Source: a phage | Length of the DNA: 64,000 nt | Sequence record: OZ346219.1 | Reading direction: 5' to 3' (one strand) | In this document: in pieces, positions 1-64,000 of the stretch | Numbering within the stretch: the stretch's first letter is position 1 | Layout of the letters: every line of letters begins with the position of its first letter | Translations under genes and position numbers: made by a program | The notes under the pieces: model-generated | What the model saw: only the letters and a program-made list of their open reading frames with translations | Database searches by the model: none | Told to the model about the DNA's origin: nothing

Positions 1-533
1 ACGATCATTTCTTTCATCATGCGAAGCTGATCATCTTTAGTCGGAGATCCAAACGTGATGGGGTCAAATCGAGATCGTAACGCTGGGATAATACCTTCTA
101 GATCGTTTGCTGTGATAATGAATGTCACGTTGTTTGAGTATGCCTCAGAGAAACTACGCAAGTGTCTTTGAGCATCAGCTAGCCCCGCTCGGTCATACTC
201 ATCGATAATAACAACTTTGCCTTTTTCTCTTTTTTCTTCATCGAGTGATACACTCTGCGCAAAGCGTGTAATCTCATCGCGGATAAAATCAATCTTACAA
301 TCTGCGCCGTTAACAAACAGATAATCAACACCCACATCTTCGCAAAGCGCCTTAGCAACGGTTGTTTTACCAGTACCTGGCGATGGGCTATGCAGGATCA
401 TAGAAGGGATTCGGCCTTGCTTAACAATCTGCGCGAAGATCTTTTTATCTGCTTCCGGCAGAATACATTCAGAAATTGATTTCGGACGGTATTTCTGTTC
501 CCACTGAAACTCATTTTCATTAACACTCAGCAT
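1..533 (-). CDS. 44: Clamp loader large subunit gp44 (N-terminal part; gene continues beyond window start)
   Basis: Minus-strand translation starts MLSVNENEFQWEQKYRP and contains HSPSPGTGKTT Walker A, matching T4 gp44; ATG at 531-533; lies downstream of gp45 as in T4. Confidence 0.85.
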   Translation of the reverse strand, partial: MLSVNENEFQWEQKYRPKSISECILPEADKKIFAQIVKQGRIPSMILHSPSPGTGKTTVAKALCEDVGVDYLFVNGADCKIDFIRDEITRFAQSVSLDEEKREKGKVVIIDEYDRAGLADAQRHLRSFSEAYSNNVTFIITANDLEGIIPALRSRFDPITFGSPTKDDQLRMMKEMI

Positions 534-566
534 ATAATCACCTCTCACAAATTACATCATTAAAAC

Positions 567-587
567 GGGGAGTATTTTATACTCCCC
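567..587 (-). other. GC-rich hairpin GGGGAGTATTTTATACTCCCC in the gp45-gp44 intergenic spacer
   Basis: Perfect 7-bp inverted repeat seen directly; same GGGRGTA...TACYCCC palindrome type recurs at early promoters elsewhere in window. Confidence 0.4.
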
Positions 588-599
588 ACAAACATTATA

Positions 600-1286
600 T
601 TAGTCGGTGTAGCTGGAGTCAAGGTCACACGCGATCATATAAGATACGGTTTCACTTGCCAGCCATACAGCCTTACGGCGAGTGAAGCTCAGTTTGTAAT
701 CGCCGAAGTCAGTAGCAACCAGTTTCATGTTATCTTTACGAATAAAGAAATGGAAGTCTGCGGTTCCGGTATATTCGCCCATGTCAAGACAAAACATCTC
801 ATTAGGATTATTTTTGTCAATCTCTTCCCAACCTTTGATCATCAGACGACCATCAATCGGAAGAAATTCAAGGCGGTCCACTTTAAGCTGATTGCTCATT
901 TTCATAAGCTGTTTCAGATCGTCGTTGCTCAGTTCGTAATCTACATCGCTTGCAGGTGGAGTAACTCGGCCTTTCGGTGATACGATAGCAGCAGCACTAG
1001 CACCAGGATAATTAATTTTCAGACGATCATTAGACACACGAATGTTTCCGGTGCGGTCATCAACCGTAATATCTGCTTCATCGCCTACCAGATTCAGAAT
1101 ACCCAAGAAAGAGTTAAGATCATAGATCCCAATTTCGTGTTCCAGTTCTTGATTCAGAGTCGCTTCACCATATACAACGTTTGTCATGTTTTTGGTGATC
1201 AGGACGTTTCCTTTTTTCAGGATGATACCTGGGTTAATAGCGGAAAAGTTTTTCAGGGTAGCAATGGTTTCTTTAGTCAGTTTCAT
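600..1286 (-). CDS. 45: Sliding clamp gp45
   Basis: Translation MKLTKETIATLKNFSAINPGI... aligns along its length with T4 gp45 (MKLSKDTTALLKNF...); size 228 aa; start moved to second Met (first M in track is TTG). Confidence 0.9.
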   Translation of the reverse strand: MKLTKETIATLKNFSAINPGIILKKGNVLITKNMTNVVYGEATLNQELEHEIGIYDLNSFLGILNLVGDEADITVDDRTGNIRVSNDRLKINYPGASAAAIVSPKGRVTPPASDVDYELSNDDLKQLMKMSNQLKVDRLEFLPIDGRLMIKGWEEIDKNNPNEMFCLDMGEYTGTADFHFFIRKDNMKLVATDFGDYKLSFTRRKAVWLASETVSYMIACDLDSSYTD

Positions 1287-1316
1287 CAAATCACCTTTAT
1301 CATGTTAATCAATTAA

Positions 1317-1694
1317 TTACGGGTTTACTTCGTGCTCATTTTGAATCTTTAGCATTCTTTCGATAAATTTTTTCTCGGCTTCCTTGTCGGATGAGTGAGT
1401 ATACTTCAATCCAATGTAAGCTGTCAAGTATTGTTGCAGAGCATAGACAGTAACAGGATTCTTTGCGGTCTTTTTGCCGTCGAGATATACCAGATCACCA
1501 CGAACATCAAACGCAAGTTTACGACGAATCACATCATCAACAAATTTATCTAGGACAAAATACCACTCAATACATTCTATCCCGTGACGGTAGTTCATTA
1601 CATCATTATCTTTGATATAGTCAAACGGAATATGACATAATTTACGATTTTGTAGGATGAATAGCATTTGTTCTTTTAAGCTCATACGTTTCAT
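1317..1694 (-). CDS. Hypothetical protein, RpbA-like by position between gene 45 and gene 46
   Basis: ORF track 1317..1715; synteny with T4 rpbA only, sequence not recognised; start uncertain. Confidence 0.4.
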   Translation of the reverse strand: MKRMSLKEQMLFILQNRKLCHIPFDYIKDNDVMNYRHGIECIEWYFVLDKFVDDVIRRKLAFDVRGDLVYLDGKKTAKNPVTVYALQQYLTAYIGLKYTHSSDKEAEKKFIERMLKIQNEHEVNP

Positions 1695-1698
1695 TCCA

Positions 1699-2076
1699 TC
1701 ACTTCCCATCAGCAATTGCGATCAGACGAGTTACTACTACGCTAGCGGCTTCAATCAGCAGTTCATCAGTGTCAATCTGATAACCCTTTTCGAGAATATC
1801 TTTACCTCGAATAGTTTTAGCACCTTTAGCAATTGAATCATCGTAATACTTGCGCATTGCCGCGATCCATTCTTTTTGCACCATATCATCAATATGCGCG
1901 TACAGTTCAAAGCGTGCTTGCTGCGGGATAACCTTCATTTTAGCTTTCTCGCTTTCTGGCATTTGTAGTACCCACGCTTTACGGATCTTGTTCATTGCTC
2001 GGTCAAATTCGAGACTGGTTTTCTTGTTCTGAATGTCTGCTACAGTAATTTTAGCCAGGTTTGCGGAAGTAGTCAT
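1699..2076 (-). CDS. Hypothetical protein
   Basis: ORF with GGAGA Shine-Dalgarno before ATG at 2076 (MTTSANLAK...). Confidence 0.5.
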   Translation of the reverse strand: MTTSANLAKITVADIQNKKTSLEFDRAMNKIRKAWVLQMPESEKAKMKVIPQQARFELYAHIDDMVQKEWIAAMRKYYDDSIAKGAKTIRGKDILEKGYQIDTDELLIEAASVVVTRLIAIADGK

Positions 2077-2106
2077 AATATTAATCTCCAAAATAAAATC
2101 AGTATA

Positions 2107-2337
2107 TCACGTTCTAAAGTTTGTTGCAACCCCAGCATCAGGGTAATCAAGTTTATCAAAGTTGGGGACCAGCATAAACTCATGATGACGGCAAGACAAC
2201 ATTTTTGTTATGTCTTCATCGCTGTATATGCTGTTTTTCATATCCCCCATACTAACTACATATTCTTCACCGGAATATAGATTGATTAATGTATACAATT
2301 CTAACTCCGGCTGCGTTACTCTGTCAAATGTTAACAT
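2107..2337 (-). CDS. Hypothetical small protein
   Basis: 76-aa ORF in track, tightly packed with neighbours. Confidence 0.4.
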   Translation of the reverse strand: MLTFDRVTQPELELYTLINLYSGEEYVVSMGDMKNSIYSDEDITKMLSCRHHEFMLVPNFDKLDYPDAGVATNFRT

Positions 2338-4006
2338 TCATTTCAGTGAATCGCCCACGTTTAACCATCTTGAGATGACGGCTAAAATCATCAGGGTTAT
2401 GGTCACGATGGCTGATAATATACACGTTATCATCTAACTTGTCAATGATGGAATCAAGTGCTTTTACGCCCTGAACGTCCGTAGCCCCATCATAAATTTC
2501 GTCGAGTACCAACAAAGAAATATTAGTACCAGATACTTTACCAGCAACATCACGCCATGTAAAGAGCATCGCAAGGTCAATACGTGCTTTTTCGCCTTGA
2601 CTGAATGATGTATACGAAAACGATTCACGCCCCCGTGATTTGATTGTTTCGTTAAACTCTTCATCTAGCGTAAAGATATAATCCGCTTCCATGATATCTA
2701 GATAATACGCAATCCGATCATTGAAATATGGAATATATTTCTTGACGATAGACGCCTTAACACCGGAATCTTTCAACATTTCTGTTACAAATCCACGGTG
2801 ATATTTTTCAAGAACTAGCTTTGATTTTTCATTAGTGATCTCTACCAGTTCGTGTTCCAGTTTAGCAAGTTCTTCGGAATTGTCAACCCTTTCTTTTTGC
2901 AATTCTTGCATTGCTTTCTGGATCTGTTTAGCCCGACCTACAGATGCCGTTAAATTCGCTCTCTGTGACTCTATAGCGCGTTTAATTTCCAAGACCTTAG
3001 TTTGTGCTGTCTGGAAAGAATTGGCTTTCTCTGCGTATTCTACGCGTTTCTCGTCAATAAGAGACAGTTTATGTTCGGCTTGTGCTTTTTGTTCGCGTAC
3101 AGCCTGATCATTACCCTGAATGATCGGTTGTGTGCACGTAGGACAGATCCCGCCTTTCTCGTGCATATGGATAACACGGTCAAAGTTCTGGATCTGCGCA
3201 CCAATCTGTGCGATAGCAGTATTAATTTTAGCCAATGCTGCGCTAGGATCTTCCGGCATAACAACAGCCAATAGCTCATCGGTCAAGCGCGTTTCTTCGG
3301 CTTTAAACGCTTTAGCTGATTCTACTTCTTTCTCGTACATATTCTGCAAACGCTGTAGATTCTCGGCACTCGCCTTGCTAGCGTCTTCTATGTACTTTTT
3401 ATGAGTGTTGATTTGTTGCTGAACGTGATTAGCTTTCATTTCCTGCATTTGGATATTCTGGGTAATCTCGCGCACATACGCTTTATTCAGTTTATCCATT
3501 TCGCCTAGCGTAGCAATATCAAGCAAATCCTCGACCAGTTTACGGCGACCCGCTGCCGGAAGACTCATAAACGGAACATAACCAGCAGTGCCTAAAACAA
3601 CGATCTGTTTAAAGCTGGCTAGGTTCATTCCTATGATACCTTCAAAATATTCCTGAAAGTCTTTGGTGCTTGCGCTCTCGTCGATCTTTTGACCGTCGCG
3701 ATGCACTTCGAAGACTTCCGGTTTTTGACCACGTTTGATATAAAACTCTTTTCCGTCCAGTTCAAACCAGACTTCGACTAACAGTTTCTTTTTGTTGACG
3801 CTGTTAATCAATTGGCCTTTCTTGATACTACGAAACGGTTTACCGAACAACACAAAGCAAAGCGCCTCGATCATTGTTGATTTACCAGCACCGTTAACAC
3901 CAGTGATTAGTGTCTTTTTGAATCCGTCTAGCTGAATCTCAACAGGTTCAGCACCCACGCTCATTATATTTTGATAGCGCAAGGTTTTAAAATTTAACTT
4001 TGCCAT
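2324..4006 (-). CDS. 46: Recombination endonuclease subunit gp46 (SbcC/Rad50-like ATPase)
   Basis: MAKLNFKTLRYQNIMSVG...LITGVNGAGKSTM matches T4 gp46 N-terminus and Walker A; 560 aa; start set at ATG after GGAG SD (track M is TTG). Confidence 0.9.
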   Translation of the reverse strand: MAKLNFKTLRYQNIMSVGAEPVEIQLDGFKKTLITGVNGAGKSTMIEALCFVLFGKPFRSIKKGQLINSVNKKKLLVEVWFELDGKEFYIKRGQKPEVFEVHRDGQKIDESASTKDFQEYFEGIIGMNLASFKQIVVLGTAGYVPFMSLPAAGRRKLVEDLLDIATLGEMDKLNKAYVREITQNIQMQEMKANHVQQQINTHKKYIEDASKASAENLQRLQNMYEKEVESAKAFKAEETRLTDELLAVVMPEDPSAALAKINTAIAQIGAQIQNFDRVIHMHEKGGICPTCTQPIIQGNDQAVREQKAQAEHKLSLIDEKRVEYAEKANSFQTAQTKVLEIKRAIESQRANLTASVGRAKQIQKAMQELQKERVDNSEELAKLEHELVEITNEKSKLVLEKYHRGFVTEMLKDSGVKASIVKKYIPYFNDRIAYYLDIMEADYIFTLDEEFNETIKSRGRESFSYTSFSQGEKARIDLAMLFTWRDVAGKVSGTNISLLVLDEIYDGATDVQGVKALDSIIDKLDDNVYIISHRDHNPDDFSRHLKMVKRGRFTEMNVNI

Positions 4007-4238
4007 TAATCCACTCCGCAATCACACATTCCATAATATTAAATGCTAACACATCTTCATCAATATTGTAAACACTTGCCGCCTTCACTTTAACTAGTGT
4101 GTCTCTGCGATCTGGCAACATGATCACATAATCCAGTGTCGCCGGATCATATGTCATAAAGGGATCAACATAAATCCCTTTATTCAATGCCAGATATTCG
4201 CGAAGACCTTCTATAACCCTGTGTCTAAGGTAGGTCAT
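3987..4238 (-). CDS. Hypothetical protein (inserted between gene 47 and gene 46)
   Basis: ORF track 3987..4250; start uncertain. Confidence 0.4.
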   Translation of the reverse strand: MTYLRHRVIEGLREYLALNKGIYVDPFMTYDPATLDYVIMLPDRRDTLVKVKAASVYNIDEDVLAFNIMECVIAEWINGKVKF

Positions 4239-4246
4239 CGATAGAA

Positions 4247-4831
4247 TCATTTTAGTTTATGTTCCTCTAAAAATTCTTCAATTTCACCTTGCAGGTCTTC
4301 CGCTTGCTGTTCCAGAATATCGCGAAATTCACCTACAGTCAAGCGGTAATCGCATTTCACCAGTCGATGCGGGAGAATATACCCTTTATACATTGTCTCT
4401 GACGCTTCCAGGAATACCCCACTATGCATGACAGAGATCCAACCTGTTAACGTCAATGGAGTATTCGGAAAATAATACTTGCCGGATTGTTTCCACTGTA
4501 CGAAAGCACCATATACAATCGGATTATATTCACCAACCACACTCTTAATAATGGATTCTACTTTGTCTTTTACAAAGTCGCCAATGTCCATAGTTATCAT
4601 CAACTCTTTTGGATTAATGATTTTAAGGTAACGACGGTAGCCGTCATCATACCACATCTTAACAACTGACCGATCAATATTCGCTTTCAGATAGCCATAG
4701 ATCGGATTCTTGTAATATGATTGTTTTAGTGTGTATGTGTGCACCAATTTAATAAAATGTTCCATTACCAACAAATCAGAATCAGCCGCGACCATAGTCG
4801 TATTCATAATATGTTCCTCGTTCAATCTCAT
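4247..4831 (-). CDS. Hypothetical protein (inserted between gene 47 and gene 46)
   Basis: 194-aa ORF in track; no recognisable motif. Confidence 0.45.
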   Translation of the reverse strand: MRLNEEHIMNTTMVAADSDLLVMEHFIKLVHTYTLKQSYYKNPIYGYLKANIDRSVVKMWYDDGYRRYLKIINPKELMITMDIGDFVKDKVESIIKSVVGEYNPIVYGAFVQWKQSGKYYFPNTPLTLTGWISVMHSGVFLEASETMYKGYILPHRLVKCDYRLTVGEFRDILEQQAEDLQGEIEEFLEEHKLK

Positions 4832-5099
4832 ATTGTTTCAGGTCTTCTAAAAGTTCATCCACTGCTTGTTTCAGCACATGACGCAGCGTAAAGTAATAGC
4901 TTTCATCAAATTCTATTTCCGCGCGAGGAATAGAACGAAACTTACACTTAACCGTAGTATCGGTGAGTCGCTTTTCGACCATCATCCGAACTTCTTCATG
5001 CTCTTTGGAATACCATACATCAACGGAGATCCCCTTGCGTCGAGCAAACATAGGCAATGCCGCATTAAATTCCATTACCTTTTGTGCAAGTGTTTTCAT
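4782..5099 (-). CDS. Hypothetical protein (inserted between gene 47 and gene 46)
   Basis: 105-aa ORF in track. Confidence 0.4.
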   Translation of the reverse strand: MKTLAQKVMEFNAALPMFARRKGISVDVWYSKEHEEVRMMVEKRLTDTTVKCKFRSIPRAEIEFDESYYFTLRHVLKQAVDELLEDLKQYEIERGTYYEYDYGRG

Positions 5100-5359
5100 C
5101 GTACAGACTCCATAGATCCACGCGCAATAACATTCTGGGTAATATCAGCAACCTTACGGGATACGATGTTTGTTAGCCCATCTTTGGTGATATTTTCACG
5201 ATCAAATGGGATTTCGTCATGAGTCCACAAACCATAGTTAGATCGAAATGATAGCATATACTGACCATCTCGCACAACCTCAAATACATGGATCTTAGTG
5301 AATTTCGATAAACCTTCGTTGATTTCTTTCAATGCATTAGTAATCATAACAACCTCCAA
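5096..5359 (-). CDS. Hypothetical protein (inserted between gene 47 and gene 46)
   Basis: 87-aa ORF in track. Confidence 0.4.
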   Translation of the reverse strand: MEVVMITNALKEINEGLSKFTKIHVFEVVRDGQYMLSFRSNYGLWTHDEIPFDRENITKDGLTNIVSRKVADITQNVIARGSMESVR

Positions 5360-5401
5360 TCAATTTTTAGAGAGTATAACGGGGATTTCTCCCCGCGTCA
5401 A

Positions 5402-6427
5402 CTAACTTTTTGCGCTATTTACCTCGGCTAAAAGTTCATCAGAAATACGCTTGACCGCCGCAAGTTCTTCCGGTTCTAGGTTTTGTTCTTCCAGATATTC
5501 ATAGACCATCTGAATAGTGCTTTTAACTTCAATAACACCTGTTTCCTGTGATGCGCTACTCTCCAGCTTATGGACCACTTTTAGCTTGTGTACAACGGCC
5601 TCTAAAGCGCTTTCTAACTTAGTTAACCCATTATCAGCGACCGTTGCGATAAGACGCACACTAAGCCCCTTAAAGCGTTCTACATCGATTTTATCATCTG
5701 ACGGGTAAGTGATACGCACATGATAAGTTTTGTCATTCTGGATAAACTCCTTTTTGTGTGTATCGGTATCGAATACCCAAAAACCACGCGGATCGTTTTC
5801 GTCACCAGCCGTTAGTGTGTATGGTGTACCAATATACGTTACGTTACCGCCATCACTGATAGTATGAAAGTGACCAGAAAACACTTCACGGTATTTCTTG
5901 AGGAAGTCCGCGCTATAACCTTCTGATTTTAGACCTTTATAGAAATAGTAACCGGACAATTCCCAATGGCCTACACAATATTCGCTGAATGAGTTTTGAA
6001 TAAACTCTAAAATCTCTGATTTATTGTCATCACAAAACCACGGGAACAGATCAAATGATACACCATCAAAGGTGACTGTTTCCGGTTTATCGATAACCTT
6101 AATGCAATCATACTGGCTTAACACTTCACGCGGTGCGTTAGGCTGGATCTTGTTTCGTTTAAACATATCATGGTTCCCGACCGTGATATAACAAGTAATT
6201 CCAGCCTCTTCCAGTAATGGGATGACCTTAGTACGGTTAAATTTCATGGTTTCATGGGTAATTGCTTTTCGGCAATCAAACCAATCCCCTGTTTGAATCC
6301 ATGTCTTAATATTATGCTCTTTGGAGTATTCAACCGCCTTCTTGATGGTATCAAGAATATACTCATGCACCCACGGATCATCGCCACCGATACCAGTATG
6401 CAGATCACCTAAAAGCAAAATTTTCAT
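5402..6427 (-). CDS. 47: Recombination endonuclease subunit gp47 (Mre11/SbcD-like phosphoesterase)
   Basis: MKILLLGDLHTGIGGDD...VGNHDM...GHWELSGYYFYKG closely matches T4 gp47 including metallophosphatase motifs. Confidence 0.9.
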   Translation of the reverse strand: MKILLLGDLHTGIGGDDPWVHEYILDTIKKAVEYSKEHNIKTWIQTGDWFDCRKAITHETMKFNRTKVIPLLEEAGITCYITVGNHDMFKRNKIQPNAPREVLSQYDCIKVIDKPETVTFDGVSFDLFPWFCDDNKSEILEFIQNSFSEYCVGHWELSGYYFYKGLKSEGYSADFLKKYREVFSGHFHTISDGGNVTYIGTPYTLTAGDENDPRGFWVFDTDTHKKEFIQNDKTYHVRITYPSDDKIDVERFKGLSVRLIATVADNGLTKLESALEAVVHKLKVVHKLESSASQETGVIEVKSTIQMVYEYLEEQNLEPEELAAVKRISDELLAEVNSAKS

Positions 6428-6517
6428 AGTCTCTTCCTCTCTTCGTTTTCGATGCTCTCACTATATCACAGAAAAATAAAAAGGGAAACCCCTTTCAGAG
6501 TCTCCCCTATAAAGCCA

Positions 6518-6805
6518 TTACAGCATACTTAATACCGTTTGCCGTGTACTAATCCACATAGCAGAAAGCAGTTCTGGCGTGTGTGGCTGTTTGTAGATAT
6601 CACGTAACTTTCCGATAGCGTAGATATACGCATCACGGTTATCATCGATGATAGCTTGTTCAGCCCACCGCTTAAGGCGTGCAATCTCTCGCGAGTTCTT
6701 ACGCAAGATCTTTTCCGCTTTCTTAGCGGCTTTAGCCTCTAGTTCTGCTTGTACTTTGTCTACTTCATTCACTGCAATCTGGTCATGCTGTTCATCGTAA
6801 GTCAT
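6518..6805 (-). CDS. Hypothetical protein
   Basis: 95-aa ORF between gp55 and gp47. Confidence 0.4.
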   Translation of the reverse strand: MTYDEQHDQIAVNEVDKVQAELEAKAAKKAEKILRKNSREIARLKRWAEQAIIDDNRDAYIYAIGKLRDIYKQPHTPELLSAMWISTRQTVLSML

Positions 6806-6806
6806 G

Positions 6807-7040
6807 TTATTTTCCTTCTGGGATATAGTCGATGATTAAAGAAAATTCATCTTCTGATACATTATAGCTATGTGAGATTGTACCCGTAAAGACCTCAAGA
6901 TCCGGTGATTTGATATTGCACGGATCGATAATCACCGGAACGCCGCAATCTCTCAAAAATAATTTGGCGAAATACGGCACAAGGTCAGTTTCAAACTCTG
7001 CTTCTTCCAGCAAACGGGAAATGTTAATTTTCAATCTCAT
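6807..7040 (-). CDS. Hypothetical protein
   Basis: 77-aa ORF between gp55 and gp47. Confidence 0.4.
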
Positions 7041-7557
7041 AAAATTGGTCCAAGCTAGGCAATTCCTCGGTCAATACATCTTCAACCTTTGGCGCTTTCG
7101 GTTTATTGACCGATTCCTCGTAGTTGTTGATTTTATCGTAAATGTCCTGTATGAATGCCTCATCAGCAATCTGGCACATATCAGCGTCGCGTTCGTCATA
7201 TACATGATGCACAAAATATTTGTATTTTGCGGCTGTCGCTGTTCTCTCTTTTTTAATGCGCTGTACAAAAGCATTAAAGCACGCTTGCGTGATGTAAGCA
7301 TGAGGATTTTTATACTTTGTCTCGTCAAAATTAATCAAACCCTTGACCGCCGCTTCGATTCCGTCGTCGATCATTTCTTCGCGCCACGTTTGACTATAAC
7401 CAGAAAAGTTAAAACGACGTGATAGATTTTTAGAGATTTGCATAATTGCTAGGCCGATTTGATCGCTCATTGGAACTTGCCGACCTTCTGCTGCAATTTG
7501 TTGTTTCCAACGGCAAATTTCTTCGTAAAGCTCTTTATTGTTTACATAATCAGACAC
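7024..7557 (-). CDS. 55: Late-transcription sigma factor gp55
   Basis: [11 protein letters not shown]...[58 protein letters not shown] nearly identical in blocks to T4 gp55. Confidence 0.9.
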
Positions 7558-7597
7558 TTCGCACCCTCGCTATTATTTAGGAAATAACCCTTTCGGG

Positions 7598-9067
7598 CTA
7601 TTCCCCATTACCATTATACTTTCTTTGCTTAGTTATCCACACTCTAACCATCTCTACAGATTCGCCGTCAGACGGATCAAGAGTTTTTCCTTTTTTCTTC
7701 ATGCGGTACTTAAATCCGTTAAATCTTGCATTCTCTTGCTCGTTAAAGTCGAACATCTTTTTAAATGATTTTCGCCCTTTACGTTCACCACATTCTAGCG
7801 GAATCATTCGATCTGTTATTACATTGGCATTAGGCAGAAACGTTTTTAGATAATCCACCAACGCCCAATCAGGAACATATAGATTAACATTCTCCTTGCT
7901 CTCGTTGTCTCTCAGGTTACAACGCAAACATAATTGAAATGCTGGTTCCAGATAATCAGACACATGACGCGCTTTCAAAAACTCGTTTGTCGGGAGATCA
8001 CAACTATTAGCAAGACCTTTTAAAATATCAATCTCCCATCGTTGAGGGTTAAAGCTGAACATCACAGCAACATTTTTATGATGAATGTAAGAGTTAAGAC
8101 CATAAGACCCGTAAGGTATCCGCTCACCAATACCATTTGTACACGCTTCACGGTCCCGATTCACGGTATAAATGAAGTCATCGCCACATTCATTTTTAAC
8201 CATATCAACAAGACGTTCAAAGGTATTGTTTGTTTCTGACTGGTGACGCGACCATCGTTCAGAGTCCGTCATAAGGATGATATTAACTCTATCTGTATTT
8301 TTATACTCTTTGAAATATAGTCTGGATTCTAGCGCACTCGGAACAAAATCGCAATTTGCATAGTATCGTAGATACTTCCCACTATATGTATCAAAGAGAT
8401 TTGCACATGCTATCGTAACCTTTTTAAAGTCTCCCCACGTACCGTGTTTGTTATCGTTCAAGAAAACAATTTTCGACCCATTCTTCCGGTGTCCTTCGTT
8501 ATGTTTTACCATAACGTTGATTTTCTTCTCTAATAACGCCTCATAAAGCCCTCTAAGAGAAGAATCGATCATATCAGTACCATCCTTCGCACTTTCTATC
8601 TTTTCTTTGATAGCGGCCTTCTCAGAGTCTTTTAGAACTAAGTTCTGTAGGCATTCCGATTCGTCGGCGATTGGTTCGCAATGCTTAGTGATAAGTTCAA
8701 GATTAGACTTAAACGGATACTCATTAAATTCAACCAGTTGAGGAACTTCATCAATGTAAAGAGCATAATCACCAAACATTTTTGAACGTTCCATATTAGA
8801 TAACGCTGTATGTGTAATGAATATCACATCAGCACCATCTTTAACTGATTGCATTATCGACGCTTGCACTGTCTTAAGGCTTCTTAGTCTTGTGCTATCA
8901 ATCAAGACAGCACGACCGCCCATTCTTTTAAACTTATTGTAAGATTGTTCACTTAAAACACGAGATGGCGAAGCAATAACCGCTTTTTCTTTTGTCTCTA
9001 GGACGTGGGAAAGTATAGCATCAGTTTTCCCCGCCGCTGGCAATGCGATTAATGTTTCAATCTTCAT
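7598..9067 (-). CDS. Uncharacterised P-loop NTPase (489 aa)
   Basis: Walker A-like LPAAGKT near N-terminus and Walker B-like ALYIDEV about 95 aa later; ATG overlaps stop of upstream ORF (TAATG); no match to T4 helicases/ligase that I can recall. Confidence 0.6.
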   Translation of the reverse strand: MKIETLIALPAAGKTDAILSHVLETKEKAVIASPSRVLSEQSYNKFKRMGGRAVLIDSTRLRSLKTVQASIMQSVKDGADVIFITHTALSNMERSKMFGDYALYIDEVPQLVEFNEYPFKSNLELITKHCEPIADESECLQNLVLKDSEKAAIKEKIESAKDGTDMIDSSLRGLYEALLEKKINVMVKHNEGHRKNGSKIVFLNDNKHGTWGDFKKVTIACANLFDTYSGKYLRYYANCDFVPSALESRLYFKEYKNTDRVNIILMTDSERWSRHQSETNNTFERLVDMVKNECGDDFIYTVNRDREACTNGIGERIPYGSYGLNSYIHHKNVAVMFSFNPQRWEIDILKGLANSCDLPTNEFLKARHVSDYLEPAFQLCLRCNLRDNESKENVNLYVPDWALVDYLKTFLPNANVITDRMIPLECGERKGRKSFKKMFDFNEQENARFNGFKYRMKKKGKTLDPSDGESVEMVRVWITKQRKYNGNGE

Positions 9068-9354
9068 TAGAAACCCTTACGTCGTTCTTTCTGGCATTTC
9101 TTGATCATTTTATCAGAAATTTCGCGCTTAGGTGCAATCTCTTTCACACCGAAAGCACTAATGCCAAATTCAGAGAGAATATATTCAACCAACAATTCAC
9201 GCACACGCGCTTTACCGATATTCACGCCGTTATTTTTCAGATATGTCTGGCCTTCGACTTGCATCAGATCTAAATCTGCGTCGGTAATATTGATTTCTTC
9301 CATGCGCCCAAATCGAGAATAAACCATGTGTGCGATTGCATTGTGTACTAACAT
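9067..9354 (-). CDS. Hypothetical protein translationally coupled to the P-loop NTPase
   Basis: ORF with GAGGAA SD and ATG at 9354; stop overlaps NTPase start. Confidence 0.5.
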   Translation of the reverse strand: MLVHNAIAHMVYSRFGRMEEINITDADLDLMQVEGQTYLKNNGVNIGKARVRELLVEYILSEFGISAFGVKEIAPKREISDKMIKKCQKERRKGF

Positions 9355-9375
9355 AATATATTCCTCACTCAAGAA

Positions 9376-9534
9376 TTACTTAATGATACTTACTTTACCA
9401 GATCCATGACAATGAGCGCAACACCCATCACCACGCAATCCTGTTCCGTTACAGTGTTTACACTTCTTCAACGGTAAAGCCATTATAGCAAATAAAGCAA
9501 TAATGAATACCGAAACTAAATTCTCAATAATCAT
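9376..9534 (-). CDS. Micro-protein (52 aa) with N-terminal hydrophobic helix and DnaJ-type CxxCxGxG zinc-finger repeats
   Basis: Hand-translated: MIIENLVSVFIIALFAIMALPLKKCKHCNGTGLRGDGCCAHCHGSGKVSIIK; not in ORF track (<60 aa). Confidence 0.4.
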   Translation of the reverse strand: MIIENLVSVFIIALFAIMALPLKKCKHCNGTGLRGDGCCAHCHGSGKVSIIK

Positions 9535-9793
9535 AAATCGCCCTCAGTTCTTTATAGCCTCCAATGTGCTCGTTGTCAATGAATATCTGGGGGTATACAA
9601 ACCGGAGGCTCTTTGAGTTCAGCCTCCCCGCCAGTTCTTCAATCATATCACGGTCGGGAATAATGTCAACCCCGACCTGCTTGAATACTGGTTTAAGTGT
9701 ATATGGAATACCCAGATCATCCAGTAGCTTCATTGCACTAATACAACCATAACAATGATAAGCCTCTTTCGGTATACCGTATATCTCGATCAT
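9524..9793 (-). CDS. Glutaredoxin-like protein (NrdH-like)
   Basis: CYGC redox motif near N-terminus, about 89 aa, C-terminal IGGY motif; position corresponds to T4 nrdH. Confidence 0.7.
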   Translation of the reverse strand: MIEIYGIPKEAYHCYGCISAMKLLDDLGIPYTLKPVFKQVGVDIIPDRDMIEELAGRLNSKSLRFVYPQIFIDNEHIGGYKELRAIYDY

Positions 9794-10266
9794 TTCTCAG
9801 CCTTTAATCTTTCTAGTTCTTCTTCCAGTTCCTTGATCCGTTGGTCACGTTCAAAGTCACGCTGCAACTTAGTGGCGAATACTCGTTTAAACTGATTGTA
9901 ATCATCGATTTTAAACACTTCTTCTTCGCCATAGCGACGCACAGAAACTTCGTAGTTATTGAAGAATTGTTGCATCATTGCTTCGGATGATAGTTCTGCT
10001 GATACTACTTTAAAATATTGATCTTCGGTAGGTGAAAACCAATTACAAGCATAAAGATAAACCTTTTCATTGTCTGGACACTGGTAAGCCTTACCATCGA
10101 TTTCAATCACAGAAACATATTCAGGTATAGTAGATGAATCAATAGCTAAGACTTTAAACTGACGGTCCCCGATAAACTCGGAGATCACACGATTCGCATC
10201 ACTGGTTGCAAAGGCTTTACGCGCTTGTTCGTTTTTCCACTGATAGGTCATGCCAACAACAAACAT
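9790..10266 (-). CDS. Paralogue family member 4 (divergent WEVGKTY-domain protein)
   Basis: N-terminus MFVVGMTYQWK aligns to MKWEVGKTYTWK of neighbours; C-terminal coiled-coil tail. Confidence 0.55.
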   Translation of the reverse strand: MFVVGMTYQWKNEQARKAFATSDANRVISEFIGDRQFKVLAIDSSTIPEYVSVIEIDGKAYQCPDNEKVYLYACNWFSPTEDQYFKVVSAELSSEAMMQQFFNNYEVSVRRYGEEEVFKIDDYNQFKRVFATKLQRDFERDQRIKELEEELERLKAEK

Positions 10267-10267
10267 A

Positions 10268-11092
10268 TTACCAACCTCGCTCTTTACCAATCAAAAATTC
10301 AACTTCACGACGTTTAATGTCTTCTTGAAGGTCTTTAATCTTCTGGCGATCTTGCATTATTTCGTCCATCTTGTCAAGTGCTGCGATGAAATCATCGAAA
10401 CGTTCAAAGGTTTTACCTTCATTTGCTTCGCTAAATTTAACCATTGTCAGGCCATAACGACTACTAAACAGACGTTTCAACTGTCCAACGATCTTAGAAT
10501 CAGTGGTTATAACTTCCAATTCTTCTACTTCACGAAAGAATTTTCTATCAGAATCAATAAACCAGCTAGTTCCTTTATGGTCGCTATCTTCGGTTGCACT
10601 CATTAGAGTATGGTCTTTACCATCAATTTCAATTACATTAACTTGCCCACATAGACTAACATTTTTAACAGTAAAAGGTCTATAATTTATTGCTCGTGCA
10701 ATAACATAATTAAGGTTAGATACGTTTTCAGCATAATGACAGAAGTCGGTCATAGCATTCGCATCTTTCCAAGTATAAGTTTTACCAACTTCCCATTTCT
10801 GGGGAACTTCTTCAACTTCACGAAAGAATTTTCGATCGAATGGACTAAAGAAATATGTTGCAGTCCAAATGTCTTTTCCTGTAGCAGTTTTCGCCGTATG
10901 ATAAACACCGTCTAGCTCTATTGCATTAATCCAACCGTTACCCTCGATCTCGATGATGGTAAATGGCTTGTCACCAATAGCTGCACTAATATCGCTGTTA
11001 AGTGGAGAAAGAACACCTTCTCCGTTAGTAATAAACTCAGTTTTAGAGTTTTCATCTTTCCAAGTGTAAGTTTTACCAATTTCCCATTTCAT
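10268..11092 (-). CDS. Paralogue family member 3, two tandem WEVGKTY domains
   Basis: MKWEIGKTYTWKD... and internal QKWEVGKTYTWKD..., each followed by DRKFFREVEE. Confidence 0.6.
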   Translation of the reverse strand: MKWEIGKTYTWKDENSKTEFITNGEGVLSPLNSDISAAIGDKPFTIIEIEGNGWINAIELDGVYHTAKTATGKDIWTATYFFSPFDRKFFREVEEVPQKWEVGKTYTWKDANAMTDFCHYAENVSNLNYVIARAINYRPFTVKNVSLCGQVNVIEIDGKDHTLMSATEDSDHKGTSWFIDSDRKFFREVEELEVITTDSKIVGQLKRLFSSRYGLTMVKFSEANEGKTFERFDDFIAALDKMDEIMQDRQKIKDLQEDIKRREVEFLIGKERGW

Positions 11093-11104
11093 AATATATT
11101 CCCC

Positions 11105-11569
11105 TTAACCGATTTTATCAAGTTCGTTTAATGCTTTCTCTGCTTCCGGTATAGCTTGCACCCTTTCCGGCATTTTGTCAAGAAAATCTTTCAACTCTTC
11201 AAAACTGGAGATATGACGCAAGGCATTAGCACCGATAGCCGCATGTGATTTGCATTCAAAGCGAATTTTATAATTATCCATAGCCAATTTGAGAAGATCA
11301 ATTAGTTTAGATTCTTCTGGAATAATAATTTCTTCAAATCTGCTACGGTCGTGACACAGAAACCAACAATATAGACCTACATCGGTTGAACTCATATAAG
11401 TTCCATCATGAAGATATACAGATCGCACGTATCCTTTTTTCGCATCAACCGACGCAACTTTAAACGGTAATCTCAGATATTTCAAATAATCAACATCATA
11501 CCATTTAAAAAATTGTTTTGCATCTTTTACATCTTTCCACGCATAGGTCTTACCAACTTCCCATTTCAT
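11105..11569 (-). CDS. Paralogue family member 2 (WEVGKTY domain)
   Basis: MKWEVGKTYAWKD at ATG 11569. Confidence 0.6.
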   Translation of the reverse strand: MKWEVGKTYAWKDVKDAKQFFKWYDVDYLKYLRLPFKVASVDAKKGYVRSVYLHDGTYMSSTDVGLYCWFLCHDRSRFEEIIIPEESKLIDLLKLAMDNYKIRFECKSHAAIGANALRHISSFEELKDFLDKMPERVQAIPEAEKALNELDKIG

Positions 11570-11573
11570 AATA

Positions 11574-12101
11574 TCATCTCTCATTTTTGATACGTGATTC
11601 TAATTGGATCATACGGTCGCGCGTTTGCTTATATTCTCGGATAGCACCGATCCGGCTAGGCATACCATCCAGTACGCTCTTAATACCTTCTAGGGTAGTG
11701 ATTTTAGCAATGCTATTATGTAACCCCATCTTATCGATCAACTGAATGTCGTAGGCTTCCATAAGCAGACCCAGGAGTTCTAAAGTTAGGTCTTCTTCTT
11801 TTTCTTCCGATTCTGGAATCTTAGGTTCAATAGTAACTTCGGTAAAGAAACGACGCTCACCAGACCAAAACCACACACCGGAACAGCCAATAGGGGATTC
11901 TTTTAACGTCATAGAGTCGTAACCACTTCCGATAATAGTAATTTCTCTAACATCACCATCATCGTCAATGTCTTCTACCATAAACGGGCGACCAGCCAAC
12001 AGGTCCACAATACATCTGTTAATAGACGACGAAAATTTAGTCAGTTCGGCTTTCGACGCTTCACATTCAATCTTGTAAGTTTTACCAACTTCCCATTCCA
12101 T
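11574..12101 (-). CDS. Paralogue family member 1 (WEVGKTY domain)
   Basis: MEWEVGKTYKIE after GAGGTGA SD. Confidence 0.6.
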   Translation of the reverse strand: MEWEVGKTYKIECEASKAELTKFSSSINRCIVDLLAGRPFMVEDIDDDGDVREITIIGSGYDSMTLKESPIGCSGVWFWSGERRFFTEVTIEPKIPESEEKEEDLTLELLGLLMEAYDIQLIDKMGLHNSIAKITTLEGIKSVLDGMPSRIGAIREYKQTRDRMIQLESRIKNER

Positions 12102-12111
12102 AATAATCACC

Positions 12112-12621
12112 TCAAATAATTTTCACTGGAATACTATTAACAATCTTGTATTGTACTTGATTGTCAGACCCCCGCCACGGCTTCTTCGTTGGCATATCTT
12201 TAATATAACGCCCATCGATGAACATGTCAACAGATTCTACAATTTTTCTTTGCTCATCATTCAATTGGTCAAGGGTATAACCAGACCATAGCCAAATATC
12301 TTTATTTGGCATCCATGATTTTACTTCATCGATGATCCGCTGTACACCCTTTAAATTGCGTTTATACAATGGATCGCCACCTAAGAATGTTAGTCCCTGA
12401 ATAAAATCAGGTCTAAGCAGATCCAGAATCAATCCCATTGTATCATCGGTGAATGGTTCCCCGTTCTTAGGATTGAGTAGGCTAGCATTAAAGCAACCAT
12501 CACATGCGTGTGAACATCCGGTAACGTAAAGGGAGACTCTCACTCCCTCACCGTTAACCATATCACAATCTTTAATATCGGCATAGCGTAGTTTGCCGTA
12601 TGTATCAGAACTCATATTCAA
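12112..12621 (-). CDS. nrdG: Anaerobic ribonucleotide reductase activating protein NrdG (radical SAM)
   Basis: CxxxCxxC cluster GCSHACDGC, about 160 aa, adjacent to nrdD. Confidence 0.85.
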   Translation of the reverse strand: MNMSSDTYGKLRYADIKDCDMVNGEGVRVSLYVTGCSHACDGCFNASLLNPKNGEPFTDDTMGLILDLLRPDFIQGLTFLGGDPLYKRNLKGVQRIIDEVKSWMPNKDIWLWSGYTLDQLNDEQRKIVESVDMFIDGRYIKDMPTKKPWRGSDNQVQYKIVNSIPVKII

Positions 12622-12832
12622 TTACCCCGAACTCGTTTACAATCTGCGCTTTATAGTAACCACCGCGAGATGCTAATAGATAAGCTGGGCTTAGGTATTC
12701 GTATTCACGGATTTCTACTTGTGCGTTTTCAGTTTCCCAAATCAGTAAAGTCCACATATTTGATTCTCCTGTAAAGTTGTATCTCGTCTTGATGAATATA
12801 GTATAGGGGATCTCGCGATCCCCGTCAAGCAT

Positions 12833-13381
12833 TTATTTTAAATTTTTTCGAATGTAGTCAGACCATTCCTTCCCTGTCAGTTCGGTCCCATTCTGGAAAC
12901 TGAAATATTCATACGGCATCGAGTCAAGATAAAACAGGATCATACATCGCGCCATATAATACCAATCACGATTAAAGTAAACTACGTTATCGCCAGTACC
13001 ATCAGCACCTTTATCATAACCATCGCGGGTACGGGCGACCCATTGAATAGTATCATTTTTCTCACGGATCGTAACAGGTTCCCAATATCCAGCACATCCA
13101 GCATGACCACACGAACAAGTAAGGAAATATTGTCCTTTTGCTTTGTTGTCGTCCCATTCACGATGGATTGGTTCGATCTCGTGAAACAGTGCTAAGCAAT
13201 CATGATTATGCAACACTGGCTTACCATCAATCAATGCATGGAATGTATACAAACGACCCGTAGACAAATAGCTATCCTCACGCTCAACCAGTTCAATAGC
13301 AATCTTTTTAGCTCGTTCTTTGTGTCGTTGTGCTTTACGCTTACGGTTTAATGATTTCATATTCACCTCACACATTATCAA
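12833..13381 (-). CDS. Hypothetical protein
   Basis: 182-aa ORF between nrdD and nrdG. Confidence 0.45.
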   Translation of the reverse strand: MIMCEVNMKSLNRKRKAQRHKERAKKIAIELVEREDSYLSTGRLYTFHALIDGKPVLHNHDCLALFHEIEPIHREWDDNKAKGQYFLTCSCGHAGCAGYWEPVTIREKNDTIQWVARTRDGYDKGADGTGDNVVYFNRDWYYMARCMILFYLDSMPYEYFSFQNGTELTGKEWSDYIRKNLK

Positions 13382-13917
13382 AGGTCGCGATATAGTACAT
13401 TATGAAAATGAGAACTTGCATTACCAATATTGTAGATAATAAATTCTTCATCCGGCGCTTGCGCTACAAATTGAGTATGAGCAACCGCCACAACCTTAAA
13501 AATACGATCCGTGATCTTGTGTTTAATTTCTGCCCCTACTTCCATAGGAACATATTCATTTGTTTCTGTTTCAGTCGCAAAACAGCCATCTTCTTCATAA
13601 GCACGAACAAATCGATCGCAATCAGTACGCTTAACAAATTCAAGAGTATACAATTCTCGTGAATTGTCGGTATAGACCAATACAGAATTATTATGATAGC
13701 GAATCACATACAGGTTATTATCATCGTCAATTACGCAAAAGCTACGGATTCCTTCGCCTTTACTCCAGCAGATATTAACCACCGTTCCTCTAATAAAAAA
13801 ACTTTCCTTTAAATTAAAACTAGTCAATGTGCTAGCGTGCATTTTAACAACAACACCATCGCCAATTTCCAGTTTACGAAGTTTAACTTCTTTGTTCAGT
13901 ACACAAAACATCATCAT
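13378..13917 (-). CDS. Hypothetical protein
   Basis: 179-aa ORF, first gene after early promoter at 13947-13974. Confidence 0.45.
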   Translation of the reverse strand: MMMFCVLNKEVKLRKLEIGDGVVVKMHASTLTSFNLKESFFIRGTVVNICWSKGEGIRSFCVIDDDNNLYVIRYHNNSVLVYTDNSRELYTLEFVKRTDCDRFVRAYEEDGCFATETETNEYVPMEVGAEIKHKITDRIFKVVAVAHTQFVAQAPDEEFIIYNIGNASSHFHNVLYRDL

Positions 13918-13946
13918 GTTGTCCTCTCGTTGTTTTCGATGTGAGC

Positions 13947-13974
13947 ATTATACATTAGCTAATCATGTTGTCAA
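13947..13974 (-). promoter_or_regulatory. Sigma70-like early promoter (TTGACA-16-TATAAT)
   Basis: Reverse complement reads TTGACA...TATAAT upstream of ORF 13378..13917. Confidence 0.55.
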
Positions 13975-13980
13975 CACCCC

Positions 13981-14011
13981 AAAACGAAAAAGCCGACCCT
14001 TTCGGATCGGC
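13981..14011 (-). terminator. Rho-independent terminator downstream of nrdD
   Basis: GCCGAUCCGAAAGGGUCGGC hairpin followed by UUUUUCGUUUU on minus strand. Confidence 0.6.
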
Positions 14012-14017
14012 TGAAAT

Positions 14018-15880
14018 TTACATGTGCTTAACGCGGTTTACCATCTCGGAGTGTTTCCCGTGGTTGAATGGACGCAGATCAACAGATCCAAGATATCCAC
14101 TAACGCGACGGATAACATTCATCTTTTCCAGATTGTCATTACCGCAATCAGGACAAACAAAACCAGACTCGGTCGCTCTCATTTCCTTAGTAGATCCGCA
14201 TACATGACATACATCAGAAGGAGTATTAACACCGAAGTAGTGCAATTTATCCATTGCATAGTCTACTACAGTTTCAAGACCTTTCAGGTTGTTTTTCATG
14301 TCTGGGAACTCAACATAAGAGATCATGCCACCGGACGCCAGCCAGTGATAATCTTTCTCAAAGTCAATTTTCTCAAATGGAGTGACTTTCCGGTCTACGT
14401 CAAGGTGGAATGAGTTGGTGTACCAGTCTTTATCGGTAGCACCCTTAACAATACCAAATTGCTCTCGGTCCAGTCGATTAAATCGATAGCAAAGGCTCTC
14501 GGCTGGAGTGCCGTAAAGACTAAACCCAAGTCCGGTTTCGTCCTTCCATTTTTCAGTATAATGACGCAAGATCTTAAGAATATGTTTACCGTATCGCTGC
14601 GCATCTTCCGAATCAAACGGATGAACACCAAACAGGACGCTCAATACCTCATGTAAACCAATATATCCAAGAGAGATACTAGCGCGACCATCTTTCAACA
14701 CTTCCAAAATTTCATCGTTTTGATGAATACGGAAAAACGCACCTTCGGTATACAGCACCGGAGCAACATTGGCTTTAGCCCCTTTTAAAGCGTCTACGCG
14801 ACTCATGAGCGCATCAAAGCAAATAGGCATACGATTGGCTAGCTCTTGTTCGAATAGCTCAATTCTGCGCATTACAGACGCTTTACCAGCACGACGCGCG
14901 GCAATAAGGGCAATACGCGGAAGATTCAGGGTCACAACACCCAAGTTATTACGTCCGTCTAATACTTCTTCGCCTTTCTCATTATGCCACACACCCAGGA
15001 AGCTACGACAACCCATCGGGCTAACCGGAACACTAGATCCGGTGATACTACGGTTATTCTTCGCAGAGATATAATCAGGGTAAAGACGCTTACTAGAACA
15101 TTCCAATGCAAGTTGCTTAATGTCGTAGTTCGGATCTTCCGGTTTAAGGTTTAATCCTTCTTCTAAGAACATCACCAGCTTAGGAAACACCGGAGTGATA
15201 CCATCTTTACCTAAACCTTTAGTTCGAACGTTCAGGATCGCTTTCTGAATCAGTTTTTCTTCCCAGCTAGTACCCATACCAAAGGTTAAAGTCACAAAAG
15301 GCGTTTGACCGTTGGTGGAGAACAAAGTGTTGATTTCATATTCCAACGCTTGATACCCGTCTAAAGTTTCTTTTTCTGTCTTCTCTTGTGCATAGAGAGT
15401 ATCAGCTTTGATTCCGTAGGTTTCGGCATCAGCAAGGTGTTTATGATATGTTTTCTCAACATACGGTGCTAACACCTGATCGATGTTTGCGATTGTGGTC
15501 CCGCCATATTGATGACTTGCCACCTGTGCGATAATTTGAGCGGTTACAGCACAAGCAACGCCGATTGATTTCGGACTTTCGATTTGTGCGCTACCCAATT
15601 TAAAACCATTCTCTAACATGTCTTTGAGATTAACAAGACAGCAGTTAGTAAACGGCATAGCGGGTGCATAATCCATATCATGATAATGAATGTCACCGTC
15701 TACATGCGCTTTATAGATGTGCTCAGGTAACACGGTTTTAGCAATCTGTTTAGACACAGCACCAGCAATCAGATCTCGACGTGTCGGGAATGTTCGCGCG
15801 TCTTTGTTCGCGTTCTCTTTGCTTACTTCGTTTTCTTTACCCGTTGCGATCTCTGTAATGTCTTTGATTAGTTTTTCCAT
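14018..15880 (-). CDS. nrdD: Anaerobic ribonucleoside-triphosphate reductase NrdD
   Basis: 620 aa; C-terminal glycyl-radical motif RVSGYLG and CPDCG zinc ribbon; uninterrupted (no intron). Confidence 0.9.
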   Translation of the reverse strand: MEKLIKDITEIATGKENEVSKENANKDARTFPTRRDLIAGAVSKQIAKTVLPEHIYKAHVDGDIHYHDMDYAPAMPFTNCCLVNLKDMLENGFKLGSAQIESPKSIGVACAVTAQIIAQVASHQYGGTTIANIDQVLAPYVEKTYHKHLADAETYGIKADTLYAQEKTEKETLDGYQALEYEINTLFSTNGQTPFVTLTFGMGTSWEEKLIQKAILNVRTKGLGKDGITPVFPKLVMFLEEGLNLKPEDPNYDIKQLALECSSKRLYPDYISAKNNRSITGSSVPVSPMGCRSFLGVWHNEKGEEVLDGRNNLGVVTLNLPRIALIAARRAGKASVMRRIELFEQELANRMPICFDALMSRVDALKGAKANVAPVLYTEGAFFRIHQNDEILEVLKDGRASISLGYIGLHEVLSVLFGVHPFDSEDAQRYGKHILKILRHYTEKWKDETGLGFSLYGTPAESLCYRFNRLDREQFGIVKGATDKDWYTNSFHLDVDRKVTPFEKIDFEKDYHWLASGGMISYVEFPDMKNNLKGLETVVDYAMDKLHYFGVNTPSDVCHVCGSTKEMRATESGFVCPDCGNDNLEKMNVIRRVSGYLGSVDLRPFNHGKHSEMVNRVKHM

Positions 15881-15924
15881 TGTATCACCTATGAAAAAGC
15901 GGGATTTCTCCCGCTCGTTGATAG

Positions 15925-16419
15925 TTATTTTACCAGTTCTGCTAATTCTTTTTCTTTAGCTTCTAGTTCAGCTTTAAGCTGTTTAATCTCTTGTCGCTTC
16001 TTATTAGCGGCTTCCTGCTTACTATTTCGGATAACCTGATCTAGATACAACTCCCAATCCTGAATATTTTTGATAATGTATCCGTCAACATTAATTGGTC
16101 GGAGATTCAGTACAGCTTCCAGTTTAGTCGCAAAAACTTTAATTGCTGGCGTGAAGTATTCATATTCGTTATCTTCAAACCAATAACCTAGACTTGCATT
16201 ATCAATACGAAGACGAAGTTCAAGATCAAGGTCTTTATCTTCGGTGTAAAGATCTTTCACCTGACCCAGCGAACTAACAACAACTTTAAAACGAATTTTA
16301 TCTACACCACCAAACACATCAGTAAGTATACCAGCAATTGAGCTATTAGCGCAAGATTGGTCGCTGAATGCGTCAAGGTTTTCTTTAGTTACAGTATACC
16401 AAACATCTTGTACCCACAT
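15925..16419 (-). CDS. Hypothetical protein with C-terminal coiled coil
   Basis: 164-aa ORF, ATG at 16419 after conserved GAGGATTATATT leader. Confidence 0.5.
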   Translation of the reverse strand: MWVQDVWYTVTKENLDAFSDQSCANSSIAGILTDVFGGVDKIRFKVVVSSLGQVKDLYTEDKDLDLELRLRIDNASLGYWFEDNEYEYFTPAIKVFATKLEAVLNLRPINVDGYIIKNIQDWELYLDQVIRNSKQEAANKKRQEIKQLKAELEAKEKELAELVK

Positions 16420-16450
16420 AATATAATCCTCTCGTTGTTTAGATGGGAGT

Positions 16451-16479
16451 ATCTTACTACTCCCGTTTCATCATGTCAA
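16451..16479 (-). promoter_or_regulatory. Sigma70-like early promoter with palindrome spanning the -10 element
   Basis: rc: TTGACA-17-TAAGAT; GGGAGTAGTAAGATACTCCC inverted repeat. Confidence 0.5.
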
Positions 16480-17042
16480 GCGTTAAATGACTTTTGGATC
16501 TCTTTCAGTTCAGCTACTTTATCGGCGCTGAATTTAGCGTAGGTATCATGTCGAATAATTTCACTTTCAAGAAAGGTTTCCAGCCGAGATCTATTTTCAA
16601 TAAGGAACTCTTTCAGGTCTTCCGCGTTCTTGATAAAGATTTTATTGTCGGTAATGTCATCTTCAATCGCAAAGGAGATAGAGCGAACTTTACCAAACAA
16701 GTTAATCAGATCTTCCAGAGATTCTTCTTTCTTAACTGGTTTCATTTCTTCAAACTGCTTTTTAGTGATGCGTTTAAAGTATTTGCGCTCGCTTGCATCA
16801 ATCATGATTGACGCACCCTCATAATCATGAGTTTCTACCAAATACACTTTACCCATAACATTAACCGTAAGAACTTTAAAGCCCCTGTGAAGCACACCAT
16901 ACAGGAACTTGTTATGTTGTGGGTAGCGTTTAACAAATTCCTCTGCGGACTCAGCATTACGGAAAGTGTAATAACGACCTCGTTCAAAAACAGCATCAGT
17001 TGAAGACTTAACCGGATACAATTTATACGTTTTCTGTACCAT
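16476..17042 (-). CDS. Hypothetical protein
   Basis: ORF with ATG at 17042 after GAGGATTATATT. Confidence 0.5.
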   Translation of the reverse strand: MVQKTYKLYPVKSSTDAVFERGRYYTFRNAESAEEFVKRYPQHNKFLYGVLHRGFKVLTVNVMGKVYLVETHDYEGASIMIDASERKYFKRITKKQFEEMKPVKKEESLEDLINLFGKVRSISFAIEDDITDNKIFIKNAEDLKEFLIENRSRLETFLESEIIRHDTYAKFSADKVAELKEIQKSFNA

Positions 17043-17056
17043 AATATAATCCTCTA

Positions 17057-17329
17057 TCATTTCACTAATTGAACAGCACGGAACAGAATGCGCTCACACG
17101 GAAGCAGCATAAATTCCCAACGCGGATCAAAGTCTTTAGCGGTGTATGTTTTCCCATCAACCGAGATTTCACTTACATAACCAACAGGTGACACTTTAAG
17201 AACAGTAAACCCATTCTTGATGACTTCGTAGGTATCTTTCACCCCTTCGTATTCATCATCTAAGAAGTCTTTATGTGCTTGCTCAGATTTAAAAACATAG
17301 GCAACACCGGATTTAAACATCTTACGCAT
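17057..17329 (-). CDS. Hypothetical protein
   Basis: MRKMFKSG... after GGAGAATCAACA leader. Confidence 0.45.
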   Translation of the reverse strand: MRKMFKSGVAYVFKSEQAHKDFLDDEYEGVKDTYEVIKNGFTVLKVSPVGYVSEISVDGKTYTAKDFDPRWEFMLLPCERILFRAVQLVK

Positions 17330-17360
17330 TGTTGATTCTCCTTCTTGATTAGATGGGAGT

Positions 17361-17389
17361 ATTTTACTACTCCCATTTCTTATTGTCAA
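17361..17389 (-). promoter_or_regulatory. Sigma70-like early promoter with palindrome spanning the -10 element
   Basis: rc: TTGACA-17-TAAAAT; GGGAGTAGTAAAATACTCCC. Confidence 0.5.
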
Positions 17390-17392
17390 CTA

Positions 17393-17866
17393 CTATCTTA
17401 ATCTTTGTATGAATTGTTTCTTATACTTCTTCGTGATCTCTTCTCTTGTATCAGCGTCACAATAATCGAAACCTTCTGCGTCCATAATAGCAACCATCTC
17501 CGCGCGTGTCAAGCGTGAAAATCGTTTTACTTTATCAACAGCATATTGAGGATGTAAATGATTGTTGGTGTAGTCTCCTTTGATGTAATTAACATAGTTT
17601 GTAGCCCAAACAACGAAATCAGCACCTAAAGCACCAACACCAAACCGTTTAAAGTCTCCGGTCAACGATCCTTCTAGGCGGTTGCAACACGAATGAAGCA
17701 ATCCCCTTACGCGGCCTTGCCCTTTCCCATCTAGATCGTGGTCGTGGTCAAGATGGTTTTTGCTCATATCCTCAAAAAGTGGCAATTGACAAAGGGGGCA
17801 AATGCCCCCCTGTTTTTCGAATAGTTCTTGTTTGTACTCTTTAGCACTCTTAGCAGTCAGTAACAT
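17393..17866 (-). CDS. 49: Endonuclease VII (Holliday-junction resolvase gp49)
   Basis: MLLTAKSAKEY...CPLCQ...NHLDHDHDLDGKGQGRVRGLL matches T4 endo VII zinc and catalytic motifs. Confidence 0.85.
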   Translation of the reverse strand: MLLTAKSAKEYKQELFEKQGGICPLCQLPLFEDMSKNHLDHDHDLDGKGQGRVRGLLHSCCNRLEGSLTGDFKRFGVGALGADFVVWATNYVNYIKGDYTNNHLHPQYAVDKVKRFSRLTRAEMVAIMDAEGFDYCDADTREEITKKYKKQFIQRLR

Positions 17867-17890
17867 AAATTCACCCTCCAAAGAAGGTAT

Positions 17891-18172
17891 TTAACCATTA
17901 ATCTTGTTTTTGACTACAAAGGATCGGAACTCATCAAAACCACCGATATAATCACCATCATAGAAAATCTGCGGCATGGTGGCAATAACTTCTACCCCTG
18001 CGCGATCCTGAATATCGGCAATGATAGAATCAATCTTTACCGGACGACCGTTTTCGTCCACACCATCATTAACCGGAATGTAGATGTAAGGGATCTTACG
18101 CGATTCACAAAGGCGCTTTGCATTCTGGCAATACTTACAGTTGTAACCTTCAAAACCAAAAATTTCTACCAT
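17891..18172 (-). CDS. nrdC: Glutaredoxin/thioredoxin NrdC-like
   Basis: MVEIFGFEGYNCKYCQNAKRL resembles T4 NrdC (CVYC redox motif region), ATG at 18172. Confidence 0.75.
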   Translation of the reverse strand: MVEIFGFEGYNCKYCQNAKRLCESRKIPYIYIPVNDGVDENGRPVKIDSIIADIQDRAGVEVIATMPQIFYDGDYIGGFDEFRSFVVKNKING

Positions 18173-18180
18173 GTTATACC

Positions 18181-18993
18181 TCAATCTACGTTAGTTACAT
18201 AAACTTCTTGTGTATCAGAAGACTTGCCACCTGAACGATCTAGGCAATAGGTCTTATTCAACAGGACGCAGTTTAAATCATTCCGCTTGATAAAGTCAAG
18301 AAGATGATCATTTACCTTTCCCTTATGATGTGTGACATTACTTATACCAAACTGAAAACCACGCGCCATAATAGATTCTACCCACTGATAGAATTTAATC
18401 TCTTCCTCGTCACTCCAGAACTTATTATATTCCGCAGAAGTGATAAGGTACGGCGGGTCCAAATAAACGAAATCACCTGGCAAGATCTCGATCTCGTCAT
18501 AACGACCAGACGTAAAACTGATTCGACCGTCTTTGTTTTCTTCCTTAAAATTCAGGACACGCTCTACCGCGTTTTCGTTAAAAGTCCGGCGACCAAAATT
18601 AGCATTAAATTCGCCCTTCCTGTTATGACGGTTAATGTTGCTAAAACTGTGCTGAATCAGAACAAACAGAGATAGCGGATCTGGATTCTCATTATACTTC
18701 TTACGGAATGCCATGTAAGCATCTTTATCATCACGAGACAAACCATTTTCGGCAATAATCCTCTTGATCATAAAAACCGGATCAGGACACTCATCAATGA
18801 CCTTGTAAGCGTCAATTAAGCGGTGATCATAGTCATTAGCCAGCACATCCCCTTCGACGTACAGAGACACGCTCAAGCCACCACAAAAGGCATCGACAAA
18901 GCGGTTATAGTGCTTAGGGAAATACTTACTAACACCAGGCAATAACTTTTCCTTATTGCCCGTATAGGGAATTAAACCTAATGCTTTCTTCAT
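18181..18993 (-). CDS. dam: DNA adenine methyltransferase Dam
   Basis: FCGGLSV (AdoMet motif I) and DPPY catalytic motif; overall similarity to T4 Dam. Confidence 0.85.
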   Translation of the reverse strand: MKKALGLIPYTGNKEKLLPGVSKYFPKHYNRFVDAFCGGLSVSLYVEGDVLANDYDHRLIDAYKVIDECPDPVFMIKRIIAENGLSRDDKDAYMAFRKKYNENPDPLSLFVLIQHSFSNINRHNRKGEFNANFGRRTFNENAVERVLNFKEENKDGRISFTSGRYDEIEILPGDFVYLDPPYLITSAEYNKFWSDEEEIKFYQWVESIMARGFQFGISNVTHHKGKVNDHLLDFIKRNDLNCVLLNKTYCLDRSGGKSSDTQEVYVTNVD

Positions 18994-19427
18994 TATCCCT
19001 TCCTCAAATAAGTTCTTTCAATTTCTACCAGTTCGAAAAATTCTTCCCAATCACACGGAAAATTGCAGTTTCCAAAATGGTCTTCATTGTAAAGTTCTTT
19101 ACCGGATGGCAACTTAATATCTGTTACAGTATACCAACCGCAACAATCGCAATCACCCTCAGCAACAGAAACTTTCGTAGGAATTTGCATCATTGCAAGA
19201 TACAAAGGCACGTCGGACTGTTCAAAGATCATGTAACCTTCATGGTCAAACGAAACAAAATTATCATCACCCAAAAAAGGGATATAGTGGTCATAGTCAG
19301 TAACAGGTTGACCGTGTAATTCCCATTCTACAATATTAATCTTACCGCTAAAAGTGATACCCATCATATCAACCATAAAATGGGTATCATCGATGTAAAT
19401 CTTACTAGGAGTTGGATAAACCATCAT
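18993..19427 (-). CDS. Hypothetical protein
   Basis: 144-aa ORF. Confidence 0.45.
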   Translation of the reverse strand: MMVYPTPSKIYIDDTHFMVDMMGITFSGKINIVEWELHGQPVTDYDHYIPFLGDDNFVSFDHEGYMIFEQSDVPLYLAMMQIPTKVSVAEGDCDCCGWYTVTDIKLPSGKELYNEDHFGNCNFPCDWEEFFELVEIERTYLRKG

Positions 19428-19434
19428 ATAATCC

Positions 19435-19731
19435 TCATATCTCAGAGAATAGAATCTCTGTTAATCGTACTGACTGCTCTCTGAATGTTAGCGTATACTC
19501 GAAAGGAAAGTCAACACCTAATTTCATAAGAGAATAGCCTACCGCCTCTTTATGCTTGTCTGTTAGGGCAATCCTAACCAATTCCCGTTGAATCTCTTTA
19601 GGCGGTGAATGGATAGTAACACGGGTATCATGTAATGTCCAGTCACCATTTCGAATTAAGATTAACGGTTTATCATCATTGAAGATCACCGACCCCTTTC
19701 CGGTCGGTGAGTGTTTTATACTAATCATCAA
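19435..19731 (-). CDS. Hypothetical protein
   Basis: 98-aa ORF. Confidence 0.4.
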   Translation of the reverse strand: MMISIKHSPTGKGSVIFNDDKPLILIRNGDWTLHDTRVTIHSPPKEIQRELVRIALTDKHKEAVGYSLMKLGVDFPFEYTLTFREQSVRLTEILFSEI

Positions 19732-19942
19732 ATTCTAAGAAATATTCTGGAACGATATAACCGTTAAAGTCATTACACTTATAAAAATGTGGTGCATTTA
19801 ATGCTGGATGAGCATTAGTAAAGAGTTTACCCTCTAGAAACAGAATGTAATTAATAGGTCTAATACCTACAGAATCAGGGTCTAAACCTTTTTCTTTCAG
19901 TTCAGCCAGCGTTAAAACTCGTCCAGATCGTAACTTAGCCAT
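19721..19942 (-). CDS. Hypothetical protein
   Basis: 73-aa ORF. Confidence 0.4.
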   Translation of the reverse strand: MAKLRSGRVLTLAELKEKGLDPDSVGIRPINYILFLEGKLFTNAHPALNAPHFYKCNDFNGYIVPEYFLEFDD

Positions 19943-20228
19943 GATTTACCCCTAATTCATCAAGATTATGTCGCAGCATTTCAGAGTATTTTTCTACTTC
20001 CTTGATCTTAGTGTGGATCTCCACGATCTCATCTTCACTATCAGATAGTTTAATGGCAATAGCGAGCGTGCTTTTACCAGCTTTCATAGTCTCTTTCCGT
20101 TCAACCAATAGATCCGCGTGTTTCAATAGCAATTCTTCACGTCGAACATAAGCGACGGTCAAAGCCTCATCAGCGATTTCTAAAGCATTTTCAGCGACAC
20201 CAACAACCATTTTACGAGTAGACAGCAT
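19935..20228 (-). CDS. Hypothetical protein
   Basis: 97-aa ORF. Confidence 0.4.
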   Translation of the reverse strand: MLSTRKMVVGVAENALEIADEALTVAYVRREELLLKHADLLVERKETMKAGKSTLAIAIKLSDSEDEIVEIHTKIKEVEKYSEMLRHNLDELGVNHG

Positions 20229-20242
20229 AAATTCACCTCACA

Positions 20243-20547
20243 TTATTTCACGTTAACGCCGTTATCAATCCAGCCGACGCTATTTGGTTTAACAGTTTTA
20301 CCATAGGATGCATACTTAATCAAGCATGGTTTAACATCATTATCAAATCTTCCTAAACGTACTCCCAAATCAGGAATATCCATGTATGCGGCTTTATATC
20401 CCCATGTGCCATATTCAGAATCAATCTCAACCGGACGGCCTTTAAAAGCATACACTACACCGTGACGGTCAACGATAACATAGCAATAACCAGCCGGAAG
20501 ATACACAGTTTAGCCGTAAACTTTAACTGGAGTAGCAGAAGAGATAA
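20243..20547 (-). pseudogene. Small gene interrupted by an in-frame TAA after codon 13 (possible nonsense mutant or reinitiation at GTG)
   Basis: Strong SD + ATG at 20547 gives MFISSATPVKVYG, then TAA at 20510-20512, then same frame continues TVYLPAGYCYVIVDRHG... to stop at 20243. Confidence 0.45.
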
Positions 20548-20621
20548 ACATAATATAATCCTCACATCGTTCATTTGATGCGGTCATTATATGATAACCG
20601 CATTTTCATGTCAACAGTTTT

Positions 20622-20996
20622 TTAAAAATCTTCTTCCGGTTTATATCGACCGTCATCGACTGGTTTTGGACTGAATCCTTTATGCGTGCGCGGCTTCGCT
20701 TCCGGTTTACCAGCAATCATCAAACCAAAACATTTCAGCCCCTTATAACACATAACAATATCAACCACGGTCCACGTTATAGGCCAGACGATTGCAGCAA
20801 TACAAAATGCTCCTGTATCGACCTCTTTGGTGTCCTTGTCGAATCTGGCATACAAGCAGAATACTAGATACGAGATCATTGCACCAGTAATCCAGATATA
20901 AAGTACATTAACAATATCTTGTGTTGTCAAATTGTCCTCCTTACATGTCTTGCAGTGCATAAAAGCATTTTTCTTCGTAGTCATAGAAAATGTCAA
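20622..20996 (-). CDS. Hypothetical membrane protein
   Basis: 124-aa ORF with hydrophobic segments. Confidence 0.4.
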   Translation of the reverse strand: MTFSMTTKKNAFMHCKTCKEDNLTTQDIVNVLYIWITGAMISYLVFCLYARFDKDTKEVDTGAFCIAAIVWPITWTVVDIVMCYKGLKCFGLMIAGKPEAKPRTHKGFSPKPVDDGRYKPEEDF

Positions 20997-21216
20997 AGTA
21001 TGCTTTTTCTACATACTCGCCATTGATCCAAGCGGCAGTAACAATCAGAGTGGTCCAGGTAGATCCGCTCTCAACGGTAAAGGTTTTAATACCCAGCTTC
21101 GCTGCCAAGTCGAACGCAAACCGGACGCAACCACGACAGGAAGTGATGTTGGAAGTTTTGATTTTAAAGCCACCGCGAGTTTTAGAAATTTCTACTTTAG
21201 CGAAAGACAGGTTGCT
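20941..21216 (-). CDS. Hypothetical protein
   Basis: MSNLSFAKVE... after GGAGAATCAAA leader and early promoter. Confidence 0.45.
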   Translation of the reverse strand, partial: SNLSFAKVEISKTRGGFKIKTSNITSCRGCVRFAFDLAAKLGIKTFTVESGSTWTTLIVTAAWINGEYVEKAYFDIFYDYEEKCFYALQDM

Positions 21217-21261
21217 CATTTTGATTCTCCTTAAGAAAGTGTGTTTCGTTTTGATGTGTGT

Positions 21262-21290
21262 AGTATAGGGGATCACCGATCCCCTGTCAA
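21262..21290 (-). promoter_or_regulatory. Sigma70-like early promoter with palindromic spacer
   Basis: rc: TTGACA-GGGGATCGGTGATCCCC-TATACT. Confidence 0.5.
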
Positions 21291-21306
21291 CAACTTTTTT
21301 ATGATT

Positions 21307-21564
21307 TTAGTGAATTAACTCTACACCAAAATGAGGCACAGAGAACGCCTTACAAAACACATATTCATCATGTTTAGGAATCGCCCCTAACCGCTCTATT
21401 TCGCTCGCTAACACTATAAACTGTTTATCTGGTGCATATGCCTTGCGTGCTTCAACAACGCACGGAAAACGCGTTTTAGAGAGTTCTGGATAGTTTTCCG
21501 AATCCAGCAGGACAATGAATACCCTGTTACATTGATTGTAGAATCCTGTTTTTGATTTCATCAA
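21307..21564 (-). CDS. Hypothetical protein
   Basis: 85-aa ORF. Confidence 0.4.
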   Translation of the reverse strand: MMKSKTGFYNQCNRVFIVLLDSENYPELSKTRFPCVVEARKAYAPDKQFIVLASEIERLGAIPKHDEYVFCKAFSVPHFGVELIH

Positions 21565-21868
21565 GTTTTCCTCTCAGTACAATTCGTGAAATCTTCCCTT
21601 CATGATTTCGTTGGTTCTTGTCTTCACAGTTTACCCATTCAACAAGGTCTTTACCTAACTCGAAAGCCCATTCTCGGTCCTGCTTTACGTTTTGTAGGTA
21701 TGGACTTTCTGACACTCTACGAAGTGATGTTGTCGTAACAAGAATGATCTCAGGAATGGTCGGATGTTCTTTTCCATATACAATAGGACGCGAGTCACTA
21801 TCAATACCTTGTAAGAAGGTGTATCCTGAATCACTTAGAATCATATACTTTTTCATTTCACACATCAC
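21527..21868 (-). CDS. Hypothetical protein
   Basis: 113-aa ORF. Confidence 0.4.
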   Translation of the reverse strand: MMCEMKKYMILSDSGYTFLQGIDSDSRPIVYGKEHPTIPEIILVTTTSLRRVSESPYLQNVKQDREWAFELGKDLVEWVNCEDKNQRNHEGKISRIVLRGKLDEIKNRILQSM

Positions 21869-22122
21869 AGTTTCCTCAACCAGTTATTAAAGCTAGCAAA
21901 CCATGATGCTTTTCGTGCTTCTTTTACTTTATGTGCACGTAAACCACTGAAACACCATTCATAATCATCACTGAAACATGATTCAACAGGAACACCCGCA
22001 TTTCGTAGTTCTCTGGTCTTTATCATGAATCCTTGACATAATGGGCGACCTTCAACAATGATAGGAAGTTTAACTTTTTCCATGAAAGTATACCCAGCAC
22101 GGTCAATAATTTCAATCTTCAT
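21865..22122 (-). CDS. MKIEIID-family small protein (paralogue A)
   Basis: MKIEIIDRAGYTFMEKVKLPIIVEGR... paralogous to next ORF. Confidence 0.5.
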   Translation of the reverse strand: MKIEIIDRAGYTFMEKVKLPIIVEGRPLCQGFMIKTRELRNAGVPVESCFSDDYEWCFSGLRAHKVKEARKASWFASFNNWLRKL

Positions 22123-22140
22123 AATATAATCCTCAATTAG

Positions 22141-22338
22141 TTATACCGCCCAGGCTTCATTTGCACGAAAACACCATTCATATTCAGGAAAATAACCTTT
22201 AATTGGTACGCCAGCTTTTTGTAGTTCCTGCGTTTCTACAAGATAATCAAGCCCATAACGACGACCTTCCACGATGATAGGAAGTTTAACGCCATTCATG
22301 AAAGAAAATCCACCGTCATCAATAATTTCAATTTTCAT
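22141..22338 (-). CDS. MKIEIID-family small protein (paralogue B)
   Basis: MKIEIIDDGGFSFMNGVKLPIIVEGR... Confidence 0.5.
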   Translation of the reverse strand: MKIEIIDDGGFSFMNGVKLPIIVEGRRYGLDYLVETQELQKAGVPIKGYFPEYEWCFRANEAWAV

Positions 22339-22582
22339 TTACATTGTCTCCATAGATCTTTCCAGCAATATCAATTTCACCAGCGCGAACATCTAGGATA
22401 AGATGCGGTAGGTGTATGCAGTTTTCCCACCCTACGCGCTTCATTTCTGAAACAGTGACGTAAGCCCATCCGTTCGCTGTAATAAAGTCTACTTCAACCT
22501 TGAGAGGAAAGCAAGACTTTTCTATGTCTTCGAATCCGATAATGTGTTTTGTCGTTGAATATGGAATATATCCGGTGATCAT
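22328..22582 (-). CDS. Hypothetical protein
   Basis: 84-aa ORF. Confidence 0.4.
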   Translation of the reverse strand: MITGYIPYSTTKHIIGFEDIEKSCFPLKVEVDFITANGWAYVTVSEMKRVGWENCIHLPHLILDVRAGEIDIAGKIYGDNVNEN

Positions 22583-23040
22583 TTTGTGATCTCCTTATAC
22601 TCAACACACCATAAGCGGGTAGCCCATGATAAACGCTCATAACGCTGGCAGAAATCGGACCATAGATATTGTGCACCGTTCGGCATAGTTGAAATATGCG
22701 TTTTCTCTCCAACTTTCACGAAAGAAGTATTCGATTTTGTGATCTCGACCGGAGTATATCCGAAAGCGGGTTCCAAGCCAACATCTGAACTAAATGCCAA
22801 TTTAACAGAATTTGTTTTTCTGACCGCTGTCCGGTTTCCTTCTGGGTATAGTACAGCAGGTTTAGCGCCTAAGCGGATAAACTCAGTGTTTTTAATAAAC
22901 AGAATATCATGATAACCGTCATATTCCGACACTTCCATAGTAACAGGAAAATCGACATGTGCTAAACCTGGTAGATCTCGCATATCATGAAAGGTCGCCA
23001 TCAACTTTTTCATTCTATATTCCTCACTCTTCTGTTTCAT
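22579..23040 (-). CDS. Hypothetical protein
   Basis: 153-aa ORF. Confidence 0.45.
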   Translation of the reverse strand: MKQKSEEYRMKKLMATFHDMRDLPGLAHVDFPVTMEVSEYDGYHDILFIKNTEFIRLGAKPAVLYPEGNRTAVRKTNSVKLAFSSDVGLEPAFGYTPVEITKSNTSFVKVGEKTHISTMPNGAQYLWSDFCQRYERLSWATRLWCVEYKEITK

Positions 23041-23221
23041 TTCTTTTATATGGTACTATAACAGGATTAATACAGCAAGCACCAATTACGTTATGAGCAC
23101 CACAATTTAAGCATTTATAATCATGGAACTTATTAAGGAATCGCCCGAACTCATAACCGACTAGCGCCGCATGTACTTGAGTCTCGATCTCATCCATATC
23201 AGCCAATGTTTTAACCTTCAT
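23024..23221 (-). CDS. Hypothetical protein
   Basis: ATG at 23221 after GAGGATTATATT. Confidence 0.4.
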   Translation of the reverse strand: MKVKTLADMDEIETQVHAALVGYEFGRFLNKFHDYKCLNCGAHNVIGACCINPVIVPYKRNETEE

Positions 23222-23231
23222 AATATAATCC

Positions 23232-23522
23232 TCAAATTGTAGTTTTGCGAAGATGGTCATTACATGCTTTTAATGCATCGGTCGCGGTGTCATAGCGAGT
23301 ATTATCATAGCACCAATAACCATCTGTCAACTGATAAATTAATCCATCCTTTTTAGCTTCGATGAAAGATAACTCTTTGAAAGTTTCTACTTTCTTTGCT
23401 GATAATCCACGGTCACGGCGCTTATAGAGTTTAGCCAAAATGCGTTCAGCTTGTTCCTCTTTATCACCAGACAGATCCCAGATGATGTTTCGGATATGCT
23501 TGATTAATTGTTCAGTGGTCAT
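23232..23522 (-). CDS. Hypothetical protein
   Basis: 96-aa ORF after early promoter 23551-23578. Confidence 0.45.
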   Translation of the reverse strand: MTTEQLIKHIRNIIWDLSGDKEEQAERILAKLYKRRDRGLSAKKVETFKELSFIEAKKDGLIYQLTDGYWCYDNTRYDTATDALKACNDHLRKTTI

Positions 23523-23550
23523 CTTTGATTCTCCTTAGTTGGTATGCGTG

Positions 23551-23578
23551 CATTATAGCATTGTGATTATCTTTGTCA
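23551..23578 (-). promoter_or_regulatory. Sigma70-like early promoter
   Basis: rc: TTGACA-16-TATAAT. Confidence 0.5.
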
Positions 23579-23583
23579 ACACC

Positions 23584-23615
23584 CAAAAACAAAAAAGGCT
23601 ACCCCGAAGGATAGC
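23584..23615 (-). terminator. Rho-independent terminator downstream of gp38-like gene
   Basis: GGCUAUCCUUCGGGGUAGCC hairpin + U-run on minus strand. Confidence 0.6.
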
Positions 23616-23623
23616 CCATAAAA

Positions 23624-24400
23624 TTACACGCGAGCACCGTAGATCGTGCCTACTTTATCCCAGCGAGGGGCATTACCAGTAACAGCTTTACCCGCAGCAC
23701 CACCGTTATATTCTGTACCGTTCCCCTGAGTATTACATCTTCCTCCAGCAGCACCAACGTTACCGCCCGCACCACCTGTATATGCACTAAGAGACCCCTT
23801 ACCAACAGATCCTTTACCCGGAGCGGAAATGGAGCCAGCGGTTGCACCAGAACCCATATTAGAGGAAGACCCGGCAGCACCGAATGGGCGACCACCGCCG
23901 CCACCAAATACTAGTCGACCCCTGTTACCGCCGCCACCGCCACCACCGCCGCCAGCGATAGCACCGTTATTTGTAATTCGTAGACGTGTACCGATAGCGT
24001 TATTGATTGCGTTTCCACCAGCAGCGCCAGCAGCGTTACTACCACCATTACCCCCACGTCCGTAGACAGTCACACCGGAGTTAATGATCAATGTTACATA
24101 TTCGTTTGTTAACGAGCTAGGGAAGTCAAGACAAGGAACGCCAGTAGATTGGGAAACAATATTACCTGTGATAGTAATTACTACCGGAGTAGATCCTTGT
24201 GCTTTCATCCAGTTAATAAGAGTGTCTTTATTGTAAGAGTTACTAGCACCAATGCTATAATGAATCTCTTTAGAACGTCCGACCATTGCTGACATATACG
24301 CCGGACGACCTAAGCGAACAGCTTGCATTGCGGCGCTCATCCACCGTTGACCAGTCTCGGACACAGCAGATGATCCTACCCATCCAGAAGATATTGCCAT
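23624..24400 (-). CDS. gp38-like receptor-binding adhesin homologue (T2-type, glycine-rich)
   Basis: N-terminus MAISSGWVGSSAVSETGQRWMS..., poly-glycine motifs (GGGGGGGGG, FGGGGGRPFGA) and C-terminal ...GTIYGARV match my recollection of T2/T6-type gp38 over the whole length. Confidence 0.7.
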   Translation of the reverse strand: MAISSGWVGSSAVSETGQRWMSAAMQAVRLGRPAYMSAMVGRSKEIHYSIGASNSYNKDTLINWMKAQGSTPVVITITGNIVSQSTGVPCLDFPSSLTNEYVTLIINSGVTVYGRGGNGGSNAAGAAGGNAINNAIGTRLRITNNGAIAGGGGGGGGGNRGRLVFGGGGGRPFGAAGSSSNMGSGATAGSISAPGKGSVGKGSLSAYTGGAGGNVGAAGGRCNTQGNGTEYNGGAAGKAVTGNAPRWDKVGTIYGARV

Positions 24401-24410
24401 AAAATTTCCT

Positions 24411-24435
24411 CACAAGAAAAGCCCCAATTAAGGGG
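24411..24435 (-). terminator. Rho-independent terminator immediately upstream of gp38-like gene
   Basis: GCCCCUUAAUUGGGGC hairpin + UUUUCUUG. Confidence 0.5.
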
Positions 24436-24454
24436 CATTGATTGATAATATTAC

Positions 24455-24676
24455 TTAGATGACCTCTGCTTCACCATCCAGGAAGAAAGACCATGTTTTG
24501 TTAGGATAGCGAAGCGCCCATGATTCAGCAGTTTTAACACCCGCTTCGAACAATTGACGGCTGGTTACTTTAGCCATACCATCTTCGATGGCAACGTTTT
24601 CAATAATCATCGGGTACTTAGCGCCACGCATGAAACCGAAACCAGCGGAAGATTTGATAATTTTAACAGTTGCCAT
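24455..24676 (-). CDS. Small protein distantly related to MKIEIID family
   Basis: MATVKIIKSSAGFGFMRGAKYPMIIEN... Confidence 0.45.
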   Translation of the reverse strand: MATVKIIKSSAGFGFMRGAKYPMIIENVAIEDGMAKVTSRQLFEAGVKTAESWALRYPNKTWSFFLDGEAEVI

Positions 24677-24717
24677 TTTTGATTCTCCTAGAAAGTGTAT
24701 CTCGTTTCGATGGGTGT

Positions 24718-24746
24718 ATTATGCAATAACACCGGATCGCTGTCAA
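24718..24746 (-). promoter_or_regulatory. Sigma70-like early promoter
   Basis: rc: TTGACA-17-CATAAT followed by conserved leader CGAAACGAGATACACTTTCTAGGAGAATCAAAA. Confidence 0.5.
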
Positions 24747-24763
24747 CACTTTCTAAGAAATTT

Positions 24764-25048
24764 TTAAACTAATCGAATATAGCCCAGAATTTCAGCACTT
24801 TTAGCCAGATCTAAAACTTCCCATTCAAGGTCTCCATAGTCATAATTTGCAACCATCAACTGACCATTTTTCATGCAGCAATCATGAGAGAAAATTTGCC
24901 CCGCATAAACTACGATAGTGATAAACTTTCCTGATTCTGGCGGTGTGGAAGACAAAGCGACCATATGACCATTCAGCTTAGTCACCAGTGATGGAACAAT
25001 AAAATTCGGGCTTACCTTAATACCGTTAAATTCGTTTGTGTCTTTCAT
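24764..25048 (-). CDS. Hypothetical protein
   Basis: 94-aa ORF. Confidence 0.4.
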   Translation of the reverse strand: MKDTNEFNGIKVSPNFIVPSLVTKLNGHMVALSSTPPESGKFITIVVYAGQIFSHDCCMKNGQLMVANYDYGDLEWEVLDLAKSAEILGYIRLV

Positions 25049-25395
25049 GCCAGACCTCGCAAAATACTAATAGCATAATCATGCTGGTTATTCATAATAT
25101 CAATTGCATTGTGATAACGAGCTAAACCATCAAGGATAAATTCTTGTTTATCCTGTTTCAGTTTGGTATCACGCGCAGCCATAAGAGCATCAAGAACAGG
25201 TCCAAAGTGATTATCTAATTCATCTTCGGTTGCAATATTTCCTATTGCCTCGTCGATCCGTGATTCTAATGCTTGCTTTTCGTTGATCACTTGCTGGGTA
25301 TATTCCAACACATCAAGAATATCGCGGGTAACGTCGCCATGATAAGGTATTCCCGCATGAAGGTGATCAATTAGTCGTTGAATGTCAATGTTCAT
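25045..25395 (-). CDS. Hypothetical protein
   Basis: 116-aa ORF. Confidence 0.4.
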   Translation of the reverse strand: MNIDIQRLIDHLHAGIPYHGDVTRDILDVLEYTQQVINEKQALESRIDEAIGNIATEDELDNHFGPVLDALMAARDTKLKQDKQEFILDGLARYHNAIDIMNNQHDYAISILRGLA

Positions 25396-25730
25396 TTGTA
25401 ACCCTCCTCTGAAAGCACATCCCAGATCGTTGAGTCAAGGTGCATTAAATTCCACATAATAGAGTCATAACTAACGAAGCCAGAAGTAAAAATTACATCA
25501 CACTGGCGATAGGTCTTATGAAAATCGGTGGCTGTCTCTGCATCAATAGGCATATCGTCACCGGAAAGCACCAGACATTTAAGAATCATAACTCTGTTAG
25601 CCGTTGGCGCTTGCTTAGTCTTTTCAGCATATTTTTCGATGATCCGTTTTGCCTTTTCTTCTTTGATACGTCCAGACCAAATCCGGTTTCGGTATTGATT
25701 CATAATAATTTCAATCACATCATTTTGCAT
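25392..25730 (-). CDS. Hypothetical protein
   Basis: 112-aa ORF. Confidence 0.4.
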   Translation of the reverse strand: MQNDVIEIIMNQYRNRIWSGRIKEEKAKRIIEKYAEKTKQAPTANRVMILKCLVLSGDDMPIDAETATDFHKTYRQCDVIFTSGFVSYDSIMWNLMHLDSTIWDVLSEEGYK

Positions 25731-25929
25731 TCTTCACGGTCTCCATAATGGTTTTGTAAGCCAGTTTAAGATGATCACCGAAAAACTTTGCGGTGTTACC
25801 CTTCGGATCGCGGAGCATGGTTTCTACGATCTCATCGGCAGCAACAATTTCTCCTTTCTTTGCTGCATGTTCTACCATATACTTCAAAGTTTCTTCGGAA
25901 GCAAGTGCTGCGGCTACTGGATTAATCAT
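25720..25929 (-). CDS. Hypothetical protein
   Basis: 69-aa ORF after early promoter. Confidence 0.4.
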   Translation of the reverse strand: MINPVAAALASEETLKYMVEHAAKKGEIVAADEIVETMLRDPKGNTAKFFGDHLKLAYKTIMETVKNAK

Positions 25930-25958
25930 TTTGATTCTCCTTTGTTGTCGATGTGTGC

Positions 25959-25987
25959 ATTATGATATACCCTATTCCGGTTGTCAA
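25959..25987 (-). promoter_or_regulatory. Sigma70-like early promoter
   Basis: rc: TTGACA-17-CATAAT. Confidence 0.5.
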
Positions 25988-25992
25988 CACCT

Positions 25993-26024
25993 AAAAACGA
26001 AAAAGCCACCCTTTCGGATGGCTT
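25993..26024 (-). terminator. Rho-independent terminator
   Basis: AGCCAUCCGAAAGGGUGGCU hairpin + UUUUUCGUUUUU. Confidence 0.6.
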
Positions 26025-26030
26025 TTGATT

Positions 26031-26256
26031 ATATTTTATTCACGTCCATTTGTATAGTAGTGTTTGAATCGACCTTTGCTAAACTAGTTAAACATAGTAA
26101 CCAATTCACCATCCCTTTCCAATGATAACCCTTCCTCGTCTTAGACGGGTCTTCCGATTCGGCAGTAATTGAACACGCGAAAGTATGAGGAAGCCAAATA
26201 GTTGTGTTAATGCTAGTATTCTTTTACTTCTGGTATGCATCCCACGGTGACTAACA
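26031..26256 (-). other. About 225-nt non-coding stretch with nested inverted repeats (candidate structured RNA, not a tRNA)
   Basis: No ORF of 60 aa or more; CTTCCTC...GAGGAAG long-range complementarity and internal hairpins; no canonical T-loop. Confidence 0.25.
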
Positions 26257-26656
26257 TTAAGACAGTCGAGTGAGTTTATAAATTGTTTTAAAACATAGAG
26301 CTTTGATATCGTCTAAAACGCTCTGTAACGAGCTATCAACATCATTATAAATCTCACTAGCCATTTGCGTTAACTCTTGCAAATAGGCAATTTCGCTAAT
26401 CTCCTTGCGGACGACCAACGTTGGCTGATAACGACCAGTGATCCCAATATTGGTTTCAGTGAAATCATCAACCAATTCTTGCATTTCAAGATAGAACTCT
26501 TCTAGAGCCTTATGTTTTGCATAAGATCCAGGACCAGTTACCCCAAAATGCGCAGAATGCATATAAGTAACACTCATCAGACATTCACCGATAAAGCGGT
26601 CAACTTTATTAGCTTTCCCCTCTTCGGACGTCTTTAGAAAATCAATGAATTTCATG
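26257..26656 (-). CDS. Hypothetical protein (133 aa)
   Basis: MKFIDFLKTSEEGK... with GGAGAA SD; downstream of late-promoter-like TATAAATA. Confidence 0.5.
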
Positions 26657-26944
26657 TTCTCTATTCTCCATATTATGCAACATAACAAACTGTTGTGCGG
26701 CATATTCCCCCATAATAAAACACTGCTTAGAATCCATACATTTACTACGAGCATACATCTTCATAATATGGGCATGAAATTTCTGGCTGGTTTCAATGGA
26801 AGGAGATATTTTGTTTACATATACTATCATTGCACCGTCGAAATAATCAGTAAAGTCACCAGTTGGATCATATTGATCAGCACTGACACTTCCGACCGCA
26901 GTCAAGCATATTGCCGCTGTTAGAGTTTTACGAATAAATGACAT
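26642..26944 (-). CDS. Secreted protein, possible RI-like antiholin (lysis inhibition)
   Basis: Signal-peptide-like N-terminus MSFIRKTLTAAICLTAVGSVSA; C-terminal C-x5-C-x3-GEYAAQ resembles T4 RI C-x5-C-x3-GAEMAQ; about 100 aa. Confidence 0.45.
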   Translation of the reverse strand: MSFIRKTLTAAICLTAVGSVSADQYDPTGDFTDYFDGAMIVYVNKISPSIETSQKFHAHIMKMYARSKCMDSKQCFIMGEYAAQQFVMLHNMENREHEIH

Positions 26945-26977
26945 AAGTCATTCCCCCAGATTTAAAATATTCAGTTA

Positions 26978-26985
26978 TATTTATA
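26978..26985 (-). promoter_or_regulatory. T4-type late promoter TATAAATA (minus strand) inside the loop of a 9-bp inverted repeat
   Basis: Plus strand tatttata at 26978-26985; flanking CCCCAGATT / AATCTGGGG arms. Confidence 0.5.
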
Positions 26986-27012
26986 ATCTGGGGCTTTATT
27001 TATGATTAACTC

Positions 27013-27609
27013 TTAGTTGGTAGTGCCATCAATAAAATGTTTACGGCACACAGAAACATATTTATCCTCTGCACCAACTTCGATTTGAGCACCATCGCGA
27101 ATAACATTACCCTCTTTATCTACACGAAGGACCATTGTTGCTTTCTTGCCACAATGACAAATACCCTTCATTTCGACCAGTTTATCAGCAAATGCCATCA
27201 ATGCCGCAGATCCTTCAAATAGATTGCCCTGAAAGTCAGTGCGAAGGCCATAGCACAGTACAGGGATATTTGCATCATCAACAAGCGCACACAAGCCTAA
27301 AACATGCTCTTTAGTCATAAATTGGGCTTCATCTACAAATACAGCATCAGGACGCCAGAGATCTGGTCTACGCTTACCTAACGATTCACGATAAACCAAG
27401 TCGAAAAGATCATCCGATTCCGTGAAGGTGATTGCGGGAGCACTTAGACCAATTCGTGAAACAACTTCACTTTCTGAATCTCGATTATCAATCGCTGGCT
27501 TAAGAATTAATACTCGCATATCACGTTCGGTATAGTTATAAGCACTTTGTAACAGAGAAGTTGATTTGCCAGCGTTCATAGATGCATAGTAGAAATATAG
27601 TTGCGCCAT
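27013..27609 (-). CDS. tk: Thymidine kinase
   Basis: MAQLYFYYASMNAGKSTSLLQ...CYGLRTDFQG...SVCRKH matches bacterial/T4 Tdk throughout. Confidence 0.9.
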   Translation of the reverse strand: MAQLYFYYASMNAGKSTSLLQSAYNYTERDMRVLILKPAIDNRDSESEVVSRIGLSAPAITFTESDDLFDLVYRESLGKRRPDLWRPDAVFVDEAQFMTKEHVLGLCALVDDANIPVLCYGLRTDFQGNLFEGSAALMAFADKLVEMKGICHCGKKATMVLRVDKEGNVIRDGAQIEVGAEDKYVSVCRKHFIDGTTN

Positions 27610-27902
27610 TAATTAATCTCCAAAAATCCAGCAAGACCTAAACCGATATAAGTCCAGATACAAAGGAAAAAGAAGCAAACACCCATAGCAAAGATAAATC
27701 CGCGTAGTGTCTTTGGATAACCTACCCAATATTCCCGACCATCTTCTAACCGGATCAACTTATTGCCTTGCGAGTCCATATCAACTACAACATGTTTATT
27801 TCGAGATTGCAATAGATATTGTTTTACAATCTCTACACCCGACATAATAACAATAACGAAAATAAAAATCCACACAACAAGATTAATGATAGTCTCAAGC
27901 AT
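27609..27902 (-). CDS. Hypothetical membrane protein (two hydrophobic segments)
   Basis: 97-aa ORF. Confidence 0.45.
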   Translation of the reverse strand: MLETIINLVVWIFIFVIVIMSGVEIVKQYLLQSRNKHVVVDMDSQGNKLIRLEDGREYWVGYPKTLRGFIFAMGVCFFFLCIWTYIGLGLAGFLEIN

Positions 27903-28137
27903 TTTCTATCACCTCCACCCAATCAGGCGTTTCCTGAAAGACTCCTTCGCCTTCATGATGGTCGCAACCTTTATTGCTGCAATACATCCACCAATCCCAC
28001 ATTCCCCACGGTAAACGCTGCATATCGTCGTTACAGCAAGTGAAGATGATAGGCCAACCACATCTAACACATCGGCAGTTTTCTTTCATGTGAGCGGTAT
28101 TAGGCTTCTTCATAGATGACTCCAATATAATCGACAT
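27895..28137 (-). CDS. Cys/Trp-rich small protein
   Basis: 80-aa ORF with CRCVRCGW...CC...CSNKGCDHHEG. Confidence 0.4.
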   Translation of the reverse strand: MSIILESSMKKPNTAHMKENCRCVRCGWPIIFTCCNDDMQRLPWGMWDWWMYCSNKGCDHHEGEGVFQETPDWVEVIENA

Positions 28138-28340
28138 TTACATTTAGGGCAATGCGGTTCTTTAATATAATACCCGTCTGTCTTTGGAACACTAACAGGA
28201 GCGGTTTTTATATTGTATTCGGTGAAACAACGAAAACAAGTTACGTTTTCTACAGACTGACGTTTCACCCAATCACCGGAATATAGATCATTTTTATTTG
28301 TCATATTCAACCACCACAATGTTAATGTCTGGAGTAGCAA
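28110..28340 (-). CDS. Zinc-ribbon-like small protein
   Basis: CFRCF...CPKCKC pattern. Confidence 0.4.
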   Translation of the reverse strand: MLLQTLTLWWLNMTNKNDLYSGDWVKRQSVENVTCFRCFTEYNIKTAPVSVPKTDGYYIKEPHCPKCKCRLYWSHL

Positions 28341-28749
28341 TATTAATGATCTCTTCTACACATTCCCACTCAAGGCCACCGATACCGCAACCGATTTTAG
28401 GAATATAGAAAGGCTGTATAGCACCCTCAAAAACATCATTGAGAGACTCAAATCCTTTCAGGATAGCACCATATTCAGCATTTGGACCCGGTCGGAATTG
28501 GGTATAGAGATTCACCCCGCACCAGTTATAACCATTAACTTGATGCGTCCAGACACTAAACCCACCCAGCTTTTCGACCTTACCGCGAGAAGTTTGCTTG
28601 TCAATCTCTAACGCTTGCGGGAACTCTTTCGCGATCTTCGCAGCAATACCAGCACCCATAGTATGAAAACAATTACAACCATGAATTAAATGACCGTTTC
28701 CTTGTTTAAACAGGGCGATGAGATCGCCCTTTACAGTATCAATAATCAT
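28294..28749 (-). CDS. Macrodomain protein, TARG1/OARD1/DarG-like (ADP-ribose processing)
   Basis: VKGDLIALFKQGNGHLIHGCNCFHTMGAGIAAKI and IPKIGCGIGGLEW parallel TARG1 VKGDLFA...HCISEDCRMGAGIA and PRIGCGLDRLQW as recalled. Confidence 0.65.
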   Translation of the reverse strand: MIIDTVKGDLIALFKQGNGHLIHGCNCFHTMGAGIAAKIAKEFPQALEIDKQTSRGKVEKLGGFSVWTHQVNGYNWCGVNLYTQFRPGPNAEYGAILKGFESLNDVFEGAIQPFYIPKIGCGIGGLEWECVEEIINIATPDINIVVVEYDK

Positions 28750-28764
28750 AATATAAACCTCTCA

Positions 28765-29124
28765 TTAGTCACGGGAAGACAACCCAGCCATAAAACGGCT
28801 TAACAGTGTGTCGCGATAAGCAAAGCATAATTGCTTATCAGGGGCAGTATCACACAGGTTACGTTTTGTTTTAGCAAAGCTGGCAATACTCAGATCCCAC
28901 GCTCGATTTTTTCGTTTTTCGTCTCGACCTTGTTTGTATGCTTCATCAAGTTCGAGCGCGATAAAATCACTACACATGTTATCATCATCACAGAAAGTTT
29001 TAATGATCTTTTTGTTGATCTCAAATCCTTTGTATTCAAACTTTGGATAAGGGCGCTCATTACTAGCAAGCGCACCAGCAGAGAACATCATAGCAATCAT
29101 AGCAATTATTGTCAACTTTTTCAT
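28765..29124 (-). CDS. Secreted/periplasmic hypothetical protein
   Basis: Signal peptide MKKLTIIAMIAMMFSAGALA; 4 Cys in mature part. Confidence 0.5.
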   Translation of the reverse strand: MKKLTIIAMIAMMFSAGALASNERPYPKFEYKGFEINKKIIKTFCDDDNMCSDFIALELDEAYKQGRDEKRKNRAWDLSIASFAKTKRNLCDTAPDKQLCFAYRDTLLSRFMAGLSSRD

Positions 29125-29131
29125 ATATTCC

Positions 29132-29722
29132 TCAATAGCGTTTAGTCTTAAGAATGCCTTTACTCTTTAGATGGTTAGCCTTTTTTAGTACGTCATCAGC
29201 ATAACCTAATCCGGCTTTATAGTTCCATCCAGCATTGTAAGAAGCTAGCGCGAGTCGGATATTACCGTTTCGAACATCCAGCCAGTATGCTAACTCATCC
29301 ATCGCGTAGAATGCAGAAACCTCGCGATTCATGATAAAGTTGATAGTCTGGCGATCACTCATTTTAACACCGCGCTTTGCATTTTTCGCTTTCACCGTTT
29401 TAAGGTAATTTTGAAATAATCCATAAGCATGATGATTTTTCTTTGGTGCTAAGTTTGCACCCGCGCTTGATTCTTGCCATGCGATACCCGCCAGGATGTG
29501 ACCTAAACCCTTTCCGTTATAGCGAATATTCGGATGGTCCTTTTTCAACTTACCGCTTTTCTCGAATTGTTCGCCGTATTGATAGGCGAAATGTAAATTA
29601 TCTAGTTGGTGTGCTGTAAAGTTGTCTATCGGCGCTTTTTTGATCGGTGCGCTAGTCGATGCGTGTGTAGCACCAACGGCTAGTGACAGACTCAATACTA
29701 TCGCTTTTAGAACTTTTAACAT
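29132..29722 (-). CDS. Secreted lytic transglycosylase-like protein (SLT domain)
   Basis: Signal peptide; AWQESSAG (catalytic E-S), GLFQ and YNAG motifs typical of family-1 lytic transglycosylases. Confidence 0.6.
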   Translation of the reverse strand: MLKVLKAIVLSLSLAVGATHASTSAPIKKAPIDNFTAHQLDNLHFAYQYGEQFEKSGKLKKDHPNIRYNGKGLGHILAGIAWQESSAGANLAPKKNHHAYGLFQNYLKTVKAKNAKRGVKMSDRQTINFIMNREVSAFYAMDELAYWLDVRNGNIRLALASYNAGWNYKAGLGYADDVLKKANHLKSKGILKTKRY

Positions 29723-29807
29723 TAATTTCTCCTGTTTGGCTTAACTTTCTGATTCCATAATATAGCCATATCACCAGAAAGTCAAGCATTATTTTAACCA
29801 ATCTCCA

Positions 29808-30230
29808 TTATTGGTCTACCTTCAAAACAACAGCCGACATTTTACCCGCCAGTCGTTTTGGATTCTCTATAATCATTCGGCAGCATAGACCGTGATATGG
29901 CTTACCCTCTTCGATTAGATCTACTGTCATCCCGATCCACATGTTACCGTCAGTAATTTCTAATCGATTCGGTCGGTCTTCCATTTTCAGGAAGTCGAAG
30001 ATCTCCGGCAAACGAGTTTCTATCTTATTGAATAGTTCCATTGTCTTATGTTCATCGATATGACGATCGGTTAGACGGTCGATCATATGCGGACTAAAGC
30101 GAATGAAAATATACTCACCATAACCATCATTCAAGCACTTTTCTTTGATCTTCGCATTGGTTTTGCGCATTTCGGTTTCGAAGAATCTACGCAGCTTACT
30201 ACGGCGAACATGTACGTTAATTGTTTCCAT
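29808..30230 (-). CDS. regB: RegB endoribonuclease
   Basis: METINVHVRRSKLRRFFETE...RLEITDGNMWIGMTV...CRMIIENPKRLAGK parallels T4 RegB. Confidence 0.8.
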   Translation of the reverse strand: METINVHVRRSKLRRFFETEMRKTNAKIKEKCLNDGYGEYIFIRFSPHMIDRLTDRHIDEHKTMELFNKIETRLPEIFDFLKMEDRPNRLEITDGNMWIGMTVDLIEEGKPYHGLCCRMIIENPKRLAGKMSAVVLKVDQ

Positions 30231-30234
30231 TTTA

Positions 30235-30569
30235 TTATCCTTTCTTAAACAAATTGCGAATCCAGTATACAAACGGGATTTCTTTAAACTTGAATTTCTC
30301 TATAGTTAATTCTTTAGTAGCAAGATGAATACCATAAGCATCATGTGTCACGATATGCCATTTTCTATAGTCCAAATGTGAACAACCGTCTGGATCTAGG
30401 TTAATAAGAGTTTCTCGCTCACTAGGATTATTTTTCCACAATTTTGTAATAGGATCGCACATAATTCGACCTAGCGTACCATGAATAATCTCACAACGGT
30501 AAAGTTTTCCAGCAGTGAGATAGGCGCACCCGTCATAGTCGGTATAAACAAACACTTCTTTAACACTCA
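30235..30569 (-). CDS. DGC(A/S)HL-family small protein (paralogue 1)
   Basis: MSVKEVFVYTDYDGCAYL...DPDGCSHLDYRKW; early promoter upstream. Confidence 0.5.
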
Positions 30570-30598
30570 TTTTAATACTCCTTTGTTTCGATGGGGGT

Positions 30599-30627
30599 AT
30601 ATTACTACCCCCGTTTTGTTGTGTCAA
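30599..30627 (-). promoter_or_regulatory. Sigma70-like early promoter with palindrome over -10
   Basis: rc: TTGACA-17-TAATAT; GGGGGTAGTAATATACCCCC. Confidence 0.5.
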
Positions 30628-30888
30628 CTACTTTTTCAAGATTTTTTTAATTGCGTTCCAAAGACCTTTATTCTCAGGTTGTTTTGGTTCTTCGATCAGT
30701 GTCCAGGTTCGACCGTCTAAGTGTGCGCAATTTTTAAGACAAATAAAAATCTGGTGTCCTTTATCATCACGGATATAACCACTATTCGCAAATCTTTCAT
30801 GTGGTGTATATTCATACAGTGTATTTGGTGTAATATACTTGCGGTTACTATAAGGTGTCATCACATACATCATGGTACTAACTCCCAA
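30628..30888 (-). CDS. DGC(A/S)HL-family small protein (paralogue 2)
   Basis: ...CLKNCAHLDGRTWTLI. Confidence 0.45.
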   Translation of the reverse strand: MGVSTMMYVMTPYSNRKYITPNTLYEYTPHERFANSGYIRDDKGHQIFICLKNCAHLDGRTWTLIEEPKQPENKGLWNAIKKILKK

Positions 30889-31064
30889 CGATCACCGCGA
30901 AGATGAGAACATCCACCATCAAGAAGGATCGTAATACGATAACCTATATCATCTTTGATGTAACCGATTGTCGGTGGATTTTCGTAGTCTCGTGTCGGGG
31001 TAAAATCATACATCTTTCCTGGCGTAATATCTTGTCCTTTATTGCTATTGGTATAAACTTTCAT
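30870..31064 (-). CDS. DGC(A/S)HL-family small protein (paralogue 3)
   Basis: ...LLDGGCSHLRGDRWELV. Confidence 0.45.
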   Translation of the reverse strand: MKVYTNSNKGQDITPGKMYDFTPTRDYENPPTIGYIKDDIGYRITILLDGGCSHLRGDRWELVP

Positions 31065-31085
31065 TTTCTTAATCTCCTATATTAA

Positions 31086-31532
31086 CTAACCACGGGTATA
31101 GTGTTCCAGAACAACGGTCAGATGAATATATTCTAATAAATCTTTCCAAAAGTCAACATCTGGTTCTTCCGGCATACCGTTTTTCTTTGCCTCTTCACGA
31201 GCGAGTTTAACCCGCTCGTAGAGATCTTTCAATTCTTCCCGCACATTATCAAAGGTTCTTTCTCCTAACTTACACGCTAAAATAGAAGAACGTCGCGCGA
31301 GCGGGAATTGTAGATCACCTGTCTGATAGATTTCAAGTAGCTGATAACCAACACGCAGAGCATGAGAAAGATCTTTCCAGTTACTGAAATACTTTTCAGA
31401 TTTGGCTACCTGCTTTTTGAGATAGCCAGACAAACCCCACATACCAACATGATAGAATTTATCTCGATGTGTTCGGATGTATTCCCATTCTCTGGAGGAT
31501 TCAATCAACATGTTACTAGGAGCGTGCACCAT
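31086..31532 (-). CDS. Hypothetical protein
   Basis: 148-aa ORF, start uncertain (overlaps HNH gene end). Confidence 0.4.
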   Translation of the reverse strand: MVHAPSNMLIESSREWEYIRTHRDKFYHVGMWGLSGYLKKQVAKSEKYFSNWKDLSHALRVGYQLLEIYQTGDLQFPLARRSSILACKLGERTFDNVREELKDLYERVKLAREEAKKNGMPEEPDVDFWKDLLEYIHLTVVLEHYTRG

Positions 31533-31963
31533 GTCAATTTAGCCATGTGATGCATTTCACCCCAACATTTATTAAGACCTGTCTCTTTAGCATGAATGAG
31601 ATTTTCAGATTTGCTAGTCCATTCCAAATTATACAGGTCAAAATTTCTTTTGTTTCCATCCTTATGATTCACTTCCGGCAAATTATAAGGATTCGGTATA
31701 AACGCAACAGCAAGAACTCTATGCATATTTAAAGTTTGCTTTATTCCTAACGGTCGGTTACGAACAGTAAACTTTGCATAGTTGTTAGTCTCAGGAATCC
31801 ATATAGAAATAAGATTACCGCTTTTCTTATTCCTGATTTTACCATAAGAACTAACTTCAAACAAGTCTATCGGGTGAAAATAATCAATAACTTTCCACTC
31901 TTCATCATGGTCATCACAATATCGTTTCACATCATACCCTCTTCTATAAAAACTTAAAAACAT
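31505..31963 (-). CDS. HNH homing endonuclease-like protein
   Basis: EVNHKDGNKRNFDLYNLEW...HHMAKLT HNH signature; start uncertain (track start is TTG). Confidence 0.65.
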   Translation of the reverse strand: MFLSFYRRGYDVKRYCDDHDEEWKVIDYFHPIDLFEVSSYGKIRNKKSGNLISIWIPETNNYAKFTVRNRPLGIKQTLNMHRVLAVAFIPNPYNLPEVNHKDGNKRNFDLYNLEWTSKSENLIHAKETGLNKCWGEMHHMAKLTWCTLLVTC

Positions 31964-31977
31964 AATATCAGATTTTA

Positions 31978-32005
31978 TAGAAAAGGGCAACCCCTAAAGG
32001 TTGCC
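31978..32005 (-). terminator. Rho-independent terminator downstream of endolysin
   Basis: GGCAACCUUUAGGGGUUGCC hairpin + CUUUUCU. Confidence 0.5.
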
Positions 32006-32012
32006 ACATAGT

Positions 32013-32402
32013 TTATTTTGGATCTTGGTATTTGCTGTGTGGTAGCTGAAAATGAACACCGTCTTTAAACGATACCCAATCCCCACCCCATTCAACAGGA
32101 ACACCCAATTCTCGACCAGCTTGTTTAAATGCATCAGCGATCATGCGGTAGTATTTCATGTTCCATGTATCCTTATCTTTCGGATACGCCACAACGTCAA
32201 CCGCGAAACCGTGAAGATGACGAGATTTCATAGTCTTAGATTTACCTTCCGCAACATATTTCTTTTGCGTTTCTAGACTACGCACACCTTCCGTAATACC
32301 AAAATCGACCGGAGTCAGTTCTAATGCACGATGAACGACTTTTACCAGGTCTGGATGTACACCAACAAGCCGATCTTTGCTTCTTTGAGATAATTTAAAC
32401 AT
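32013..32402 (-). CDS. Endolysin, peptidase M15 family (L-alanyl-D-glutamate peptidase type)
   Basis: SRHLHGFAVDV and DGVHFQL zinc-binding motifs; 129 aa. Confidence 0.7.
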   Translation of the reverse strand: MFKLSQRSKDRLVGVHPDLVKVVHRALELTPVDFGITEGVRSLETQKKYVAEGKSKTMKSRHLHGFAVDVVAYPKDKDTWNMKYYRMIADAFKQAGRELGVPVEWGGDWVSFKDGVHFQLPHSKYQDPK

Positions 32403-32430
32403 TATTCACCCCCTTTGTGAGTGATAATAT

Positions 32431-32622
32431 TTAGATTCCGGCGATCCTGCATAGAGTTCTTGTATTAGCACCAATAAGGATAGCATTAACGACAACCATT
32501 CCCCAATCAACCCACTGATTATTATAAATGCTAAACCCGTTTGCAAGACCAAATACAAGCATTCCGGTACACATACTCAGAGCAATAATCAACATCACGG
32601 TAAAACCAAATGCAAATCTCAT
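32431..32622 (-). CDS. Small hydrophobic membrane protein
   Basis: 63 aa, two predicted TM helices. Confidence 0.4.
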   Translation of the reverse strand: MRFAFGFTVMLIIALSMCTGMLVFGLANGFSIYNNQWVDWGMVVVNAILIGANTRTLCRIAGI

Positions 32623-32623
32623 A

Positions 32624-32890
32624 TTATTTTCCTTTTCTCTGTTTACGTTTATAAAAGTAATACATTACCTCATCGCGTCCAGTGACCCAACATGCTATGG
32701 CAGTAAACAGGTTTACAATTCCCAACACACCTACGGATGCGGCGCTGTCAACAGACATAGGAACAGTAAAGGCCATAGCTAACATAGCAACACCACAAAT
32801 GACATTAAGCACCATTATAATAAGACCGAAGAAAACCATTGTCAATCCTCCGACACAAGAAAACCAACAATCACGCCAGTGATAATACAT
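32624..32890 (-). CDS. Small hydrophobic membrane protein
   Basis: 88 aa. Confidence 0.4.
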   Translation of the reverse strand: MYYHWRDCWFSCVGGLTMVFFGLIIMVLNVICGVAMLAMAFTVPMSVDSAASVGVLGIVNLFTAIACWVTGRDEVMYYFYKRKQRKGK

Positions 32891-33033
32891 GATGCGCCGC
32901 TAATAAGACAACCCGCGCCAAGTGATTCCCACCAGATCAGAGAAGCGACAATAACACAGAATCCCCAGACTACCGCAATCACAACATAGGCAAGGGTCGC
33001 CCAAAACATATATTTGTTCATAATAAATCCCAT
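32842..33033 (-). CDS. Small hydrophobic membrane protein
   Basis: 63 aa. Confidence 0.35.
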   Translation of the reverse strand: MGFIMNKYMFWATLAYVVIAVVWGFCVIVASLIWWESLGAGCLISGASCIITGVIVGFLVSED

Positions 33034-33206
33034 TCACCAAACAAATAAGAAAAAAGCCATATCAACAGAAACGAGGCAATTGATCCGGCAAGCAAAATGA
33101 TATTAGAGAATCCGCCGTCTATCCAGGCGACAAAACAGAATACGCCAGTATAGAAGCATAAACCCAGTACAAAGCATACTATAAGCAACCATAGACAAAA
33201 CGCCAT
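33018..33206 (-). CDS. Small hydrophobic membrane protein
   Basis: 62 aa. Confidence 0.35.
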   Translation of the reverse strand: MAFCLWLLIVCFVLGLCFYTGVFCFVAWIDGGFSNIILLAGSIASFLLIWLFSYLFGEWDLL

Positions 33207-33267
33207 AGAAAGCCCTCCAGTGAGCTAATTTAGTGCGGGTAGTACATTACCCTACCCGTATTGTTAA

Positions 33268-33426
33268 TCAACGCAGAGCTTCTTCTAGCGCGATCCCAAA
33301 CCATCCACAAACAACGCCCATACAGACAGCTACAAGAAGATTCATTCTCTCTTTAGGGATCATTGCAATCATAACAACAACCATACAGAAAGCCATTACC
33401 ATTGAAGTTAACATTTGTTCAACCAT
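33268..33426 (-). CDS. Micro-protein (52 aa), hydrophobic
   Basis: Hand-translated MVEQMLTSMVMAFCMVVVMIAMIPKERMNLLVAVCMGVVCGWFGIALEEALR; not in track. Confidence 0.3.
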   Translation of the reverse strand: MVEQMLTSMVMAFCMVVVMIAMIPKERMNLLVAVCMGVVCGWFGIALEEALR

Positions 33427-33428
33427 TA

Positions 33429-33767
33429 TCACACCTTTAAAGTCATAGACGCATAAACATTAATGCCAGGCCAGTTAGGATCGCAATTATACTCAACATC
33501 CCACAAATAAAGCGGTTTAGATGTATCAGCCAAGTTTTTAAAATCTTCCACCCACATTTCAAGGCTATATGATGGATAAACTAGGCTATCATATCCGCCG
33601 TAACGTTGGCCTACTGGTCGGTCAGTAAAAACTACCTCAAGATCCGGTAATTCTTTTTCAAGGATAACCGCCAGCGCATAAATCAGACGGTCTTCCTTGT
33701 TACGCTGCCGAAGGACCGTTGTCAGTTGGTTTTTCTGGTTCACTAGCAAGCACCTCCACATTTTCAC
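33429..33767 (-). CDS. Hypothetical protein (overlaps upstream ORF; start unclear)
   Basis: 112-aa ORF. Confidence 0.35.
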   Translation of the reverse strand: MKMWRCLLVNQKNQLTTVLRQRNKEDRLIYALAVILEKELPDLEVVFTDRPVGQRYGGYDSLVYPSYSLEMWVEDFKNLADTSKPLYLWDVEYNCDPNWPGINVYASMTLKV

Positions 33768-34020
33768 AGAATGAAATTTTCACAGACACAATTTTACCAT
33801 AAGTGAAGAATGAATATACATTATCGAGATATTCAACGTCGCCTACAATCACATCAAACTGCGGATCAGCAACCGCCGCAACATATTCTACCAGTTCATC
33901 AAGAGAATGCAACTTAATTTCATCAATTCGGCTGTATTTGGTTGCATCTTTAATTTTAAAACCACGTTCTTTCAGTTTGTCAATCAGAATTTCACGCGGA
34001 GTTTCAAACAGTTTGCTCAT
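33700..34020 (-). CDS. Hypothetical protein
   Basis: MSKLFETPREIL... after GAGGATTATATT. Confidence 0.45.
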   Translation of the reverse strand: MSKLFETPREILIDKLKERGFKIKDATKYSRIDEIKLHSLDELVEYVAAVADPQFDVIVGDVEYLDNVYSFFTYGKIVSVKISFCENVEVLASEPEKPTDNGPSAA

Positions 34021-34041
34021 AATATAATCCTCACATTAAAT

Positions 34042-34242
34042 CTAAAATTTGTTAACGACGAATTGCATAATTAGACTAATCACAAACATTGCAAACCAAG
34101 TATAAATGCAACAGATAAAAGCTACATACAATTCAATCTGGTCAGAGAATACACCGGGTAAAAGCATTAGCAAAATAACAACAGTAAAGACGCTAGCGAT
34201 ACCCGCAACAAAACCAATATCATTTTTACTAATCGTCATCAA
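34042..34242 (-). CDS. Small hydrophobic membrane protein
   Basis: 66 aa. Confidence 0.4.
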   Translation of the reverse strand: MMTISKNDIGFVAGIASVFTVVILLMLLPGVFSDQIELYVAFICCIYTWFAMFVISLIMQFVVNKF

Positions 34243-34448
34243 GTCACCGTTTTGTAAAGAAACACAATAAAATCCAAGACAAGAAAGACAGTGTAAATGA
34301 TCATCGTCAAGACAGTAAACACTGTCAAATTTTCATCGTTAGTTAATTCATAGTCGCCCATCCATACAATCACAAGATATAGCATTGAAAGAATGGAAGC
34401 ACCTACGAAGTTAAAAAACATATTCTTGAGCGTCATATTAACAACCAT
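34239..34448 (-). CDS. Small hydrophobic membrane protein
   Basis: 69 aa. Confidence 0.4.
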   Translation of the reverse strand: MVVNMTLKNMFFNFVGASILSMLYLVIVWMGDYELTNDENLTVFTVLTMIIYTVFLVLDFIVFLYKTVT

Positions 34449-34620
34449 CGCGGCTTAAGTCAACAGCAATTGCATACAGCATAATGAATATGCTAGCAGA
34501 TCCGAGAATCAATACACCCTCACATTTTGAAACTCGCTCATCAAAATGTAACATTATCCATCCGAGGATGTTAAAGGCGCAGACCGCGCCTATGTTCGCT
34601 AACCAATTAATCTTTTTCAT
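34438..34620 (-). CDS. Small hydrophobic membrane protein
   Basis: 60 aa. Confidence 0.35.
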   Translation of the reverse strand: MKKINWLANIGAVCAFNILGWIMLHFDERVSKCEGVLILGSASIFIMLYAIAVDLSRDGC

Positions 34621-34628
34621 AATATACC

Positions 34629-34955
34629 TTAGAAAGAAACAGTTTTCAAGAAATCCAGATTTTCAGTGCCGAAAACAGAAAAGTAGTGTTTTCCTTTTTC
34701 GGTTTTAGAGAAAGCGATTGTCTTCTCTACATGGTGACGGAAGCCAGACAGACGATCACCCAGGTCAAGGCGGCAAGCGTAAGTAGTGCCGTTTTCGAAA
34801 GTAACCTCGATTTGAGTTTTGTCATATTCGCTTTCATAGGCTTTTGCTGCCGCGTCCTGTGCTTTACGCTCGAAGTCTTCGAAGTGGAATACTTCGTTTG
34901 CGTTAGCGAATACAGAAGATTCAGAGAAGATAACTTTAACAGATACTGGTTTCAT
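34629..34955 (-). CDS. Hypothetical protein
   Basis: 108-aa ORF after early promoter. Confidence 0.45.
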   Translation of the reverse strand: MKPVSVKVIFSESSVFANANEVFHFEDFERKAQDAAAKAYESEYDKTQIEVTFENGTTYACRLDLGDRLSGFRHHVEKTIAFSKTEKGKHYFSVFGTENLDFLKTVSF

Positions 34956-34997
34956 TTTGATACTCCTTAGTAGTTCGTGTTTCGTTTCGATGGGTGT

Positions 34998-35026
34998 ATT
35001 ATGCTATACACCCTATCGCGTGTCAA
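34998..35026 (-). promoter_or_regulatory. Sigma70-like early promoter
   Basis: rc: TTGACA-17-CATAAT + conserved leader. Confidence 0.5.
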
Positions 35027-35034
35027 CAACTTTT

Positions 35035-35223
35035 TTAGTCTTTTTTCAAAATTTTTAAGGCAGTTTCTACAGCACCTTTCCAACCCTCCCACATAATGGA
35101 CATAGTAATGAAGTTAAAGCACCCGCAGGAATCAACCTTTTTAGAGATAAACCATTCAACAAATCCTTCGCTCATACCATGCTCTTTAGCGGATTCGCGT
35201 AATTGTTCAATTTGGTCTTCCAT
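35035..35223 (-). CDS. Hypothetical protein
   Basis: 62-aa ORF. Confidence 0.35.
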   Translation of the reverse strand: MEDQIEQLRESAKEHGMSEGFVEWFISKKVDSCGCFNFITMSIMWEGWKGAVETALKILKKD

Positions 35224-35232
35224 AGTATCACC

Positions 35233-35433
35233 TCAACACTTAACATTATTCAAACGATTTTGAAAGTACATATAGCAAGCATAATTTTGTTTTGGCTGTA
35301 CCGTATCAGATAGACACGCTTTTGCAGCCTCGCGGTCCGATGGATCTACACCCTCAGCTTTAAGTAATGCTAAAATCTGGTTATAGCGTACTCTTAGCTG
35401 TACTAATGGTTTCTCTCCCATAAAACCCTCCAA
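35233..35433 (-). CDS. Hypothetical protein
   Basis: 66-aa ORF. Confidence 0.35.
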   Translation of the reverse strand: MEGFMGEKPLVQLRVRYNQILALLKAEGVDPSDREAAKACLSDTVQPKQNYACYMYFQNRLNNVKC

Positions 35434-35661
35434 TTAAAGTTGTTCTGCAATGTATGCGGTGCATTTGCGGAGTTTAGCCATAGCACCACCTTTCATGTCG
35501 CTTGCACCTACAAGGTTCATGATCTCTAAGCGATCAGCCGGATTCAGTCTAGTAGCCCAGATCTGGTTAGCCAGTTCCATTTTACCCATCTGCGGTTCCA
35601 TCTCAAACAGTTCGCGCTCAAAGTCGATAATTTCTTTTGCTGCGTCTTTAAAGTTAATCAT
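35434..35661 (-). CDS. Hypothetical protein
   Basis: 75-aa ORF. Confidence 0.4.
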   Translation of the reverse strand: MINFKDAAKEIIDFERELFEMEPQMGKMELANQIWATRLNPADRLEIMNLVGASDMKGGAMAKLRKCTAYIAEQL

Positions 35662-35690
35662 TTTGATTCTCCCGTTTCGTTGATGGTTGT

Positions 35691-35719
35691 ATTGTAGGGG
35701 AGTTATCCTCCCCTGTCAA
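35691..35719 (-). promoter_or_regulatory. Sigma70-like early promoter with palindromic spacer
   Basis: rc: TTGACA-GGGGAGGATAACTCCCC-TACAAT. Confidence 0.5.
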
Positions 35720-35727
35720 CACTTTTA

Positions 35728-35913
35728 TCAGAAATATGCAATATAGTTTGCCAGTCCTACAGAGTCATCATTCGGCATTGCTTTTACTGCCAGTTCAAAC
35801 CCTGCTTCAACTTTCTGTTTAGCGGATTCTTCGTTATAACCCCAGATTACCAGAATAGCTACTACGTTTTCTTTGCTTACTGCTTTCAGTGCTTTAGTGA
35901 TGCGACGTGCCAT
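35728..35913 (-). CDS. Hypothetical protein
   Basis: 61-aa ORF. Confidence 0.35.
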   Translation of the reverse strand: MARRITKALKAVSKENVVAILVIWGYNEESAKQKVEAGFELAVKAMPNDDSVGLANYIAYF

Positions 35914-35959
35914 AATTTGATTCTCCGTTTAAGAAAGTGTGTTTCGTTTCGATGGGTGT

Positions 35960-35988
35960 ATTATGCTATAGGCCGGATCTGGTGTCAA
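35960..35988 (-). promoter_or_regulatory. Sigma70-like early promoter
   Basis: rc: TTGACA-17-CATAAT. Confidence 0.5.
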
Positions 35989-36013
35989 CAACTTTTTTAA
36001 AAAAATTTTAGGC

Positions 36014-36040
36014 AATAAAAAAGCCACTCCGAAGAGTGGC
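36014..36040 (-). terminator. Rho-independent terminator
   Basis: GCCACUCUUCGGAGUGGC hairpin + UUUUUUAUU. Confidence 0.65.
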
Positions 36041-36185
36041 TTATAGGGAAGGTAGCGAATCTTCCTTGTCTCCAACCTGCTAGCGGCCTAGCAAGTTAAT
36101 GCTTTAGCGTACCGGATCGCCCATACGCCGCAATAAATGCGGCTAGGTGACGTCCAAATCATTCTAACCGCGCTGTCTTTAGTTC
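36041..36185 (-). ncRNA. Candidate small structured RNA (about 145 nt) between a late-promoter-like TATAAATA and a terminator
   Basis: GC-rich relative to surroundings, 3 or more hairpins (GCCGCA-TTTAT-TGCGGC, GCTAG-CGGC-CTAGC, GGAAG...CTTCC), no ORF longer than 24 codons. Confidence 0.3.
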
Positions 36186-36189
36186 ACTA

Positions 36190-36408
36190 TTATTTATATC
36201 GCTTTCTATCGCGACGTTTTTGGTCTTCTTCCTTGATAGAGTTAAATGCATCAAAAAGACACATGACACTAATAATAAACATAACCGTATTTTCTACGAT
36301 ATCCCACGGCTTCGCATCAGTACAGATCCCCCAAACGGTAAGAAATGCAAATAAGGCAGAAGAGATCACAAGAATGATACTTGCTAAGATATAAAAAGTC
36401 ATTTTCAT
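36190..36408 (-). CDS. Small hydrophobic membrane protein
   Basis: 72 aa. Confidence 0.4.
   Translation of the reverse strand: MKMTFYILASIILVISSALFAFLTVWGICTDAKPWDIVENTVMFIISVMCLFDAFNSIKEEDQKRRDRKRYK
36191..36198 (-). promoter_or_regulatory. T4-type late promoter TATAAATA (minus strand)
   Basis: Plus strand tatttata at 36191-36198, overlapping stop of ORF 36190..36408. Confidence 0.45.
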
Positions 36409-36599
36409 GGTTTTACCTCAATTCTTCGATATTCATCACACATCCACGCAGTAAGCAAGAATCCCAGCACATAAGAAACAAAATACGTTAATGCTTCTTC
36501 TGGTTTCGTGCTATGTATCATCAGTAAACCAGCGAGAACGGTCTTAACAATTACATTTAAAATAATTAGCCACGCAAATAATTTCATCGTTTGCCCCAT
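36405..36599 (-). CDS. Small hydrophobic membrane protein
   Basis: 64 aa. Confidence 0.4.
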   Translation of the reverse strand: MGQTMKLFAWLIILNVIVKTVLAGLLMIHSTKPEEALTYFVSYVLGFLLTAWMCDEYRRIEVKP

Positions 36600-36823
36600 T
36601 TCGGTCGAGTCTTTTCAAACTTATACATTCCGTAACAATCTCGAATCATCCACGTAACAAGAGCACCAGTCAACACAGACAATACACAGAAGAAGTAAAA
36701 CGGTCCGGTTGCATTATCAACATGAGCAAGCCAGGTAAAGAAAACACATGCTAAGAATGTAAAGAACATCATAAAACACAAGAAAGCAAAATATTTTATG
36801 CTACTCATAGCGCCACCATACAA
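36584..36823 (-). CDS. Small hydrophobic membrane protein
   Basis: 79 aa. Confidence 0.4.
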   Translation of the reverse strand: MYGGAMSSIKYFAFLCFMMFFTFLACVFFTWLAHVDNATGPFYFFCVLSVLTGALVTWMIRDCYGMYKFEKTRPKWGKR

Positions 36824-36911
36824 CAGATCATAAGAAAACCAAACGCAATAAGAATTGCATCAAATTTAGTGAACTCAGGTCCACCTATCAACATCATTCG
36901 TTCTATTTCGT

Positions 36912-37154
36912 TCATAGCGTACAAAGCCATTTAAAAGCACCACATAAAGCGATCAAAAGACTAGGTATAAACGAGATTACAACAAGACCAAAAAAATCAT
37001 CTAAGGTAACACCGGAATAGCTACCTACTGTAACAACACCGATCATCAGACACAGAAAGAAAACAAATGCAAGCATAAACAAAGTATTGCTAAACAGTTT
37101 AGTGATCATTAGACACCCCACGACGATCAATTTCAAAAACTTTTTTATCATCAA
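36912..37154 (-). CDS. Small hydrophobic membrane protein
   Basis: 80 aa. Confidence 0.4.
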   Translation of the reverse strand: MMIKKFLKLIVVGCLMITKLFSNTLFMLAFVFFLCLMIGVVTVGSYSGVTLDDFFGLVVISFIPSLLIALCGAFKWLCTL

Positions 37155-37302
37155 CGAAGCATGTCACAACTGCCTCGTTGACTTCCGCAAATTGTTGTGT
37201 TACCCACTTAAGGTCAGAGCGAAACAATGTTCTATTAATAACAAATGTTTTACCGCTCTTATCCTTACCCATAAATTTTGCTTTAACCATATCAAATTCC
37301 AT
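37099..37302 (-). CDS. Hypothetical small protein
   Basis: 67-aa ORF, start uncertain. Confidence 0.35.
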   Translation of the reverse strand: MEFDMVKAKFMGKDKSGKTFVINRTLFRSDLKWVTQQFAEVNEAVVTCFVDDKKVFEIDRRGVSNDH

Positions 37303-37311
37303 ATTATCACC

Positions 37312-37470
37312 TTATTTGCTAATCGCTAAACCCAATCCGAAGAGAGCACCCGATGCTACAGTATACCCGAAAGTTTCAAAGGCAGTAAAGATATCTAAGC
37401 CACCAGCTAACAGAGTTGCAGTAAACAGAGTACCAGCTACGAACATAAAAGTTTTACCGATAAATTTCAT
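37312..37470 (-). CDS. Micro-protein (52 aa), hydrophobic
   Basis: Hand-translated MKFIGKTFMFVAGTLFTATLLAGGLDIFTAFETFGYTVASGALFGLGLAISK after GGAGAATCAAA leader; not in track. Confidence 0.4.
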   Translation of the reverse strand: MKFIGKTFMFVAGTLFTATLLAGGLDIFTAFETFGYTVASGALFGLGLAISK

Positions 37471-37501
37471 TTTGATTCTCCTTTCGTTTGTTTGTTGGGG
37501 T

Positions 37502-37530
37502 ATCTTACTACCCCCGTTTCATGTTGTCAA
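37502..37530 (-). promoter_or_regulatory. Sigma70-like early promoter with palindrome over -10
   Basis: rc: TTGACA-17-TAAGAT; GGGGGTAGTAAGATACCCC. Confidence 0.5.
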
Positions 37531-37536
37531 CTATTT

Positions 37537-37911
37537 TTAAGAATATTTTACTTCGTCTACAATGTCTTTCATGACATTGATTTCCATTCCGGTCAGAACA
37601 CGTTGGAACATGTGCTGAACATACGCTTTCAGATATTCATTTGATGGCTTGCTATCAAAAGTCTTTTTAGTGTAGTAGTCATCACCGAAAGCTACTGTAA
37701 TTACATTTTCGTCGTCGTTCCAAGCGATATAAGCAAATTTGCCGTTATCCCAGAAGCGAGCACTAATTGCTACTTTTGTTGAATCGAATCCTACTTCGCT
37801 GTGAGATTCAAGAACTACTTGCGTGCCAGTTTCTTTATGAATGTAGTAGCGGGATACTAAGTCAAAGTTACGGGTGTAGTGACATTCGAATTTATCTTTA
37901 AACAACATCAT
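37537..37911 (-). CDS. Hypothetical protein
   Basis: 124-aa ORF after early promoter. Confidence 0.45.
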   Translation of the reverse strand: MMLFKDKFECHYTRNFDLVSRYYIHKETGTQVVLESHSEVGFDSTKVAISARFWDNGKFAYIAWNDDENVITVAFGDDYYTKKTFDSKPSNEYLKAYVQHMFQRVLTGMEINVMKDIVDEVKYS

Positions 37912-37949
37912 TTTTGATTCTCCTAAGTGTGTTTCGTTTCGATATGTGC

Positions 37950-37978
37950 ATTATGCTATAGTCGTTTATGGTTGTCAA
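37950..37978 (-). promoter_or_regulatory. Sigma70-like early promoter
   Basis: rc: TTGACA-17-CATAAT. Confidence 0.5.
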
Positions 37979-37983
37979 CACCT

Positions 37984-38015
37984 AAAAACAAAAAACCCCG
38001 AAAAATTTTTCGGGG
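37984..38015 (-). terminator. Rho-independent terminator downstream of acb1-like gene
   Basis: CCCCGAAAAAUUUUUCGGGG hairpin + U-run. Confidence 0.6.
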
Positions 38016-38022
38016 TATAGAA

Positions 38023-38493
38023 TTACAGTTTGGTCGTCCACTCCAGGTCTAGATCTTCGACATACTCATGAGATCGGACAATCTCTAAATCGAACTCTAG
38101 GTCAGTACCAAATTTACGCGCACCAACATCATAAGAAAGCGTGATATGCGGTACATATTCAGGATAATCCCACGTCGCACCTAAAGCAGTGCCTATATCG
38201 TGTCTGAATTGCATGTAGTCGCTTTCAAATGCCAACACAAGCGCATTAGTACCGGATTGAGTTTCAAACACTTTAAGATGGCATAGAGAGCCTAAAAACT
38301 TTTCACCCTCTTCTGGTATAAACGGAACATAGACACGAGAATATAAGATAGTGCTATGCAGTTTATCACGAGGAACGGCATTAGGCAGATCGTAGAACTC
38401 CTGCAATTTTTCAATGCGGTCTAGTGTATCCTCAGTGAATTTAACCGCCGCATATGTACCTTTAACGGATTCTCTAAACGGGGTCATAATCAA
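38023..38493 (-). CDS. acb1: 2H phosphoesterase, Acb1-like (T4 57B position; cyclic-oligonucleotide phosphodiesterase candidate)
   Basis: Two H-x-T/S motifs (HSTIL, HITLS) about 90 aa apart; 156 aa; immediately downstream of gp57A-like gene as in T4. Confidence 0.6.
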   Translation of the reverse strand: MIMTPFRESVKGTYAAVKFTEDTLDRIEKLQEFYDLPNAVPRDKLHSTILYSRVYVPFIPEEGEKFLGSLCHLKVFETQSGTNALVLAFESDYMQFRHDIGTALGATWDYPEYVPHITLSYDVGARKFGTDLEFDLEIVRSHEYVEDLDLEWTTKL

Positions 38494-38747
38494 GCCTCCG
38501 TGATCAGTTCTACTTCCTCTTCCGCTGCGTCGTCTTTAGGGAGAAGTGCTTTCACTTCTTCGACAATAGCATCAAGGGAAACAGTCCCGTTTTCGTCTGG
38601 CTGAATACCCAGAATGCGTACCAGTTCCATCAATACACACTCACGATCTTTCAGTTGGCCTTCTAAGAATGCGGCCTTTTCTTGAGTGTCAAACAGACGT
38701 ACTTTCAGGACATTAATCATTTGTTCATGCTGATTGGACATATTCAC
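38490..38747 (-). CDS. 57A: gp57A-like tail-fibre assembly chaperone (small coiled-coil protein)
   Basis: 85 aa, acidic coiled-coil, position immediately downstream of gene 1. Confidence 0.5.
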   Translation of the reverse strand: MNMSNQHEQMINVLKVRLFDTQEKAAFLEGQLKDRECVLMELVRILGIQPDENGTVSLDAIVEEVKALLPKDDAAEEEVELITEA

Positions 38748-38773
38748 ATCTCCTACTTGTTGATAACTTTTTA

Positions 38774-39430
38774 TTAAATGTTCGCGAGAATCGCGCTTTC
38801 AAATTCTTCTAATGTACCATTATTTATGATAATGGTTTCACCGTCAATAGGCAAAATTCCTTTTTCGGTGGAGTGAGTAGATACAATACCAGTATCACGC
38901 TGAATATGCAACACCTTAGCACCCATAGCACGCATGAGAGCAATTTCAATAGGCTGACGCACATCAACCACTACAAAATACCCTTCTTCATTTTTGCGCT
39001 TCATAAACTCATCCACAAAGAGATTACACCAATAAAGCGGATTGATCAAGTTAACCATTATATCAGTACCGAGAGTGGTTAACATGAGACGAATAGACCA
39101 GACGTTATTATGTTTTTCTCCGATCTCATTAACAACCTTGTAAATCTCAGCCAGACGATCACAAGTAAAGGAACTACCGCCATACTTCGAATCTAGCATA
39201 AGCAGACACTGAATAAACCACTTATGCGCGGTATATGTATCAATACCTAGATCGGCTTCTCTGTCACGCCCTAACCCATCAAAGTCAAGATAAGTCAGAC
39301 CTAAGTCTGGTTGACATTCGCATAAGATTTCTTTGATCGGTGCTGCCAGTTGATAACTATGTCCATCAATTATTAACGCGGCAGTGTCTTTTCCTACTCG
39401 CTTTTTACCACAAAGTGCAATCAGTTTCAT
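38774..39430 (-). CDS. 1: Deoxynucleoside monophosphate kinase gp1
   Basis: MKLIALCGKKRVGKDT... and conserved blocks match T4 gp1 (MKLIFLSGVKRSGKDT...). Confidence 0.85.
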   Translation of the reverse strand: MKLIALCGKKRVGKDTAALIIDGHSYQLAAPIKEILCECQPDLGLTYLDFDGLGRDREADLGIDTYTAHKWFIQCLLMLDSKYGGSSFTCDRLAEIYKVVNEIGEKHNNVWSIRLMLTTLGTDIMVNLINPLYWCNLFVDEFMKRKNEEGYFVVVDVRQPIEIALMRAMGAKVLHIQRDTGIVSTHSTEKGILPIDGETIIINNGTLEEFESAILANI

Positions 39431-39445
39431 TATATAAGCCTCTTA

Positions 39446-40036
39446 TTACTTTCTAAAAGCAGGGTGCATAGCTTTAATACCTTCCACCCGCTGACGATCC
39501 GCCGCCTGAATTGCTGGGCGAGGAACGATCAGTTGACCATCACGTTCAATGCTCATTGTTTTAAAGGGAAGAATTGCAGTACACACCAGAGATTCATGCA
39601 TATCATCGGTGTATGTTAACTCAAGTTCCCCCAATTGTGAACACCAACAACCATAAAAGTTAAAAGTGCACACAATGTTACGTCGTTCGTTGTCCATCAT
39701 GTGAACTTGAACGGCTTCCGGCATTGAATCCTTCCACGCAGTGGAGTTACCGTTATTGTAGTCTACTATAGAAAGCATCCATGTGTAAAGGTTTAGATAG
39801 CTTTCCAAATGCTCATCGACAATAAACCGGACTACCAACGGGTCAAACTCCACATGACTAGACGGATAATCAGCGACCGCCAAACCATATTGACCAGCAA
39901 CTTGCTTAGTCGGTGGAATGGTTATAGCAGGAAGTGTAACACCTTGAGCATTTAAAGTAAAGCCTTTTGTTAGCTGTCCATCTGGAATATTGATCTGCCA
40001 GTTGCTAGGGTTAGCATAGTTAAAGAGATTAGACAT
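39446..40036 (-). CDS. Probable gp3 tail tube terminator / sheath stabiliser (by synteny)
   Basis: 196-aa ORF immediately upstream of gene 1; sequence not independently recognised. Confidence 0.4.
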   Translation of the reverse strand: MSNLFNYANPSNWQINIPDGQLTKGFTLNAQGVTLPAITIPPTKQVAGQYGLAVADYPSSHVEFDPLVVRFIVDEHLESYLNLYTWMLSIVDYNNGNSTAWKDSMPEAVQVHMMDNERRNIVCTFNFYGCWCSQLGELELTYTDDMHESLVCTAILPFKTMSIERDGQLIVPRPAIQAADRQRVEGIKAMHPAFRK

Positions 40037-40225
40037 TACTGATTCCTCAAATGAAAATATTTATTAACAATTGTCGCTTTGCGACGTGCCGTAGGCACTG
40101 ACTACTTTTTAACCGAAACAAATTTTTATTATTCTAAAGATCTTTCTTCGTTTTGGTTATGTTTTAACCAATAACTATATTTTTATACAGTAATAAATAA
40201 AACGGGTACTATACGAGGACTTCTT

Positions 40226-40480
40226 ATGACAGAAGACATTTTGTTAAAACTCTATGATCGTCTGGATAACGAATTAGCAACATTGCGGGGTGAAGTTCTC
40301 TATTTGTCTAAATGCAATACAGATCTGCTTAAGCAGATTGCAGAAAGGGATGATCAAATAAAATCCCTTTCAGGTGCATTACGTGATCGCGACAAGGCAT
40401 TAGAGATTTTACAGCGTGTTACCAATAAGGAAGAATTAAAAGACTTCTTACATGGTTATGCTCATGCTATCGATCTATAA
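40226..40480 (+). CDS. Hypothetical coiled-coil protein
   Basis: 84-aa plus-strand ORF with SD; followed by bidirectional terminator. Confidence 0.45.
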   Translation: MTEDILLKLYDRLDNELATLRGEVLYLSKCNTDLLKQIAERDDQIKSLSGALRDRDKALEILQRVTNKEELKDFLHGYAHAIDL

Positions 40481-40481
40481 T

Positions 40482-40513
40482 AAAAAAGCCCGTCAATGAC
40501 GGGCTTAATTTTT
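40482..40513. terminator. Bidirectional rho-independent terminator
   Basis: GCCCGTCAATGACGGGC hairpin flanked by A-run and T-run. Confidence 0.6.
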
Positions 40514-41540
40514 AATATGTATCAGCTAATTTAATTATGTTATCAAGTTCCGTGATTGGTAAAGTTTCTGTGTATCCATCTTTCAACATGGATTTATCAA
40601 CAACGCCACAATGATAAGTTCTCTTTATTTCCTTTTCAAGTTCCCACGGAATCCAGCCATCAACACTTTGTTTGACGTAAACAAGTTTGTGAACAAACTT
40701 AGATTTCTGCATATGTTGTTTCATTCTGGTTTCCGGTAATTCATTGGTTACACCAAACTTTATAAATTTATCATCTAACGTCTGGATATAAAAATATCCC
40801 ATCTCAGATGGACGATAGCCAGAAGAACTACATTTCGGACACCCTTTAGCATTTCTGTTGAACGTACAATATCTTACGGAAAATTCTGCATCATGTTTTG
40901 TACATTTAAGTTTTATCCATGAATTTGCAGTACCTATCCATTCACCATCGACACCTATATATTCATACCCTAACTTTTTACATTTATCTTCTATTCTAGA
41001 TAGTGCATCTTCCACGGGAACGACATATTCCATCTTAAATTGTTCAGCCGCGCATTTCTTACAACCACATGTACCATGATTTTTAAAATCAAAGAACTTT
41101 GTATTCTTCCAAATATGGTCATGTTTCTTGCATCTAAGAATCATCTTAGTAATTTGTGATTTCCACCCACCAACAAATCCCAAAAATTCATAATCAAGAT
41201 CTTTACATTTTTCTTCAATGAATTTGGTTGCTTCCTCTTCTGTCATAACTCCCCTACATTGAGGGCAACCAACAATAACCTTTTTAGCATAGAAACTATT
41301 ACTGGAAACATCATAGACAGATCCATGCTTATTGCATTGGATAACAGATCTAGTCAATTTTCCTTTCCATTCTCCAGAAAATCCTAAAAATGTATGGTCG
41401 ACAAGTTTACACCTCTCAATAACTTTGTCCGCAAATTCTCTAGGAGATTTTGTTACTTTGTTTACTCTGTATTCTATTTCTTCCGGTTGACGAAGATCAT
41501 AAACGTGGGGATTGCTCCCCACGGAATTAATATTAAGCAT
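40512..41540 (-). CDS. Three-fold Cys/His zinc-ribbon repeat protein with C-terminal GIY-YIG-like (T5orf172-type) domain; homing-endonuclease-like
   Basis: Three about 50-aa repeats (FLGFxGxW...CxKH...CPxC) and C-terminal GYFYIQ...KFGVTN...R...H; ATG overlaps stop of upstream gene (ATGCTTAA). Confidence 0.5.
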   Translation of the reverse strand: MLNINSVGSNPHVYDLRQPEEIEYRVNKVTKSPREFADKVIERCKLVDHTFLGFSGEWKGKLTRSVIQCNKHGSVYDVSSNSFYAKKVIVGCPQCRGVMTEEEATKFIEEKCKDLDYEFLGFVGGWKSQITKMILRCKKHDHIWKNTKFFDFKNHGTCGCKKCAAEQFKMEYVVPVEDALSRIEDKCKKLGYEYIGVDGEWIGTANSWIKLKCTKHDAEFSVRYCTFNRNAKGCPKCSSSGYRPSEMGYFYIQTLDDKFIKFGVTNELPETRMKQHMQKSKFVHKLVYVKQSVDGWIPWELEKEIKRTYHCGVVDKSMLKDGYTETLPITELDNIIKLADTY

Positions 41541-42354
41541 CCTTCCACACCTTCCTTGCATCATAGTTTTTACCTTTAGAAACAAATTTATATGTGTTAA
41601 GGTAGATAATATTGCTCCAGTCTTTCGGGCTAATCTCAACAAGTTTTGTTTTAATGTGTCCAGGTAGATATGCTTTGATCATGTGATCACTTCCACGCAT
41701 ACCTTTTACATCGCTCCATTTGATTTTTAAGCGTGTTTTATTGCTCAAGGTAGGAGTAGATGCATATTGCTTTAAAAGTGCCTCTAAAAACTGCTGACGG
41801 GCTTTAGGCGTTACATAGTGTAAGTTAAGACCCAGCATTACAGTATTACCCGCCTTTGTCTTAGAATCACCCAGACAAATGATCAGCGGGAAAACATCCC
41901 AATATGGCAAAGTGTCTTTATACTTCGCATCATACATAAAGGTATAGATTCGCCCTACTTGCGGTTTTACAATCTGGTGTCCCTTTATTCCCGCTTTTAT
42001 TGTTTTAGTAAACCACTCCTGTGATTTTTCTTTAGGACGACTCTTTGATACAGCACGCATAGACGCACGAAAATCATTAATCATCATCATTGCGCGTTGC
42101 TGCTTATTGAGACCCTTTGCTCCTTTCCCTTTTAGTTTTTCAACTTCTATTGCTGTTTTAATTTCGCTGGCATAACGAGACATACTTTTAGTGAAAGTCG
42201 CATAGGCTATTCCCTTAGAATCTGCAAATGCTTTAGCTGTCATACCTTTGGCTTTTGCTTTCGCAAATTCTACACCCAATTCGACCCACTGTTTAGACTT
42301 TCGTTTTTGGGGAGACGGCTTTTCGTCTTCTGTGATTATTTCAAATACGCTCAT
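41533..42354 (-). CDS. Probable gp2-like DNA end-protector protein (by size and synteny)
   Basis: 273 aa, located between gp4 and gp3 as gene 2 in T4; sequence not independently recognised. Confidence 0.35.
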   Translation of the reverse strand: MSVFEIITEDEKPSPQKRKSKQWVELGVEFAKAKAKGMTAKAFADSKGIAYATFTKSMSRYASEIKTAIEVEKLKGKGAKGLNKQQRAMMMINDFRASMRAVSKSRPKEKSQEWFTKTIKAGIKGHQIVKPQVGRIYTFMYDAKYKDTLPYWDVFPLIICLGDSKTKAGNTVMLGLNLHYVTPKARQQFLEALLKQYASTPTLSNKTRLKIKWSDVKGMRGSDHMIKAYLPGHIKTKLVEISPKDWSNIIYLNTYKFVSKGKNYDARKVWKDA

Positions 42355-42365
42355 AATATTATCCT

Positions 42366-42839
42366 CTATTTGTTAAGACCTTTAAAGCCAAACACTTTCT
42401 TTAATGCATGTTCGGTGATGATCTTAAACTCCATGTTATGCTTTTGGCATAATTTCACGGCAGCTAACCATTTTTCAGTATTTTTTGTGTATGTCCATAC
42501 TTCATGCATATATCGTTGCTTTGTCTTCGCGGTCATTCTTTTTGGCTTTTCCGGTGGCCTTGTCTCTTTAGCTGGTTTAACTTCCCATAAATGCTCCTTG
42601 CCATCATCAAACTTAACGTAAAAATCCATAAAGTATCTGTGTCTTTTCCCGTCTGTTGATGACTCATAAGGAATTACTACGGTCTCAGATCCCCATTTTG
42701 CAACTCTAGGATTGCGGTCTAAAAATTTCATTATATGTAATTCCCAACTTGACCTGTAGACGATTTTTTTCAGGTCGCCTTTATACTTCTCCGGGTTTTC
42801 AGGTCTATATTTACCCTTATATGTGTTGCAATTACCCAT
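42366..42839 (-). CDS. 4: Head completion protein gp4
   Basis: YKGKYRPENPEKYKGDLKKIVYRSSWE...WEVKP matches T4 gp4 (YKGKFNPKNRKKYVGDLNNITYRSSWE...). Confidence 0.8.
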   Translation of the reverse strand: MGNCNTYKGKYRPENPEKYKGDLKKIVYRSSWELHIMKFLDRNPRVAKWGSETVVIPYESSTDGKRHRYFMDFYVKFDDGKEHLWEVKPAKETRPPEKPKRMTAKTKQRYMHEVWTYTKNTEKWLAAVKLCQKHNMEFKIITEHALKKVFGFKGLNK

Positions 42840-43534
42840 TATACCACCTTCTTCTTGCAGTTGTCACCATGCCATCTAACATAATTTCCCTGATTGGCTG
42901 TTTTTCCACAATGAGGACAGGTGAAATACGGACGAGACTTTGACAATTCACTATATTTTTGTTTCATTTCTGGCGTGTTATGAATACGTTTCCATTTCTC
43001 TACGTTTTCTTGTGACAACTTTCTACCCTTACCCGCTTTAGAGATGTTGTCTCTCCATTCTTGTGTAATTTCTCTTGACGCAATATTTCTTTTATGTTCT
43101 TCTGTAAACACTCTACCTTTTAATGAAGCAGATAATTTCTGTCGATGTTCCTCAGATAATTTAATTCCTTTTCTCTTTCCTTTAGTTGCTTCTGATATTC
43201 TGCGTCTAGTCTCTTCGGATCTTTTTCTTCCTGTATGAAATTTTCTTGAAGTCTCGACCGCAAGTTTTCTTACCCACTCAAATTGTTTATTGTTATAGTT
43301 GGTAGACCCCATCAATATTTTCGCCGCATGTACAATTCCGTGATGTGTTGGATGCATTTTTGCTAAAAGTTGATGAGCAACAAAATGTTCAGACCCCGTT
43401 AACTCAACTATATTTTCTGGACTATCATCACCTCCCATACAACGAGGAATAATATGATGTTTTTCTTTATATCCTTCAAGCGTTCTATGCTTTGCGCGTT
43501 CAATTAATCGATCATAATGTTTTTGATAGTCCAT
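42839..43534 (-). CDS. HNH homing endonuclease with NUMOD-like repeats
   Basis: HHIIPRCMGGDDSPENIVELTGSEHFVAH HNH core plus repeated TGRKRSEETRRRIS / LSEEHRQKLS modules. Confidence 0.75.
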   Translation of the reverse strand: MDYQKHYDRLIERAKHRTLEGYKEKHHIIPRCMGGDDSPENIVELTGSEHFVAHQLLAKMHPTHHGIVHAAKILMGSTNYNNKQFEWVRKLAVETSRKFHTGRKRSEETRRRISEATKGKRKGIKLSEEHRQKLSASLKGRVFTEEHKRNIASREITQEWRDNISKAGKGRKLSQENVEKWKRIHNTPEMKQKYSELSKSRPYFTCPHCGKTANQGNYVRWHGDNCKKKVV

Positions 43535-43549
43535 TTTAGCACCCTTTAT

Positions 43550-43557
43550 TATAAATA
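43550..43557 (+). promoter_or_regulatory. T4-type late promoter TATAAATA upstream of gene 53
   Basis: Exact TATAAATA about 33 nt before gp53 ATG. Confidence 0.6.
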
Positions 43558-43589
43558 CATAATACTATTTATCAATTGAGGGTGCTAAA

Positions 43590-44144
43590 ATGCTCTTTTC
43601 TTTCTTCCCTGCCATTGAATACAACGGCAAGATGATTACTGACATTGTGCGCAATTACCGCGCATATTTCAACGCAATAATTTCTGATTATAACATACAA
43701 ACATATTACATTCAAGGGAGTCCACGACCGGAACAAGTTGCATATGAAGTATACGGAAACCAACAACTTTATTGGATCTTGCTGATGCTTAATGACGTAT
43801 ACGATCCGTTCCATGACTGGATCACCGATCAAGAGACAGCATATGAATCAGCCGAACAGCGATATGCAAATGTAGGAGGAAATCAAGTATTATACCACGT
43901 TGATATTGACGGAAACAAGTATTGGAATCTTACCGAATATCCGAAAGGATCAAGCAATTGGTATGATAAAGGGGATATTCATCATCGTCATTTGCAGTTT
44001 CAAGGTGCACTATCGGCAGTAGACACACTGGAAGATGCGATTCTCCGCAATGAGGAACGACGCAAGATCAAGATCATAGATCCTACACAAATTAAACAAT
44101 TTATTAACGCATTCATTCGAGAAATGGAAAAGGCTGATGTGTAA
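43590..44144 (+). CDS. 53: Baseplate wedge protein gp53
   Basis: TYYIQGSPRPEQVAYEVYGNQQLYWILLMLNDVYDPFHDWIT matches T4 gp53. Confidence 0.85.
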   Translation: MLFSFFPAIEYNGKMITDIVRNYRAYFNAIISDYNIQTYYIQGSPRPEQVAYEVYGNQQLYWILLMLNDVYDPFHDWITDQETAYESAEQRYANVGGNQVLYHVDIDGNKYWNLTEYPKGSSNWYDKGDIHHRHLQFQGALSAVDTLEDAILRNEERRKIKIIDPTQIKQFINAFIREMEKADV

Positions 44145-44155
44145 GGTGATTAATT

Positions 44156-45955
44156 ATGCTAATGTTTAATAACTCCGTTAAATGGTTTACCGGAATTGTA
44201 GAAAACAGGGAAGACCCGTTAATGCTGGGGCGTGTTCAGGTTAGGATTCATGGTATACATCCCTCGCTATCCGCGCACGGTGACATTCAAGGTCTTCCAA
44301 CAGAAGATCTATTATGGATTACGCCAATACAAGATATTACAAGCGCGGCGATCTCCGGTATAGGTCAAAGCCCTACTGGTATTGTTGAAGGTTCAATGGT
44401 ATTTGGTTTGGCTTTAGATGAACGTTATTTAAACTGCGTTATTCTGGGTACTATTGCCGGACAATATACAGAGAAACCACTCACTACAGAAGGTTTTTGC
44501 GACCCTTCTGGTGCATATCCTCGTTATATTGGTAATGATGTTAATATTCTTGCTCGTGGCGGTATTAACCCAGAAACCGGACAAACAACAAAACCTGATA
44601 GTGTCTATATTCGAGATGAAAACACTGGAGTTGCAGTAAATCCAGACGACGAGCCATTAGACCAAATTCCGGTTGATGATAATCCTGATTTTACAATAGA
44701 AAAAATGCTGCGGGGCGATGAGGGATATCGCGAGAAATGGTATCTTGATTCAGAAGGATATCCGACAATAGGCATCGGGCATTTGATCATTTATAAGAAA
44801 ACCAGTGATCTTGGTATTATCAATAATGAACTTTCTAAGCTGGTAGGGCGTGAAGTTACAAACGGAAGACTTACCGCCGAAGAAGTTAGTAAAGTATTTG
44901 CTGACGATATAGAAAAGACTCGTCGTGATATGCGCAAACATCCACGAATTGCACCTGTCTATAATAAATGTAATGCCTCACGTCGTATGGCATTAGAAAA
45001 TATGGCGTTTCAAATGGGTGTTGGAGGATTGGGTAAATTTAAGAATAGTCTTGCTGCGATGTTAGCGGAAGAATGGAAACAAGCCTATGATGGATTACGT
45101 CAATCGGTATGGGCTAACCAAACTCCAGGACGCTCCAGCCGTGTTTCTAAAATTATTTTAACTGGTAACTTAGAATCATATGGCGTAATTGCTCCAAAGA
45201 AAGAGGAATCAATTTCGGATGATCCGCGAGCACGTTTGAGAAATGCCCGTATTGCTGCCTATAAGACGCAGAGAGCAGAAGAAGACCCAGAAGCACCGTT
45301 TACCCCACAAGACACACGAATCATGTTTAAAGAGCCTAAGAGTTCGTATTCTGCGAGGTATCCTTATAACCATGTGTACGAGTCAGAGAGCGGTCATATT
45401 ATCGAGATTGATGATACTCCTTCTCATGAGCGATATCATCGCAAACATCCTTCTGGTACATTTGAAGAAACCAGACCGGACGGAACGAGGGTAGAAAAGA
45501 TTGAAGGCGATGATTATCTGATCGTTAAACAAGGCCGGAAAGTAAACGTTAAGGGTAATTTGCAAGTTGTTGTTGAAGGTGACGCGCAAGTTTATTATAT
45601 GGGTAATGTGATGCAAACCGTTGATGGTAACGTCACGGAATTTATTCGTGGTAATGTTAATCAGACCGTTGAGGGTACAGCTAATATGCATGTTGTAGGT
45701 GATGTTACCGCTCAACTTGACGCTAATTTAACGGCTAATGTCAAGGGTAATGCTGAATTAATGATCGAGGGCAACACTACCGAAACAATTAAAGGTAACT
45801 ATGATTTAACCGTTGAGGGTAATTTTAATATGACCGTCAATGGCACTAAATCAGATCAGGTTAATGGTGACTGGTCCCGTAATTGTGGTGCAAGCGTTAA
45901 AGATATTGCATCTGGTACAGTTAAAATTGATGGTAGCCGTATTGATCTTGGGTGA
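44156..45955 (+). CDS. 5: Baseplate hub / tail lysozyme gp5
   Basis: N-terminal OB-fold region VGIVENREDPLMLGRVQVRIHGIH, lysozyme domain LRGDEGYREKWYLDSEGYPTIGIGHL, C-terminal VxGxxxxxV beta-helix repeats. Confidence 0.9.
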   Translation: MLMFNNSVKWFTGIVENREDPLMLGRVQVRIHGIHPSLSAHGDIQGLPTEDLLWITPIQDITSAAISGIGQSPTGIVEGSMVFGLALDERYLNCVILGTIAGQYTEKPLTTEGFCDPSGAYPRYIGNDVNILARGGINPETGQTTKPDSVYIRDENTGVAVNPDDEPLDQIPVDDNPDFTIEKMLRGDEGYREKWYLDSEGYPTIGIGHLIIYKKTSDLGIINNELSKLVGREVTNGRLTAEEVSKVFADDIEKTRRDMRKHPRIAPVYNKCNASRRMALENMAFQMGVGGLGKFKNSLAAMLAEEWKQAYDGLRQSVWANQTPGRSSRVSKIILTGNLESYGVIAPKKEESISDDPRARLRNARIAAYKTQRAEEDPEAPFTPQDTRIMFKEPKSSYSARYPYNHVYESESGHIIEIDDTPSHERYHRKHPSGTFEETRPDGTRVEKIEGDDYLIVKQGRKVNVKGNLQVVVEGDAQVYYMGNVMQTVDGNVTEFIRGNVNQTVEGTANMHVVGDVTAQLDANLTANVKGNAELMIEGNTTETIKGNYDLTVEGNFNMTVNGTKSDQVNGDWSRNCGASVKDIASGTVKIDGSRIDLG

Positions 45956-45963
45956 GGTAACTA

Positions 45964-46530
45964 ATGGTTGAAATTCTTCCGATGAGTTCAAAATTGGAGG
46001 ATATCAGCGAGCGAGAAATCTTTGAGGTGGTGTTCTCTTATAAAGCAACGCCACCGGATGCAAATACCACATACACGATTAAAGAGTTTAAGATCAGCGA
46101 GTATCGCCCTAATAAGGGCGTTACCGTTGAAGAAACTAAAATATCTGGTGAGTATCGGGATAGTTTTTCGCTTGGCGCGGATTCTCTTAAATATATAACG
46201 AAAGATCGAATTAAAAAATCTGCCGGAAGTTTTGATGATTTACCAGATCCAACTACCGCAGATCTATATTATTTTAACGCTCCTACACGTCTACAGGAGG
46301 TTTATACTTATAAAGTCACCCTAACCTATATCCAATCTGTTTCAGAGTCTTCTGGTGGTTCTGGTGAAGGAAATAGTGGTGGTTCCAATAGCCGAGAGGG
46401 TGCTGGTGAAACTAATCCGCCTCCGGTAGTAACCGAACACACAATAGAGAAAGTTTATACTCAAACCGTTTTTGGAAATTGGGATGAGTGGGCGCAGCAA
46501 CTAAGAGATTATGTACATAGGGGTGTTTAA
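45964..46530 (+). CDS. Hypothetical protein (gene 5.1-5.3 position)
   Basis: 188-aa ORF between gp5 and PAAR protein. Confidence 0.45.
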
Positions 46531-46823
46531 TGGCTGGATTATCCTACGATAAAGCTAAAACTACAGGGCACGGAAACTACCCACCTACGGTAATTAATGC
46601 AACTCAATCTAAGGTATTTGTTGAGGGTATCCCTGTATTAGTCGAAGGAGACCCAATTACACCACATACAAAAACAACAAAGCCTTATGATACACACGGG
46701 GGAACTACGGTCGCCAGTACCCCGAAAGTATTTGTTACCGGAAAGAAAGCAATTCAAATGGCAGATCGTATTAGCTGTGGCGATACCGTCGCTATGGCAT
46801 CACCGAAGGTATTCATAAAATGA
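46530..46823 (+). CDS. 5.4: PAAR-repeat tail spike tip protein gp5.4
   Basis: 97 aa, position after gene 5, PAAR-like sequence. Confidence 0.7.
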
Positions 46824-48724
46824 CAAAGCAAAAGATTACACAAATTCCTGATATTTTTAATGCTGCTACATTCGATGAAATTAAAAGCGCATTAACAGAC
46901 TGGATGAGAAACCAGGAAGAATTTAAAGATTTTGATTTTAATGGTGCTGGTATTAACGTATTGATGGACTTGCTCGCATATAACACTCTGTATATTCAGC
47001 AATTCGCTAACGCCGCGCTATATGAATCTTTTATCAGAACGGCAATTAAGCGTAGTTCAGTTGTTCAAGCCGCGCAAGATTTAGGATATTTGCCAGCAAG
47101 TAAAACTAGTGCATCGACTACAATTATGTTGCACGTAACACATCCGCGAAATCCGGCAAGTATTCGAATCCCACGAGGAACTAAATTTATTGCAAGTGTG
47201 GATCGCCAGACTTCTTACCCGTTTGTGACTACAGAAGACGTTGTGAGCGTTTTAGGTTCAAATGGTTTATATACGCCTATGCTTAAAGTCGCACAAGGTC
47301 GTATTGTTCGTACAGAAATGTTATTTGATCCGAAGAAACAAATTCTGATCCGCGATCCTGATATTGACCGCGCTCAGGTTAAGTTGTGGGTAGATGGTGC
47401 TGAATGGAAAGACTGGACGCGAGAAAGTATTGTTAATGCAACTGGCGCTAGTAATATTTTCTATATGCGTGAAACCGTAGACGGACATACTGAAATTTTC
47501 TTTGGTGAGGGTGAATCAACTTTATCTGCCGCTGGCGGTGCACTGGAAGCAAATTATATTGGTGGACTTAAGCCGTCAACTGGTGCTAATATTGTTATCG
47601 AATATATCAGCACTAAAGGCGCGGAAGCAAACGGTTCAGTTAATTTCACATACGCGGATACATTGGCATCAATTTCTATTGTTAAAATTATTGAGAATCC
47701 GACAAATGATCGTGATTATGTCGGTGCAGATGGTGGTGGTGATCCTGAATCAATCGAACGTATCCGTGAACTTGCTCCGGTAATGCGTGAATCTCAGCGT
47801 CGTTGTGTGACTGCTTCCGACTATGAGGCTTTTGTGTCTAGCCGTTTTGGTAGTATTGTTCAGGCGGTACAATGTTTCACCGACCGAGAAAAACCGGGTT
47901 ATGCTTTTGTTGCTGTTAAGCCTAAATCTGGCTTGCGCTTGACAACCGTTCAAAAAGAAGATATGCGGGATTATCTGGCAAAATATAACCTTGCCCCTAT
48001 CACGCCGAGCATCATTGACCCTAACTATCTGTATATTAAACAGAATATTAAAGTTTCCTATTCAATCAACGACTTGTCAGAATCAGAGCAGTGGTTGCGC
48101 GGTGCGGTTATTGATCAGATTGATGCATATTATACCGACGAAGTGGAAATTTTTAACCAGACCTTTAGTAAGTCTAAAATGCTTGCGCGTATTGACAAAG
48201 CTGATGTATCTGTGATAGGTTCTAGTGCAGAAATCGAGATGGTGCGAGAGATCGACAACTTCTATAAAGCACCGATGGCTGGAATCAAGTTTTTAAACCA
48301 GTATAAGAGCGGAATCAAGTCTAGTTCATTCAACTTCGAAAAGGACGACAAGCAATATCCAATCCATTATGTAAGTACAGAAATGAACAAAGAATCCGGT
48401 TTAGCTAAATTGCTGGTTGGACCTTTCCCTGTTGATTCTACAATCGCTTTACCGCACTATTCCGGCACTGATTTTGATAAAGAGGTTATTGACGGGGCGG
48501 ACCTATACTTTGAGGTTGGAGAGGTTCAGCATTATGACGACCTTATTTCATGGGATCTGGGTAAACTGAATATCAATAGCGATCGCTTTACTGGTTCATA
48601 TATTGAGTTGACAGCTAAACCGATTGCTGATAACATCTTTACTAAAGACGGTTCTTTGATCGTGTTTGAAAACGATCTCCGTCCTCAGTACACAACTATT
48701 AGTCTGGAGGCAATTGCTCAATGA
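46820..48724 (+). CDS. 6: Baseplate wedge protein gp6
   Basis: [24 protein letters not shown]... and [20 protein letters not shown] match T4 gp6. Confidence 0.9.
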
Positions 48725-51700
48725 TTAAAGCGCCTAGTGTAACTAGCTTGACAATAGAAAAATTGTCTGCTAATCAGGCGTATATCACATGGGATGACGT
48801 AGGCGAAAACTTCTTTTATTTTGTGGAGTTAGCCGAAACCAGAACACGAGACGGGGAGATCATCCCCGTCGATGAGTTAAGCTGGGTAAACCTGGGATAT
48901 ACTGCCGAACAAAACTGGTTTGAGGATAAAAACCTTTTTCCAGAATATTATTACAAGTTTCGTGTAGCAGTAGCCGCAGAAGGATTTGAACAAAGTAAAT
49001 GGGTTGAGACAGAAGAGTTTCAGACATTTAAAACAAACGCATATAATTTTTCTATGATGCGAGAGTTCAACCTTGCAAACGAGTTTATAAAGGAAAAATT
49101 TACATACGATAATCGAGAGTATGTCAAGTTTAATACTGACCTGATTCAAGCATCATTGATGAAGGAAGATTTTGTCTTTAGTCCTGAATATGCAAACATG
49201 ACAAATATCTCAAACTACATTGTAGTTGATGAGAACTTTCATGAAATACAGGACCACATAGAAAAAGTTTGTACTGATATAAACCGCACTATGTTAGCGG
49301 AAATGAACGGTGTTTTGTACCTTTTCGAACGGTTCCAGCCGATCGTGAAAGTGTCAAATGATAAAGGCCAATCATGGAAAGCATACAAGGCTTTTAATGA
49401 CCGTGTAGGCAATCCAGTTTCCCGTACATGCGTTTATCAGTCTAAAACCACTACTTACGTTTTAGGATATGATCGAATCTTTTACGGACGACAAGCGAGC
49501 GATACTCGATGGAGAGCGGACGATGTTCGATTTAGTGATGATACGATCACTTTTGCAAAGGTCGGTGACGAAAACGATTTAGGCTTTGACGTTGAGGTCT
49601 TTGGTGTATTTTCCAGATTAACAGGTGATACCACAAAATACGCCGAAGCTATGGCGTGTAGTGATGACTATTTGTGGGTTGGTGCTAAAGATGTTATTCG
49701 CAGGATTCGTCTTAAGAATACTCCTGTTGATACCGTACAGGGTTCGCCTACGTTTGGAGAAAAAATATTCGATCCTGATGTTATCCGAGTAACAGGAAAT
49801 GATAAAGCTGTCATTCAGAAAATGGATGTGATCGACGGTAAATTGCTTGTATTTGTTACGGGTGAAGTTAAACAGCGTTATCAAGATCCAACTAAACCAG
49901 AAAACGTTGTTCCGTCAGATGATGCTGGTGTATACTTAATAGGGAGTGATGGTCTGTCTTTTCAGAGAGTATTTGGCAACACTCCGCAGGAAAGGGAATA
50001 TATTCAGCATGGGTTCAGTAATATGTCAACCAATGGTGATGAGGTGTTCATAAGCCATTATAATCATCACTTCGAAAGCATTTTACCTGATCCAGAAACT
50101 GCCGAGAAATATGAATTGGGCGAAGCTGTAAAATATTCTCAGGAGCCAACTTATCTAACTGATAAGAAAATACATCAAACTACTTTCAGAGCAAGTTATG
50201 ATGATTTGCGTATTTGGGAGTTAGGACCGCAAGCGTATTATAACGAGGCTGATTATACATGGATGCGTCGAAACGGTGTCCGTGTGTGGATCACAAATGA
50301 TAATCGCCCGTTGGTTGTTTATCCAGAGGTTATCTATACTCAAGAAGTTGATACGTCTGGCATTCTTGACCAAAATAGGGTCAACCGAGAAGTTTATGAT
50401 AAAGGGACCGTGACCTGTTATCTTAACAATGTTAAATTTGAAGGATTCAAACAATATGCATCCGGTGTAATGTTCCATAAAAACACAGGAGAGATCATAG
50501 GATTCTATCAATTTAATTATCGTGTTCGTGATCAGGTTGGTGTATATTGGAAACCTACAAATGTAGCATTTGTTGCTGAATTGCAAAATCAGGTTCGAGA
50601 GGTTCCCTGGGTTCCGGTTCACTACGATCGAGAGCAAGATCCAGATTTGCGGCCTTTACTGAATAAGATGACGCCGGATAGCTTTTTACTTGAGAACGAA
50701 AATTTCAGAAAATTCTCTGAATATTATCTGCAATTCTTAAGCGATGGTTCAGGAACATATTATAATAAACTAAAAAATCTGATTAAAAACAAATATCCAC
50801 GCGAGAAAGATGCATATGAGTATCTTTGGTCAGAGATGAACAAACGAAACATATATGCAGATAAAAACAAGCGAGATGCGGTAGTAAGATTCTTTGAATC
50901 CCGCAAATCAGATTTTTATTCCACTAAGGGTGTGGAGGCTTCTTATAAGTTCTTGTTTAAGTTACTTTATAATGAAGATGTGGAAATTGAGGTTGAATCA
51001 CAAGCCGGACTAGAGTATGATATTGTTGTTAGTTCAACGAACATTGACGAGGATATCGTAGGTCGCACGATTTATACTCCGACCGGACGGGCTAACGTGA
51101 CTTACCTTGAAAGGGAATATGAAGGTGGTCGCCTACGCTGGCGAGTAACCATTCATAACCTGATCGGGCGGTTCGAAGAAGGTCAAGTGATCAAATCAGA
51201 GAAAACAGCGTTTGAAGGGATGATCCTTGTTGGTGTTCGTGGTAAAGAGTTGTTGAGTAGTTCAATCGACTATATCAACCGCTCACGAAGCCAATACACC
51301 ATGAAGATTAAAAGTGCATTGCCAGTTTCGCGCTATGCAAATGATGTAATGCGATTCGTTCATCCTGTCGGCTTTGGGTTTATCGGTGTTACCCTGCTTA
51401 CAATGTTCATTAACAGCGGGTTAAGCATGAAGCACACCGAGACTATAATTCAATCTCTGAAAAATTATAAGTTTGACAGCGGATTGCCTAGCGTGTATCC
51501 TGATCGGGTGGCAGACCTTGACGTTGACGGAAACATTAAGAAAGACCCGCTTACCGGAAAAGCATTATATTTGACTTCACCTTTAATTGGTGAAGAATTT
51601 CCGGTTCCCCCTGAATATGATCAGGAGAACAGCGAATTGTTCCACGGACTTAAAGCAAGCGAACGAAGATTTGCAATGAGTCCACTGTTTGACCAGTCGG

Positions 51701-51807
51701 CGGTAACATTCTCTATGTTCCGTGAACTTGTGGATAAACGGTTGAAGGATAATATAGGGAATCCACGCGATCCGAAGAATCCGACACAGAGGAAAATTAA
51801 TGGCTAA
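48721..51807 (+). CDS. 7: Baseplate wedge protein gp7
   Basis: 1028-aa ORF in gp6-gp7-gp8 order with overlapping stop/start. Confidence 0.8.
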   Translation: MIKAPSVTSLTIEKLSANQAYITWDDVGENFFYFVELAETRTRDGEIIPVDELSWVNLGYTAEQNWFEDKNLFPEYYYKFRVAVAAEGFEQSKWVETEEFQTFKTNAYNFSMMREFNLANEFIKEKFTYDNREYVKFNTDLIQASLMKEDFVFSPEYANMTNISNYIVVDENFHEIQDHIEKVCTDINRTMLAEMNGVLYLFERFQPIVKVSNDKGQSWKAYKAFNDRVGNPVSRTCVYQSKTTTYVLGYDRIFYGRQASDTRWRADDVRFSDDTITFAKVGDENDLGFDVEVFGVFSRLTGDTTKYAEAMACSDDYLWVGAKDVIRRIRLKNTPVDTVQGSPTFGEKIFDPDVIRVTGNDKAVIQKMDVIDGKLLVFVTGEVKQRYQDPTKPENVVPSDDAGVYLIGSDGLSFQRVFGNTPQEREYIQHGFSNMSTNGDEVFISHYNHHFESILPDPETAEKYELGEAVKYSQEPTYLTDKKIHQTTFRASYDDLRIWELGPQAYYNEADYTWMRRNGVRVWITNDNRPLVVYPEVIYTQEVDTSGILDQNRVNREVYDKGTVTCYLNNVKFEGFKQYASGVMFHKNTGEIIGFYQFNYRVRDQVGVYWKPTNVAFVAELQNQVREVPWVPVHYDREQDPDLRPLLNKMTPDSFLLENENFRKFSEYYLQFLSDGSGTYYNKLKNLIKNKYPREKDAYEYLWSEMNKRNIYADKNKRDAVVRFFESRKSDFYSTKGVEASYKFLFKLLYNEDVEIEVESQAGLEYDIVVSSTNIDEDIVGRTIYTPTGRANVTYLEREYEGGRLRWRVTIHNLIGRFEEGQVIKSEKTAFEGMILVGVRGKELLSSSIDYINRSRSQYTMKIKSALPVSRYANDVMRFVHPVGFGFIGVTLLTMFINSGLSMKHTETIIQSLKNYKFDSGLPSVYPDRVADLDVDGNIKKDPLTGKALYLTSPLIGEEFPVPPEYDQENSELFHGLKASERRFAMSPLFDQSAVTFSMFRELVDKRLKDNIGNPRDPKNPTQRKING

Positions 51808-52795
51808 TGAAAATAGTGTGATCTATCGCTCAATCATTACTAGTAAATTCAGAACGGAAAAACTTCTGAATTTCTATAATTCTGTAGGCGATGGGGCAAA
51901 TCAAATTACAATTTATGGAACGTTTGGACGTTCGGAGCCGTGGTCAGAAAACGAAAAAGAGGTGGGCTTTGCCCCACCTTATCCGACCGATTCAACGGCT
52001 GGTGTTGTTGACATGTGGACCCATATGATGGGGGCGGTTAAGATTAACAAATCACTTCTTGATGCGGTTATCCCTCGTAAAGATTGGGGTGATACCGGAC
52101 AGGATAACCCGCGCACATTCTTTATCAATGACATTGTTGTTGTCAACTCAGCACCATATAACCGAACTGATGTTGGTAGCGGCTGGATGGTGTATCGCGT
52201 AACCGATGTTCCTGATCGCGGTTACTGCTCGATTTCAAGCATTGACGCTAAAGTAGAGTGTTTGAAGTTGGGCGGAAAGTGGACACCAACTCATGAATCA
52301 ATCGCGCCACCAGTCGGGAAAGGCGATTCTATTGATATGGGTGACGGATATCGTTGGGAATATCTGTACACAATTCCACCTGATGCGGCGATCAACCGTT
52401 GCACCAATGAACATATTGTTGTACCGTTCCCCGATGAACTGCGACAAGATCCGGCGCGTTGGGGCTATGACAATGTGATCACCTGGTATAATGACTATAA
52501 TCTGCTTTATCGGCTGAAAGTAGTAACTTTGCGTTTTCAGGCTTATATGGACTCTGCGCAATTCCCAACTACCGCGTTAGTGGGTAATACTGGTTTCCGT
52601 CAGTTAAGCATTATCCTTAACCCATTGGAAAAGAAAGCACGCCCTAGCGATCCAGACGTTAAAGCGGTCAAAGATAAGTACCGACCGCAAGACTTAGAGC
52701 CACACTCAGGCGAAATGATCTACATGGAAAACCGACAACCTATCGTTCGGTCATTAGATCAAACAGAACTTGTTTCTGTATTGTTTGAGTTCTAA
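51800..52795 (+). CDS. 8: Baseplate wedge protein gp8
   Basis: 331-aa ORF following gp7. Confidence 0.75.
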   Translation: MANENSVIYRSIITSKFRTEKLLNFYNSVGDGANQITIYGTFGRSEPWSENEKEVGFAPPYPTDSTAGVVDMWTHMMGAVKINKSLLDAVIPRKDWGDTGQDNPRTFFINDIVVVNSAPYNRTDVGSGWMVYRVTDVPDRGYCSISSIDAKVECLKLGGKWTPTHESIAPPVGKGDSIDMGDGYRWEYLYTIPPDAAINRCTNEHIVVPFPDELRQDPARWGYDNVITWYNDYNLLYRLKVVTLRFQAYMDSAQFPTTALVGNTGFRQLSIILNPLEKKARPSDPDVKAVKDKYRPQDLEPHSGEMIYMENRQPIVRSLDQTELVSVLFEF

Positions 52796-52810
52796 GTGTA
52801 TGATTTAAAA

Positions 52811-52842
52811 GCCAATTCTAGAGAGTTGGCTTTTTCTATTTT
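52811..52842 (+). terminator. Rho-independent terminator after gene 8
   Basis: GCCAATTCTAGAGAGTTGGC hairpin + TTTTTCTATTTT. Confidence 0.6.
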
Positions 52843-52847
52843 GGGTG

Positions 52848-52875
52848 TTGACAATCTTGTCTGATAAGGTATAAT
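52848..52875 (+). promoter_or_regulatory. Sigma70-like promoter (TTGACA-16-TATAAT) inside the late baseplate module
   Basis: Read directly on plus strand upstream of ORF 52905. Confidence 0.6.
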
Positions 52876-52904
52876 GCTCACATCTAAACAACGGAGGATA
52901 AATT

Positions 52905-53162
52905 ATGGCACGTCGTAAATTTACAGATAATTGTGAAGCAATTCAGGTATCCCCTTGCGGTTGGGATGTGATCGCGAACGGTGAAAAGATCGGAGAGATC
53001 ATCGATCATACTCATTCATCACTAGCCGATTACACCGATGAACTATGGGAGGGTATCAACTTCATGAATGACACTAAACGATTCAAGACTATCGACGAAG
53101 CTATCTATTTTGTGTATAATCCAACTTTCGGTATGTGGGGAACTAGAAAATGGCACGCGTAA
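52905..53162 (+). CDS. Hypothetical protein (cassette gene 1)
   Basis: 85-aa ORF with GGAGGA SD. Confidence 0.5.
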   Translation: MARRKFTDNCEAIQVSPCGWDVIANGEKIGEIIDHTHSSLADYTDELWEGINFMNDTKRFKTIDEAIYFVYNPTFGMWGTRKWHA

Positions 53163-53482
53163 ACATTAAACTACACTACACAATGGGTAAAGCTAAGTTC
53201 CCAATGCAAAAGCATTACTATGGTCTACGTGCACAAGATCCAAAACTCTATGGTACTCATTGGTTTTGTAAACATGATAACCAATGGCACACATACGAAG
53301 AAATGCACGAGATGATGAAACAGGGTATTGAATTGAGTTATTCTAATTATGACCATCGTATAACTTGCATTCGAAAATTGAAACGATGGATTCGTAAGAA
53401 TCCGCAATTTAAAAACTTTGTGTTCTTTATGTCTCATGTTTATTTGGGACATAGCGTTACCGTCACAGCAAAGGTTAAATAA
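53150..53482 (+). CDS. Hypothetical protein (cassette gene 2)
   Basis: 110-aa ORF. Confidence 0.5.
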   Translation: MARVNIKLHYTMGKAKFPMQKHYYGLRAQDPKLYGTHWFCKHDNQWHTYEEMHEMMKQGIELSYSNYDHRITCIRKLKRWIRKNPQFKNFVFFMSHVYLGHSVTVTAKVK

Positions 53483-54321
53483 TGGCACGACTTTCTAAAC
53501 AAGAACAAAAATTACACGATCGGGTGATGGAGTTGATTAATTCAGATCGCCCATTGACATATGAAGAAAAAGAATTTTGCTATAATAACTATCATGGCGA
53601 TGGTCTAGGCGGTTCAGGTGCATTCTTTACCCCAGAAGGGCTTGCACGGGATTTTACCATCGATGCACATTGCACAGGAAAAGTATTAGATCTTTGTGCT
53701 GGGATCGGTCGCTTATCTTTTTGTATGTTACATCGTTGTAAGCCAGAAAAGATCGTATGCATCGAACTCAATCCAGAATTTGCGCGGATTGGCAAGCGAC
53801 TATTACCGGAGGCAGAATGGATCACCAGCGATGTATTCGAATTTGAGTCAAACGAAAAATTCGATGTGGTGATCAGCAATCCACCCTTCGGGAAAATCAA
53901 TACAACCGACACAAAGGATGTATTTGAGTACACTGGCGGTGAGTTTGAATTTAAGGTTATGACGCTAGGGCAAAAGTTTGCTGATGTTGGCTATTTTATT
54001 GTTCCTGTGGGTTCCGCTGGTTTTGCTTATTCCGGCAGACCTTATTATGACGGGACCATGAAGTCTAATAAATATCTAAAATGGAGCAAACAAACTGGTT
54101 TGGTGACTTATGCCGGATGTGGGATCGATACATCAATCTATCGCGATGAATGGCACAGTACCAACGTTTTAACAGAAGTGGTTGAGGTTCGGTATTACGA
54201 GAAAGAAGCCGTAGAAGCGCCTAAATCACGCCCTAACGAACAAATAGAAGAAAGTAAGGAGATTACCTTACCGAAACAGGAAAGCGAGTCTGGGACGCTC
54301 TCAGATTTGTTTGACATTTAA
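53482..54321 (+). CDS. SAM-dependent methyltransferase with NPPF catalytic motif (putative N6-adenine DNA methyltransferase)
   Basis: Motif I VLDLCAGIGRL and motif IV VISNPPFG. Confidence 0.6.
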   Translation: MARLSKQEQKLHDRVMELINSDRPLTYEEKEFCYNNYHGDGLGGSGAFFTPEGLARDFTIDAHCTGKVLDLCAGIGRLSFCMLHRCKPEKIVCIELNPEFARIGKRLLPEAEWITSDVFEFESNEKFDVVISNPPFGKINTTDTKDVFEYTGGEFEFKVMTLGQKFADVGYFIVPVGSAGFAYSGRPYYDGTMKSNKYLKWSKQTGLVTYAGCGIDTSIYRDEWHSTNVLTEVVEVRYYEKEAVEAPKSRPNEQIEESKEITLPKQESESGTLSDLFDI

Positions 54322-54327
54322 TTATAA

Positions 54328-54351
54328 GCCGTCCTTGTGGGCGGCTTTTTT
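54328..54351 (+). terminator. Rho-independent terminator after methyltransferase cassette
   Basis: GCCGTCCTTGTGGGCGGC hairpin + TTTTTT. Confidence 0.6.
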
Positions 54352-54361
54352 GTATGTATTT

Positions 54362-54369
54362 TATAAATA
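54362..54369 (+). promoter_or_regulatory. T4-type late promoter TATAAATA upstream of gene 9
   Basis: Exact TATAAATA about 28 nt before gp9 ATG. Confidence 0.6.
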
Positions 54370-54396
54370 ATACATCATAACATGAGGAATTAAACA

Positions 54397-55251
54397 ATGG
54401 CACAAGTTCCAAAGAAAAGAATAGACACAGGTACTGTCGGCAATCCATCGACTGGCGATATCTTATATGATGGTGGTAATAAAATTAACGATAACTTTGA
54501 TTCAATATATGACGCATTTGCTGATCAGCGGTTTAAAGACGTAGACCACGGAGTGGGAAGAATGGTTATTCATGCAACCGGATACTATCAGAAGCATCCA
54601 CGTCAAAGCTACGCGGGTTCCGCTGTTGAGATTGGGAGTCTACACGATATCGATACAACTCAAGGCGCACTTATTGCTATTCTACCTAAAGCAAAGGTCG
54701 GCGAGGGTGTTGTATTCATAAATAGTAACGGTAGCCTTTCAACGACGACACCGCTCAATATTCGAACTCAAGCAGGTGATTCTATTAGCGGTTATTCCGG
54801 TGATGCTACAATAACACAACCATTTTCAAAAGTCACTGTTTGGTGTACTGCCGTTGAAGGTAGTCGCGTAACATGGCGATTGGGTATCGAAAGTATGTTT
54901 ACCGATACAACAACGCCATTAGATAAAACAGTTAACGTAACTGGAGTAGCAACAAACGTTGCTATTGCCGCAAAAACAGAATATGTTTCCATCAAATTAT
55001 TAACTACCGCTAGCAATACATCCGGTTCAAAAATGCGTTCAAGTGAAACGCTACTGATGATTGATTCTAAAGCCGGAAAAGTTTATGCGACGGAATATGC
55101 AGTTTTGCAGAAGACAGAAGATGAACTATACACGGTTCGTTATTTCATCGGTTCCGGCGATAAAGTATATGCAGAGTATAAGGCTACTGGCGAAAATATT
55201 CGTTTAGCAGTTAAAGCCGTAGACACTATTAAAATCGGGGTTGCTACATGA
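54397..55251 (+). CDS. 9: Baseplate wedge / long tail fibre socket protein gp9
   Basis: KKRIDTGTVGNPSTGDILYDGGNKINDNFDSIYDAFADQR and HATGYYQKH match T4 gp9. Confidence 0.85.
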   Translation: MAQVPKKRIDTGTVGNPSTGDILYDGGNKINDNFDSIYDAFADQRFKDVDHGVGRMVIHATGYYQKHPRQSYAGSAVEIGSLHDIDTTQGALIAILPKAKVGEGVVFINSNGSLSTTTPLNIRTQAGDSISGYSGDATITQPFSKVTVWCTAVEGSRVTWRLGIESMFTDTTTPLDKTVNVTGVATNVAIAAKTEYVSIKLLTTASNTSGSKMRSSETLLMIDSKAGKVYATEYAVLQKTEDELYTVRYFIGSGDKVYAEYKATGENIRLAVKAVDTIKIGVAT

Positions 55252-57050
55252 AACAATTAATTAATATCGGTAACGTTGTTGATGACGGTACAGGTGATTA
55301 TCTAAGAAAAGGCGGTCAAAAGATTAATGACAACTTTTCTGAACTTTATACTAAGCTGGGGGATGGTGATATCCCTCATGCATCCGGCGCGTGGAAAACT
55401 CACACACAACCAGTATTAAAACCAAATTTTGGTGATGCATGGGCGATTAATACAACGAACAACGCTGTTTCTGTTGAATTGCCTAAAGGAAGCGCGAGCG
55501 ATTATAATAAAACAATTAAACTTCGTGATGTTTGGCGCTCATGGGCTGCACATAACGTAACGTTGAAGCCAGCACAAGGTGATACCATTAAGGGATCTCC
55601 AATCGACCGTGAGTTGTATAAAGATTTCATGGATGTTGAATTGGTTTATTGTGCGCCTGGACGTTGGGAATATGTCGAAAATAAACGAGTAGATACTATC
55701 ACCACTTCCGATTTAAGCACAGTCGCTAAGGAAGTTTATATTGCAACCGAAGGACAAACAGACTTCCCTAATGTGTTTGGTTCCAATACTTACAATATTC
55801 GAAATGTTGAAGTGTATTATCGCGGTAACTTGCTTTATTATGGCAAGGATTTAACCGATGATTCTAACTATGGTTCAATCGGTGAAAACGGTGATATTGT
55901 TCCTCTGGACGGTAAAAGCATTAAATTACGCTTCCCTTGTTCGGCGGGTGATACCATTCAAATCATCACTTATATGGACGGTATCGCATCCTTCCGGTCA
56001 AGCTATATTACTCATACAATCCGCGTTTATGAAACAGGAATGACCACTTTGGAATCCATCCCTGGTGAAGTTTGGGTCGGTGAACTTGCTAATAAGAAAG
56101 AGTTTACTAATGCTGAATTAGGCGTAAGTAAGCGAGATCTTATTAATCCAAATTCATTTGAATTGCTGATCAACGGCACACAAATGATTAAAGCGGGTGA
56201 TGCGGATTTACCTTCCTTTATTTGTGAAGGTGCTGACGGTGAAACGGAAGAAAGCTGCGTACTTGCTGGCGGTCAATGGGTGGAATCTGGTGAAGATTAT
56301 TCATTAATGTTTGACGAAAACAGCGTGGTGACTGGTATTAAATTATCTAAAGCACTAGATAACCGAGACACTATCACAATTCGCTGGTTTAATAATGATA
56401 TCGGAACATTAATGGAATGGGACGGTGTAGGCGGTATTAAAGAAAAAGCAGATAAAATCTATCTTAATAACGAAGATGAAGTTACTCTGACAAATCGAAT
56501 TGAATATACCGATTTCCAGAATCCAAGCCAAGCAACTAAACGCCCAATGGAAGATTATACAGGTCGTGTGATGGATATCTATTCCATCTTTGATATTTTC
56601 CATCCTATAGGCACAATTTATGAAAACGCGCATAACCCAGCTAACCCGGCGACATATATGGGAATTGGTACATGGGTACGTTATGCGGAAGGAGAATTTC
56701 TGGCTGGTTGGTCTTCTGACGCAAGCGATCAAAACTTCGCACTAAACAACAACGATCTTGATACACATGGTCAACCTACACACACCGCAGGTGGTAACGG
56801 TGGTGATGTTGCATACCAGATCAAGAAAAATATGATTCCTGAATTACAGAGCAACGATCGAGTTCTTGTAAAAGATGATAACGGAAATATTATTATCGGT
56901 GGTTGTCAGGTAGACCCTGATGCAGTAGGTCCAGCGTTTACCAAATATCGAGAAGATAATGTTAAGGTTAATCAGGGAAATACCGATCCATCAATGATGG
57001 GTATTCTTCCTCCATACAGAACTGTCTATCGTTGGCTAAGGGTAGGTTAA
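55248..57050 (+). CDS. 10: Baseplate wedge protein gp10
   Basis: 600-aa ORF in gp9-gp10-gp11 order; N-terminal GNVVDDGTGDYLRKGGQKINDNF motif shared with gp9. Confidence 0.8.
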   Translation: MKQLINIGNVVDDGTGDYLRKGGQKINDNFSELYTKLGDGDIPHASGAWKTHTQPVLKPNFGDAWAINTTNNAVSVELPKGSASDYNKTIKLRDVWRSWAAHNVTLKPAQGDTIKGSPIDRELYKDFMDVELVYCAPGRWEYVENKRVDTITTSDLSTVAKEVYIATEGQTDFPNVFGSNTYNIRNVEVYYRGNLLYYGKDLTDDSNYGSIGENGDIVPLDGKSIKLRFPCSAGDTIQIITYMDGIASFRSSYITHTIRVYETGMTTLESIPGEVWVGELANKKEFTNAELGVSKRDLINPNSFELLINGTQMIKAGDADLPSFICEGADGETEESCVLAGGQWVESGEDYSLMFDENSVVTGIKLSKALDNRDTITIRWFNNDIGTLMEWDGVGGIKEKADKIYLNNEDEVTLTNRIEYTDFQNPSQATKRPMEDYTGRVMDIYSIFDIFHPIGTIYENAHNPANPATYMGIGTWVRYAEGEFLAGWSSDASDQNFALNNNDLDTHGQPTHTAGGNGGDVAYQIKKNMIPELQSNDRVLVKDDNGNIIIGGCQVDPDAVGPAFTKYREDNVKVNQGNTDPSMMGILPPYRTVYRWLRVG

Positions 57051-57051
57051 T

Positions 57052-57696
57052 ATGATTTCTAAAACACGTTCAAAAGCTAGTGTATTTTCCAGCGATGCGG
57101 CGTTTATTTCATACGATCCAGGATCGAAAGATCCTGTTATCGGTGGTTCTCGTCCAATTGGTGGCGTTAATGTCGATCAATCAAGAAAAGGTTCCTATGT
57201 AAACAACGTTCAATCTGCAATTGATGACCTTTATTCATTGTCAATGATCCGAATTGGTGATGTGTTGGTTACAACCAACTCAACTCCACCACAAGCCGCA
57301 GGACAGATTGAAACTCTGTCATTTTCTGGTTCTGTTAACAATCAGCATAATCCAGACGCAAACAAAGTATTAATTGATGTTTTGGGTTATCCATTTATTG
57401 TTGATGTTGGGTCTTCCGGCGTTTCTCTATGTGAGAAAGTAACGGAAAAATTTACCGAACTAATGAATAAAAACATTATGTTCAAAGAAGTAAAAAGAAA
57501 AGGAAGTAGCAACGACCAATTAGAAATTCATTATATCGATTCTCTTGAACACCCACCAACCGATATTAACAAGTACGGAATTACAATCACAGGAAATGTT
57601 GATTCTCCTGCTCGTGTTGGTTATGGTTCATGGTCTCGAATGGGTACAGAAGAGAAATTTGGAACTACCCTATATTATTTCAAACGTATTGCATAA
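57052..57696 (+). CDS. 11: Baseplate wedge protein gp11
   Basis: 214-aa ORF between gp10 and gp12. Confidence 0.7.
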   Translation: MISKTRSKASVFSSDAAFISYDPGSKDPVIGGSRPIGGVNVDQSRKGSYVNNVQSAIDDLYSLSMIRIGDVLVTTNSTPPQAAGQIETLSFSGSVNNQHNPDANKVLIDVLGYPFIVDVGSSGVSLCEKVTEKFTELMNKNIMFKEVKRKGSSNDQLEIHYIDSLEHPPTDINKYGITITGNVDSPARVGYGSWSRMGTEEKFGTTLYYFKRIA

Positions 57697-57707
57697 GGTG
57701 ATGTATA

Positions 57708-59108
57708 ATGGCAAACAATACTATTAACCATGTAAAAGACGATGCTCAATACGTCAAGTTTAACCCTGTAAATGATTGGCCTCAAAGCATTACCAACGTA
57801 CAAGCGGCTTTAGCCGCTATTAATGGCTTTGCCGTAAATGGATTACCGGACGCTACGGAAGATACAGCCGGGATCGCTGCAATCGCAACTCAGGAAGAAG
57901 TAAACGACGGCACTGTAGACAATAAGATCGTGACTCCAAAAACACTAGCTGTTAAAATGTCACGTCCAGATGCTACAAAAGAAGTAAAAGGCATTACCCG
58001 ATTTGCCACGATGGAAGAATCGCTGCAAGAGAGCAACGAGAACATGGCAATCGGTCCAGACACACTAAACCATTACTTCACCACTAAAAAGGCGTCAGAG
58101 AGCGTTCAGGGGACTATTAAGATATGTTCTCTTGAGGCGGCAAAGATTGGCAGTGATGACACAATGGCAGTAACACCGAAAAAGATGCACACTGCCATTG
58201 CACAGATTGTGCCGGGATTAATTCCAGATCAAAACACAGCAACCGAAAGCGCACAGGGTTTAGTTCAGTTAGCAACTAATGCGCAGGTTTTACAAGGCCA
58301 GATTCGAGAAGGTTTTGCAATTAGCCCTTATGCATTTGCAAATGCTCGCGCCAATGAGAATCAGGCGGGTACTGTTAAGATCGCCAGCCAGTCACAGATG
58401 AATGCTGGTTCAGATGATACTGTAGTTGTTTCTGCTAAGAAGTTTGCAAGCACTAAGGCAACAACGTCTCAATACGGCATTGTTAAACTACGAGACACCG
58501 TAGGAAGTGAGGCTAACGCTGCACTATCAGCAAATGCTAAGGTTCTTCCTAGCACTGGCGGTACGGTAAGCGGAAACGTCTATAAAGGTTCAAACTCAGA
58601 CGGCAACCAGTTTGTTACTAAAAATGAATTAGCGAATCACGCAATGCCAATTGGTGGTATTATCCTTTCTGGATTCAATGCCGATCGAGGTGACTTTCTG
58701 ATCTGTAATGGTCGTTCACTGAATAAAAATCAATATCCGCAATTATTTTCTGCGATTGGTTATACCTTTGGTGGTTCAGGTGACAATTTTAATCTTCCTG
58801 ATATGCGCGGTTTAGTTGCTCGTGGTTGCGATCATGGAAGAAACCTTGATCCAGGTCGTCGATTTGGTTCTTATCAAGAAGACGCAATGCAGAGAATTAC
58901 TGGTAAATTCCCTGTAGCTGACCGCTGGCGCGGTTGGTATGGTGGAGCATTTACCGCACAGCGCGGTCAATGGAGCACGAACTATAAAAACGGTGGTGGT
59001 GATGATTGGGGCTCTACTGTTAACTTTGATTCAGGAAGATCCGTAAGAACGGCTAACGAGACTCGCGTCAAGAGTCTGGCATTAAACTATATCATAAGGG
59101 TGCGCTAA
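57708..59108 (+). CDS. 12: Short tail fibre protein gp12
   Basis: 466-aa ORF with repetitive beta-rich sequence, position before fibritin. Confidence 0.75.
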   Translation: MANNTINHVKDDAQYVKFNPVNDWPQSITNVQAALAAINGFAVNGLPDATEDTAGIAAIATQEEVNDGTVDNKIVTPKTLAVKMSRPDATKEVKGITRFATMEESLQESNENMAIGPDTLNHYFTTKKASESVQGTIKICSLEAAKIGSDDTMAVTPKKMHTAIAQIVPGLIPDQNTATESAQGLVQLATNAQVLQGQIREGFAISPYAFANARANENQAGTVKIASQSQMNAGSDDTVVVSAKKFASTKATTSQYGIVKLRDTVGSEANAALSANAKVLPSTGGTVSGNVYKGSNSDGNQFVTKNELANHAMPIGGIILSGFNADRGDFLICNGRSLNKNQYPQLFSAIGYTFGGSGDNFNLPDMRGLVARGCDHGRNLDPGRRFGSYQEDAMQRITGKFPVADRWRGWYGGAFTAQRGQWSTNYKNGGGDDWGSTVNFDSGRSVRTANETRVKSLALNYIIRVR

Positions 59109-60877
59109 TGATTGAACAATTAAACATCCACGAGATCCCACATGTTGACGGTGTACCAAGCGAAGGACAGCACCGTATTAACTGGATCAAGAATGGCGAA
59201 TGTTTAAGCGCAGCAACGACACAGACTGGCAATGACGGGACGCTTAACCGCGCCCCTGTTGCAATTCAAGAAAACGTTGCACGCGTAAACGAAAACGCAA
59301 AATCAACCGTCGCTAAAGTTAACGAGGTTGTAACGGCGGTTAACGATATTAAAACAACTTTAGGGGTAATTTCTGACGGAAGTATCATTGATGTGGTTAA
59401 CCAGACTGTCGCAAAAGTTGAATCCGTCGAAGATAACTTAGGAGAAACAGCAAGAACTCTACAAACAACGGTAGACGCTGTATCAGAACTTAACGTCAAG
59501 ATTGGTGATCGCCCCGCTGCCGATCCGAGCACAAGAACAATCTATGATGACATTTCTTTCATCAAACAAGAAATGGGTTCTTATCCTAACTTTAATATCA
59601 ATGGTTCCCCTGATGCTGGCAGTTCCGGTTCTGGCATCAAATACCGAGTTATTCAGAATACCGCAGCATTAAATGACCACGGTCGCCGAATCGTTCAGCT
59701 TGAAAACGACTGGCAAGATTCTGACGTAGGCGAGTTAACAAAACAAGTTAACAAAATGCGCAGTGAGATCGGCGACACGTCTCTTGCAACACAAGAAAAT
59801 GTGTATGTTCGTCTCCGCACCAACGCAAGAAACATTGCTAACTTATCAAACGAAGTTCTAGAAGTCAAGAAAGCAATTTTGTTTGATTCAATCCCTGATA
59901 TCGGGACTAAAGTCACTACGCTGGGAACTAATTATGAACGTCTAAACAATGATGTTAATGGTGTAGATTCCGGTATTCGTCCTCGTCTTCTGGCTGTCGA
60001 GAATAAGATCGGAACGCCTCAATCGGCTGGAAGCATTGACTATCGATTAACCAACACAGAGCGAGAATTTTTAGATCTTAAACAGGTTGTTGGTGTAAGC
60101 GGTGCTGACGGTTTGCGCGGTGAAGTTGTTCGACTTTCCAATGAGATTGGCACTGACAGCGATCGACATACTCTAGCCGGACGTCTTAAAGTTGTAGAAA
60201 ACACTCAGGGTCGGTTAGAAGCAAGCGTACAGGACATGGAACAGATTGTAGGTGATCGCGAATCAGGTTTGACCGCTGGCGTTATTAAACTATCAAGTGA
60301 TATCTATGGCGATGATGGTTCAGAAGATCCATTTACTCAGAAAGGCGTGATTAAAATCGTCAAAGAGCTACAAACATCTAACGGAAACAAAGTAGATGAT
60401 GTACCTGATGACGGTTTCCATTATCTGCGTAAGCGCGGAGAATGGGTGCAAGTTGCATATGCTGCTGGAGCATTTAAAAATACCGCAGATATTACGGTTG
60501 AACTTGACGAACAGGATGTTTATAAACCGATTCCGCTTAACGACATGGCGGAAGAAGTTAATGCTCGTCAAATGGTGAAAAGTGAATCTGTTGTTACCGT
60601 TCAGGACAAAGGTTTATTCCGTTGTGTATTCCGTTGTGATGTACAAGCTCAACATAATGCAACATTCATTGTTGCGATTTTCAAAAATGGACAGATGGTA
60701 CATGAAGCGAAAAATGGTCATTACGGAACAGACGAATTGATCAGCTATTCTACCAGTGCTTTCCTAAATATTGAAACGGGAGATCAGATTAACATCCGTA
60801 TTAAGGGTGTATCTGCCGAAGCAGTAGCACAGCCAGTACAAATTAAAGAGTTCCTCTTTGGGATTTCTCCGGTATAA
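59108..60877 (+). CDS. wac: Fibritin (whisker, wac) with C-terminal extension beyond the foldon-like segment
   Basis: N-terminus PHVDGVPSEGQHRINWIKNGE matches T4 fibritin PFVDGPPAEGQSRISWIKNGE; foldon-like DDGFHYLRKRGEWV near residue 440 followed by about 130 extra residues. Confidence 0.75.
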   Translation: MIEQLNIHEIPHVDGVPSEGQHRINWIKNGECLSAATTQTGNDGTLNRAPVAIQENVARVNENAKSTVAKVNEVVTAVNDIKTTLGVISDGSIIDVVNQTVAKVESVEDNLGETARTLQTTVDAVSELNVKIGDRPAADPSTRTIYDDISFIKQEMGSYPNFNINGSPDAGSSGSGIKYRVIQNTAALNDHGRRIVQLENDWQDSDVGELTKQVNKMRSEIGDTSLATQENVYVRLRTNARNIANLSNEVLEVKKAILFDSIPDIGTKVTTLGTNYERLNNDVNGVDSGIRPRLLAVENKIGTPQSAGSIDYRLTNTEREFLDLKQVVGVSGADGLRGEVVRLSNEIGTDSDRHTLAGRLKVVENTQGRLEASVQDMEQIVGDRESGLTAGVIKLSSDIYGDDGSEDPFTQKGVIKIVKELQTSNGNKVDDVPDDGFHYLRKRGEWVQVAYAAGAFKNTADITVELDEQDVYKPIPLNDMAEEVNARQMVKSESVVTVQDKGLFRCVFRCDVQAQHNATFIVAIFKNGQMVHEAKNGHYGTDELISYSTSAFLNIETGDQINIRIKGVSAEAVAQPVQIKEFLFGISPV

Positions 60878-60886
60878 GAAATTAAA

Positions 60887-60906
60887 GGGGCGTTAAGCCC
60901 CTTTTT
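60887..60906 (+). terminator. Rho-independent terminator after wac
   Basis: GGGGCGTTAAGCCCC hairpin + TTTTT. Confidence 0.55.
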
Positions 60907-60923
60907 CGTTTATAGGTGATATT

Positions 60924-61856
60924 ATGTCAGGATATGTAACCAATAACCCAAGAGAATTAAAAGACGCTATTCTGCGTCGTTTAGGCGCACCAGTAATTAA
61001 CGTAGAAGTAACAGAAGACCAGATTTACGATTGTATTCAGAGAGCATTAGAACTCTATGGGGAATATCATTTCGATGGTGTGAATAAAGGATATAAAGTA
61101 TTTCGTGTTAGTGCCGAGCAAGCGCAACACGGGGTATTTGATTTAAGCGATTCTGGAGTATTCGCAGTAACTAAAATAATTCGAACAAACGTAGGTAGCG
61201 CGGCTACGATGGATGGTACTGCCGTTTATCCGTGGTTTACTGACTTTCTGTTGGGTTTAGCTGGTGTAAATGGCGGTTTAGGATCTGGCTGTAGTAAATT
61301 TTATGGTCCAAATGCAATGGGTGGTGATCTAGGATATTTCGAACAGCTTATGAGCTATCGAGCCACTATGCAAAATATGCTCAATCCGCTGCCAGATTAT
61401 TGGTATAACAGCGCAAACGGACAACTTAAGATAACAGGAAACTTCCGAGAAGGTGATCTCATTGTTGTTGAATTATATGTTAAAAGCTATGTAGACGTTC
61501 CTGATATGATCGGCGCGGTTGCTGGTTATGCTCATGCAGGAGGTTGTTCTACCGCTGGCGGGATTAGCGCCGTTTATGATAATCCAACTGCTGGTTTAAG
61601 CGGGATTGTTGCTGGCATGGGACCGATCAGTGAGAACAAGCAGGGCGCATATAATAACCGTTGGGTTAAAGACATGGCAACCGCTTTCACTAAGGAGGTG
61701 TGGGGGTCTATCATGGCTAAACATCAAGGTCTGCAATTACCCGGCGGTGTCACTGTTGATGGTATCCGAATCATTGAAGAAGCACGCGCCGACATTGAGA
61801 AATTGCGACAAGAACTAGAATTATTAGATCCTCCGTTCGGCATCCTCATGATTTGA
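60924..61856 (+). CDS. 13: Neck protein gp13
   Basis: 310-aa ORF, position and size match T4 gp13. Confidence 0.75.
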
Positions 61857-61892
61857 TTTATTGGGGGAGTATTCCCCCATTTGGAGTAACAT

Positions 61893-62633
61893 ATGTTTAA
61901 CAACACTCTTTTTGCTCGCCTTGAATCGCAAAAGGATTATGAGAATACACGACAAACAGAGATTCTTAATCCTTATGTGAACTTTCACAAATATACAAAT
62001 ACTCAGACGTTAGCCGACGTTATGGTCGCCGAAGCTATTCAGATGCGAGGTGTAGAATTATATTACATCCCTCGTGAATTTGTCAAACCAGATATGATCT
62101 TTGGTGAGGATGTTCAAAGCAGATTTACTAAAGCATGGAAATTTGCGGCTTATATTAACTCATTTGATGGGTATGAAGGAGCGGGTAATTTCTTCTCTAG
62201 TTTCGGGTATCAAGCTAATGATGAATTAACTTTTACGGTTAACCCCAACCTATTCAAGCATCAAGTAGATGATCAAGAGCCAAAATCAGGTGACTTAATT
62301 TATATTCCAATGAGTAATGATCTCTTTGAAATTAATTACGTCGAGCCATATCAGCCGTTTTTTCAGGCTGGCAAAAATGCCATGCGTAAAATTATTGCAG
62401 AGAAATTCGTGTATAGCGGTGAGGAATTGCGACCAGAATTACAACGCAATGAGGGAATTAATGTTGATGAGTTTGCGGATCTGGATCTTGCACCGATCAC
62501 TAATCTGGACGGGTTAACAGATATCAACTTAGATCAGTACAAAGAAGATAAGCAATTCAGAAGCGAAGGACAAGATTTTATTGATCCGTTTGATCCTATT
62601 AATGGCAAGGGTTCACCTTTCGCCGATTTTTGA
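61893..62633 (+). CDS. 14: Neck protein gp14
   Basis: 246-aa ORF following gp13. Confidence 0.7.
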
Positions 62634-62659
62634 TAAATACTCATAAACAAGGGGGTCAA

Positions 62660-63493
62660 ATGTTCGGTTGGCACTATAATTCGTCAATTAGACGGTATAT
62701 TGTATTGCTGGGTAATTTATTCTCCGGCGTACAAATTAAAAGGGTGCGTAGCGACGGTGAGCGTTTTATTAAAGTTCCTATCACCTACGCAAAGAAAGAA
62801 AAATTCATGATGAGTCTGGACAAATATAACAATATCTCAAGTGAGGAAGACATAGCAAAGGTAGAAACTATTTTACCGCGTATGTGTCTTTCTTTGATTG
62901 ATATGACATACGCCCAGAACTTTAAAACAAATATTGCAAATAAGACAGTACCAAAATATACGGCTGATGGAATCAGGAGCGTAACACAATATAATCCTGT
63001 ACCATATAAGTTTACTTTCGAGTTAGGGATTTATACGCGTAACGAAGATGATATGTTTCAGATAATTGAACAGATTCTTCCTTACTTCCAGCCTCATTTT
63101 AACTGTAAGATTAAAGAACTACACGGTAATGATGTATGGATTGATCGAGATATTCAGGTCACAATTAGTTCTATTACTCCAGATGAACAGGTAGGAGAAG
63201 ATAAGTTTTCTCGTCGTCGTCTTGAGTGGACCATTATGTTCGAATTTATCGGGTTTATATATCCTCCAGCTACCGACGTTAAGGGGGAAATTAGAACGAT
63301 TTATCTTGATTTTCATGCCAATTCTCGTGAATTGAATCCTATCGGTAATTTTGAATCAGTGGATCACGAGGTCGTTAAACGTGACGTCGAGCAAGATGAT
63401 TGGGACGGAACTATCAAAGAATCATATTCTAGTGATATTCCAATACCAGTTGCACCGACCCCACCGGGTCCACGTATTGTAAGAGAATTTTAA
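62660..63493 (+). CDS. 15: Tail sheath stabiliser / tail completion protein gp15
   Basis: MFGWHYNSSIRRY...ERFIKVPITYAKKEKFMM...ILPYFQPHFN matches T4 gp15; start set at internal ATG after AAGGGGG SD. Confidence 0.85.
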   Translation: MFGWHYNSSIRRYIVLLGNLFSGVQIKRVRSDGERFIKVPITYAKKEKFMMSLDKYNNISSEEDIAKVETILPRMCLSLIDMTYAQNFKTNIANKTVPKYTADGIRSVTQYNPVPYKFTFELGIYTRNEDDMFQIIEQILPYFQPHFNCKIKELHGNDVWIDRDIQVTISSITPDEQVGEDKFSRRRLEWTIMFEFIGFIYPPATDVKGEIRTIYLDFHANSRELNPIGNFESVDHEVVKRDVEQDDWDGTIKESYSSDIPIPVAPTPPGPRIVREF

Positions 63494-63506
63494 GAGGTAA
63501 TTTATT

Positions 63507-64000
63507 ATGTCAGATCTAGGCTTAGATATGAAGCAATTAATGAATTTCGAAAGTCTAGGTCTTCCGGGGTCATTCGACGCGGAAGAAGATCGAGTGAGCT
63601 ATGATCCGCTCGTCTTGACTCCGGTCGAAAGTCATCCAGAAGATCGTAATATTGACTTACAACGAGATTATAATGAGGCACGTCAGAATATTCATTTTCA
63701 GAATCAGATGATGATGGACGCCGCAAAGATTTATCTTGAACTTGCAAAAAATAGTGAGTCTCCGAGGTTCCTACAAGCATTTAACGGCCTCATGCAGCAA
63801 ATGAGCAACAACAATAAAGAATTGCTGAACATCCATAAGGATATGAAGAAAATCACCGAGCAAGCTGGAGAGAAAAAGAAAGATAATACCCCAGCCGCAC
63901 CAGTTAATATCCAGAATGCGACCGTCTTTATGGGTTCTCCTAGTGATTTAATGGATGAAATCGAAGACGAGGAAGCGCGAGTTATTGAAGGTGAGACAGT
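63507..64000 (+). CDS. 16: Terminase small subunit gp16 (5' part; gene runs past window end)
   Basis: ...NIHFQNQMMMDAAKIYLELAKNSESPR...HKDMKKITEQ...NIQNATVFMGSPSDLMDEIE matches T4 gp16. Confidence 0.85.
   Translation, partial: MSDLGLDMKQLMNFESLGLPGSFDAEEDRVSYDPLVLTPVESHPEDRNIDLQRDYNEARQNIHFQNQMMMDAAKIYLELAKNSESPRFLQAFNGLMQQMSNNNKELLNIHKDMKKITEQAGEKKKDNTPAAPVNIQNATVFMGSPSDLMDEIEDEEARVIEGET

Follow-up and report, generated by a model that had tools for sequence, protein, structure and literature searches.

A tightly conserved, structured non-coding element of RB49-like phages, very probably a previously undescribed RNA gene

Some bacterial small RNAs are encoded within the 3' UTRs of mRNAs; DapZ and MicL are of this type, each transcribed from a promoter of its own that lies within the upstream gene or at its end. 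In phage T4, the tRNA genes and the genes rnaC and rnaD, which specify the species 1 and 2 stable RNAs (139 and 119 nt), lie between genes 57A/57B and e. Both stable RNAs belong to the tRNA cluster, and rnaC has a tRNA-like T-arm (GGTTCGAATCC). A 2010 review noted that T4 had yielded no characterised trans-acting regulatory RNA and that candidates might come from related genomes (PMC3014915). The T4-related phages RB49 and phi1 carry PeSLs, cassettes of ~100 bp that combine an early promoter with a stem-loop (Arbiol et al. 2010, PMC2839356), and the region considered here is described as hyperplastic, with frequent cassette exchange (PMC2839356).

The locus described below lies within 64,000 nucleotides of sequence record OZ346219.1 (the window), which derives from an RB49-like Krischvirus that is 99.8% identical to phage kaaroe. 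It is found between genes 57A/1/3 and the lysozyme gene. Judged from its sequence, it is very probably a previously undescribed phage RNA gene of ~170 nt; in public genomes the element is unannotated or mis-annotated as small hypothetical proteins. Its parts and immediate surroundings are as follows.

37978-37950 and 37530-37502, minus strand: two upstream early promoters, whose transcripts include dmd
36190..36408, minus strand: 72-aa hydrophobic ORF that closes the early operon and holds the promoter motif at its 3' end
36199-36014, minus strand: conserved block and proposed transcription unit, from promoter motif to terminator end
36191..36198, minus strand: T4-type late promoter motif TATAAATA, exact match, present in 29 of 30 loci
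36172..36186, minus strand: 5' leader UGAACUAAAGACAGC, predicted by folding to be single-stranded
36139..36171, minus strand: hairpin 1, with 8- and 4-bp stems and a UUGGAC apical loop
36106..36129, minus strand: hairpin 2, with a 7-bp basal stem and a variable tip
36071..36099, minus strand: hairpin 3, with an 8-bp core (CUUGCUAG/CUAGCAGG) and a GCCG loop
36043..36070, minus strand: invariant 28-nt tract ACAAGGAAGAUUCGCUACCUUCCCUAUA between hairpin 3 and the terminator
36014..36042, minus strand: intrinsic terminator, with a 9-bp stem (36042-36021), a UUCG loop and the U-run UUUUUUAUU
35960..35988, minus strand: next early sigma-70-type promoter (TTGACA, 17 nt, CATAAT), annotated in phage GEC-3S

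The initial annotation had described a G+C-rich non-coding stretch that contains several stable hairpins, opens with a late-promoter motif overlapping the stop codon of the upstream ORF and closes with a terminator, and all of these features are borne out. G+C content is 49.7%, compared with a window mean of 40.2% (sd 4.2%, 147-nt windows), and 1.8% of 147-nt windows are as G+C-rich. The exact motif TATAAATA (36198-36191) overlies the end of the 72-aa ORF, running from its last two sense codons into its stop and sharing 2 nt with the TAA (36192-36190). The terminator folds at -14.8 kcal/mol (z -6.0). Beyond it, the promoter at 35960..35988, itself part of the repeated PeSL, drives a 61-aa ORF (35913..35728) and forms the downstream edge of the locus.

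Comparison with PeSLs shows a partial likeness. Between 36042 and 35914 the locus has the PeSL layout: a terminator hairpin leads into an AT-rich spacer, which is followed by a TTGACA/CATAAT promoter and then a Shine-Dalgarno site. Within the window, however, repeats extend over 35999-35916 only; the terminator, which is absent from the repeated promoter cassette and unique to the element, is single-copy, as are the preceding 150 nt, and unlike the spacer both are under strong constraint. A PeSL length of ~100 bp also leaves the extra 150 nt of the element unexplained, and membership of the repeated PeSL is rejected for everything upstream of 35999. Another parallel is with DapZ and MicL. In both cases the end of the upstream ORF overlaps a promoter, the intrinsic terminator of the mRNA is shared, one sequence serves as 3' UTR and as separate RNA (the latter predicted here), and the tract adjacent to the terminator is conserved. 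Unlike those RNAs, the element has a phage late (gp55-type) motif rather than a host sigma-factor site as its promoter, and it is longer and more structured, with four stable hairpins in ~170 nt.

T4 rnaC and rnaD likewise encode small non-coding RNAs of a T4-type phage, in the same interval between 57A and the lysozyme gene and of similar size. In contrast to them, the element has no tRNA neighbours and no T-loop, and its 3' end is an intrinsic terminator. Homology to rnaC or rnaD is rejected: MAFFT alignment yields only scattered identities, and an nhmmer profile of the element finds nothing on T4 70908-71171, its best match in the T4 locus (E = 1.1) lying elsewhere. Rfam has no rnaC or rnaD models and hence provides no test of this homology. 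ARAGORN predicts no genes in the 64-kb window, which rejects a tRNA or tmRNA identity, and RF00005 has no match in 35850-36350 even at E <= 10. Rfam 15 gives no match at gathering score in the window, in a scan whose positive control recovered 8 of 8 T4 tRNAs. The sub-threshold matches to EF3314_EF3315, Ysr49, RNAI and STnc100 score 19-24 bits against gathering scores of 47-100 (the best, 23.6 bits against 100); these families share with the element stem-loops followed by an intrinsic terminator, but the alignments are carried by the terminator hairpin. The earlier statement that the stretch contains no tRNA thus agrees with both ARAGORN and RF00005, and the covariance search that had been proposed as a check identifies no known RNA family at gathering score. 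The suggested link to the T4 tRNA and stable-RNA cluster holds for the shared position and fails for sequence and architecture, as there is no similarity to rnaC or rnaD and no tRNA in the window.

The element is specific to Krischvirus phages. All 59 of the 59 Krischvirus genomes carry the 151-nt stretch as a single copy at 95-100% identity, and the element also occurs in 8 metagenomic contigs, whose 72-aa ORF is 79-90% identical. No match was found in the other phages searched or in plasmids. Among E. coli genomes the sole similarity is a 26-nt terminator-like match in 32 genomes, and the exact 29-nt hairpin-3 pattern, the sole query used against GTDB genome contigs, was not found there. A host origin or mimicry of the element is rejected on these E. 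coli, plasmid and GTDB-pattern scans. Searches for more distant homologues in IMG/VR, metagenomes and proteins returned only lineages with a flanking ORF at least 79% identical. One contig (L024) has an odd 49-nt end without any match.

Purifying selection on the element is very strong, far above that on the adjacent genes. In the non-coding core outside the 25-nt hairpin tip, 5 of 151 sites vary and mean pairwise divergence is 0.004. The corresponding values for the two upstream ORFs are 56 of 132 sites and 0.080 at third codon positions (Fisher p = 1.5e-16 against the core) and 49 of 266 sites and 0.0375 at first and second positions (3e-6); within the 72-aa ORF alone, 37 of 72 third positions vary. 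The element is therefore ~20-fold more tightly conserved than neighbouring synonymous sites. The sole fast-evolving patch is the tip of hairpin 2 (36131-36107), where 11 of 25 sites vary and divergence reaches 0.127, the neutral level. Because this patch is embedded in the core, low core diversity does not reflect recent shared ancestry. The conserved block coincides exactly with the proposed transcription unit: the nearest variable sites are position 36200 upstream and, downstream, the T/A-run spacer beyond 36014. This match lifts the candidate well above a mere pattern match. Loops and linkers are as invariant as stems. Taken together, we consider it highly likely that a functional, selected non-coding element exists at this locus.

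The stretch is non-coding and contains no conserved ORF, in keeping with the earlier statement that it lacks a long one. Downstream of the 72-aa ORF, the same frame meets three successive stops (TAA TAG TGA), and both remaining frames are stopped within 35 nt. The only ORF wholly within the stretch has 24 codons (36162..36088), and since relatives carry 1- and 2-nt indels in it, it is not coding. A 48-codon ORF with a TTG start (36075..35929) begins in the stretch but reads on across both the terminator and the promoter that follows, and homopolymer-length differences between relatives disrupt it. A small protein is rejected on these frame-breaking indels and because the ORFs called here differ between genomes.

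As RNA, the stretch as a whole reaches -66.3 kcal/mol (z -3.9), a value equalled by none of 200 shuffles, and folding of the antisense strand is weaker (-59.2 kcal/mol). The four hairpins are individually stable, with z between -3.2 and -6.0 for hairpins 1, 2, 3 and the terminator. The 5' leader has one polymorphic position, which is G, A or a one-base gap in alignments. Hairpin 1 (-14.9 kcal/mol, z -3.6) has invariant stems and a single loop change, C>U in L029. Hairpin 2 (-12.6 kcal/mol, z -3.5) occurs in 13 distinct versions among the first 21 loci, all of which fold alike at -8 to -13.5 kcal/mol, with tip indels of 1-2 nt. The core of hairpin 3 (-14.9 kcal/mol, z -3.2) is invariant, with one loop change (C>U, L035); its 4-bp outer extension includes part of UUGGAG, and an outer C-G pair is broken in the window and in AV108. 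The terminator loop has a single change, C>A in L036. The tract at 36070-36043, which separates hairpin 3 from the terminator, forms only a weak 5-bp hairpin, GGAAG/CUUCC (36065-36047; -1.3 kcal/mol, z -1.75), and shows three changes among 21 distinct sequences: C>U in G37-3, insertion of one C in PHB13, and in L029 an A>G that retains a G-U pair. This tract is a candidate interaction region.

Substitutions across the element either sit in loops and linkers or retain pairing through wobble. One pair of hairpin 2 runs through G-C, G-U and A-U, and that hairpin has two more wobble changes; over the whole element, four one-sided changes apart from that pair retain G-U pairing. Pairing is kept in 98.6% of cells, against 29-45% with slid partners. 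Covariation is weak: the one pair changed on both sides is reached by 128 of 500 shuffles and the covariation score by 11 of 500, and four of the five helices are nearly invariant and so uninformative in this respect.

Two routes of transcription are possible. Exact copies of TATAAATA number 4 in the window against 5.8 expected, which is not above chance. The other three, however, lie on the correct strand 28-38 nt upstream of the ATGs of rI, gp53 and gp9, canonical promoter positions that point to a real late signal in this genome. The copy at 36198-36191 is on this basis a credible late promoter, with a start that we place, on the presumed analogy of T4 late promoters, at ~36185/36184. The codons for Tyr-Lys-stop partly force TATAAATA at this site. 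In one contig (L023, MAVA01000028.1) a 14-nt deletion that ends exactly at the U of UGAAC removes TATAAATA and leaves the element intact, so late transcription is dispensable in that lineage or the contig contains an error. The second route is read-through from the early promoters, whose transcripts, including dmd, meet no minus-strand terminator between 37995 and 36042; if the annotated promoters work, the element is thus also the 3' UTR of the early dmd operon, and the element RNA could arise in two ways, of which discrete late transcription is one. A search of the literature found no transcript or expression data for any Krischvirus. A role as a read-through (antitermination) element for the lysozyme gene is not called for, as that gene has its own late motif, with one mismatch, 28 nt upstream of its ATG.

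We regard the locus as probably a functional RNA locus, with a transcription unit at 36199-36014 whose product acts as RNA. Early in infection, the RNA would form the 3' UTR of dmd-operon transcripts; at late times, a discrete RNA would arise from the gp55-type promoter TATAAATA, starting near 36185 and ending near 36016. This layout would match that of bacterial 3'-UTR small RNAs transcribed from a promoter of their own where the upstream gene ends. The RNA may act through sequence-specific contacts, as suggested by loops and linkers that are as invariant as the stems, and these contacts could be made by the weakly structured 28 nt at 36070-36043 and by the hairpin loops. A seed at the 5' end is disfavoured, since the leader there is one of the few places that vary. 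In the most likely mode, the RNA would regulate in trans by pairing with a host or phage partner or by sequestering it; with base pairing and protein binding taken together, we lean slightly towards action in trans. The initial proposal of a small RNA is supported insofar as the stretch is non-coding, structured, bounded by a promoter and a terminator, and neither a tRNA nor an Rfam family. It is qualified by the predicted second role as the 3' UTR of an early operon and by the L023 variant without TATAAATA. Only tentatively might the locus represent the first gene of a T4-type phage dedicated to a regulatory small RNA: driven by a late promoter, genus-wide, acting in trans on phage gene expression or on the host late in infection and placed in the interval of the T4 tRNAs and stable RNAs, yet unrelated to them.

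A purely cis-acting 3' UTR would explain part of the same evidence. The hairpins would then control the fate of the early dmd-operon mRNA, by blocking 3' exonucleases or guiding processing by RNase E or RegB, with no separate RNA function and with TATAAATA as a by-product of the Tyr-Lys-stop codons. Such a role fits the predicted transcription of the element as the 3' end of the early operon and the survival of the element in L023 without the late promoter, and it draws on a GGAG in the linker after hairpin 3 in a phage that encodes RegB-type RNA endonucleases. An exonuclease barrier, however, needs a stable 3' hairpin, not 150 nt with invariant loops and linkers; the conserved block starts exactly at the promoter motif rather than at the stop codon; and every other exact copy of TATAAATA in the 64 kb appears, by its position, to be a real promoter. 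The GGAG context is also a poor RegB site: GGAGACAAGGA (36073-36063) matches 8 of 11 positions of the RegB/S1 consensus GGAGRAYARAA (PMC1702504), carries at position 6 a disfavoured C that is rare in good RegB sites (PMC1702504), and has its first bases paired in the consensus fold, being partly paired in most genomes. The idea of a RegB site has no support beyond chance, and we consider the purely cis-acting explanation rather unlikely. A second alternative is a sub-case of the trans-acting RNA with a different mode of action, namely a decoy or scaffold whose invariant loops sequester host CsrA, ProQ, Hfq or an RNase, or a phage protein. It accords with the near-total invariance of loops and linkers, the compact multi-hairpin shape with little single strand, the GGA in the apical loop of hairpin 1 and the ACAAGGA in the pre-terminator tract. 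The A-rich sequence 5' of the terminator is able to base-pair with the U-tail, a feature that we take to resemble ProQ ligands and treat as a lead. The lack of an mRNA target in the window points the same way. In a full-length duplex scan of 260 translation-start regions in the 64 kb, the best value was -49 kcal/mol and none rose above the shuffles (mean -46, best -53 kcal/mol), the lone stronger value (-126 kcal/mol) being the antisense strand of the element itself at 36137; exact complementary k-mers to the free tract are likewise at chance level in the window. The absence of a pairing target is nevertheless weak evidence, because the scan covered 64 kb of a ~164-kb phage and the host genome lies outside it. 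The four GGA motifs in 170 nt, one of them in an apical loop, show no enrichment over the ~2.9 that base composition predicts, on which ground a CsrA-sponge RNA is rejected. Overall, a decoy or scaffold is an unlikely mode.

It is very unlikely that the element acts as DNA rather than as RNA, for instance as an origin of replication, a site of recombination or a binding site for a protein. Sequence conservation is extreme irrespective of predicted pairing, and the region is one of frequent cassette exchange (PMC2839356), yet the repeats of that exchange start only at 35999. The G+C-rich island downstream of a promoter would also suit a DNA element, and T4 R-loop origins are loosely alike in this arrangement. 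Against this, five of five one-sided changes in stems leave G-U pairs in the sense strand, where the opposite strand would have A-C mismatches, folding favours the sense strand by 7 kcal/mol, the fast-evolving patch is exactly a hairpin tip whose fold is kept, and the block ends in an RNA signal, the U-run of a terminator. That the locus is left over from a lost gene or a tRNA and stable-RNA cluster and is decaying, or else is a short translated ORF, with no RNA function at present in either case, is hardly credible: its position matches that of the T4 tRNA-rnaC-rnaD region and some annotators call small ORFs here, but purifying selection far exceeds that on the adjacent genes, there is no similarity to tRNA, rnaC or rnaD, and the called ORFs vary by genome and are broken by 1-2-nt indels.

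The probable RNA locus is a concrete candidate, with sharp boundaries, a predicted start and end, four hairpins, a free tract and a natural promoter-deletion variant. It belongs to a group of phages that is used for therapy, and selective constraint above that on the neighbouring proteins suggests that a phenotype is likely to exist. The annotation of the element in public genomes, where it is absent or replaced by small hypothetical proteins, can be corrected. Joint arrival of the element with the downstream 61-aa gene is rejected by comparison with T1-like phages, which have homologues of this gene that are 72-80% identical; there, the homologue follows a methyltransferase gene across a 60-nt gap that is free of any such element.

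The window shares 99.8% identity with Escherichia phage kaaroe and 98% with RB49, Phi1 and JSE, which all belong to the genus Krischvirus (Straboviridae). Genes around the locus run on the minus strand, with genes 3, 1 and 57A on one side, the lysozyme gene on the other and small early genes between them. The initial annotation, which proposed a small RNA here, placed the locus in the T4 region for tRNAs and stable RNAs; the interval is indeed the one that holds eight tRNA genes, rnaD and rnaC in T4, but the element has no similarity to rnaC or rnaD. Unlike the element, both of these lie within the tRNA cluster, and rnaC has a tRNA-like T-arm. ARAGORN, a check named in that annotation, found no tRNA gene in the whole 64 kb, in line with its failure to build one. 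The locus comprises the following features.

37978-37950 and 37530-37502, minus: two early promoters upstream of the element
36198-36191, minus: late-promoter motif TATAAATA, overlapping the TAA stop of the 72-aa ORF (36408..36190)
36171-36139, minus: hairpin 1
36129-36106, minus: hairpin 2, whose tip is a 25-nt variable patch (36131-36107)
36099-36071, minus: hairpin 3
36042-36021, minus: terminator, a 9-bp stem with a UUCG loop, followed by a U-run
35988-35960, minus: consensus early promoter driving the 61-aa ORF, separated from the terminator by an AT-rich spacer

The late motif at the ORF stop and the strong terminator were thus found as first described. Between them lie about 150 nt (initially given as about 145) without a conserved ORF and with stops in all three frames after the motif, and the described GC-richness holds at 49.7% G+C versus 40.2% for the window (top 1.8% of 147-nt windows). 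No minus-strand terminator lies between the upstream early promoters and 36042, so the element is also the 3' UTR of an early operon coding for Dmd and a row of small hydrophobic proteins. Downstream of dmd, five ORFs of 41-80 aa are arranged in tandem with partial overlap (36190-37154, minus); those inspected resemble small hydrophobic membrane proteins, and the 64- and 72-aa ORFs evolve fast, with 18% of first and second codon positions variable among close relatives.

The 151-nt stretch is present in one copy per genome in 59 of 59 Krischvirus records, at 95-100% identity, and was found neither in phage records outside the genus nor in plasmids; E. coli genomes matched only a 26-nt terminator-like piece, the window holds no paralogue, and a scan of GTDB genome contigs with the exact 29-nt hairpin-3 pattern returned nothing. 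Pattern scans and a flanking-protein search added eight metagenomic contigs, for a set of 30 loci with 23 distinct versions. All eight carry the element, while their 72-aa ORF is just 79-90% identical.

Variable positions and mean pairwise divergence by site class (alignment of 19 sequences, about 950 nt).
Third codon positions, two upstream ORFs: 56/132 variable; 0.080
First and second codon positions, two upstream ORFs: 49/266 variable; 0.0375
Non-coding block minus the 25-nt patch: 5/151 variable; 0.004
25-nt patch, 36131-36107: 11/25 variable; 0.127

The non-coding core is less variable than third positions (Fisher p = 1.5e-16) and than first and second positions (p = 3e-6). Since the block encloses a patch evolving at a neutral rate, a recent sweep or segment transfer cannot account for the scarcity of variation in the rest, which reflects constraint. 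Against the most divergent contig, the non-coding stretch is 91.9% and the 72-aa ORF 79.6% identical, with 10 of the 12 non-coding differences falling within the patch. The last upstream variable site, 36200, is one base off the promoter motif; downstream, variation returns in the T/A-run spacer past the terminator, with changes in 33% of spacer-plus-promoter columns. With these sharp edges, the selected block coincides with the unit from late promoter to end of terminator.

Folding bears out the stable hairpins first noted: the whole stretch reaches -66.3 kcal/mol (z = -3.9), against -59.2 kcal/mol for the antisense strand. Hairpins 1, 2 and 3 and the terminator each give -12.6 to -14.9 kcal/mol (z -3.2 to -6.0), unusual for their composition, and RNAalifold found the same helices. 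A GGAAG/CUUCC pairing at 36065-36047 is weak (-1.3 kcal/mol), and the invariant tract of about 28 nt just before the terminator is probably largely unpaired. Across 21 distinct sequences, standard pairs occupy 98.6% of cells, versus 29-45% with partners slid by 1-3 columns. One pair of hairpin 2 is G-C in 18 sequences, G-U in one and A-U in two, so that a compensatory change is seen together with the wobble step between its two states. Each of four further one-sided changes in stems preserves pairing as G-U; on the opposite strand these would be A-C mismatches. A stem is broken just once, in the outermost extension of hairpin 3, and the other substitutions outside the patch affect linkers or the loops of hairpins 1 and 3 and of the terminator. 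The 13 distinct versions of the hairpin 2 tip fold into one shared shape. At the present divergence four of five helices are nearly invariant, and formal covariation is weak (128 of 500 shuffles also gave one double-sided pair, and 11 of 500 reached the covariation score), so the fold rests on energy and the position of substitutions rather than on covariation. A GATC (Dam) site in the hairpin 2 tip (36107-36131, minus) comes and goes among relatives (GCGATCC, GTGATCC, TTAATCC, GTGACCC).

The stretch is not coding. A 24-codon ORF within it extends over the variable patch, in which relatives have 0, 1 or 2 additional bases; a 48-codon TTG ORF called by some annotators takes in both the terminator and the promoter after it, and homopolymer-length differences disrupt its frame. 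The plus strand has no ORF of at least 20 codons over 36014-36136.

Exact copies of TATAAATA number four in the window, versus 5.8 expected by chance, so the motif does not stand out by its frequency. The kaaroe annotation, mapped onto the window, places the other three as follows.

26978-26985, minus: before rI
43550-43557, plus: before gp53
54362-54369, plus: before gp9

All three lie 28-38 nt before the start codon, on the correct strand, with a Shine-Dalgarno sequence after each and none within coding sequence. As such positions make up an estimated 2% or so of the sequence, the exact motif acts like a true late promoter here, and it seems to be avoided or counter-selected elsewhere. At the element the motif is followed by TATAAATAATAG, a context similar to the one at the gp9 promoter, TATAAATAATAC. 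Its reading as a promoter at the element calls for caution on two counts: the codons Tyr-Lys-stop partly fix TATAAATA there, and one contig, described below, has lost it. A one-mismatch version, TCTAAATA, lies 28 nt before the lysozyme ATG (32428-32435, minus). The metagenomic Krischvirus contig MAVA01000028.1 (L023, 3330-3345, corresponding to window 36200-36187) carries a 14-nt deletion of GATATAAATAATAG ending exactly at UGAAC, with the element intact; its 72-aa ORF has two extra A in an A-run and ends in a different C-terminus, with loss of the late-promoter motif. If real, this deletion would make late transcription dispensable and put the functional 5' boundary at about the predicted start site.

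Most likely, the locus encodes a structured RNA of about 170 nt that would arise in two ways, as the 3' UTR of the dmd operon early in infection and as a discrete transcript from the predicted late promoter late in infection. Loops and linkers vary no more than stems do, suggesting sequence-specific contacts rather than a mere structural barrier; this argues against a role solely in cis in the early mRNA, which its 3' UTR position would allow and which we consider unlikely. We tentatively read the RNA as a trans-acting base-pairing regulator using the free tract before the terminator; complementary sites within the 64-kb window are at chance level. As a RegB site, the GGAG that follows hairpin 3 is mediocre. 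A protein-binding decoy or scaffold, to which specific contacts would also be suited, seems to us improbable; GGA motifs are not enriched in the element. An element acting as DNA is very improbable beside the conserved fold.

Consistent with the initial proposal, Rfam gave no family at gathering score, lenient matches of 19-24 bits being due to the terminator. Literature searches on RB49 and Krischvirus small RNAs and transcriptomes, on PeSLs and on phage-encoded or noncoding RNAs of T4-type phages turned up nothing on the element, and according to a 2010 review of T4 post-transcriptional control (PMC3014915) no trans-acting regulatory RNA had been characterised in T4-type phages. Small RNAs driven by a promoter of their own where the preceding gene ends are a known kind; the present RNA family is new.

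Similarity to the PeSL cassettes, repeated early promoter and stem-loop units of RB49 and phi1 (PMC2839356), starts only at 35999, so the terminator is part of the conserved unit and not of the mobile cassette. The contig OQVL01013596.1 (L024, 1-49, following window 36066) follows the element as far as hairpin 3 and GGTTGGAGAC and then continues to the contig end with 49 nt that have no match in the phage collection; either the contig end is chimeric, or the sequence comes from a recombinant without the last tract and the terminator. Homologues of the 61-aa ORF (Pfam DUF7421), 72-80% identical, occur in about 115 genomes of T1-like Drexlerviridae, where they follow a DNA methyltransferase gene. 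The element is absent beside these close homologues and was rejected as a companion of the gene, which looks like part of a promoter-flanked cassette exchanged between a myovirus genus and a siphovirus family. Four metagenomic contigs (L030, L031, L032 and L033) are short assemblies ending 170-250 nt past the 72-aa ORF, at the repeated early-promoter cassette, consistent with such cassettes breaking assemblies.

Follow-up and report, generated by a model that had tools for sequence, protein, structure and literature searches.

The 154-amino-acid (aa) protein encoded on the minus strand at positions 38023–38487 of the 64-kb window (the whole stretch of phage DNA analysed here, 64,000 nt) is very likely the orthologue, in Krischvirus (RB49/JSE-like T4-type phages), of Acb1 (gp57B) of phage T4, a metal-independent 2H phosphodiesterase with an anti-CBASS role assigned by homology. 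All features that can be tested in silico place the predicted protein in the Acb1 family. This identity, which a first-pass annotation of the sequence had put forward for a candidate anti-CBASS nuclease, is correct but already known, since the exact protein has been deposited as gp57B, the family is represented in Pfam and by a crystal structure, and the T4 orthologue founded the class of anti-CBASS nucleases.

The function of the family is well documented in the work of Hobbs et al. (2022, PMC9117128), in which T4 gene 57B was identified by activity-guided fractionation as Acb1, a 3'3'-cGAMP-degrading enzyme. The same study solved the structure of Acb1 from Erwinia phage FBB1 (PDB 7T26 for the apo form and 7T27 with 3'3'-cGAMP) and reported in vitro cleavage of both 3'3'-cGAMP and cAAA by T4 Acb1 and nine homologues, i.e. 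all ten proteins assayed. Cleavage by the family is metal-independent and is directed at cyclic di- and trinucleotides that contain adenosine (3'3'-cGAMP, cUA, cAAA), not at cGG or cA4, and a T4 Δacb1 mutant was more sensitive to CBASS (PMC9117128). A lysate screen of 57 phages in that study included an RB49-type phage, vB_EcoM-G2494, and the text on the screen states that T4-related phages degrade CBASS signals (PMC9117128). In the searchable literature, we found no paper naming Acb1 together with Krischvirus or RB49.

Gene call and organization of the 3-1-57A-57B cluster

The gene is the last of a cluster of four on the minus strand, with the following features:

38023–38487, minus strand: acb1 (57B orthologue) coding sequence, 154 aa plus stop, from the open reading frame (ORF) list, Pfam, PDB and the match to phage JSE
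38495–38499, minus strand: Shine-Dalgarno sequence GGAGG, 7 nt 5' of the acb1 ATG and within the last codons of 57A, read from the sequence
38490–38747, minus strand: gp57A tail-fibre assembly chaperone (PF17594 GP57, 28 bits against a cut-off of 27; phrog_1002 "tail fiber chaperone", E = 1e-25)
38774–39430, minus strand: gene 1, dNMP kinase (PF21448 DNMK, E = 4.5e-68; JSE annotation)
39446–40036, minus strand: gene 3, tail completion and sheath stabiliser protein, first of the cluster (PF06841, phrog_45 and JSE annotation)
37985–38016, minus strand: intrinsic terminator after acb1, ACCCCGAAA/AATT/TTTCGGGGT followed by UUUUUUGUUUU, from a terminator scan and RNA folding

The gene had been described as an ORF of 156 aa at 38023–38493. 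This frame is real, lies on the minus strand and opens at an in-frame TTG at 38493; the part that probably does not stand is the start, for the ATG at 38487–38485, two codons inside the listed ORF, is the more likely initiation codon and would give a protein of 154 aa. We took this ATG as the start of acb1 because the near-identical phage JSE annotates exactly the same coding sequence of 465 nt and 154 aa. The ATG is found 2 nt past the stop codon of 57A.

The first-pass annotation had placed the gene immediately downstream of a gp57A-like gene and upstream of a terminator, in the position of T4 57B, and each of these statements was borne out: the assignment of 57A is supported by both PF17594 and phrog_1002, the gene follows 57A in T4 as well as in JSE, and a terminator is present 7 nt past the acb1 stop codon. 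Its stem-loop (38016–37995, minus strand) consists of a 9-bp G+C-rich stem and a 4-nt loop (−13.6 kcal/mol, z = −3.1), and the U-run extends to approximately position 37985. The order 3-1-57A-57B is common to the window, T4, JSE, Acinetobacter phage Morttis, Aeromonas phage AsFcp_4, Citrobacter phage Miller and Klebsiella phage Earwig; a position next to 57A is typical of the Acb1 family in Straboviridae, while not strictly defining it. A search for the T4 late-promoter consensus TATAAATA gave four matches in the 64 kb, no more than expected by chance, and none of them was upstream of 3-1-57A-57B. In the T4 record, tRNA genes in a cluster and two small RNAs, C and D, lie within about 1.5–3 kb downstream of 57B. 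ARAGORN detected no tRNA genes over the 64-kb window, so a T4-like tRNA cluster is not nearby, and a search of the same window against Rfam at gathering thresholds returned no RNA family.

Assignment to the Acb1 family

Similarity of the protein to Acb1 was found to be strong and to extend over the full length. Neither of the two findings that the first-pass annotation had named as refuting it, absence of similarity to Acb1 or LigT-like proteins and loss of the catalytic histidines on alignment, was obtained. A Pfam search returned PF23474 (Anti-CBASS protein Acb1) at 174.3 bits (cut-off 27; E = 1.5e-51), with the match spanning positions 1–143 of the 144 in the model and residues 11–154 of the protein. 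When all PDB chains were searched with phmmer, the sole significant match was 7T26/7T27, Acb1 of Erwinia phage FBB1 (E = 1.9e-43), covering residues 12–155 of the 156-aa ORF. Global alignment gave 53.5% identity to FBB1 Acb1 over 142 aligned residues and 47.7% to T4 gp57B/Acb1 (NP_049750.1), and the protein is 100% identical to YP_002922201.1 of Escherichia phage JSE, the product of a gene named "57B". A search of the protein against NCBIfam returned no matching model. A single-sequence AlphaFold2 model was too poor to judge the fold (mean pLDDT 37.4, pTM 0.36); since this model is unusable, the fold assignment rests on identity to a solved structure, and a 2H phosphoesterase fold that is compact and bears a lid at the C terminus is implied by the 53.5% identity to PDB 7T26.

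Not all database labels agree with this assignment. In PHROGs the protein belongs to phrog_755 (E = 1e-54), which is labelled "RNA ligase", and RefSeq gives the same name to 57B of both JSE and T4. In addition, two LigT-type Pfam models were matched below their cut-offs, 2_5_RNA_ligase2 (PF13563) at 19.4 bits against 27 and LigT_PEase (PF02834) at 14 bits against 23.3. These observations would fit a LigT-like 2H enzyme that acts on RNA ends, as a 2',3'-cyclic phosphodiesterase or a 2'-5' RNA ligase, and serves in RNA or tRNA repair instead of signal degradation. We consider such an enzyme highly unlikely. The LigT-type matches are partial and reach no further than the surroundings of the second HxT motif, in contrast to the end-to-end match of the Acb1 model; the T4 orthologue was discovered through its activity on 3'3'-cGAMP (PMC9117128); and the stacking and adenine-contacting residues that are specific to cyclic-oligonucleotide binding are retained. 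"RNA ligase" is a legacy label based on the fold, and we found no assay behind the name. With both models below the gathering threshold, membership of the protein in the LigT-like 2'-5' RNA ligase/cyclic phosphodiesterase families (PF13563, PF02834) was rejected.

Active-site and ligand-binding residues

The two H-x-T/S motifs on which the first-pass annotation had based its proposal are both present, HSTIL at residues 44–48 and HITLS at residues 114–118 (numbering of the 154-aa protein):

38350–38358, minus strand: first catalytic motif H44-S45-T46 (HST), aligned with T4 H44/T46 and invariant in an alignment of eight sequences
38140–38148, minus strand: second catalytic motif H114-I115-T116 (HIT), aligned with T4 H113/T115 and invariant in the same alignment

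As a signature of the 2H fold, the pair is less telling than had been assumed, for 13.6% of composition-preserving shuffles of the protein contained two or more H-x-[TS] motifs. A pair of such motifs could by itself arise by chance, and it is homology that decides the case. The catalytic tetrad of T4 Acb1 (HxT/HxT) is made up of H44, T46, H113 and T115 (PMC9117128), and in the alignment with T4 Acb1 both catalytic histidines and both threonines are retained at exactly the matching positions. T4 Acb1 further possesses the stacking aromatic residues Y12, W74, F107 and W147, a contact between E141 and the N6 of adenine, and a C-terminal lid (PMC9117128). The nine functional residues map by alignment to Y12, H44, T46, F74, Y108, H114, T116, E144 and W150 of the window protein, and seven of the nine (Y12, H44, T46, H114, T116, E144 and W150) are identical to those of T4. 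In the two others, F74 replaces T4 W74 and Y108 replaces T4 F107, and both are the residues found in the crystallised and active FBB1 enzyme. Y12, H44, T46, H114, T116 and E144 were invariant across the eight homologues aligned, which came from phages of Escherichia, Erwinia, Acinetobacter, Aeromonas, Citrobacter, Klebsiella and Pseudomonas. The sole structural difference from both T4 and FBB1 Acb1 is a two-residue insertion at approximately F132-D133, shortly before the lid.

The changes at two stacking positions are genuine, as are the inserted residues ahead of the lid, and they raise the question of whether the protein might be a true Acb1 with a substrate range shifted relative to that of T4, or one whose main target is not CBASS but the cA3 of type III CRISPR or of other cA3 systems. 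Type III CRISPR is rare in E. coli, which counts against it as the target. Acb1 does degrade cA3 in vitro, and Panoptes guard systems sense that it is present (PMC13577387). However, F74 and Y108 are also the residues of FBB1 Acb1, which in the crystal binds 3'3'-cGAMP and hydrolyses it, and cleavage of 3'3'-cGAMP and cAAA was a property of every one of the ten Acb1 proteins assayed (PMC9117128). Given that both aromatic substitutions are shared with FBB1 Acb1, we regard a shifted range or a non-CBASS target as very unlikely, and a conventional Acb1 is the preferred reading of the window protein.

Distribution and conservation

A 2.1-kb region around acb1 was 95–99% identical to 59 phage records (97.8–98.7% among the 20 matches listed), and the named records were those of Krischvirus, including RB49, JSE, kaaroe, KFS-EC and others. 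With the protein as the query, tblastn located homologues in 1476 phage records, mostly of Straboviridae at 30–55% identity; 52 of the records matched the protein at 99% identity or more, and six others did so at 95–99%. Set against the 95–99% identity of the surrounding DNA across the 59 records, this pattern is consistent with purifying selection. A copy that had decayed or lost its activity, a pseudoenzyme retained solely because of its place in the operon, would not be expected to look like this, nor to have an intact, full-length frame in which every catalytic and ligand-binding residue is retained, a good ribosome-binding site and tight coupling to 57A. The probability that the gene is such a relic is, in our view, close to nil.

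Some of the more distant homologues differ in architecture. In Pseudomonas phage psageK9 (NC_074661.1), the Acb1-like domain (at approximately 1351–1851) constitutes the C-terminal part of a 600-aa protein (locus 52–1854) encoded just after the terminase gene, and both HxT motifs are retained (LHVTIAYSR and PHITFTY). This fusion is unlike the stand-alone acb1 gene of Straboviridae. The homologues of Citrobacter phage Miller (locus 1483–2106) and Klebsiella phage Earwig (locus 1459–2082) are 207 aa in length, of which about 50 aa form an extension at the C terminus, and both have a Lys aligned with the lid Trp (W147 in T4 and W150 in the window protein). The Lys and the extension could point to a change in the lid or in the range of substrates.

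Proposed mechanism

We infer the catalysis, substrate range and anti-CBASS effect of the window protein by analogy with T4 and FBB1 Acb1, on which the following mechanism is modelled (PMC9117128). The acb1 gene would be co-transcribed and translationally coupled with 57A within the 3-1-57A-57B cluster, with transcription ending at the intrinsic terminator. The ligands would be cyclic di- and trinucleotides containing at least one adenosine, and these would be clamped in a U-shaped pocket by the aromatic residues Y12, F74, Y108 and W150 together with the contact of E144 to the adenine N6. The C-terminal lid would then close over the bound ligand. In the third step, catalysed by the H44-x-T46/H114-x-T116 tetrad, the 2'-OH of the strained adenosine would attack the adjacent 3'-5' phosphodiester, giving a linear 3'-phosphate by way of a 2',3'-cyclic phosphate. 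The CBASS messengers 3'3'-cGAMP, cUA, cAAA and cAAG would in this manner be destroyed before activation of the effectors, which would stay unactivated because Acb1 would remove the cyclic-nucleotide signals, and the phage would escape abortive infection.

Neighbouring genes

Downstream of the acb1 terminator, the following features were noted:

37978–37950, minus strand: near-consensus sigma-70-type (early-type) promoter, TTGACA-17-CATAAT, directly after the acb1 terminator and serving the 124-aa gene
37537–37911, minus strand: uncharacterised 124-aa protein (phrog_15253, E = 6e-87), occupying the place of T4 ipI
37099–37302, minus strand: Dmd homologue, 67 aa (PF17587, 57.7 bits, E = 1.5e-15), approximately 0.7 kb downstream of acb1

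In T4, Dmd serves as the antitoxin to the toxins RnlA and LsoA. Since two counter-defence genes, acb1 and dmd, are found about 0.7 kb apart, the region looks like a small anti-defence neighbourhood. The sole Pfam match of the 124-aa protein was below threshold (T4 Gp30.7, 17.4 bits), and this protein is a candidate early or anti-defence factor of uncharacterised function. Six small hydrophobic ORFs of 41–80 aa, several of them with overlapping stop and start codons, were observed on the minus strand at 36190–37154 and 37312–37470; none had a significant Pfam match, and the JSE annotation lists them as hypothetical proteins. A bolder proposal would make the whole stretch past acb1 a Krischvirus-specific anti-defence island, comprising the phrog_15253 protein of 124 aa, with a strong early-type promoter of its own, as a new counter-defence factor, a 52-aa membrane peptide, dmd and the small hydrophobic ORFs, and/or would hold that the two-residue insertion causes the substrate range of Krischvirus Acb1 to differ from that of T4. 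We consider this unlikely.

At the other end of the cluster, one further gene sets the window apart from T4:

40512–41642, minus strand: 376-aa ORF with three CapR-homology-domain repeats (PF21817, E = 1.1e-14), annotated as "endonuclease" in JSE

The 376-aa ORF is situated between gene 3 and gene 2. Because T4 has no gene between 3 and 2, this ORF is probably a mobile insertion of the homing-endonuclease type. It is adjoined by an 84-aa coiled-coil ORF at 40226–40480 on the opposite strand.

Implications for annotation and phage behaviour

The names given to the orthologues in GenBank, RefSeq and PHROGs are "RNA ligase", "putative RNA 2',3'-cyclic phosphodiesterase", "gp57B conserved hypothetical protein" and "hypothetical protein", and none of the orthologue records among the matches listed uses "Acb1" as the product name. 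Database annotation hence lags behind the characterisation of Acb1 in 2022; dozens of Krischvirus records still label the gene "RNA ligase" or "hypothetical protein", which is outdated and should read Acb1. RB49-like coliphages are frequent candidates for phage therapy; the analysis confirms that they carry an intact Acb1, and adds little that is new. These phages should resist CBASS signalling that employs adenosine-containing cyclic di- and trinucleotides, and they should be vulnerable to guard systems of the Panoptes type, which are fired by the depletion of such signals (PMC13577387). The practical value of the finding is limited to re-annotation and to the prediction of phage behaviour, namely CBASS resistance and Panoptes sensitivity.

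Comparison with known systems

The enzymes of the LigT/2H superfamily (PF13563, PF02834) share with the window protein the two H-x-T/S motifs and, as predicted from homology, the superfamily fold and a metal-independent acid-base chemistry that proceeds via a 2',3'-cyclic phosphate. They act, however, on RNA ends or 2',3'-cyclic nucleotides and not on cyclic oligonucleotide immune signals, and the similarity to them is below threshold.

T4 Acb1 (NP_049750.1) has the same place at the end of 3-1-57A-57B, and its 47.7% identity extends over the full length of the protein. The HxT/HxT tetrad, Y12, the adenine-contacting Glu and the lid Trp are shared, and the lengths are similar (152 aa in T4 and 154 aa in the window). 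The two proteins differ by conservative aromatic changes (W74 and F107 in T4, F74 and Y108 in the window) and by the two extra residues before the lid of the latter. The 57A stop and 57B start codons overlap by 4 nt in T4, whereas they are 2 nt apart in the window, and coupling to 57A is tight in both. The next gene downstream in T4 is ipI, which has an anti-restriction function, whereas in the window it is the uncharacterised 124-aa gene, and no tRNA cluster is situated downstream.

FBB1 Acb1 is the closest relative with a solved structure (53.5% identity). It comes from a phage of another host genus, and of the pair only the window protein contains the insertion in the F132-D133 region. F74 and Y108 are shared between the two, and the C-terminal lid is closely similar, with ELDLEWSDK against DLDLEWTTKL.

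Follow-up and report, generated by a model that had tools for sequence, protein, structure and literature searches.

The gene on the minus strand between gene 2 and ORF84 of the window, the whole stretch of 64,000 nucleotides analysed here (record OZ346219.1), is with good confidence a free-standing homing endonuclease gene (HEG) of the T5orf172/CapR class, for which cleavage and homing are predicted from the sequence. This reading was adopted because of the domains of the encoded protein, the presence/absence polymorphism of the gene, the linked tract and the mosaics found at the 3' end of gp2, the modularity of the protein, the occurrence of a relative at the same site and the selection acting on the gene. 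It is an additional member of a class that has already been described in other phages, and it brings no conceptual change to that class.

Gene context and domain architecture

A 3-kb query around the locus matched 59 phage records, all of which were Krischvirus, and the window was identified as an RB49/Phi1-like T4-type coliphage. The closest match to the query was phage FL37 at 99.6% identity. The features of the locus are given in Table 1; the identity of gp2 agrees with the annotations of relatives, and gp53 and gp5 follow on the plus strand. The bidirectional terminator that the first-pass annotation had placed beyond the nuclease gene was recovered on both strands and is common to ORF84 on the plus strand and to gp2 or the nuclease gene on the minus strand. 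The plus-strand ORF of 84 aa described in the same annotation was also present and is probably a coiled-coil protein, as had been stated, a call based solely on weak Pfam coiled-coil family matches (E 0.01 or worse).

Table 1. Positions of genes, domains and sequence elements around the probable homing endonuclease gene, in window coordinates
Feature	Position	Strand	Evidence
57A	38490-38747	-	local gene order
gp1 dNMP kinase	38774-39430	-	local gene order
gp3	39446-40036	-	phrog_45
ORF84, conserved small gene, genus-specific	40226-40480	+	phrog_17832, E 2e-57
Bidirectional intrinsic terminator, 9-bp stem	40486-40506	both	terminator scan, scores on each strand
Probable free-standing homing endonuclease gene, 342 aa + stop	40512-41540	-	ORF list; phrog_681
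Imperfect short direct repeat at insertion ends, left copy TTAATATGTATC	40512-40523		junction alignments
Imperfect short direct repeat at insertion ends, right copy TTAATATTAAGCATC	41527-41541		junction alignments
Putative C-terminal GIY-YIG-fold domain, T5orf172/MUG113 kind, residues 236-342	40515-40835	-	fold model, homologues
CapR-homology zinc-finger repeat 3, residues 171-239	40824-41030	-	Pfam CapR E 3e-7
CapR-homology zinc-finger repeat 2, residues 99-166	41043-41246	-	Pfam CapR E 1e-7
CapR-homology zinc-finger repeat 1, residues 31-98	41247-41450	-	Pfam CapR E 2e-3, DUF723 E 1e-3, fragment alone
8-bp G+C hairpin, GCAA loop, terminator-like	41504-41523	-	terminator scan; RNA fold z = -3.0
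gp2 DNA end protector	41533-42354	-	phrog_429, E 3e-71; annotations of relatives
Substitution cluster, last 67 nt of gp2	41536-41602		carrier vs non-carrier comparison
gp4	42366-42839	-	local gene order
HNH/NUMOD3 ORF	42839-43534	-	local gene order

The protein encoded between gp3 and gp2 is 342 aa long, the 343 aa given previously having included the stop codon. It was assigned by PHROGs to phrog_681 'endonuclease' (E 1e-78). GenBank labels for the gene are 'hypothetical protein' in most records and 'endonuclease' or 'putative GIY-YIG nuclease' in others, and no literature on this particular gene was found among the RB49, Phi1, Krischvirus and T5orf172 literature. The overlap of its ATG (41540-41538) with the gp2 stop codon TAA (41535-41533), already noted in the first-pass annotation, amounts to 8 nt as read from the sequence. 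Alternative in-frame ATGs are found at 41564 and 41561 in the carrier allele, and FL37 and some other records annotate the gene from ATGs upstream of 41540. The first residues of the protein are disordered in the structure model and missing from distant homologues, so the gene may start at 41540, 41561 or 41564, an uncertainty of 7-8 codons. A tblastn search of the window for paralogues of the gene found none, the best off-target match having an E value of 0.19. RB49-type genomes hold paralogues elsewhere, at around 30% identity.

Because its start overlaps the gp2 stop codon, the nuclease gene is probably transcribed together with gp2. The terminator-like hairpin at 41504-41523 falls inside codons 6-12 of the nuclease gene, 10 nt past the gp2 stop, and is kept in all carriers, Phi1 included; its flanks align with those of the terminator resident at empty sites. 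From this position it may attenuate read-through from gp2 or otherwise regulate, and possibly limit, expression of the nuclease gene. A nuclease-specific late promoter at the TATAAATT motif (41592-41585, minus strand), which is created by the carrier gp2 allele, was considered and is not claimed, because TATAAATW motifs are no more frequent in the window than expected (9 against 15 expected) and the TATAAATT motif is missing from Phi1 and from the divergent phage contig L016.

The three Cys/His-rich repeats seen in the first-pass annotation correspond to CapR domains. The whole protein matched Pfam CapR (PF21817) over three stretches with an E value of 7e-15 and 55.4 bits against a cut-off of 24.2 bits, and each repeat (approximate limits in Table 1) matched the model when searched alone. 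CapR was likewise matched by all 33 homologues analysed, and an NCBIfam search of the window protein matched no family. Alignment of the repeats gave C69, H72, C92 and C95 as the candidate zinc ligands of repeat 1, C137, H140, C160 and C163 as those of repeat 2, and C213, H216, C234 and C237 as those of repeat 3, so that a C-x2-H...C-x2-C ligand set is invariant across all three. The published CapR motif is given as CxxC...CxC (PMC10448857), and the second ligand in the window repeats is thus a histidine instead of a cysteine. The CapR repeats are predicted to bind DNA in a zinc-dependent and sequence-specific manner.

The C-terminal region contains the GYFYIQ...KFGVTN segment that had originally suggested a T5orf172/GIY-YIG-like domain. 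The window protein passes no Pfam nuclease threshold: T5orf172 (PF10544) and MUG113 (PF13455) gave no match with the full protein at E<=1 or with the C-terminal fragment at E<=10, and GIY-YIG (PF01541) remained below its 22.6-bit cut-off, scoring 14.4 bits (E 0.049). The GIY-YIG alignment spans residues 250-286, which include the GIY, YIG and Arg elements. At E<=0.01, 14 of the 33 homologues matched MUG113 and 13 matched T5orf172, and membership of the window protein in the T5orf172/MUG113 group is supported only transitively, through these homologues. A nuclease-like fold was looked for and found. The AlphaFold model of residues 236-342 has a pLDDT of 93.6, a pTM of 0.86 and beta-beta-alpha-beta-alpha topology, and its comparison with viral predicted structures gave 87 matches at E<=1e-3, the named ones being CapR-homology, GIY-YIG, T5 Orf172 or homing-endonuclease proteins. 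The full-length model gave no Foldseek match to the PDB at E<=1e-3 because it is a beads-on-a-string model with a pTM of 0.38, and PDB sequences searched with phmmer and with a profile (hmmsearch) gave nothing meaningful.

Eight residues of this domain, Y251, K261, G263, R272, E302, D321, G322 and E325, are invariant in the 33 homologues. Y251 is part of FYIQ, K261-F262-G263 forms a 'KxG' version of YIG, and E325 is within DGYTET, with Y251, R272 and E325 occupying the GIY, Arg and Glu positions of a GIY / (K)xG / Arg / Glu pattern. These three residues are presumably equivalent to Y6, R27 and E75 of I-TevI. The C-terminal domain is on this basis a putative GIY-YIG-type nuclease, and Mg2+-dependent cleavage is predicted from the model and the conserved residues.

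Distribution and insertion site

Orthologues of the nuclease gene at 80% amino acid identity or more were identified by tblastn in 11 of the 59 Krischvirus records, nine being of the window type (type A) and two of the Phi1 type, which contradicts universal presence. The gene is missing from the other 48 records of the genus and is therefore dispensable. Distant relatives at less than 60% identity were found by tblastn in 432 further records, and homologues at 28-35% identity occur in Salmonella and E. coli on large contigs that reach 1.36 Mb.

At empty sites the gp2 stop codon is 6 nt from the terminator stem, compared with 1027-1033 nt in carriers. The net insertion in the window is 1022 bp, located between the gp2 stop codon and the terminator and precisely missing from the empty genomes examined, and the flanks of carriers and non-carriers are around 98-99% identical. 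The terminator itself is identical or has one mismatch between empty and occupied genomes and is, by this comparison, a resident element older than the insertion of the nuclease gene. The first-pass annotation had proposed a mobile insertion comprising both the nuclease gene and ORF84. This held for the nuclease gene; ORF84 was rejected as part of the insertion, since tblastn recovered it, at 95% amino acid identity or more, from every one of the 59 Krischvirus records, with or without the nuclease gene. No ORF84 was found by tblastn outside Krischvirus in the phage collection, and we take it, from the T4 map, to be extra only relative to T4 itself. On these alignments the insertion is one 1022-bp gene cassette and not two genes. 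An imperfect direct repeat is found at the ends of the insertion (Table 1), where empty sites hold one TTAATGTTATGCATC in place of the pair; because the repeat is short, it is weak evidence that around 12-15 bp of the gp2 end were duplicated at the original insertion.

Variation at the 3' end of gene 2 and alternative explanations

When five carriers were compared with five non-carriers, all 19 fixed differences were located within the last 67 nt of gp2. No fixed differences were found in the flanks compared, which comprised around 1.3 kb on the gp2/gp4 side and around 0.3 kb of informative sequence on the ORF84 side, the remaining left flank being uninformative where the Skers record begins. 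Five of the 19 differences alter amino acids, changing YMPTYQFMSKGKK to YLNTYKFVSKGKN. The carrier tract is 100% identical in the nine type-A records and around 84% identical in 38 non-carriers, counts of association between tract and nuclease gene that are not phylogenetically independent. The 3' end of gp2 is the likely target of the nuclease, and the tract at 41536-41602 would then represent a co-converted, cleavage-immune version of the target region. Alternatively, the substitution cluster could simply mark where a segment of foreign DNA imported with the gene ends, and have no role in immunity.

Three phages without the gene, MIZ4, MIZ5 and kvi, hold most of the carrier-type gp2 tract. 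MIZ4 and kvi, the two examined at sequence level, have the non-carrier state at the first 1-3 variable positions beside the empty insertion point, and the crossovers of all three mosaics fall within around 5-30 nt of that point. These phages are recombinants without the nuclease gene. Mosaics of this form would be expected if a break inside gp2 had been repaired by one-sided gene conversion, and equally if a crossover close by had removed the gene.

The Phi1 gene is a module-swapped version of the window gene. Nucleotide identity between the two is 93-98% over codons 1-90 (91-98% over repeat 1) and 99-100% over codons 241-343, which encode the nuclease, and falls to 57-77% over codons 91-240, which encode repeats 2-3 (53-78% when counted in 90-nt bins). 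The gp2 3' tract of Phi1 also differs from the type-A tract. Both Phi1-specific features occur together in the contig L016, the gp2 of which is only 83% identical, and since they co-occur there the DNA-binding module and the neighbouring gp2 tract are read as travelling together. A more distant relative, the JSE-type endonuclease (NC_012740 65901-67043, YP_002922206), was found in five records and is 27% identical, with three CapR repeats and a T5orf172 domain (E 0.007). It matches the window gene in architecture and orientation and occupies that site too, between gp2 and the terminator of ORF84. A spacer of 56 nt and a terminator belonging to gp2 itself separate the JSE-type gene from gp2, whereas the window gene overlaps the gp2 stop, and the gp2 adjoining the JSE-type gene is much more diverged. 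Some nuclease gene is present at the gp2/ORF84 site in 16 of the 59 records. All six nuclease-gene copies compared are intact, that of FL37 being identical to the window copy, and dN/dS values of 0.09-0.27 in four informative pairs show that the coding sequence has been under purifying selection.

These observations also bear on the possibility that the gene is passive cargo, an inactive or never site-specific gene moved by homologous or illegitimate recombination at terminator or stem-loop elements of the PeSL type, with the linked gp2 tract as the end of an imported patch. Arbiol et al. (2010, PMC2839356) showed that RB49 and Phi1 often differ through recombination at cassettes that bear stem-loops with GGGG...CCCC stems. 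The hairpin at 41504-41523 has a stem of this type and flanks that resemble those of the resident terminator, and each end of the insertion has a copy of the short imperfect direct repeat (Table 1). However, PeSLs contain sigma-70 early promoters and are found in hyperplastic regions, whereas the nuclease gene belongs to a block of late structural genes and its hairpin has no strong promoter with it. All copies of the gene are moreover intact and show purifying selection. That one site holds two unrelated lineages of this nuclease class, and that the DNA-binding repeats co-vary with the gp2 tract beside them, points instead to nuclease-driven targeting, and passive carriage is considered improbable.

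It is very improbable that the protein is a domesticated HEG derivative that acts, like PLE CapR, as a DNA-binding regulator and modulates late or structural expression around gp2. Its DNA-binding repeats belong to a family named after the repressor CapR, its start appears translationally coupled to gp2 in the late structural operon, and purifying selection on the gene would be compatible with such a function. Regulators of the CapR type, however, come from the DNA-binding part of these proteins (PMC10448857), whereas the nuclease domain is kept here, is the part best conserved between the window and Phi1 and retains all of the family-invariant residues. The absence of the gene from most of the genus also counts against a regulator, for which the linked substitution tract and the mosaics would be unexpected. 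The least probable alternative, a nuclease directed against non-sister targets (a satellite, as for ICP1 Odn, or host or competitor DNA) with its variable presence caused by accessory-gene turnover, can draw on the co-option of T5orf172 nucleases against satellites (PMC10448857), on the homologues on Salmonella and E. coli contigs and on the swap of repeats 2-3, which could reflect re-targeting, but leaves unexplained the clustering of fixed differences in the adjacent 67 nt of gp2, the JSE-type relative at the exact same site and the carrier tract in the HEG-less mosaics, and the protein has only CapR repeats and no satellite-derived DNA-binding domain such as RepA_N.

Proposed mechanism and comparison with known systems

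As a homing endonuclease, the protein would use its three CapR repeats to read a long DNA site at the 3' end of gene 2 in related phages that are without the gene, and the C-terminal GIY-YIG-type domain would cut there. During mixed infection the break would be repaired from the HEG-carrying genome, so that the HEG and the adjacent tract of around 67 nt of gp2 are copied into the cut genome. The 19 differing positions of this tract, which are observed as a pattern, may shield the carrier from cleavage by its own enzyme.

A further, speculative reading, to which we give only a small chance, is that the gene 2/ORF84 junction is a contested homing site, where at least three nuclease variants each carry their own 'immune' gp2 tract and cleave the tracts of the others. 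The variants at the junction would be the type A of the window, the type B of Phi1, in which repeats 2-3 have been exchanged, and the JSE type at 27% identity. If this were true, the site would be a natural allelic arms race in which the exchange of whole zinc-finger modules re-targets a T5orf172 nuclease, and in which amino acid change is driven in an essential virion protein, at five residues of the gp2 DNA-end protector.

The analysis corrects the 'hypothetical protein' label that the gene has in most GenBank records and indicates that ORF84 should not be treated as mobile. We know of no experimental demonstration of homing by a T5orf172/CapR endonuclease in the literature searched. The phages compared here form a natural allele series of E. 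coli K-12 phages that are around 98-99% identical in the compared flanks and would be a convenient experimental system. The series includes carriers (FL37, ECD7 and G2248), empty sites of the sensitive type (RB49 and kaaroe), empty sites with the linked tract (MIZ4 and kvi), swapped modules (Phi1) and a second lineage (JSE), and it would permit direct tests of cleavage specificity, co-conversion tract length and re-targeting by repeat swap.

The Seg endonucleases of T4 (SegF, SegG and SegE) are encoded by free-standing GIY-YIG genes between conserved T-even genes and cleave the neighbouring gene of HEG-less relatives, so that flanking polymorphisms are co-converted or subject to marker exclusion. 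Liu et al. in 2003 and Kadyrov et al. in 1997, both cited in PMC10448857, reportedly described this behaviour. The gp2 tract and the mosaics of the window locus fit the same co-conversion behaviour. Seg proteins have an N-terminal nuclease domain and a C-terminal DNA-binding region of another type, whereas the domain order of the window protein is reversed and its DNA-binding part consists of three CapR zinc fingers. The window protein also differs in giving no significant match to Pfam GIY-YIG.

Among the closest known systems are the T5orf172 HEGs with CapR/DUF723 zinc-finger repeats that Barth, Dunham and Seed (2023, PMC10448857) describe from phages such as the Vibrio phage ICP1 and T5-like phages. 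Like these genes, the window gene encodes CapR-type zinc fingers in an N-terminal row and a GIY-YIG domain of the T5orf172 type at the C-terminus; it too is present in only some of a set of near-identical phages, lies beside an essential gene where sequence exchange has its boundary, and has had its DNA-binding repeats shuffled. ICP1 tcgB is a detectable homologue of the window protein, with 26% identity and an E value of 5e-6. In the literature searched, no description of the gene 2 3' end as a site for a T5orf172 HEG was found. The window gene differs from the described T5orf172 HEGs in its host lineage, a T4-type Straboviridae phage (Krischvirus), T4 itself being without T5orf172 genes (PMC10448857), and in the divergence of its nuclease domain, which misses the Pfam T5orf172 and MUG113 models. 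PLE CapR, the founding member of PF21817, is a satellite-encoded transcriptional repressor of the ICP1 capsid genes that was derived from HEG DNA-binding domains (PMC10448857). The window protein contains three copies of the homologous zinc-finger DNA-binding domain and, unlike PLE CapR, has retained its conserved nuclease domain, and its pattern of variation across the population is that of a mobile gene.

A second homing endonuclease gene and relatives of the gp2-side nuclease

The window contains a second free-standing homing endonuclease gene (HEG), an HNH/NUMOD3 gene flanked by gp4 and gp53, which was found in only 6 of the 59 Krischvirus records (Brandy, ELT4, PTE-Eco09, MIZ2, MIZ3 and MIZ6). 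None of these is among the 11 records that carry the gp2-side nuclease; the window phage thus appears to join two insertions in a pairing that is absent from the collection.

Homologues with 28–35% identity to the gp2-side nuclease (P0004–P0019), named 'GIY-YIG nuclease family protein' by NCBI, occur in Salmonella enterica and E. coli on large contigs that reach 1.36 Mb, and they presumably reside in prophages or other mobile elements. Searches with tblastn revealed a paralogue of 30–32% identity at another locus, near 139 kb, in Krischviruses that do not have the gp2-side gene, and gave three places in FL37, indicating that the family is multi-copy within the genus, beyond the window. The coordinates of these features are listed together with those of the gp2 junction.

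Positions of the nuclease genes and of features at the gp2 junction
Feature	Sequence	Coordinates	Strand	Remarks
Terminator-like hairpin	Window	41504-41523	-	GGGG...CCCC stem, GCAA loop; within first codons of nuclease gene
6-nt tandem duplication, ATTAAT	ECD7 (L005)	about 4620-4647		Window equivalent about 41527-41538
Distinct CapR x3 + T5orf172 gene	JSE (L011, NC_012740)	1402-2544		27% identical to window's gene
Second free-standing HEG	Window	42839-43534	-	HNH + NUMOD3; phrog_655, E 1e-64
Nuclease paralogue	RB49 (AY343333)	139420-140370		tblastn
Nuclease paralogue	GEC-3S (HE978309)	138977-139900		tblastn

Variation at the insertion site

In JSE, and likewise in PTE-Eco09, G37-3 and AV108, the distinct JSE-type gene takes up the same position, with gp2 on one side and the ORF84 terminator on the other. 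A separate terminator, that of gp2, precedes this gene, and the adjoining gp2 is strongly divergent. When the window gene was compared with that of Phi1 (L002), repeat 1 and the nuclease domain were 91–100% identical, whereas CapR repeats 2–3 (window 40824–41246) were swapped, with a nucleotide identity of just 53–78%. The swapped repeats are accompanied by a different gp2 3' tract in both Phi1 and L016, a divergent phage contig that was also compared.

The gp2 3' ends of MIZ4 (L012) and kvi (L013) contain most of the HEG-linked tract (41536–41602) with the HEG itself absent, their crossovers lying 5–30 nt from the empty insertion point, and the allele listing across the collection gave MIZ5 likewise as HEG-less with most of the tract. 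These mosaics could be resistant 'scars' or else precursors.

ORF84, gp2 and the start of the nuclease gene

ORF84 (40226–40480, plus strand), which is convergent with gp2, is an extremely conserved, genus-restricted ORFan with at least 99% amino acid identity in 53 of the 59 records. The 189-nt divergent intergenic region (40037–40225) contains the motif TAATAAATA approximately 25–40 nt upstream of the starts of both ORF84 and gp3. Residues 1–75 of gp2 (41533–42354, minus strand) match a separate PHROG, 'HTH DNA binding protein' (phrog_32288, E 4e-27), and the remainder matches the DNA end protector family; the gp2 of JSE is annotated as a shorter protein of 248 aa.

In ECD7 the ATTAAT duplication inserts 'NI' behind the third codon of the nuclease gene, so that the gp2 junction shows a minor polymorphism in length. 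PeSL cassettes have been reported from RB49 and Phi1, and the stem of the terminator-like hairpin at the start of the nuclease gene is similar to the stems of these cassettes (PMC2839356).
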